This document shows positions 1 to 64,000 of a DNA stretch of 64,000 nt, piece after piece. The translations under genes were made by a program, and so were the position numbers. Source of the stretch: Macrostomum lignano (Eukaryota). Each line of letters opens with the position of its first letter. Within the stretch, counting starts at the first letter, position 1. The DNA is taken from contig NIVC01001863.1 of assembly GCA_002269645.1 (NCBI GenBank), forward strand, positions 164,066 to 228,065, written 5' to 3'. The notes beneath the pieces were generated by a model. It saw only the letters and a program-made list of their open reading frames with translations, was not told where the DNA came from and searched no databases.

Positions 1-1
1 A

Positions 2-155
2 TTCCCTATTGCGGTAGGCACAGCGGTAGCCTCACTCAGCAGTTTCCCTATTGCGGTAGGCACAGCGGTAGCCTCACTCAGCAGTTTCCCTATTGCGGTA
101 GGCACAGCGGTAGCCTCACTCAGCAGTTTCCCTATTGCGGTAGGCACAGCGGTAG
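2..155. repeat. 42-bp minisatellite (~3.6 copies) in the intron upstream of the first visible DOCK exon
   Basis: Unit TTCCCTATTGCGGTAGGCACAGCGGTAGCCTCACTCAGCAGT recurs at 2, 44, 86, 128. Confidence 0.95.
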
Positions 156-178
156 TCCCCGCATTTTCCCTACTACAG

Positions 179-3100
179 CTGGCCGTCCAGGTGTGCGACA
201 AAGCCGGTAAGCCGGTCTCCGGAGTCCTTGGCAACCACCGGCTGTCCCTGCACGGCGACCAGCGCCAGCTGCGCTCTCAGCAGAGCGGGGACGAGTACCG
301 CAGCGTCATCTTCTACCACAACGGCCACCCGCGCTGGGACGAGCTCATCCGCCTGCACCTGGACTCCATCATGGACAACCTGGCCAGCCATCACGTCCGC
401 TTCGAGATTCGGCACCGATCGTCCAAGGCGCGCGGAGACGAGCGGCCGATCGGGTACTCGGTGCTGTTCCTGCACAACACCTTCCACCAGGAGATGCTCA
501 ACGCCACGCCCTGTCTGCAGAAGGACGGCGAGTACAAGCTGACCGTGTTTGAGAAGGCGCCACTAATGACGGACAGGGATCTCACTAGACGGTATGACCC
601 AGTGCCTCATCTACTCATTGTCACATCTATTTAGAGCCTCATCTACCCAGTGCCTCATCTACCCAGTGCCTCATCTACCCAGTGCCTCATCTACTCATTG
701 TCACATCTATTTAGAGCCTCATCTACCCAGTGCCTCATCTACCCAGTGCCTCATGTACCCAGTACCTCATCTAGCTCACCTGCCTCATCCTCAACCCCCA
801 GCTACCTGTTGTCGCCGACTCCCGATGACCCGAAGGCCCGGCGCAACAGCCTGACGGTGAGCCTGGGCCAGTGCAGCACGGAGCTCAGCACCAACTGGCG
901 GGTCAGCTCGCTGCTGCACCTCCGACTGGAAGCTGTGCAGAGGGAGCACCTGCATTTCTCTCAGGATGACCAGCGGGACGCCGCCGCGTTCTTCCCCCGC
1001 CTCCTCCGCTGCGTGCTCGGCCTCCTCCCCGACCCTCGGCTGGAGGCGTCCGCCTTCGGCACCCTGCTGTGCCTGCTGGCGCCCTACTCCACCGCCGCCG
1101 CCGGCGAGGAGCTGGAGGCCGTCCTGGCCGACCTGAAGCCGGACGATCTGCCGCCGGACGTGCACGAGCCCGTGCTGCGCCACCTGGCCGAGGGGCTCAA
1201 GGCCGACTTCAGAGCCAAGGAGTCCGCATCAGGGGGCCAGCAACAGCAGCCTGGCAGCGAGGACCCGTCGCATCGGCTGTACCAGGCGACGAGGTCGCTG
1301 CTTCGCATCGCCGTGCACTCGCTGCGACTGCGGCCTGAGCGACTGCAGCAGCCCGAGTACACGCAGAGACTGTTCGAGCCGCTGTTCACCCTGCTGCAGA
1401 CTCACCGGATTCAGGTGAGATCTTTAACACGCATAGCTTTATTAGTTTCTTATTAAATCATGCCGAATAGACAGCTGCTCCTGCCTTGGAAATGTTTGAA
1501 AGAATCGCCCTCAAACTGCTAAGAATCGCCTTCAGACTGCTAAGAATCACTGCTAAATACTCACCCCGCAGGTGAACGACGCGGCCCAGTACCGCTTAGT
1601 CAGCTCGTTCTTCGACGACTTTTTAGAGTCGTTCCTGCAGGTGCTGGAGCCGCTCTGGCTTGGCGACCAGCTTCTGCGCCTCATCAACAGCGTGCTGGAG
1701 CGGGAGGACCGGCTGCCGCACAGCCTGTTCAAGTTTGACCGCATCGTGGCCAAGGAGGCCTTCTGGAACTCCAAACTCCGGCCGCAGCTGGTTGACGGCG
1801 TCGTGAAATTCGTCTGCGACTTCATCCGCACCGAGGAGCGCAAGCCGGCCGACAGCAAGCACCGCGGCAATCTCAGCATGTACGAGGTGGTGCTCCGGCC
1901 GTTCAACGAGCTGCTGGCCATCCTGAGCCGACTGGACGAGGCCTCTGTGGCCCGGGAGGTTCAGCTGGTCTGCTGCGAGAAGCGGTTCCTGCGCACCCTG
2001 GTGCAGACTTGCGCCTCCATCGCCTTCGAGATGCCGCTGATGAACTTCCAGGTTGGTGCTGCTGTTGGTGCTGCTGTTGATGCTGAGGAAAGTCTCCAGA
2101 TTTTTTCTAGGGAAAGTCTCCGTTTTTCTAGGAAAGTCTCAGGATTTCTAGGGAAAGTCTCAGGATTTCTAGGGAAAGTCTCCGGATTTCTAGGAAAGTC
2201 TCAGGTTTTCTTGGGAAAGTCTCCGTTTTTCTAGGAAAGTCTCAGGATTTCTAGGGAAAGTCTCAGGATTTCTAGGAAAGTCGCAAGATTTCTAGGGAAA
2301 GTCTTCAACTTTCTAGGAAAGTTTCCATATTTCTAGGAAAGTCTCCGGATTTCTAGGAAAGTCTCCAAATTTCTAGGAAAGTCTTTCCAGGAAAGTCTCC
2401 AGAGCCCCCTATTTGCCCCGCCGCAGGTGAAAGCCAACACTGAGCCGAAGTTCATCCGCCTATTCATGGTGTCCATCGTGTCCTGCCTGGAGCTGCTGAA
2501 CCGGTCGCCGGACCTGTGGCAGCTGTGGATCGACTCCGCCATCTTTGCCGGCTCGCACTTCTACCTGCCCAACGACAGCAGCCCGACCGTGAACGCCGAT
2601 GACCTGGTGGCCAAGTGCGAGCTGGCCGACCAGACCAACGAGCTGCTGCAGCTGCTCACTGGCGTCTTCATCAACATTGAGGACCGCTGGATGAAGTGGC
2701 ACGACCTCAAACTGCTGGAGTCCAGAATCATTCTGCGCAGCCTTACCGTGATACAGGAGCAGCTGCTATATCTCTTCGCCAAGCCTCTGCAGCTCAACGT
2801 GGTGGAGAGTTTTCTCTACTGCGTGTTCGCCTTTCTGCGGCAGCCGCACCTCATCTACGAAACCTTCCCCACCGACAAGAAGGAGCACCACGTCAGGCTG
2901 ATGGAAGGCTGCGACCCCCGTCTGGCCGCCTTCGAGCTGGTGAAGCGGGCTTGGAGCAGTCTGGCTCCCGCTGACCAGCTGAAACTGGCCATGCCTCTGA
3001 TCACCTTGCTGCTGCAGGTGAGCGCCTGGCCTGCGTTTGTGGTCACGGGTGCATGGAGAACTTTCTGCCGCCCCACCAGACCTTCAGCTGCTTGGCTGCC

Positions 3101-6100
3101 CTCCCAGATCCCCAGTTGCTGGGCCAGCCTCCCAGATCCTCAGTTGCTGGGCAAGCCTCCCAGATCCTCAGTTGCTGGGCCAGCCTCCCAGATCCCCAGT
3201 TGCTGGGCCAGCCTCCCAGATCCTCAGTTGCTGGGCCAGCCTCCCAGATCCTCAGTTGCTGGGCCAGCCTTCCAGATCCTCAGTTGCTGGGCCAGCCTCC
3301 CAGATCCTCAGTTGCTGGGCCAGCCTTCTAGATCCTCAGTTGCTGGGCCAGCCTCCCAGATCCTCAGTTACTGGGCCAGCCTCCCAGATCCTAGCTCAGA
3401 CAAGCAGGTGTCACAGCGGCTGCCCTCCCATTCGTTTCGCAGGTGTCGCTGCAACGGCAGGAGCAGCTGAGGTGCGAGTGCGCCTTCATGCTGGTGGAGC
3501 TGCTTCGCTGCGAGTTCAGCCAGGAGAAGAGCATCTTCTCAGTCAGCAAGGAGATAACGTTCGTCATGGACAAGCTGGTGGAGGAGTTCGGCAGCAAAGA
3601 GTACGTGGAGAACTTTAGCCAGTACTTCAGCGATGCCCTGGCCAAGGAGGGCAAGTTCATCCAGAACGGCTTTATGTTCCAAAGCGAGATGCGGCGCCAG
3701 ATGGACCTGCTGCTGGAGTACAAGACCCTCATCGCAGACGAGCTGCCAGAGAACCGCATGTTCGCCATCTACAATCTGTACAAATTCTACAAGGAGATAA
3801 ACAAGGAGGAGATGTGCAATCGCTACCTGTACAAGCTGTGCCAGCTGCACGAGTCGGCCGGCAACTGGGCGGAGGCCGGCTGCGTGCTGCTGCTGCAGGC
3901 CAAGTACCTGGAGTGGGCCGACTCGCCGCTGAGCATCAGCAAGGGCGCGCTGCAGAAGAAATATCAGATCTGCAGGAGCCAGGGAGAGCTGAAGGTGCGC
4001 TGGGGTTTGGGGTGCAGTGGCGCCAGTAGGATCTGAGGCAAAAGCAAATCGTGTGCGATCGCCCTCAAGCACCCCGACAATCGCCCTCAAGCACCCCGAG
4101 AATCGCCTTCAAACATCCGACAATCGCCCTCAAAGTCCCGACAATCGCCCTCAAGCACCCCGAGACTCGCCTCAAGCACCCCGAGACTCGCCCTCAAGCA
4201 CCCGAAAATCGCCCTCAAGCACCCGAAAATCGCCCTCAAGCACCCCGAGACTCGCCTCAAGCACCCCGAGACTCGCCCTCAAGCACCCGAAAATCGCCCT
4301 CAAGCACCCGGAGAATCGCCTTCAAACATCCGACAATCGCCCTCAAAGTCCCGACAATCGCCCTCAAACACCCGACAATCGCCCTCAAAGTCCCGACAAT
4401 CGCCCTCAAAGATCCGACAATCGCCCTCAAACACCCGACAATCGCCCTCAAAGTCCCGACAATCGCCCTCAAAGATCCAACAATCGCCCTCAAAGATCCA
4501 ACAATCGCCCTCAAAGTCCCGACAATGGCCCTCAAAGATCCGACAATCGCCCTCAAAATATCCGACAATCGCCCTTAAACACCCGACAATCGCCCTCAAA
4601 GTCACTGAAACCTCCTGTCAACAGGGCACGCTGATCTGGGACGCCATCGGCTACTTCGAGAAGGGCAATCTATTCCACAAGGCCAAACAGCAGGCCGAGG
4701 TGCTATGGCACTACTACAAGGACATCCTGGTGGACTTTGCCAAGGAGCGCGAGGCCCTGGACCGCATGGCCGCCCTGTGCCAGTCCATCACGAACGTGGA
4801 GCAGGTGCACGCATTCAACTCCTACTACCTGGTGGAGTTCAAAGGCCCGGACTTTCCCAATTTCCTGCGCGACAGGAAGTTCATCTACTGCGGCATCGAC
4901 AGCAAGAAGCTGGCCGACGTGATCGAGACCTTCGAGACGCTGTTCCCCTACGCCAAGATCCCGCAGAACAAGCAGGACAGGGAGAACTACTCAAACCTTA
5001 TCGAGATCATCGCGGTGACCGCCGTGCCGCGGCCGCCGCCCAACGTCGGCGACACGCAGTACGACGTGTTGCAGTACTACGAGAACAACGAGGTGCAGCA
5101 TTTCATCCAGCGCAAAATGCAGGTGCGCACCGAGAAAGTCACCGAGAAGGTGTGCACCATCGACACCTTCGAGTCCATGGAGCCGTTCCCCAGCGTGCTC
5201 CGCCTGCTGCCCGCCAGTCACGTCAAGTCCGCCACCGAGACGCCACTGCAGAGCGCCGTTCGCGACAATGAGACCATGAATAAGAAGCTGAAGTACTCCA
5301 TCTACCAGCTGGTGACTGGCCGCATCAAGAGCAGCCAGGGCCTCGTGGGCCTCGTCAGCGGCATCGTCTGCGCCACTGTGGGCGGCGGAATTGACAACTT
5401 TATGGAGTTCTTCCAGGTGCTCGACGATATCCAGGTTGGTAGCTGAAGTTTTGCCGGGAGATGCTATGAGTTGAACTCGCCTCCCGATATGTATCGATTC
5501 TTGTTTATGCACAGAACTGCCGATATGTATCGATTCTTGTTTATCCACACAGAGCTGCCGATATGTATCGATTCTCGTTTATGCACAGACCTCCCGATAT
5601 GTATGAGTCTCGTTTATGCACAGAACTGCCGATATGTATCGATTCTTGTTTATGCACAGAACTGCCGATATGTATCGATTCTTGTTTATGCACAGAACTG
5701 CCTATATGTATCGATTCTCGATTATGTACAGAGCTGCCGATATGTATCGATTCTCGTTTATCCACACAGAGCTGCCGATATGTATCATTCTCGATTATGC
5801 ACAGACCTCCCGATATGTATGAGTCTCGTTTATGCACAGAACTGCCGATATGTATCGATTCTTGTTTATGCACAGAACTGCCTATATGTATCGATTCTCG
5901 ATTATGTACAGAGCTGCCGACATGTGTCGATTCTCGTTTATCCACACAGAGCTGCCGATATGTATCATTCTCGATTATGCACAGAACACCTGCCGATATG
6001 TATCGATTCTCGATCATGCACAGAACACCTGCCGATATGTATCGATTTAACATTAAAAAACGGTTCCCCTGCTTAAAACCCGCCACCAGACCGGCTTGGA

Positions 6101-6692
6101 CACCACGGACGGAGCGGAGGCGGACACCGGCCGGCTGGCCCAGGCGCTGGCCGAGCAGCTCAGCCTGTGCGCGCGCGCCCTGGACCTGTGCAAAGAGCAC
6201 GGCACGGACGTGCAGGCGTACGCTGGCCTGCTGCTAGAGAAGCTGGAGATGGTGCAGGGCTGCACCGGCATGGTGCTGCAGGCCGAGATTCGACAGCTGG
6301 CGGAGAAGCTCGCCAAGCCAAAGGGCGCCGGCGCTGGCGGAGCTGCCGCAGGCGTCGGCGGCGGCGGCGGTCTTCAGCAGCGCCTGCAGCGGCTGGACCC
6401 GTCAGCCATCGGGAGCACAATGCCGCGAAAGCCGCGACCTCCAACTGGCGCCCTAGGCGCCGGCGGCATTCAGCGCCGCCCGTCCGACCCACGCTGCTCC
6501 GTGTCCAGCAGCTCCAGCGGAGCCCGCGGCTTTGGCGACGAGGTCCCGCCAGCGGTGCCGCCGAAGCGCAAGTCGGAGACTCCGGCAGCCCTGCTGAGCT
6601 CGTCGCCTCCGCCTCCGTCGCTGGCGAACCTGCCGATCACTCCGCCCGCTGTGCCGCCCCGCAGCAGCCGGCAGCACGCGGAGGAGGTCTAA
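179..6692 (+). CDS. DOCK180/CED-5/Myoblast-city family Rac GEF (DOCK-A/B), 5'-truncated by window; exons 179-591, 802-1414, 1572-2051, 2427-3017, 3443-3994, 4625-5434, 6090-6692 (~1353 aa in window)
   Basis: All six introns are GT..AG with matching phases. DHR-1/C2 motif YRSVIFYHNGHPRWDE...RFEIRHRSSK; CSTELSTN; DHR-2 motifs YLYKLCQLH...NWAEAG, AIGYFEKG, FPNFLRDRKFIY, GIVCATVGGG (nucleotide-sensor Val position kept); C-terminal PPAVPPK/PPAVPPR SH3-binding motifs. Confidence 0.93.
597..800. repeat. 16-bp minisatellite in DOCK intron 592-801
   Basis: CCCAGTGCCTCATCTA repeated, with a higher-order duplication. Confidence 0.9.
2085..2400. repeat. ~20-21-bp minisatellite in DOCK intron 2052-2426
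   Basis: TTCTAGG(G)AAAGTCTCAGGAT repeated. Confidence 0.9.
3100..3392. repeat. 28-bp minisatellite in DOCK intron 3018-3442
   Basis: CCCAGATCCTCAGTTGCTGGGCCAGCCT repeated about 10 times. Confidence 0.92.
4055..4600. repeat. ~21-bp minisatellite in DOCK intron 3995-4624
   Basis: ACAATCGCCCTCAAAGTCCCG / AATCGCCCTCAAGCACCCCG variants. Confidence 0.9.
5480..6048. repeat. 36-bp minisatellite in DOCK intron 5435-6089
   Basis: GCCGATATGTATCGATTCTTGTTTATGCACAGAACT and variants. Confidence 0.9.
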
Positions 6693-6694
6693 AC

Positions 6695-7125
6695 GGAGTG
6701 ACAAGTCTGTATAGAGTGACAGTTCTGTAGTGATATTTACAGTGGTATACCTGTTACAACTTCGTTAGAGTGATAATTTTATAGAGTGGCAATTTTATAG
6801 AGTGAGAATTCTGAAGAGTGACATTTTTAGAGTGAAAATTCTATTGAGTGACAATTTAATAGAGTGACAATTCCATAGAGTGACAATTTTATAGTGACAA
6901 TTCCATAGAGTGACAATTTTATAGTGACAATTCCATAGAGTGACAATTTTATAGAGTGACAATTCCATAGAGTGACAATTTTATAGTGACAATTCAATAG
7001 AGTGACAATTTTATAGAGTAACAATTCCATAGAGTGACAATTCTGTAGTGACAATTTAATAGAGTGACAATTCCATAGAGTGACAATTTTATAGTGACAA
7101 TTCCATAGAGTGGAATTTCTAAGTG
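6695..7125. repeat. ~14-16-bp tandem array downstream of the DOCK stop
   Basis: AGAGTGACAATTTTAT / AGAGTGACAATTCCAT repeated. Confidence 0.88.
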
Positions 7126-7518
7126 ACATTACCAAGGATTGACAGCGGGCGATCATTCTGTATAGTTGCACAGTCTTAGTTAAACATTGAGTGACAACAG
7201 CCCGGAGTGACGCATGCACAGAGTGACAAATTCAATTTATATTCAGCATGCCGGCTTCAGCTTGGCAACGCAACGCCCTTGCCACTCAAGTCACTCCTGC
7301 GCCCGTCTGTATTGTATTTTTATTAAAATTGTCTCCGGTTGTTTTGACTTCCCATTTTATTATGATTTCCAATGCGCGTTTTTGTCCAACTGCATGGCGG
7401 GCCTTCCTGTTCATCCTCAATGTTCCCGCCTGTCACTGGCACACCGATGCCGACATTTACATGTGTCTTTGTTATGGCTGCTCAGTCTTTATCCCAGATA
7501 GGTTATTATGCAGATTGT

Positions 7519-7903
7519 GGGCTTGCCCGGATCTCTGAGTGAGGGCTTGCCCGGATCTCTGAGTGAGGGCTTGCCCGGATCTCTGAGTGAGGGCTTGCCC
7601 GGATCTCTGAGTGAGGGCTTGCCCGGATCTCCGAGTGAGGGCTTGCCCAGATCTCTGAGTGAGGGCTTGCCCGGATCTCTGAGTGAGGGCTTGCCCGGAT
7701 CTCTGAGTGAGGGCTTGCCCAGATCTCTGAGTGAGGGCTTGCCCGGATCTCTGAGTGAGGGCTTGCCCGGATCTCTGAGTGAGGGCTTGCCCGGATCTCT
7801 GAGTGAGGGCTTGCCCGGATCTCTGAGTGAGGGCTTGCCCGGATCTCTGAGTGAGGGCTTGCCCGGATCTCTGAGTGAGGGCTTGCCCGGACCTCTGAGT
7901 GAG
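7519..7903. repeat. near-perfect 24-bp tandem array (~16 copies)
   Basis: GAGTGAGGGCTTGCCCGGATCTCT repeated with very few variants. Confidence 0.95.
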
Positions 7904-8479
7904 GGCGGACAATCCATTGTCTAAGCCTTCTGTTTTGCTCTCTGCTCCCGATTCAAACATTCGAGTCTTCCCATTTGCGAGCCGCCAGAGTTGCGTGGAA
8001 CGGGCGGCTGCACACGCACTATGCTAGGCGTACTGGCGCATGCTAGGAATGTTTGTTTACCTGCCAATAAGAATTACTTTTCATTACTGATGAGATTCCA
8101 CTATTTTGTATTTATACTCGATATATTTATATTCAATAATATATTTGCTAGATATCTTATGGATTCCCTATTGCTGCCGACGTGCTTGCAGACTGCATGC
8201 CTCACTTTGTTCATTCACTTTTATTAGTCTGTGCTAACTTTACTGTTTACATTGCCTGCTTAACCTGTTTATAACACAGACCCAATTTTATACACTGCTG
8301 CTCTACAATAAAATATTGGAAACGCTTGGCGCATTGCTTCTGAGCTGCGCTGCTCTGGGCAGAAGTTTTGCATTTTGAGTTTTGAGTTTTATTTCCTGCC
8401 TGGGGTGATAATTGGTGAGGATCGGTATTTCAAAAGCGGAACCCACCAGATAAAAATCCAATATACTAAAAATCCATAC

Positions 8480-9802
8480 TAGAATCCCAATCAAATCCCC
8501 GCCAAAATCCCCACCGGAATCCCCACCAGAATCTTCTTCAAAATCCCCACCAGAATATCCACCAGAATTCCAATCAAGATCCCCACCAGAGTCACTATAT
8601 AAATCCCCACAAGGATCCCCACCAGAATCCCAATCAGAGTCCTCACCAGAATCCCAACCAGAATCCCCATCAAGATCCCCATCAAAATCCCCACCAAAAT
8701 CCTCACCAGAATCCTCACCAGATCCCCATCAGAATCCCATCAGAATCCTCACCAGATCCCCACCAGAATCCTTACCAGATCCCCACCAAAATCCTCACCA
8801 GAATCCTTACCAGATCCGCATCAGATCCTCATCAGATCCCCATCAGTTACCCATCAGATACCCACCAGAATCCTCACCAGATCCCCACCAGATCCCCATC
8901 AGGTCCCCATCAGATACCCATCAGATACCCACCAGAATCCTCTCCAGATCCCCACCAAAATCCTCACCAGAATCCTTACCAGATCCCCCACCAGATCCCC
9001 ATCAGGTCCCCATCAGATACCCATCAGATACCCACCAGAATCCTCACCAGATCCCCACCAGATCCCCATCAGGTCCCCATCAGATACCCATCAGGTCCCC
9101 ATCAGGTCCCCATCAGATACCCATCAGGTCCCCATCAGATCCCCATCAGATCCCCATCAGGTCCCCATCAGATACCCATCAGATACCCACCAGAATCCTC
9201 ACCAGATCCCCACCAGATCCCCATCAGGTCCCCATCGGATACCCATCAGGTCCCCATCAGATACCCTTCAGATACCCATCAGATCCCCATCAGGTCCCCA
9301 TCAGATACCCATTAGGTCCCCATCAGATACCCACCAGAATCCTCACCAGATCCCCATCAGGTCCCCATCAGATACCCATCAGATCCCCATCAGATACCCA
9401 TCAGATACCCACCAGAATCCTCACCAGATCCCCATCAGATACCCATCATGTCCCCATCAGATACCCATCAGATCCCCATCAGATACCCACCAGAATCCTC
9501 ACCAGATCCCCACCAGATCCCCATCAGGTCCCCATCAGGTCCCCATCAGATCCCCATCAGGTCCCCATCAGATCCCCATCAGGTCCCCATCAGATACCCA
9601 TCAGATACCCACCAGAATCCTCACCAGATCCCCACCAGATCCCCACCAGATCCCCATCAGGTCCCTATCAGATACCCATCAGGTCCCCATCAGATACCCA
9701 TCAGGTCCCCATCAGATACCCATCAGGTCCCCATCAGATACCCATCAGATACCCACCAGAATCCTCACCAGATCCCCACCAGATCCATCAGGTCCCCATC
9801 AG
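8480..9802. repeat. 1.3-kb complex C/A-rich satellite upstream of TCF25
   Basis: CCCCATCAGAT / CCCATCAGGT / CCCACCAGAATCCTCACCAGAT subunits. Confidence 0.9.
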
Positions 9803-9946
9803 AATGCTCGGCTGATTCCCATCCCATGCAATCGAGTCGCCCTCTTGTGCATGCAAAGTTCTCCCAAGTTGGGAAGATTATCCGCACCGACCTGAGTCGG
9901 GAGTCGTTACCGATCGCAGCACTCCAGCGGCGGGCAGCAGCTCGCC

Positions 9947-11863
9947 ATGTCCCGTCGAGTTTTACGAAAGCTGCAGGAGGCGGAGGCCGCGGCCAAGGCG
10001 GCCGAGCTGGAGAAGACGGACGCGGCTGCTCAAGATGAAGCTGAGGATGCTGAGCCCGCTGGCCGGGTCAACCAGTTCGCGCTGCTCATGTCGCAGGAGG
10101 ACTCGCAGTCGGAGGCTGAGGATGCCGGAGAGGATGCGGAGCCGAGCAGCCCGCAGCCGCCGCAGCAGAAGCAGAAAAAGAAGAAGAACAAGAAGGCAGG
10201 CAAGCGGAAGGGCGGGGAGGCCGCAGTGGATGAGGAGGACGAGTTCGCAGCGGCTCTGGCCAGCGCCGACTCGAACCCGGCACCTCCGGCGACGGTCTCG
10301 GCGGTGTCGAACGTCAGCGGCGGAGGCGGCAAGCCGCTGCTCAGCGTCGACCTCCGCCTGCTGGACGGCGGCCAGGAGCTGCGGCGGCTGTTCGGCCAGG
10401 CGGCAGGGGAGTCGGCGGCCCGCCAGCCGTCCACCAGGCGGCTCCAGCAGCAGCAGCCGGGCGGCTGGCGGCGCGGCCTGCTGGCCCAGCCGAAGCCCAC
10501 GTGGCCGCCGGTGGTCCGCCTCGGCCTGTCCATGTCGCCGGACGCGGAGACCTTCGCCTCGGACAGCTTTCCGGCCGGCAGCGCCGCCTACCGGTTTGAG
10601 CACAGCCGCGAGTACCAGCGCACCCAGCTGGCCTTCGCCGACGCCGTCGAGTCCGGGCAGCCCGACCGCCTGGCCGAGATCCTGCACCGGCAGCCCTACC
10701 ACGTCGACACCCTGCTGCAGCTGGCCGAGGTCTTCCGCCTGCAGGAGGACGCCGCCACCGCCGCCGACCTGGTCGAGCGCGCCCTGTACGCCATGGAATG
10801 CGCCGCTGCGCCCGGCTTCAGCTTCGCCAGCGACCGCTGCCGCCTCAGCTTCGCCCGGCGCGAGAACCGCGCCCTGTTCTCGGCGCTGCTGCGCCACGCC
10901 CTCGCCTTGACCGGCCGCTGCTGCCACCGCGCCTGCCTGGAGACCTGCAAGCTGCTGCTCAGCCTCAGCCCCACCGCCGATCCCATGGGCTCCCTGCTGC
11001 TCATCGATGCCGCCTGCCTCATGTCAGGTCAGGAGGAGTTCCTGCTCCGCCTGCTGCACGCCTGGGAGCCGTCCAGGCACCTGACCCAGCTGCCCAACTG
11101 GGCCTTCTCGGCCGCCCTCGCCCGCTTCCGCGTGGGCCGCCCCGATGCCGCCGCTGCTCTGGACGCTGCGCTCATCCAGTTCCCCTCTGTGCTGGCGCCG
11201 CTGCTCGCCCGCCTCAGCGTGGAGGCCGCGCCTCCCGTGTCCGGCTGCCGCCTGTTTAGCGCCGCCGAGGCCGACCGGGAGTCGAGTCCGGGACTGCGCC
11301 AGCTGTGCGGCCTCTACGTGCAGCGCTGCGGCCACTGCTGGAAGGAGGCCGCCGCCGTCACCTTCCTCGTGTCCGGCGCCGCCCGCGTCGCCGAAGCGGC
11401 CGCCGCCACCCCGCCGGATCCTCGCATCGCTGAGGCCGCCGAGCGGCGACGCCGCCGCTACCGGCGCACCCCGCTGAACGTCCTTCGGCACCTGGTCGTC
11501 TCCGAGGTCCGCGACGCCCTCGCCGACCTGCCGGCGGACGTCGACCCGGCCGGGCTGAACGCCTTCGACCCGCTGCCGCCGCCCGACTCCGTGTGCGGCT
11601 ACGACCTCGACCGGCTGCGCCGACTTCGCGCCGGCGCTGGCGGCGCCTCCGCTGCCGACGACGGTCTGCTGACCGCCTTCCTGCGCTCCCTGATGCCCAA
11701 CTTCGACCCGAGCGCGCCGCCCCAGCCCCAGGGCGCCGAGGGCGGAGAAGGCGGTGGTGGCGGCGGCCTGGCGGGCCTCCTGGAGTCGGTGCGGCAGCTG
11801 CTGAACGGCCTGGGGCCGCCGCCTCCGCCGTTTGATGAAGAAGCGGACGGGGGTGTGGACTGA
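9947..11863 (+). CDS. TCF25: TCF25/Nulp1 (Rqc1 homolog, ribosome quality control), intronless, 638 aa
   Basis: N-terminal MSRRVLRKL, acidic/basic tract KKKKNKK, PKPTWPP, FEHSREYQRTQLAF, PYHVDTLLQLAE, DLVERALYAMEC, RENRALFSALLRH, CKLLLSLSPTADPMGSLLLID, LPNWAFSAALA match the TCF25 family. AATAAA near 11969. Confidence 0.92.
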   Translation: MSRRVLRKLQEAEAAAKAAELEKTDAAAQDEAEDAEPAGRVNQFALLMSQEDSQSEAEDAGEDAEPSSPQPPQQKQKKKKNKKAGKRKGGEAAVDEEDEFAAALASADSNPAPPATVSAVSNVSGGGGKPLLSVDLRLLDGGQELRRLFGQAAGESAARQPSTRRLQQQQPGGWRRGLLAQPKPTWPPVVRLGLSMSPDAETFASDSFPAGSAAYRFEHSREYQRTQLAFADAVESGQPDRLAEILHRQPYHVDTLLQLAEVFRLQEDAATAADLVERALYAMECAAAPGFSFASDRCRLSFARRENRALFSALLRHALALTGRCCHRACLETCKLLLSLSPTADPMGSLLLIDAACLMSGQEEFLLRLLHAWEPSRHLTQLPNWAFSAALARFRVGRPDAAAALDAALIQFPSVLAPLLARLSVEAAPPVSGCRLFSAAEADRESSPGLRQLCGLYVQRCGHCWKEAAAVTFLVSGAARVAEAAAATPPDPRIAEAAERRRRRYRRTPLNVLRHLVVSEVRDALADLPADVDPAGLNAFDPLPPPDSVCGYDLDRLRRLRAGAGGASAADDGLLTAFLRSLMPNFDPSAPPQPQGAEGGEGGGGGGLAGLLESVRQLLNGLGPPPPPFDEEADGGVD

Positions 11864-12608
11864 GGCTGGGCTGACTGGCACAAGTTGGGATGCAGACAAT
11901 TAAAATATATAAAAGAAATGTGAAAGCGCATGAAATACTACTATAAGTTTACTTCGGTAGCAGCATGACAATAAAACAAGTTCTGATCATGGAATTTCAG
12001 TCAGGTCCATATACATTTGGTTTGGCTTGTCAAAGAAGTCAAGAAACACTTTGGAAATTTAGCGATATTAACGTAACAGTATATTAGAACGCTTTTTAAT
12101 AATTAATGTCCATTTCTCCACAGCCAACTCATAGTGGCTGTGACGGAAGTTTTGAGCGCAGATCAGAGGGATCTTTCTCGAAGTCTGACCATAGACGTAA
12201 GATGGAGAGGCCGCACTAATGGCTTGCTAAAAAGGTGACCTAGCGTAAGGCCGATCGAAACTTTACGGTTTCTTAACTCCATTTGATGCCATTTCACCTT
12301 CGACATTGTCGGATGGTCACCAATCAGTCTCAGAGCGATCAGCCTTCGGTTTTGAATTCCAATTTGGAGGATTTCCTATCGGCCATCTCGAAGACTGTAC
12401 AGCCAAAGGCCCTATTAAACGCATCACTCTCCGTGGAGTGCACTCACATGTACATGCATAATATGCCTTTCGGCTCTGTGCACTATTTCTGCTCAAATCT
12501 TGGGTAATCTTGAGCCGACACCTACTGCCTGTCTGTCTGACCGTCAGCCACTCAAATAGTGCAGGGCTCACTTAACATTTTATGATTTTCAATAATAAAT
12601 AATAACTG

Positions 12609-12910
12609 ATTACACCTGCCCTAATTGACAGACGTGCAACCGACAGCTCAGCCGCAGCTATTGCCGGCGCATCTGAAGGCTGCGTATGGCTGTTCAGTCC
12701 AAGGACTGGGGGGGGGGGGTACACACCCTCCAATTACCCCAGCTAATGCTGGCACCAATTTTGCATTTACAGCTGGGTGAACTGAAGCAGTTTAGAGAGT
12801 TAAATGTCTTGCTCAATCAAGGACGCAAATTGTTCGTGTAGGATCGTGAATCGAACCCCCAACCTTCAAGTCGTAAGTCCGACGCTCTAACCAGGAGGCT
12901 ACAACACCCT
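12609..12910 (-). mobile_element. tRNA-derived SINE, copy 1
   Basis: Minus strand begins with a tRNA-like head (A-box-like GGTTAGAGCG, B-box GGTTCGATTC), then a body shared with the copies at 20.2, 20.5 and 42.0 kb (GCTGGCACC..TTACAGCTGGGTGAACTGAAGCA) and an AT-rich tail. Confidence 0.82.
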
Positions 12911-14010
12911 GTATAAATAATTGAAACTGATATTAATCAATTTATGTTACTGTAACGTATGAATAAAATAACTGTTAAACTCCTAACCGAAATATTTCGT
13001 TTGCTTTTTCAGCTATTAAATTTAATGCATTTTTCCAAATTCTTTCGATAATCAGATAAGCTTTCTGAAGTTTTGTCACAGAATATGGAAATATCGCTCA
13101 GAAACTTAAAGACAGATCAGAACTGAAAAAACCCTTTAATTTGACACTGGGAGCAAAGAGGTCGTCACTTTTTTCAATCTGATTTTTTAACTGGGTCTGC
13201 TGGCATGCTGGTAGATGATTAATATACGTTGGTGCGTTGCAAAGAGCCCAGCGGAGTTCATCTTCACCATAAACTATCTGCAGATTGTTTCACCAACATC
13301 AAACTCCAAACTAGCGCTCACCAATGCATTCACTGTCATCTCTCTCACTCTCATTGTCCACCAGACTGACTTTAGCGTGTGGTCCTCTGTGCCATTCTGT
13401 ACTTTAGCCATGCATTCCAGCTATATGGCCCAGATTAATCGCACTTGAACCAGATTGGTTTCTGTTGTCTATGGCTTTGTATGCTTTGTCTGTGTAAACT
13501 CGCTGCCACGTCAGACCGTTAGCTGTCAGCCACGCACCAATTTGAATGGATAAAAAACCAAGTAGGATCCACAAAATAATATATATATATTCTTGTTATT
13601 GACCCTGGTTTACCTCACTCAGTCTAATAAAGCACACAGAGTCCTTGCTTTCGAGAGCTCGCTATTATTCTGTCCGTCTCTATGTTGCTCATTCCATAGT
13701 CTATGGTCCAACCATCCAAGCACCAAACACTGTTGTTCGCAAGCGAGCATGAGCCCCATTCTTGAATATCGACTTATTACCATAGACAAAATCAAGACAA
13801 GTTGACGCCAGTACAGGTTATGGGACCGTCTCTCGAGTTGAGCCATAGACAAACTCTCGGCCCAGCCTGTACATGCAAGCCTGCAGAGCAGTTAAAAAGC
13901 GATCAACGCTGTCAACTCCCACGACGAACTCACTTTGAATAAGTGAGGTTCAGGTTTAGTCCATCTTCTGCAATTCATATTGAGTCCACTACACCTTGGC
14001 AACTGAAAGA

Positions 14011-14939
<929 letters not shown>

Positions 14940-15394
14940 ATCCCAGATGCTGACAGTGCAAATGGGCAGTCGTGTTTACGGGCAGTCGTGTTTAAGTGTT
15001 GGTTTTTGAACTTTTCAAATTGTTTAATTGATAAATACACTGCTTGGCTTACAACCGCGCTATCAAATTATCGGACCGAGTTTGTAGCTATTTGATAAGC
15101 AAGTCGGAAGTGAAAATGGCACACTGAAAATTGTCACTAAATTTTTCAAGACCAGCAGCACTGTTCAGAGAATCAGTGAACACAGCGGCTCTAACTTTTT
15201 ATCTTTAGGCATGTGCACTACTCTGTGCCTTGGGGTTAATGGCAAAGGTAGAGCCAAGCCGAGGTTCTAATTTAGCTTTAAATTAATGTGACTGCACTTT
15301 GGAATCGAGCCCCGGCCGCTGGCAGATCAGAGCGCCGCCTTAGACCGCTAGGCTGCGGCCCCTTCCGCAAGTCCAATGTTCCCCGTCCCCGTCT

Positions 15395-15752
<358 letters not shown>

Positions 15753-17073
15753 ACTCTTTTGCCGTGGCTGGACTTGCATATATGGGGGGAGCATTGCCAT
15801 TTGAGGCTTATTTAGAGCTTATTTTGGCCCAACCCAAAAAGTTGGGCCAATCCGCCCGGGACCGCCCCCCCCCCCACTACTTTAAAATCGTGGGTCCGCC
15901 ACTGATGGCAATAACTGAATTCTACAAATACTTGCAGTCGTACGGTAAAACAAAATGTAAAAACTCAATTGTAAAAAAAACATATCTTGCACTATTTAGT
16001 AAAGTAATTTGATTCTCTTAAAAGACAAAGTCTTTCTTTTTGCTTTGTATAGTTCGGCAGCTGTAGACGGCCCTGCATCGGAGGAAGAGGGAAAATGAGA
16101 CACCCACCTCAATAGTATCCTAATAGTACATTTGTTATACGGGGCCACAGGTCCTAAAAATATTCTGTGAGCTACCAATACCGTAGACCTTCCGAGGGAC
16201 ACTAGGTATTGCATACCGATCCGAATCCAATGCACTTTTATCCTGCTTATTGAGGACCAATCCAAATCTAATATTGAGATGATCCAAATCCACACTACTA
16301 CAAGTAGGCTGTGTATGTATCGTGCCATAACTTTACTAACTTAACTTCACTTACATAAAATTATGCGACCAAAAACCGGTGCTCGTCGAAATTGCTCTCA
16401 AGGACAAAACTATTTAGTTGTTGTTAAACTGGGGTGAGAAGCTGGGCTTACCCGCGGATCAGCCCTAAGGGGGCTCTGCCGCTAGGAGCTATTTGTGGGC
16501 CATACTACCAGGAGCATATATATAGCTCGAGAGGCCACGGTTGGGACCAGAGCTCAGGACTCTGGGGAGAGCATGGAGCATTGGTGCTACTAGCCCAAAC
16601 CTACGGTACAAGACACCGCTGACCAACAATCGAATCAGGGACGGTGCTAAGACCGAGTCCACCCAGGCCACCCCCCCCCCAGCTGACAAGTCTTTGGGTG
16701 TGCGCGATAAAAGAAATTGGATTGCGAAATGCTTGGGATACTACTCTAAGCGGTCCGAGAGCGGGTTAACCCAGAGTCTACGGAAAAGGCTTGAAAAATT
16801 TAGTTGGAGCGAGTCTGGGAGGCTTGCATCCGAGGGCGAGACTCCAGGCAGGAAGACCGTCTACCTCTATTGCTCAAGCCCAAGGGCATCACCTACCCAG
16901 CTCTATATTGGGGGCCAGGCCAAGGAGTCGGGAGAGGGGCACCCGGGGCAAGAGGACCCGGACTCAGCCGGTATCCCCGGTACGAGACGAACTTCCAGCC
17001 CAGGACGCCAATCCCCTGTCAGGATGAGAGCCAGAGACACAATAGGCAGGGAACTTCCAGAGGTGCCAGCCAG

Positions 17074-17545
17074 GTTTGTGTCGCCTGATCTTTTACGATC
17101 TTTCGTTTCTTTCTTTCGCAAAACTCCTGAAATTGATTCCAGAATGGAGTAAAGTGTGTCAGCTTGATGGAGTAGTAATCAGGTTACTTGTCAGAAACAG
17201 TCCATATTCCTAGTGGCTGCACTCACCCTAGCGGCCGCTTGCACCTTGGCGATGAGCTCGCCCTCGGCCTCTTCTTCTGGTGTTTCGCGCCGCCTGCAGT
17301 GAAAAGTGCAGTTTAGGCGTGACGCAAGTGACTTTGCTGAAACATGAGCTTGCATTTATTTCGATGTCTTTGGTATCTCTATTAGATATTAATTTGATAT
17401 TAACTATTAGCGGAGAGCTACTCATGAACGCGGGCGGGCGGGCGGGCTCGGGGCGCGGGGCCTGGCTCCTCGGCGCGGCGCTCGGCGCGGCGCTCGGCTC
17501 GGCGCTCGGCTCGGCGCTTATCATTGACTTTGGTTGCTGCTTGGT
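17074..17545 (-). pseudogene. Damaged copy of the 3-exon gene seen at 41428-41900
   Basis: Exon 17293-17227 (RRETPEEEAEGELIAKVQAAAR) and the exon starting 17126 (EFCERKKRKIVKDQATQT) keep their splice sites. The upstream donor is altered (AG|GTAAT became ATAGTTAAT) and the last exon is replaced by unrelated sequence after ATQT. Confidence 0.6.
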
Positions 17546-17771
17546 TTCAGGAAGATTAGCGGATCATTGTCTGAGCGCGAATACACATCAAACAGGAATC
17601 TAATGCAGGAGTGCAATAGCACAGAAACCAAGAAAACTCAGCAATTGAGAAGGTCGAATATGAGCTCGGTTGAGGCAGAGAAAGAAAAAATGAACACACT
17701 GTGACTGCAGTCTCGTGAATAAGTTTTGTTCTTGAAACTCTCAGCGATAATACGCTCGTAATAATAATAAT

Positions 17772-20154
17772 TGATGTAACCGCCCTTGTCGCCTGTCCGC
17801 TCCGCTGGGAGACGAACGCATGACCAGAGGGGGCAATGACCGTAGGCTGCCTATGACCGGGCAATGACCTGACGGACCTCCAGCACCAGACTGTCCCGCC
17901 CACATGATTGATAGCTTTGGTAGCGCTTTCGTGACCAGAGGGCCAAGGACCCACATGGACCCCGCCTGTAGCCAAGGTGCAATAGTTGGTCACTCGGCCA
18001 TAGCATGACCGAGTGGCTGCCACCACTCTATGTGACCTGGCGCACCTGGATCTTACTACCAGACCTCTCGAGGCTAGAGCCCCGCCTGGATTGGTTACCA
18101 GGAGATTTAGGCTAACAGGGGAGACTCATGCAGCCGAGTACAGGGACTCTGCTTGGGGCATGATCGGGAACTCTGGGCTCAATCTGGAGGATTTATCAGC
18201 AGGGGATCCTTTGTGGCTGTGATCGAGGCTGACTTGCGGTTTCAATTACTAAGAGTAGGGTGAGGCGAACATGTACTGTCTATAGTTTAGATTGCTCAGG
18301 GCGAAGGGACGCGTCAGCATGGGGTTGCAACCTTCCTACTGCCATTCTGTGCCAAGACTCGCTAATCCCTCTACTGCATGCACACACGGCCCCGCAGCAC
18401 GCACACACAGGCGGGCTTTGCACGGGGAGAGGCCATTAGCTTACCCGAACTTCCTTTTGCCTTGCCACCCTGGGAGAAAGGCTTAGCAAGCCATGAATGA
18501 AATGATGGTGAACAGGTGAATAATGATGAGTTTAGTAATAGTTAACGATTAGGCCATTAGGCAAAATAATCAGGCAAATTAAGCGGCTTCACTATTGAAT
18601 ATAATACAGCAAAAGGTATGGTATCACAATTGGCTCAGCTCTCTAATTAAGCAATGGAAAAATAGGCGAACCCGGACAAGCAAGGCAATAAGAGCACAAA
18701 TCAGTAACAGGAACTTACCGGCAGCTGCACAGAGAAAGAGAGCGATGGAGTGACCGACGACGGCTGTTGGCTGCAGACAGGCAGACAGTGAAGCGGCGAT
18801 GCGCTGGAGCGACGAGGCGCTGATGTAGTTCAGGCGATGCTGAAGATGCTGGGCGGTAACAGACCGCTGGCCGGCAGATGAGCTCACTTGGGGAGCTGAA
18901 AGGAACTTGGCGGTATCAGACCGCTGGCCGGCAGATGAGCTCACTTGGGGAGCTGAAAGGAAGTTGGCGGTATCAGACCGCTGGCCAGCAGATGAGCTCA
19001 CTTGGGGAGCTGAAAGGAAGTTGGCGGTATCAGACCGCTGGCCGGCAGATGAGCTCACTTGGGGAGCTGAAAGGAACTTGGCGGTAACAGACCGCTGGCC
19101 GGCAGATGAGCTCACTTGGGGAGCTGAAAGGAACTTGGCGGTAACAGACCGCGGACCGGCAGAGGTTCGTCCTATGGACGAATAGGTCAGAGCAGCGTCT
19201 GACAACAAGTCCAAAGTAAGACAAGGACGGAGGAGTTTGAGGATTCTCATGCCGAAAACCGCTTCCTTAAATAGCCTTACCAGCCGCCGCTCCAAGGTCG
19301 TTTCCATGACTCCCTCTCTCTGATTGGCTGCCGGCGAAATGACGTCAGAATGAGTCATGATGAGAAGCATGAGAACGAATTAGCAACATGAGAAATGGAC
19401 AAATTGCGCAATCCGGAGGTGGGGTGGGGGATAATTGGCGCAGCGGGAGATCGGGAAAGTGTTGCGCAAGCAAACGTTGAGAACAATAGGGCTGGGGTCG
19501 AGAACAAAGGAATGGAAATCGGGGATAATTGGGGAGTACAGAGAACAATAGAAAAGCAAACATTGGAGAAAAGGTGATAATTGGGTGCGAAAAGGAGAAC
19601 AAAAGAATCAAAAACGAAAACAATAGAAGCGGAGGTGGGGTGGGTGTCGCATGAGAAATTTGGGGAGGAGAACAATAGCATGAGAAAAGGTTGCGCAAGA
19701 GGGGGTGGTGAGTCATCGATGAGTAATCGAGGGGAAAGAGGGGTCACAAGACTTGCGTCACCATTTGGGACTTTACTAACGGGTGGGGGTGACGGTGAGC
19801 GCACAAAGTACTGTAAGTAGGCACCGAGAAAGGGGGAACAGCGCAGGAAAACAGTACAAAAGAGACAAAAAGATGGGAATCGGAAGAAGTACATAATAGA
19901 TAGGGTAGAGCGCATAGGAAATAGAGTAGCTGGTGGGTGCAGAGGGAGACAGGGGCTCCGGAAAGGCACGTGTGGCGGGAGTGTGAGACGGAGCCGAGGC
20001 AGCAGGGGGATGCAGCAGAGCGGGAGTCAGCAGGCCGGGTTAAGGACCTGACCCAGTCTCGATGGCTCTGCTCAGGAGGTGCACCGAGATCGGAGGTACT
20101 TTTGAAAAATTTCCCTTGCCATATCCCGCGACCAGAGCGTGGTTACATAAATCA
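17772..20154. mobile_element. ~2.4-kb insertion with LTR-like termini (TGATGTAACC...GGTTACATAAATCA), absent from the duplicate locus at 42.0 kb
   Basis: Flanks ATAATAATAAT and TAATTAATTACATATGCCC are contiguous in the 42.0-kb copy. Inverted TGTAACC/GGTTACA ends; possible 4-bp TSD TAAT (weak in AT-rich context). Confidence 0.5.
18852..19150. repeat. 57-bp tandem repeat (~5 copies)
   Basis: TTGGCGGTATCAGACCGCTGGCCGGCAGATGAGCTCACTTGGGGAGCTGAAAGGAAC. Confidence 0.93.
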
Positions 20155-20159
20155 TAATT

Positions 20160-20445
20160 AATTACATATGCCCTAACTGACAGCTCAGCCGCAGCAATTG
20201 CGCGGCGCATCTGAAGGCTGCGTACGGCTGTTCAGTCTAATGAACGGTGGGGGGGCGCGCCCGGGCGCCACACGCACCCTCGATTACCGCAGCAAGCGCT
20301 GGCACCCATTTTACAGCTGGGTGAACTGAAGCAATGCAGAATTTAGTGTCTTGCTCAAGGACAAATTGTTCCAGTGGAATTAGGAGTCGAACCCCCGACC
20401 TTTAAGTCGTAAGTCCGACGCTCTAACCACCACTAGACTGCACAA
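20160..20445 (-). mobile_element. tRNA-derived SINE, copy 2
   Basis: Head GTGGTTAGAGCGTCGGACTTACGACTTAAAGGTCGGGGGTTCGACTCC plus the shared body. Confidence 0.82.
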
Positions 20446-20492
20446 CCTTCGAGCAGTGGCAATTGTCTAGTGTGCTAATTTGACTGATTAGT

Positions 20493-20692
20493 CCAAGAAC
20501 TGGGGGGGGGGGTCGCCACATACCCTCAATTACCCAAGCTAATGCTGGCACCCATTTTACATTTACAGCTGGGTGAACTGAAGCAGTTTAGAGTTAAGTG
20601 TCTTGCTCAATCAAGGACGCAAATTGTTCGTGTGGGATCGGGAATCGAACCCCCGACCTTCAAGTCGTAAGTCTGACGCCCTGACCCCCGAC
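20493..20692 (-). mobile_element. tRNA-derived SINE, copy 3 (3'-truncated, tandem to copy 2)
   Basis: Same head (GGTTCGATTCC) and body as copy 1. Confidence 0.78.
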
Positions 20693-20700
20693 CATGACAT

Positions 20701-20914
<214 letters not shown>

Positions 20915-20941
20915 TCTCGGCCCAGCCTGTGCATGCAAGCC

Positions 20942-22500
20942 CACAGAATATACGCAGAATGGCGAATCCCGCATTTTGAGAGAATTTCTTGCACAAGAAT
21001 GATATTCTATACTGGCTACTCTTGTTGTGAAGAGAAACTAAGTAGGCTGAATGGCACTTTACCAATTCTTTGCCATTTATTGCGGGTTTGTCCCACAGAA
21101 TATAGGAAGGCTTGATGAACCAACCCACCCCCTTCTAAACTGTGCTATTTTTAGAAACTATCTTAAGGCTGGCCCTGCCTTCTGCTGCGCTTTAAGTTAG
21201 TGCCATAGACAGCATGCCTTGGGCGTTCAAGCACGAGCTCGTGGCGTGAAAGCATGCAGGTCAAATGCATTATTGATCGCGCTAGCCTGTCTTTGCTGTA
21301 TTGCATTCTCTATGGCCCAATCTGGTGCTGCTGAAGCTAGGTTTGGCTTCAAAAGTGCTACATGTAATACCGAAGGCATATCTGCTAGAGTTTTAATACG
21401 CAGCTTATTGTGATACTGTTTTCGCATGACTGCGTCTGCTTCGAGGCTTCAGTGCGCTGCGTACGGATGCCCCAACTACGCCGGCAAGTGGCCGCCGGGC
21501 ATTAGATTTCACCGGTTTTCAGCAGCCAGAGAGCATCCAAGGCTGCAGTGAGCCAAGAAGCTCCAGATCCAGTCCACCTGCAGGGCAACACTTGTGACTC
21601 AGATCTCACGGAAGCAGGTGATGAGCTCTTTGCTACATCGGATGACTTAGATCACGAGAAGTGCGCATATGTCGGCGGTTGGTTGCTGTTCCGCTTCTTT
21701 AAAACCGAGTGCAAGTGTAAGGTGTTCCAGCAGGAACTGAAGGGAAAGCAATTCAGACACGCTTCCTGCGACTGAAGCGCAAGCGGGATGACAGCTTAGC
21801 CACCCCAAGCAGAGCAGTTATCAGAGCTGTCACTGAGATTGAACGCCAATTCAAATTGCTGGAAGTGGCAGAGTTCATGCATGCTGGTGTGTCACACAGA
21901 ATCAGCAAATTATTTGCCGATTGCATCAGGCCAATTATTGCGACTCATTGCGCTGAGCACTCAGAGAGATGCGTGATGGGCATTGTGAGGCTGTTCTCGA
22001 AGCTGCGCTTGCACCATTGGTGCAATGGGCGCAGGATTGCGGCTCAGGAGAGAAAGCGCTGGCGAGAATTTTGCAATGAGCAATTGAGGAAGTTCAAGAG
22101 GATGAGTGTGATTGCATGAGATTTGCTATTTCTGTTGCGTCTGGCATTTCCTGCCTTGCGTGCAGCGCTAAAACTTAACCGGCTGTTATATGTTTGTTAC
22201 TTTTGTTTTTTTAGCTTACATGTACATGACAATGAAGTTATAACAGTTCTTACTACTGCTCATGACTTTGCGCACGCACCGTTTGAACAAATTAATTACA
22301 ATGATGGCGCAGCATTCATCTGCAGCGTCAAAACGATGATTCAGAGCTTTCAAAGGCTGTCTTGAGCTGAAACTTTTACATTCAACTTTGCGTTTAAAAA
22401 ATCGCAGCTACTTATCAGCTTCACAACGTTAGTAGTGCAATCGCATTTATTTTCGCTTTCATAGAGAACTGCCGATTCGCCATTCTGTGTATGTTTTGTG
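20942..22500 (+). mobile_element. Non-autonomous P-element/THAP-type DNA transposon (internal deletion derivative)
   Basis: 27-bp imperfect TIRs 20942-20968 (CACAGAATATACGCAGAATGGCGAATC) and 22474-22500 (24/27 match). THAP N-terminus at 21426 (CAAYGCPNYAGKWPPGIRFHRF) joined through frameshifts to P-transposase C-terminal-like segments (CAYVGGWLL..CKC; SLATPSRAVIRAVTEIERQF; FSKLRLHHWC). No TSD found. Confidence 0.75.
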
Positions 22501-24394
22501 GTCTAAAGGGAGCAAGCAAGGCACGCAAATAAAATAAAGAAAAAGTAAAATATTACAAGAGGCCCCTCTTCTTCAGCCAACCATTGGCTGGTTTGATTTA
22601 ACGTCTTACGTTTGAGACTTGTTCCATGGCTTGTCATTAAGAACAAAAGACACAACAGTGGCGTCGCAGCAAAGGGAATAAAGCTGAGACCGAAGGATGG
22701 CACAACCAACACCAGCAGCTGAGAAGATGGCATCTCCGGCAAAGTTGGCAGCAAAGACAGCGAGTAAGGATATGACAATGTGCCACTGCTTTCGAGTCTG
22801 GAAGGAATCGGCCAAACTGCACAATTCCACCAGCCAATGATCGGAAACAACATGCTCAACATGATCGTCATTGAGAAGCTGGAGGAAGGAAAGTCGTTTC
22901 TACGATGGATGGAACGCTTCACAGTCGGGGAAAATCTCTTCAAATGGGGAGAGGAAGAAAAGGCGCAGATTTTGCTCATGCGTCTGTCTGCTGGTCTGTA
23001 CGACACTCTGGCGGATCATCTGGCTCCCACATTACCGAGCACAATGTCTTTCGAAGAGCTCAGCAAGGCGCTAAAGGAGATCCTGGTGCCTAAAACATAT
23101 GTCCTGTCTGAACGGTACGCCTTTCAAACTGCCAAGAAGGACGCAAAAGAGAGCATTCGAGCATTCGCTGAGAGGCTGCTCAAAGCGTCGGATAAATGTG
23201 CGTTTAGCAACAAGGAGGAACGGCTCCAGGACCAATTCATCTACCACCGCCTACCACCCGAGTGGCAACGGACAGGTGGAACGATTTAACGGGTTCCTGA
23301 AGAACAGTTTGCGCACGTATCTGGAACAGAAGGGTCAGAACGCCTGGGAGGAGTACCTGCCAAGTGCCTTGATGGCTTATCGATCGACGGTCCAGGCGTC
23401 CACCGGTTACACGCCCTACTACATGCTGCATGGTCAGGAGATGCCGCTGGGATTCGAACCAGAGGACCTTAGGCGAAAGACGGACAGCTATCCCTTGTTT
23501 GTGCAAGAGATCCAGCAGAACCTGCTTCATGCCCATGAACGCATTCGAGAAGGACGCGAGACGGTTCAGCGACGGCAGAAAATGAATTACGATCGGAAAG
23601 TGAAGGGCAAAGCGATTCAGAAGAGCGACTCTGTCTTGCTGTACTATCCGTGCTTGGAGATGGGAGAGAAAAGCAAGTTCCATATTAACTGGCGCGGCCC
23701 AGTGAAGGTCCTGGAGAAGCTGTCAGATGCGTTGTACCGAGTGCAGGATCCGACACAGAAGCAGAAGACCAAGGTGGTGCACTTCAACAATCTCCGGCCG
23801 GTTCAGGTTCAGACGGAGGCGGCAGACGGTCAAGAGACAGGAGAGGAAATTGGGAGGGCCAGTTCGGGAAAAACCAGACCGCGACGCGGTAACTCCGCTG
23901 CTGGACGAAGCCGAAGGCAGAGAGTGCAACGGGGCGAGACCCAGAGGTGGACCGCAGCGCGAGGGCCGCAGGACCAGAAATCCGAGCAAGAAGATGAAGA
24001 GTTTGAAGATCTTCAGCTGCGGTTTCAAGATCGAAGAAATAACGCTCCGCCGGACACCCGAAATCTGGCCAAAGACTGTGAGCCCGGACCTGAGCGTCGA
24101 GAAGCAGACGATGACGAAGAAGAGCACTACGATGAGGCGCGGTACGACGAGGAGCAGGACGAAGAGGATAAGGCAGAGCCGAACGACGCCAACGTACCCG
24201 AGCAGGAAGTGAGGACGGCACAGGAGGAAGCAGGGCGACCAAGACGTCTGCGGCGACCGCCGGATCGATTTGGGGTCCCGGTGTACCACTACTGAAGAAG
24301 GGTCCGGTGTACGGCGCTTGGATAGCCAAGGGGGAAGGGAGGTTCATGTCGTGCGTGTCTCATTGCTCATCGGAGTTAGGCCGGACTGTTACAG

Positions 24395-25381
24395 ATGGCG
24401 GACCTCTACGAGTGTCTTGGAGTGCAGCTGTGGGCGTCTGCGGCACAGATTCGGAAAGCGTTCTACGGTCGAGCACGCGAACTGCACCCTGACAAGAGCG
24501 CAACAGAGGAGACGCGGAAGAGATTCCTGGAGTGCGAAGAGGCGTACCGAATACTGTCGTGTCCGTTCCTTAGAAAGCTGTACGATATCTTTGGAAATGC
24601 TGTTCGTGACCGGGATGAGATGCTTCGGCTCGCAGAAGGAATGTTAGAGGATGACGACATGCCTGACGATCTCCGAGAAGAGATAGAAAGGCTACAAGAG
24701 AGCGACCGATTAGCTGAGGAGGCGTACGAGAGAGAACAGGCGAGGAGGGATGAGGAGCACGTCAAGATGGAGGCAAGTGAGGAGGCCTCAGACGATGAGC
24801 AGGATGAAGAGATGAACGAGGCGAGTGAGGCACTGCCGGAGGAGTACGAGGTCGAGAAGGTCTTAGGAGTACGAGTCACGGAGCGAGGAGCGGAGTATCT
24901 GCTGCAGTGGGCCGGTGTAGAGGAGCTTGAGACATCATGGGAAGCGGAGGAAGATTGTGCCGGATGTAGAAACCTGATTGAAGAATACCTGCAGAGAGCG
25001 TACCGGCTTCAGACAAGACCGTGCCGACCAGTGACCGTCGCGGAACTGGAGAACGTAGGACCCAGTCGGAAGAAACTGCACCAGGCAATGCGGAAGGGCG
25101 ACCCGTGGGGCATCTTTGAGGTGCTGCTAGCCCTGAAGGGGAAGTGCGCCACTGCCTCGGTGGATTTCAAGGAATTCGGTCCGGAGTTGATGCTGCAGAT
25201 CCTGGGCTACTTGGAGCGAGACGGTCGCAAGTATCCGGGGCACGGAGTCCGTCGGTGGAGTCGCCAAGCGTGTCAAGCGGTCCACATGTCGGTGATGGTG
25301 GTGTTCCCGCTGTTCGACCTGCGACGCCAGGGTTTGGTCCTGGGTGCCCTCCGTGGGCTGTGGGATTCGTGCTCTGACTGA
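24395..25381 (+). CDS. Retroelement-borne DnaJ domain + acidic linker + chromodomain protein (328 aa)
   Basis: J domain DLYECLGV...IRKAFYGRARELHPDK...FLECEEAYRILS..LRKLYD (HPD intact); chromodomain EEYEVEKVLGVR...YLLQWAGVEELETSWEAEEDC..CRNLIEEY; open, intronless. Confidence 0.85.
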   Translation: MADLYECLGVQLWASAAQIRKAFYGRARELHPDKSATEETRKRFLECEEAYRILSCPFLRKLYDIFGNAVRDRDEMLRLAEGMLEDDDMPDDLREEIERLQESDRLAEEAYEREQARRDEEHVKMEASEEASDDEQDEEMNEASEALPEEYEVEKVLGVRVTERGAEYLLQWAGVEELETSWEAEEDCAGCRNLIEEYLQRAYRLQTRPCRPVTVAELENVGPSRKKLHQAMRKGDPWGIFEVLLALKGKCATASVDFKEFGPELMLQILGYLERDGRKYPGHGVRRWSRQACQAVHMSVMVVFPLFDLRRQGLVLGALRGLWDSCSD

Positions 25382-25874
25382 GGCTGCGTCTTCCTAGGGA
25401 CTTTGGGGCTAGGGGCTTTGCAGTGCAGACCCAGGGACAGCGGAGCGGAGGTGGACCGGCCTTGACGGGTGCTGACGGAGCGACACGGCTGCGCAGCAAC
25501 GGCAAGACTCGACGACCAGGCGACCAGAGCAACCGGAGTCAGTTGCGACAGGGAGACCCGAGGCACCAGAGCGACGGCCGTACTCGGTGGGATTCAGGAA
25601 TGCAGTGCCAGTGTTACCGTACTTGTGAGGGTTTAATGGCTGACTATTTCTTTTTTCGTCTGGTTTTTTGTTGAGATTTTTCGGTTTTCTCTAATTTAGG
25701 TTTTTGCTTTGCTTCCCAACGATCCGTACTCACTATCCTATAATTGAGCGTTTTCTGCGTCATTTTAAACGGTATAATCACTGCGATTTTGTTTTCTTGT
25801 TCCTCTGTTCAATTTTTTGACATAGTAGTATCATTCGAATTTTCGAACTCGAACTTTAGTCTAGGGGGAGGGAG

Positions 25875-26568
25875 TGTCATGAATGTGTTATTATGACTGT
25901 GTGTACTTTGCTACTGTGCTACGCCGGGCCAGTTGGCCGTCCTCTCCCCCCTCCTGAGATATTTTCTGACTCACCCACCTGCACTTCTGCGCGTGCGTAC
26001 CCCCCCTCCCTGCCTAGGCCTTTTCCGTTTAGTCAAACCCCCCTTGCTCTGTGTGCGCCCCGTGCGACCCCGCCCCATTCTTTTGTTAGCTTTGCTGCCC
26101 CGCCCCTGTTTGTGATTGGCTGCCAGTCCCAGTCTGCCGTGCTGCGCCCCAGCGATTGGCTGGTACGGCTCATGTTTTTCCTATGCTGATGTCTAAGCCC
26201 CCTTTTCTGCCTTTATCCCGCGCCCTCAACCCCCAGTTTGCTGCCTATTTATTCGGACCCCCTTGAGACCCCATTCTCGTCGTCGTCGTGGCTCCCCGGT
26301 GATAGTGCCAGCGTTAATTGCGATACAAATACAATTAAAAGAATACCGATCAATACTACCACTGCTCTGACGGCGCTGTGTCTTGTTGTACGACCGAAAT
26401 CGCGGCTGGTAAGCCTTCCAATTTGCAAGTCATTTGGGTCTGCCTCTGTACTAGGCACCTTAGGAGGATTAAGTGCGTCGTACGCCGGTCCCACCCCAAG
26501 CAGCTCTGCGTCGTACGCGAGTCTGTAGGCTGTCGTGCGTCGTACGCTCGAGCAGCCTAGTCCCGACA
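25875..26568 (+). repeat. 3' LTR of Gypsy element B (~694 bp)
   Basis: Starts TGTC directly after the polypurine tract, ends GACA directly before the resumed gag of element A; ATTAAA near 26335. Confidence 0.72.
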
Positions 26569-27735
26569 TACACCGCGTCGTACGCGTGTCAGTGGAGGAC
26601 CGCAGCCAGGGTCAGTACGCGAACCCGGGTCTGGGAAAGGGGCACGAAAGGACCGAGCCCTTGAGCCCCATCACCACACTGTCAAAACCGATCCCGCCTA
26701 AAGGAGACAAGAAGTGCCCTCGTTGTGGTGGCAACCAACATCCAAAGACAGCATGTCCAGCTATGGGAAAACCTGCAAGAGGTGCGGTAAGCCAAACCAC
26801 TTTCAAAAGGCATGTCGGTCAAGCGTATCCGGTCAACAGAACTTTGTGCCTCAGGATTCTGCAGAAAAGGAACATTTTGCACACTGACACTGGCAGAGAA
26901 GCGTCGTGCTCTACAGTGAAGATGGCATGTCAAGTAGAAGGCAAAATGCAATCCATAATCTGTCAGATTGACACGGGAGCTTCAGTTTCAGTTCTGTCCA
27001 GCAAGCTGTGGTGGATATTTGGAAAGCCGAAGTTGCAAGGTAGCACCTCGACTTTGGTGGGCTACACTGACGGACACAAATTCGACCAATTCGGTTCACT
27101 GCCTGTCGTCACGGAATGGAAAGGAAGGATAATCAAGATTACGTTTCAAGTAGTACGCTCAAACCGCAACTTTGCATTGCTCGGACGAGATGTCATCAAA
27201 TTCAATCCGGAATGCGTCTCTATCGGACATACATACGCTCGTAGATGAAGGATTCGGTTCCGTTCAAGGCAAGCTTACGATTAGTCGATGGCGCTGTGCA
27301 AAAGTACATCAAAGCAAGGCCTGTGCCATTTGCATTGCGCGAGCGTCTGAAATGCGAGATCGACAAGCTTGTGACTAACGGAGTTAACGATCAGGTTATC
27401 TTTTCGCACTGGGCGTCAATTAACGTAGACAAAATCTCTACCATAAAATAGGAAGATTTTCATGTTCCTTTACTATAAGTAGGCCAGGTAAATAATGGTA
27501 GTAATAGTGATCTATTGATTAAACCGGTAGTTTAAAGTAAAACAAATGTCACAATCCCCACTAAAACGCGCAGCAGTTGCTGTTACAGCTTCAGTGCAAA
27601 AAACGAATACTGCAGTATCCAAAAAAAATAAACTGGAATCATTTTCATGTTCCATGACGGGACATTTCTGGGTGCAGTTTTTTTGCGTCTGCCGGGTTGG
27701 GGGTGCTCGGGCAGGCAGGCAGCGGCAGGCAGGGA

Positions 27736-27768
27736 AAGAAATGAGGAAGTGGGTGGGGAGCGCATCCC
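27736..27768 (+). promoter_or_regulatory. 33-bp upstream block identical between peptide paralogs 2 and 3 (other copy 38527-38559, minus); contains an ETS-type GAGGAAGT core
   Basis: AAGAAATGAGGAAGTGGGTGGGGAGCGCATCCC lies ~340 and ~280 bp upstream of the two ATGs. Regulatory role is inferred. Confidence 0.55.
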
Positions 27769-28106
27769 CACGAATGCCTTTCTGCCCCTGCAGGCCTGAC
27801 CGGGCGAGCTTTCTCTGCTCTGCTGCGCTGGTCCCCTTTTTATCCATTCCTTAGGGAAAATCAATATAGAATTGATAGGATTATGTAGGAAGATTTTTGT
27901 ACAAAGTCGGTCAAACCTTTTTATCGATTTTTAGAAATTTTTTAAAATTTTTAAAAAAAATTTTAAATTTTAAAAAAATTCCTAAATTTTAGGAATTAAA
28001 AAATTTTCTATTTTAAATATTCTACATATTTAATGGAATTATAAAAGAAATGGAAACTTTTTCCGAAAGGCCTCTTCATACCTACAACTCCTTGGCAACT
28101 GCAAGA

Positions 28107-29219
<1,113 letters not shown>

Positions 29220-29411
29220 TGCTGGCTCAGGTTAATTAAACAATGTTGAATTGTTATTTAAACTGTAATTCATAAATAAACTGTTCAACTTTTAACCGAA
29301 ATCTTTGGTGTGCGAAAACTTTTTCGGCTACTCAACTGTCAATAATTTTGCTGTCACCAGATGCTGCATAGATGCTGCAATTTAGTTCCAGTCAGGTAGA
29401 AATTTGAATTA

Positions 29412-30838
29412 CACTCAGCAACATTGAAAAGTGTCCACGTACTGCACAAAAGGCTACACTTGCTGAACGATTAGGGATTGAAAGGTTTTTAACTATGTTT
29501 GGGCCATAGACAATCAAATAAGGCAACAAAGAATGAACAGCGAAACAAGTCCATGCCCATTTCCACGCTGTGTACGTGTCTAAAGCACAGTCAGTAACAG
29601 GTATAGATAGCAACCACGAGCATCCAACAGACCGCTCACTCGTCGAGGCATTCCCGAACAAGGCGCCGCAGAAAGTCTTGTGGAAGCTGTTGCCACGCGA
29701 CTGAAAGCGCATTGCGCAGCTGGACCATGTTCTAGGGATAGAACAACAACAACAACAACAGAGTACGCTGCCAGTTCACAAAAGCAGCGTCAGATGGCGC
29801 GCTTCAAAGCTTGGGCGCGAACAAAAGCCGCACCGCCGGCAGAGTCCGGGGCGCCGGCGTCAGCCAGCAGACAGTCGACGTAGCGCCGAGTCTTCGCCTG
29901 TCCCCGCCGGTAGGGTGCCTGCAACGTAAGTAGCAGCACCTCCTGCACCGGCTCCGGACAGTAGGCCTCGGCGCGGATGACGTGGCCTGCCAGCTGGAGT
30001 CGCCGACGGCGCAGCAGATCGCTAGGACGGGCCAGGCCGGCGCGATGATAGAGCGCCGTGTTGGTGACTCGCTCGTTGCCGATCTTGAAGGCGGCGCGCA
30101 GCAGGCCAGCGTGCGCCGCGTCGACTTGAGCCTCGAACGAGTCTGTCAGCGTCCAGGTCTCGGCGTTGTATAACAGGACGGTCTCGATCACCGCCTGGAA
30201 CAGCGCCGCCCTCTGGCGGTCCGGTAGGGCCTCGGACTGCAGGACTGACCTTATAGAACGAAAGGCAGCCCAAGCAAGTCCTCGGCGACGCCGCAGATCC
30301 TCGCGGACGTCGGGAACCAGACCGCCGAGGTAGACGAACTGCTGACATCTTGGAAGCTCACTCGCCTGTCCGTCAGCGCCTCGGCAGAAGATTGCAGCCT
30401 CGGTGTCGTCCGGCACGCATAGCACGACGGTCTTCTGCGTGTTGACCACCAGGCCGACGCTCGCCGCAACGGCAACCAGCCTATCCAGCTGTCGTTGGGC
30501 GCCCTCGTTGGGATAGAGATTGTTGCAGCAGATCGTGCGCTTCAGGAAATCCCACACATGCTCAATCGAGTTCATATCCGGTGATCTGGACGGCCAACGC
30601 AGAGTGCGCCAATCAGTCATTTAGCGGACTATCGTTGTCACCTGCGTCCAGATGCCTCCAGTAAACCCCTGTACACTCGTTCCTGTAACGCTTTTCCATG
30701 TGACACCAGATATCGGTCTTTACTTTCCTGCCCTTTTTGCTCATTTGTCTATAGCCCAAAACCAATTGGCGAAACCATCGATCTTGCTGCCCATGGACCC
30801 TTGGCGCAAAAGTGGACACTTTTAAATGTTGCTGAGTG
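29412..30838 (-). mobile_element. Tc1/mariner non-autonomous element with 27-bp TIRs and TA TSD, interrupted by an RTE LINE
   Basis: TA|CACTCAGCAACATTGAAAAGTGTCCAC ... GTGGACACTTTTAAATGTTGCTGAGTG|TA (26/27). Transposase C-terminus WPSRSPDMNSIEHVWDFLKR...QLRNALSVAWQQLPQDFLRRLVRGMPRRV. Confidence 0.9.
29743..30509 (-). mobile_element. 5'-truncated RTE-clade LINE with (GTT)n tail and 8-bp TSD GGGATAGA
   Basis: RT C-terminal motifs VGLVVNTQKT, FVYLGG, RRRGLAWAAF, LLYNAETWTLT; TSD at 29735-29742 and 30510-30517. Confidence 0.88.
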
Positions 30839-31129
30839 TATATGGTTAATAGGCTCTTCTAGCAATCAAGTCTCACCCTATACAGACTGCTATGGCATGT
30901 AATCAACATTTTGGTTATTTAAAATGAACATAAATTGTGTCAGAGCCATTACTGTTAAATGGCGAACGATAATGCAGCAAATTAATGTAGTAAAGTTACT
31001 TCAGTGAATCCAGCGGTCAGTAAACAGGTGATAGCCAAAGTAGTAGGAAAGTGGTCCCCTTTACCGCCATCGCACCGGATTGGCCGGGGCACCCAGCCAA
31101 TGAGGGGAGACGGCCCCCCAAAGACGCCC

Positions 31130-31605
31130 ACCCCGACCCCGAACCCACCACCGCCACGCACCCTACCCCGACCCCAAACCAACCACCGCCACGCACCCAC
31201 CCCGACCCCAAACCTACCACCGCCACGCACCCACCCCGACCCCAAACCTACCACCGCCACGCACCCACCCCGACCCCAAACCTACCACCGCCACGCACCC
31301 ACCCCGACCCCAAACCCACCACCGCCACGCACCCACCCCGACCCCAAACCTACCACCGCCACGCACCCACCCCGACCCCAAACCTACCACCGCCACGCAC
31401 CCACCCCGACCCCAAACCGGGCCCCTCCTGTCCTGCACCCCGTGCATCCCATACCAAGGCCCCTCCTGTCCTGCACCCCATCCCATACCAAGGCCCCTCC
31501 TGTCCTGCACCCCATCCCATACCAAGGCCCCTCCTGTCCTGCACCCCATCCCATACCAAGGCCCCTCCTGTCCTGCACCCCGTGCATCCCATCCCATCCC
31601 ATACC
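31130..31605. repeat. Subterminal tandem repeats of the Polinton left end
   Basis: CCCCGACCCCAAACCTACCACCGCCACGCACC-type units, then CCATACCAAGGCCCCTCCTGTCCTGCACCCCATC-type units. Confidence 0.88.
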
Positions 31606-31652
31606 AATACTGTAGTCAGACAGTATCCGATGACATATTAGCTCACTACTCA

Positions 31653-34600
31653 GTGTGCCCAATTATTCCAACTTTATTTTCTGATGAACCATGTCGATTC
31701 CAATTAATTAAAGAAGCATTTTTCGGCCAGTCGCGACTCTATCGGCGAATCGTTGCCGGCGATCCCATCGACGCCCTGGAGTCATCCATTGCTTCAGGCA
31801 CAGAACTCCTGGCAGATCTGCGTTCAAAACCAGGCTTTGCCATCAAGGTGCAAATCCGACTCGGTGTGTCTATGCAGCGTTGGGCTGGTGGCCGTTTTGT
31901 GGCGCAGAGCACAGCCTGGTTTGCCAGTGAAACGGCCGAAGTCCTTTCAGATGAGGAAGAAGATTTCTTTGTTCGGGAAATCCCATTTATTTTGGAACGA
32001 CTGAGCAAATACCTTCGCAATGGCAGTGGGTGGACAATTGACTCCACTCGCTGCGTAGATCTTTCCATTGTAAGATATCAGTTGCCTCATGGCTCAGGTA
32101 TAAGTCCAACTCATTTGAACTTCCACCAAAGCTAAAGGCTAAAAGGGCAGTCATGAATGCCTACTCCAGTGGAAACGACTGTCTGAAATATGCCGTTCTG
32201 TCTGCATTGCACGCAGACCGTGTCAGCAGTGAGAAGCCTTTGCGACGCTCCACTTTCCGTGAGTGGGAAGACGAACTCCGTTGGGACAATGTTCCTTTCC
32301 CTGCCAACATGAATGATCTGGGCCGAGTGGAGAAGAACAATCCAGGATTGGCCATCTCGGCCTTCAAATGGACTAACGGCCATGCCCAGTGCGACTTCAG
32401 GAATGGCGACCTCACCGATTGAATTGATCCTGCTTCTATTGGTTACCACTGATGCCGGCAACCATTGGTGTGTGCTATTGCTAACCTAGATCGTCTAATG
32501 AACAGTCACGACGCACATAAATATCGTTGGTGCGATCGCTGTCTAGGCAAGTTCCGGACGGTTGAGTCTCTATCCGTTCATAGACGGCGGTGCATGGGCC
32601 GTAAGGATAGCATGGAGGAGGTGATGCCAAAGGATAAAACACTGAGATTCAAGGCATGGCACAAAACACTCTCCCCACCTCATGTCATCTATGCAGATTT
32701 TGAAGCAATGATGTCCCCCATAAACGATGAGCTAGATGGCTGTGCTACCTTTAAGACCACACACCACCTACCAGCCGCTGCCGGATTCCTTATTGTCCAA
32801 AGAAGTGACGTAGCTGGGCCTCCCTCCACTCTCCGAACGTCCTATGTATGCAACTGTTTTCAAAGTCGGGTGAGTGCATGATGCACTTCCTACAGGCACT
32901 TGATGCTGTCGCCATTGCAGCATACAAGTGGAATGCGCGACATAGTCATTACCCTGCCATTCGCTCTGTCCAGGAGGAAGAGCAGTTCCAGACTGCCACT
33001 CATTGCTGCTTGTGCGAGAAAGCTCTTGTTGACGATCGCCACTTCCATCATGATCATCTCAATGGCAAGTTTTTGGGTGCTGCATGCCCGTCATTTTATG
33101 AGTCAGCTGTTCTCAAGCGCGACTTTCTTCCAATCTTTTTTTCATAATTTCCGAGGTTATGATTCACACTTGTTGTGCAGCACAGTGATCGGTCGTATGA
33201 AACATTGGGAACTAAGTGTCATTGCACAAACAAAGGAGCGCTACATGACTCTAGAGTCCCGTATACCTATTGAGTCGGTTTATGACTTATCTAAAGATCG
33301 TTTGGTGCCGAAATTCATGCGTCTGCGTTTTCTCGACTCTTTCCAGTTCATGGCGTCGAGTCTTGCTCAATTAGTGCGCAATCTAACCCCGGTAGACTGT
33401 CACTACACGTTGGAGATGCAGCAGCGATATCCACTCGCCTCCACCGAAGTCCTACTGCGGAAGGGGGTGTTCCCCTATTCCTATGCCACTAGCGATTCGA
33501 ATTTAGATGAGCAGCAGCTCCCATCCCAAGAAGCTTTTGCCAACGACTTGAACAATGAGCCGTGCAACGATCAGGACTATGCAACTGCCCAGTGTGCCTG
33601 GAGAGAGTTTGGGTGTAACACACTGCGTGATTACATGCTTGCATACCTTGAAATGGACATTCGCCATCTCGCTCATGTGTTCGAGGCCTTTCGTCGAATG
33701 AGCCTCACTTCGGATGGGGTAGACCCAGTGCATTTTATAACGACGCCGGGAATGTCTTTCGAAGCAGCGCTTAAGTACTGTAAACTGGAGCTTGAATTGC
33801 TGCAATGTCCAGAGTTGTACAGCTTATTTGAAGAGGGTACTCGTGGTGGTATGACATTTGTCAACACATATAAAGCCAATGCCAACCATCCCGGACTCGG
33901 TGAGCTGTATGATTCACATCAACCTCAAAGCTATCTTATCCCTATTGACGCCAACAACCTCTACGGACACGCCTTGTCCACCAAACTGCCATGGTGCGGG
34001 TTCCAAGTGCTTGACACTGTGCCACCAAACGGTGAGGTTGAGAGTTGGATCAGGGATGAGTTTGACCCAGAAGGGGATGTTGGGTACTTGCTAAAGGTTG
34101 ATCTCCGTTGCCCTCCGGAGTTGCACGACAAGACATCAGACTTGCCCCTTGCTCCAGAGAAGGCGCAGCCTCAGTGGGAATGGATGCCGCCGCATCAGCA
34201 GCAGCTCTGGGAACTACTATCTAGTCAGAGGATCTCTTGTGGAGGATATAATTCAGGAGGCGACAAGTTGATGTTGACATGCTTTGATAAAACCAACTAT
34301 GTTGTACACGCCAGAATCCTACAGTTTTATCTCTGTCTAGGTCTTAGGCTGCGTACTGTCCACTGCATTGTTCGCTTTCAGCAAGCAGCAGTGCTCGAGC
34401 CTTACATTCAGCGTAATAGTGAGCGGCGTGCACAAGCCAAAAGTGAGTTTGAAAAGGATTATAATAAGCTGCTGAACAACTTTCTGTTTGGGAAGACCAT
34501 GGAGAACGTGCGCAATCGCGTTGACTACCGCCTGGTCAACTCAGCAGAGAAGTTGGAGAAGCTCGCAGCGAAACCTAACTTTGAAGATCAACAGATATTT

Positions 34601-35392
34601 AATGAGAATCTTGTTCTGGTCCACATGCGTACGACAACAGTCGAGCTCAACAAACCAGTGTACATCTGGCAATGTGTCCTTGATAACAGCAAGCTCATTA
34701 TGTACAGCTTGTGGTATGATAAACTGCTTCCGCTGGTCAATCAGTTACAGTGTGCGAGCCTCAGTCTGCTCGGCGGTGACACTGACTCCTTCTTCCTCCA
34801 CTTAAAGAATGCTGGTGGCGAGCGATGGTTTCTACCTGAACTGTGCGAAATGGAGCTGCTGGACACCTCTAATTATCCCAAGGACCACTGCTTGTATAGT
34901 TGCAAACGCAAAGCAAGGTTAGGCTGTGTAAAGGATGAGAGCGATGGCACAGCGAACTTTTATAAGTGGATCCTGTTGCGTCCCAAGCTCTATTCCTTTG
35001 CTGCAGTAAACTCCTCCAAGGACAAGCGTCGTGCTAAGGGTGTGCAGCGATCTGTAGTGCAAAATGAAATCTGCCACGCCGACTACTGCGAAACTTTGAT
35101 GAAAATGGAAGAAAAGTCCTGGCTGACGCGTCGTATTGCCTGTGAGCATCATGAGTTGTTCACCACTGCCACCTTGAAACGCGCACTCTCGTTTTGGGAG
35201 GACAAGAGGGCATGGCTCGCGGCAAATCAGAGCCTACCCTACGGCCACTGGCGTCTAGAGGCAGAGAAGCGAAAGCGACCCTGCCCGTTTGACAACAATG
35301 TAGAATTTCATGCACTCATTCGTGTAAAAATGAAATACTTCAAATACATGTATTTTGTGCAAAAGTATGTAAGTTTTCGTGCACAGTGTTAA
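31653..35392 (+). pseudogene. Protein-primed family B DNA polymerase (pPolB) with endonuclease-VII-like segment; several frameshifts in the 5' half
   Basis: NGSGWTI; NDCLKYAVLSALH; HVIYADFEAM (ExoI); CCLCEK..HHDHLNGKFLGAAC; HNFRGYDSH (ExoII); IDANNLYGHAL; KLLNNFLFGKTMEN; GGDTDS; KGV. Reading moves across ORFs 31653, 32153, 32465, 32848 and 32900. Confidence 0.88.
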
Positions 35393-35639
35393 AAAAGTAT
35401 GCAAAGTGTCGAGGTTTTTCGTGCACACACTCGGGTAAAAATTCCCATTGAAATACATGTATTTTGTGCAAAAATGCACGATTTTTCGTGCACAACAAGA
35501 GGCTAGAAACGCTAAGTCCGCAGAAATGGGTGGGGGTTGGTAGTTTTTTTTCAAGCCGGGTGTTTGGCATAAGAAAATGATAGGTACTAGAAATTTGGCA
35601 AAATGAAAAAGAAAAAGACGATGTCCAACCTTCTCTGCC

Positions 35640-36384
35640 AGGTATTTATTTTCTCAATCCGGCAGTATCTGCTAAACCAAATCAGCCTGCAGGTCAAATT
35701 GACCCGGCATTGCAGCGCTTTTTCGTTGATGGTACCCAATAATGGAGTTCAATACCGTGTTGAAGTCGACAATGCTGTTCTGCTTTTGAGGCGTCTCCGA
35801 GTAAGCCCAACAGTGGCTCTCGCTCATGAACAGGGGCTCTCACAGCGTAATGCTCTCTACCACTTTGATAGAAGAGAGCTTCAGACATTCACATTTTCCG
35901 TTGGGACAAGAAACAAGAGTCTCGATTCAATCACGCATGGTCAGCTGCCAAAATTTGTGCTCCTTGGAATGGTCAGCCAGACAGCTTTCAATGGATCTCT
36001 GCACCACAACCCGTTTTGGTTCCAAGCATTTGGGTTGAATAGTTTAAGCCTGTTTGTCAATGGAGAGCCAATACGGGGCAGCCCATAGAACCACAGCAGC
36101 AGCACTCATCCGAATTTTTGCAGTTTGCCCGCAGTCTCGGTGGAAACTATTGCCTGAGCTTTGATGAATTTCGAAATAGTGCCTATCTGCTTGCGTTTGA
36201 CCTTAGTCCAAGTGGCGATGAAGTAGGCAGCTGGTTTGGTCATAGGCAGGGTCAACTACGACTGGATATTCGCTTTTCCAACTCTCTCGCACAGCCAGTC
36301 ACACTCATCTGCTTGTGCGTGTATGATTCATGCATGGAAATCATTAAAGAGAGAGATGTGCTGCTGGATTATCGCAGAGCATGA
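35640..36384 (+). pseudogene. Polinton major capsid protein, C-terminal half (frameshift near 36090)
   Basis: LRRLRVSPTVALAHE..AxYHFDRRE..GQLPKFVLLGMV..AFNG...NPFWF..FGL..L.LFVNG and LLAFDLSP..GQLRLDIRF..LICLCVYD..EI resemble Polinton double-jelly-roll capsids (recognition from memory). Confidence 0.7.
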
Positions 36385-36515
36385 ATTCCGAAGAGTTGGA
36401 AGCGTTCATTTCTCGCTGCCCCACAGCTGTGCGGGATGCCTATTGCGGAATTTTTACAGTTGGAACAGTGACACCATTCTTCGATTCAACCTGCCGACCC
36501 TGCTGCTTCATTTTG
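36381..36515 (+). pseudogene. Putative adenain-like Polinton protease N-terminus, truncated
   Basis: ATG overlaps the capsid TGA (ATGA). MNSEELEAF..AYCGIF..RPCCFIL resembles the MNxxQL..FxGVF..PxxxIxN start of Polinton proteases. Catalytic residues are absent. Confidence 0.45.
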
Positions 36516-37289
36516 TATGAGCCATGGAATGATGAGTGCGGTGGTGGTGGCGGATGAGTGCGGCGGTGGTGGGTTCGGGGTCGGGGTGGGCGTCTTCGGG
36601 GGGCCGTCTTCCCTCATTGGCCGGGTGCCTCGGCCAATCCGGTGCGATGACGGTGGAGGGGACCACTTTCCTACTACTAGCCAAGATAAAGAAAATTGCG
36701 GCACAACGTACTACATTGCCAAAATGCTGGTTGGCCTCATCTGACAAACTTAGTTCTATTGTTTAGTCTATGGCCTGACCTTCAGCTGTGTACACAGCCT
36801 GCCTTACCTAGCCGCTATAAGTACTGTCTATGGCCAGGACCCACACAGAAGTCCTGGTTTTCAGTAGAAAGCTTCAGCTGGGAAGGAGTGTTTTAAACTT
36901 CACTCTTAAATTTGTTCACGGCACGAATTGTTCCATATGCAGTCAACAAAGGGAGTGACGTGAACTTTGGTTGGTCATGTGGATCATTCATTTGCATCTG
37001 CGCACTGTTGTCCATGGTAAAGAAGTAGTAGGAGCCCCGAGCATTTGGGATTTCGGCCCACAGCGAGTGGGTTCAACATCAGTGTTAAACACTGACCTGC
37101 GGGGGCAGAAAGCCTACTGCAAATTTACTGCCGAGTTGCTTATCGAATGCAAAATTGGTTTGGAAAGCGCATCAATTTCGTGAGACTGAGCACTTGATGG
37201 GTGCCGAAACAGCCAAGCAGTTTATTTATCAGTTCAACAATTCAACAATTTCGCAACTGCCACATCTGCACTGTCAGTATCCATGGGAT

Positions 37290-38248
<959 letters not shown>

Positions 38249-39410
38249 TCTTGCAGTTTCCAAGGATTTATAGTAGGTAAAGAGTTAATTTTTTTACTTC
38301 TTTCATAGTGTCATTCATTGGATCTATAATATATATATCCATAATATATGCCCAAAGAAATTGATAATACCTGTGAATTTTGCAGAAAAATTATTCTCTA
38401 AACTCTATAAATTCTTTATTGATTATTCCCAACCAAATAGATAAAAATGGGACCAGCTCAGGCGATCAGGGAGAATCTCAGGCAGAACCACAGAACTGCT
38501 GGGCAGAACAGCTAATGCTACTCATAGGGATGCGCTCCCCACCCACTTCCTCATTTCTTCCCCTGCAGTGTTATTTATGCTACATTAGAGAATCCACAAA
38601 GGTAGGTATATTAAAAAGTAGGCATAATGCTGGTGCATGGCATTGTACCCGTCTCTCCGCCTGTCTGCCTGCCGAGCCAGCAGAGGTTGTATCGATTTGT
38701 CTGACTGATCCGTAGGCTTTTGAAACGGTTACAAGACGAATGACACGCATTTGTGCCATGCTGCAAGTTTGGCTCCAGGCGGGTAAATAGTTTAAATTCA
38801 ATGGTTAAAAGTACAATCAAATCACAAATGCTTTTCGAGGACAAGGTTGTAATATAATAGATCTGGCTCCAACTTCTGTACTTTCCCATCCCAAGTATTG
38901 AGTTGTCACGGAAGGAAAATCATTATGTCAGAGCCGTTACTGTCGAATGACAAACGGTGGTTCAGTAAATTGATTTCAAAATTGTTTCTAGATATTCTGG
39001 CGGCAGTTTCATTCAAAATGAACCAATCAATTTTGACTTAAATATTTTGAAACGGAAATGCTTTTAATTAGCTGTTAAAAGTCCGAAAAAGCATTTAATG
39101 GAGTGCATTCAAATGCTGCAGGATTTTAGACTCCGCTGGTTGCTCTCTGAGTAGCGGATTTTGAATTCGAGTATCCAGTACAGTAATTTTATTATCAATG
39201 CAGAATGACACCAAGATGGTAAATAATTATCAAGGCAGCTAGTCTAATTATTGTTGCAGGAATAAAATTAGTTTATCAGTATATTAATACTATATATTTA
39301 TGTCTACACTGGTACAATATTGTAGTGCATGCGCCCTTGTCAGTTGGCAGTGCGCGTTGCACTTTGGGGCTGGCTAGGGGGGTTGGCGGGGGTGGCAGGG
39401 TCTGGCCTGC

Positions 39411-41041
<1,631 letters not shown>

Positions 41042-41427
41042 ATTAGCATACTAGGGAGTACTAATTAATGACTGCTATAATTTGAAGGCTTTGTAAGGTT
41101 TGATGAAAATGAAGAACTAGGCGGTGGTTAAATACTGTATTAACTTTTACTAGTATAAATTCTATGCTTAAGATTTAAAAGTAAAAAAACATTTAATTGT
41201 ATTGAAGAAATTTCTGGAAAAAAATTTAAGACCACTAAAAAAACAAAAAAGAATTCTCTGGAAGTTTCTAAAAATATCATTAAAAGAGTCATTCTTTGGG
41301 CAGCTGTAAACGGCCTTGCATCGGAGGGGGAGACAAAATGAGACCGATCCGAATCCAATGCACTTTTCTTTTCAGTCGTTGCCCCAGTTGTATTTTATTT
41401 GTCTGCGTGTAGTAAGCCTCAGACATT

Positions 41428-64000: not shown

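Follow-up and report, generated by a model that had tools for sequence, protein, structure and literature searches.

Animal LTR retrotransposons are not known to encode much besides gag, pol and, in some cases, env. The locus described here raises the question of what an intact additional gene, encoding a J domain and a chromodomain, is doing in a Gypsy element of Macrostomum lignano. The gene, termed ORF3, is an uninterrupted frame of 328 aa belonging to an element family designated A, and it occupies positions 24395-25381 (+) of the window, that is, of the whole 64,000-nucleotide stretch analysed (contig NIVC01001863.1). An earlier note on this DNA had proposed that the ORF3 protein brings Hsp70 to methylated chromatin. 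The features of the locus, in window coordinates, are as follows.

22768-23247 (+): gag-like piece of another Gypsy element, outside family A, that hosts the nested copy (weak Pfam DUF7083/PNMA match; the full family-A element does not match here)
23248-24295 (+): 3' part of the integrase, same element as ORF3 (Pfam and match to the full element)
24389-24394 (+): putative splice-acceptor-like YAG abutting the ATG (from the sequence)
24395-25381 (+): ORF3, 328 aa, accessory gene of a Gypsy element of family A (translation, Pfam and copy comparison)
24401-24586 (+): J domain, aa 3-64, with HPD at aa 31-33 (Pfam PF00226, E 6e-15)
24587-24694 (+): helical extension following the J domain, kept across families (family alignment and structure prediction)
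24695-24844 (+): acidic variable linker (D/E count; low pLDDT from aa 126)
24845-24997 (+): HP1-type chromodomain, aa 151-201, cage Y151/W172/V175 (Pfam Chromo, E 1e-12, and alignments)
25037-25378 (+): conserved C-terminal domain of five helices and a basic loop (family alignment and predicted fold; no match to a known family or fold)
25863-25874 (+): polypurine tract (sequence)
25875-26678 (+): 3' LTR, 804 nt, TG...CA (comparison among copies)
26679-27248 (+): zinc knuckle/protease piece of the same other Gypsy element (Pfam and ORFs)

ORF3 lies in the env position, as had been claimed, between the integrase stop at 24295, from which its ATG is separated by 99 nt, and the polypurine tract at 25863 with the 3' LTR. 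The match to the full family-A element begins only at 23248, the 5' 5.2 kb being absent, and of the hallmarks of LTR elements this copy retains only the polypurine tract and the 3' LTR. Since pieces of another Gypsy element flank it on both sides (gag-like upstream, protease-like downstream), the window copy is a 5'-truncated one nested inside a different Gypsy element. The earlier argument that ORF3 stays open although the surrounding transposon genes are broken carries little weight, as the integrase piece at 23248-24295 is also open. Elsewhere in the window, by eye, we noted an 836-aa frame resembling the protein-primed type-B DNA polymerase of Polinton-like elements (32882-35392, +), frames of an ABCA-type transporter (50702-55457, -) and a single-exon GPCR-like frame (58335-59480, -).

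The two named domains recognised earlier, an HPD-intact J domain and a chromodomain with the cage Tyr and Trp kept and the third aromatic replaced by Val, both score above the curated Pfam cut-offs. The Asp/Glu-rich linker of about 80 aa was borne out in part: an acidic stretch exists (31 D/E in 66 residues, aa 85-150), but aa 65-100 of the roughly 85 aa concerned belong to the conserved helical extension. Similarly, a C-terminal domain is present, at about 114 aa (215-328) rather than about 130 aa. Structural superposition of the modelled J domain on solved ones gave Z 11.9 with an rmsd of 1.4 across 71 aa, and the combination of a J fold bearing HPD with the absence of class A/B domains places the protein among the class C J-domain proteins. 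In specialised J proteins, a J domain with intact HPD brings Hsp70 to the partners bound by the rest of the protein, and on this family background the HPD-bearing members are probably Hsp70 recruiters.

A comparison of the chromodomain with the PDB gave 27 matches (best E 2e-10), headed by Swi6 and HP1/CBX proteins, and its best matches in the genome outside the elements are HP1-type genes, at 28-33% identity with nine invariant columns that include two Cys. As the closest matches in both comparisons are heterochromatin readers of the host type, the simplest reading would be that the chromodomain was captured from a host HP1 gene. Two of the three host HP1-type genes examined have a chromoshadow-like region (by eye); a Pfam scan of ORF3 found no chromoshadow domain and the C-terminal domain is all-helical, so that ORF3 is not itself an HP1 protein. 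The cage residues are Y/W/V in family A, Y/W/L in an outside protein (P0003) and F/W/F in the related family B; the cage is complete in B and in all three host HP1-type loci, and family A and P0003 thus lack the three-aromatic methyl-lysine cage. In the full-length structural model the chromodomain was left unfolded because the underlying alignment contained no chromodomain. As a separate observation, the assembly contains three or more divergent genes with an HP1-type chromodomain (L106, L107 and L108), at two to three places each.

For the C-terminal domain of a related family, D, five helices and a flexible basic loop are confidently predicted (pLDDT 87.8, pTM 0.82). An Arg-rich loop precedes a Trp in this domain in families A, D and E and in two further outside proteins, P0028 and P0035. 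The domain had no Pfam match; the profile search returned only designed proteins or weak matches, Foldseek gave nothing at E<=0.001 in PDB or BFVD, there was no match in the Atlas, and DNAJC9 was absent among the profile and fold matches. The best structural match, M-Sec (Z 8.3, rmsd 4.0), lies within the range of generic helical bundles. No membrane segment was predicted in any of seven ORF3 proteins (top 19-residue hydropathy 0.94-1.56), and no env family matched; despite its position, ORF3 is thus not an env.

A genome search located the chromodomain region of family A at 28 places on 27 contigs, with 96-100% identity, and the full-length ORF3 frame is open at 17 places, these copy counts being lower bounds; the M. 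lignano assembly has been described as redundant (PMC12801592). The integrase 3' end is present in 27 of the 28 other family-A loci, and the LTR end is reached in 24 of 29, with 20 distinct 14-nt insertion flanks. ORF3 is therefore tied to this integrase and this LTR. The possibility that it is confined to a single copy, as a one-off capture, does not survive the 28 places, the 20 flanks and the further families described below, and an intron-containing host gene is equally hard to reconcile with an intronless, element-linked frame. One complete copy (C245) measures 8542 bp, with LTRs of 833 and 834 nt that are 99.5% identical and a 4-bp target-site duplication (TSD), and contains in order an open gag frame that includes zinc knuckles, an open PR-RT-RH-INT frame of 1352 aa, and ORF3. 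Paired TG...CA LTRs, TSD, polypurine tract, gag zinc knuckle and the pol order PR-RT-RH-INT identify a Ty3/Gypsy element; family A is a young Gypsy LTR family with ORF3 as its third ORF. PNMA-like gag and Integrase_p58_C matches suggest that it may belong to Gmr1/Osvaldo. M. lignano Ty3 families have been placed in Mag, CsRN1, Gmr1/Osvaldo and Mdg3/Micropia (PMC12801592). In the 3' flank of one copy (C330, locus L015), the family-A LTR adjoins a coding sequence that by eye is MSH6-like, and a database gene model, P0155, joins MSH6-like, gag-pol and ORF3 pieces, with the junction matched in run X3.

The same core follows the integrase in no fewer than six other Gypsy families (C, D, E, F, G and H): a J domain, its extension, an acidic linker and the unnamed five-helix C-terminal domain. 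The ORF begins 94-423 nt past the integrase stop in B, C, C2, D, E and G, and the same kind of ORF occurs in F and H; at two decayed D2 loci no integrase was found within the 1.5 kb examined. Between families the ORF3 proteins share 24-36% identity (24-29% with the window protein), compared to 46-55% for the integrase core, and HPDK is invariant in the eight family proteins aligned. The chromodomain is confined to families A and B plus P0003, which is 75% identical; P0003, P0028 and P0035 are the outside proteins carrying the C-terminal domain. In families G and H, a TatD-like domain is added to the J and C-terminal core (L096:1501-3213 (+), L045, L100, L098 and L111; Pfam E 5e-5 to 7e-8, with two of four matches above the cut-off), and its aligned metal-binding His and Glu-Thr-Asp positions are substituted. 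HPD is kept in family G and lost in family H, yet the whole frame of the latter is open at 10 places.

The idea of J plus chromodomain as the defining design did not hold up, as most related families lack the chromodomain while keeping the J and C-terminal domains. Judged from these comparisons, the conserved unit is J plus C-terminal domain with exchangeable modules, and the ancestral job does not require the reading of methylated histones. The gene, its linkage, its selection, its domain anatomy and its modularity can jointly be regarded as established with high confidence.

This core is not present everywhere. Among 10 loci chosen by integrase similarity, three carry J and C-terminal domains, one the TatD-like part only, three have an intact integrase end without ORF3, and three are cut by other insertions or the contig end. 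Two of the relatives without ORF3 fall as sisters, L097 to family E and L099 to family H, in an integrase tree whose backbone is unresolved, which suggests that ORF3 was lost along the lineage. Integrase and ORF3 trees, both with unresolved backbones, agree only on G+H and on D+D'. Family B (L030 and L036) is 94% identical to A in the RT region and about 56-59% in protein over the 5' two thirds of ORF3, while the last third of ORF3 and the 3' UTR share 86-88% DNA identity with A; by this mosaic family B looks recombinant. Both B loci carry a 640-nt insertion at the identical place in ORF3, which was considered as an intron and rejected, L037 being continuous there; we read it as a nested insertion. 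An F-box ORF that follows a related Gypsy integrase (L102:2178-2900 (+)) was also rejected as an element gene: it belongs to a host tandem family with more than 40 matches and is near-identical at two places only. In database searches, a profile of the C-terminal domain found two Macrostomum proteins among 8000 candidates; another profile search of the protein database was dominated by bacterial DnaJ. Metagenome and viral scans for the context of the outside members returned 0 of 146, 49 of 238 (J-domain-only matches) and 0 of 6, and added no context.

Young copies may be open simply from youth, and ORF3 could accordingly be a passenger with no function, a fragment taken from the host and carried along in recent insertions. 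The variants speak otherwise. Within family A, ORF3 shows 23 synonymous variants at about 224 sites and 9 non-synonymous ones at about 760 (binomial p 5e-9, from a test in which the copies are non-independent and transition bias lies outside the model); the count covers 14 of 15 full-length copies and 12 distinct sequences, one copy without the start motif used being omitted. Between A and B, dN/dS is 0.22-0.24 for ORF3 and 0.22 for the chromodomain, at a dS of about 1.5. The values are 0.24 for D versus D' (integrase 0.275), 0.18-0.19 for D versus D2 and 0.16 for C versus C2, where the J domain with its extension reaches 0.08 and the C-terminal domain 0.24. For H versus H' they are 0.33 overall and 0.16 in the C-terminal domain; the pseudo-J (0.60) and the TatD-like part (0.66) rest on few changes and are both non-significant. 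Integrase values within family A and for C versus C2 were excluded on account of out-of-frame alignment. Neutral evolution, which the earlier note had named as an outcome contrary to its reading, is thus not what is seen, either within A or between families (0.16-0.24), and ORF3 is under purifying selection. With dN/dS of 0.08-0.25 across pairs at dS up to about 1.5-1.8, where saturation is near and the estimates are rough, and with the same frame, start and domain order in at least seven families, the passenger reading is very improbable and may be considered already refuted, barring alignment artefacts.

With respect to expression, a YAG or AAG lies directly 5' of the ATG in A, in one of two B copies, and in C, C2 and D, and one base earlier in F; no acceptor directly precedes the ATG in E and H. 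Family A has a donor-like site in the leader, 67 nt upstream of the gag ATG. Contigs from four runs (three guessed to be RNA) span 29-30 of 30 bins and cross the ORF3 start without a joint; such contigs show presence only and are uninformative on expression or splicing. The one long joint (2111-4379 of L047) was rejected as an intron, since it corresponds to a genomic deletion in locus L022.

What, then, might the protein do? Polyomavirus T antigen and DNAJC9 direct Hsp70, by way of a J domain, to a host complex or to histones; these are not retroelement proteins, and the profile and fold searches showed no homology to ORF3 beyond the J domain. On the reading we favour, ORF3 would be an accessory gene that a single lineage of Gypsy LTR elements has kept for long, and its product a dedicated J-domain co-chaperone. 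The protein would probably be translated from a spliced subgenomic RNA of its own and would act in trans. Its J domain would recruit and activate host Hsp70, the helical C-terminal domain might hold a client or nucleic acid, and the swappable modules (the HP1-derived chromodomain in A/B, the TatD-like domain in G/H) may bias the site of action. The target would most likely be the machinery with which the host silences the chromatin or RNA of the element; Hsp70 would loosen this machinery, presumably in the nucleus, so that the element remains expressed. Conflict with host silencing is favoured by the fast divergence of ORF3, its dispensability in sister elements and the apparent capture of an HP1-type reader. 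We accordingly put forward a co-chaperone aiming host Hsp70 at silencing complexes as a tentative reading, with somewhat less than an even chance of being right. The fuller version, a counter-defence platform evolved by the lineage, recruiting Hsp70 through a J domain beside a new helical domain, retargeted by captured host modules (a chromodomain from HP1 of the silencing machinery and a TatD domain with eroded catalysis) and stripping silencing complexes from element chromatin or RNA in the animal, is more doubtful still.

Several observations count against such an anti-silencing role: close relatives exist without ORF3, families E and H lack the acceptor, and the cages of A and P0003 lack the third aromatic. 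As most families carry no chromodomain, chromatin reading is not the core job, and since family H retains open frames without HPD, Hsp70 recruitment is dispensable in that branch. The lost HPD of H and the missing third cage aromatic of A both weigh against the specific model of Hsp70 delivery to methylated chromatin.

Host-encoded parallels are available in plants. SUVH1/3-DNAJ1/2, a mark reader with J proteins, counters silencing (PMC12902148), MBD5/6-SILENZIO joins a reader to a J protein and works with HSP70 (PMC8616336), and PKL-JDP is a further reader-J pair (10.64898/2026.09.14.751395). These precedents cut both ways, as two of the three promote silencing. They share with ORF3 the coupling of a mark reader to a J protein, altering silencing, but are multi-protein complexes of the host, while ORF3 is encoded by the element. 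VANC21 shows that a transposon can encode an anti-silencer, but its source is a DNA transposon, and the sources covered do not call it a J protein.

A different kind of role, only slightly less likely than the anti-silencing one, is a chaperone for the replication cycle, with ORF3 bringing Hsp70 to the element's own products and the chromodomain being a late add-on that tethers the protein near silent chromatin. The step served could be export of unspliced genomic RNA through the basic loop (in the manner of CERV or Rev), particle assembly or uncoating, or activation of RT. The universal part of the protein is J plus C-terminal domain, most families having no chromodomain, the Arg-rich loop before the Trp recurs in A, D, E, P0028 and P0035, and TatD-like modules with replaced metal-binding His, Glu and Asp suggest nucleic-acid binding. 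CERV of the C. elegans element Cer1, likewise an accessory protein of an animal Gypsy element, of nuclear type and made from spliced RNA, is required for genomic RNA export (PMC10309623); no J domain or chromodomain is described for it in the part of that source covered. However, sister elements manage without ORF3, which implies that no essential step is served, and its rapid divergence relative to the integrase core, with module swapping, looks more like host conflict.

The protein could also act as a decoy or antagonist without Hsp70 catalysis, its J domain and chromodomain being binding mimics that titrate a host factor such as HP1 partners or PIWI-loading chaperones. Degraded-looking modules are indeed retained, with HPD lost in H, the cage eroded in A and TatD-like residues replaced in G/H. 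We consider this improbable: HPDK is invariant in all eight aligned proteins, HPD is present in G, and the J domain with its extension is the most constrained part.

Similarly improbable is an integration guide in trans, whose chromodomain would steer the integration complex towards chromatin methylated at H3K9, much as the chromodomain of chromoviruses acts in cis. Purifying selection on the chromodomain fits this, as does the location of the window copy and its neighbours in repeat-rich DNA. However, the chromodomain sits on a separate ORF rather than on the integrase and accounts for A/B only, the cage is incomplete, the J domain is given no role, and one copy adjoins the MSH6-like coding sequence. 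Chromoviruses (PMC6317226, PMC3605345) are likewise Gypsy elements with a chromodomain whose cage is often eroded, but theirs lies at the integrase C-terminus, while in family A it is HP1-like and lies beside a J domain in a separate protein. The 1352-aa pol frame of family A gave no Chromo match and is divided from ORF3 by a stop and 99 nt, so that it lacks the feature defining chromoviruses.

The closest parallels in position are the ORF3s of bdelloid rotifer LTR elements (GDSL esterase and DEDDy exonuclease; PMC5408684), which are likewise family-specific third ORFs between pol and the 3' LTR, captured from domains of host type and both gained and lost along the tree, and which are typically expressed from spliced RNA. 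They differ in domain content, the M. lignano genes combining J and an apparently new helical domain with a chromodomain or TatD-like domain, and the word 'DnaJ' does not occur in PMC5408684. As a separate sense ORF between pol and the 3' LTR that a lineage shares, the M. lignano gene belongs with the non-envelope ORF3s of LTR elements.

As to novelty, the view that the architecture is uncatalogued stood only for the literature. A 98% identical protein in NCBI, a hypothetical protein of Macrostomum lignano, already carries the precomputed pair DnaJ and Chromo, and two unrelated predicted proteins among 274 (P0072 and P0146) pair a J domain with a chromodomain but lack the C-terminal domain; these two may be host genes or mis-predictions. 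The full-text literature, exclusive of subscription journals, Repbase and GyDB, yielded no description of a retrotransposon ORF with a J domain. The terms DnaJ, ORF and chromo do not occur in the main text of the M. lignano LTR survey (PMC12801592), and DnaJ is unmentioned in the parts covered of an accessory-domain review (PMC6338049) and of a plant survey (PMC6317226), whose eORF-domain supplement, lying beyond those parts, may bear on this. ORF3 is a real, selected and lineage-wide accessory gene that is apparently undescribed.

Transposon-encoded counter-defence proteins are, to our knowledge, known mostly from plant DNA transposons. A putative co-chaperone that selection has maintained throughout a lineage of Gypsy elements, and that unites an apparently new folded domain with targeting modules that were exchanged, may represent a new way for transposons to manipulate the host by recruiting a chaperone. 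The families form a natural comparative series (with chromodomain, without it, with a TatD-like domain, without HPD and lacking ORF3 altogether). Since RNAi and transgenesis are available in this worm, the series makes it possible to test if an animal retrotransposon directs Hsp70 at host silencing, and by what means, or employs it in its own replication.

Finally, the LTR and 3' regions scanned in A, C, D, E and H (508 nt only in H) contain no canonical triple HSE, and five ORF3 start motifs were unmatched in the truncated sequences covered of supplement 5 of PMC12801592. The same survey describes Mlig-id38 as a heat-induced family, and some other ORF3 family may be identical to it.
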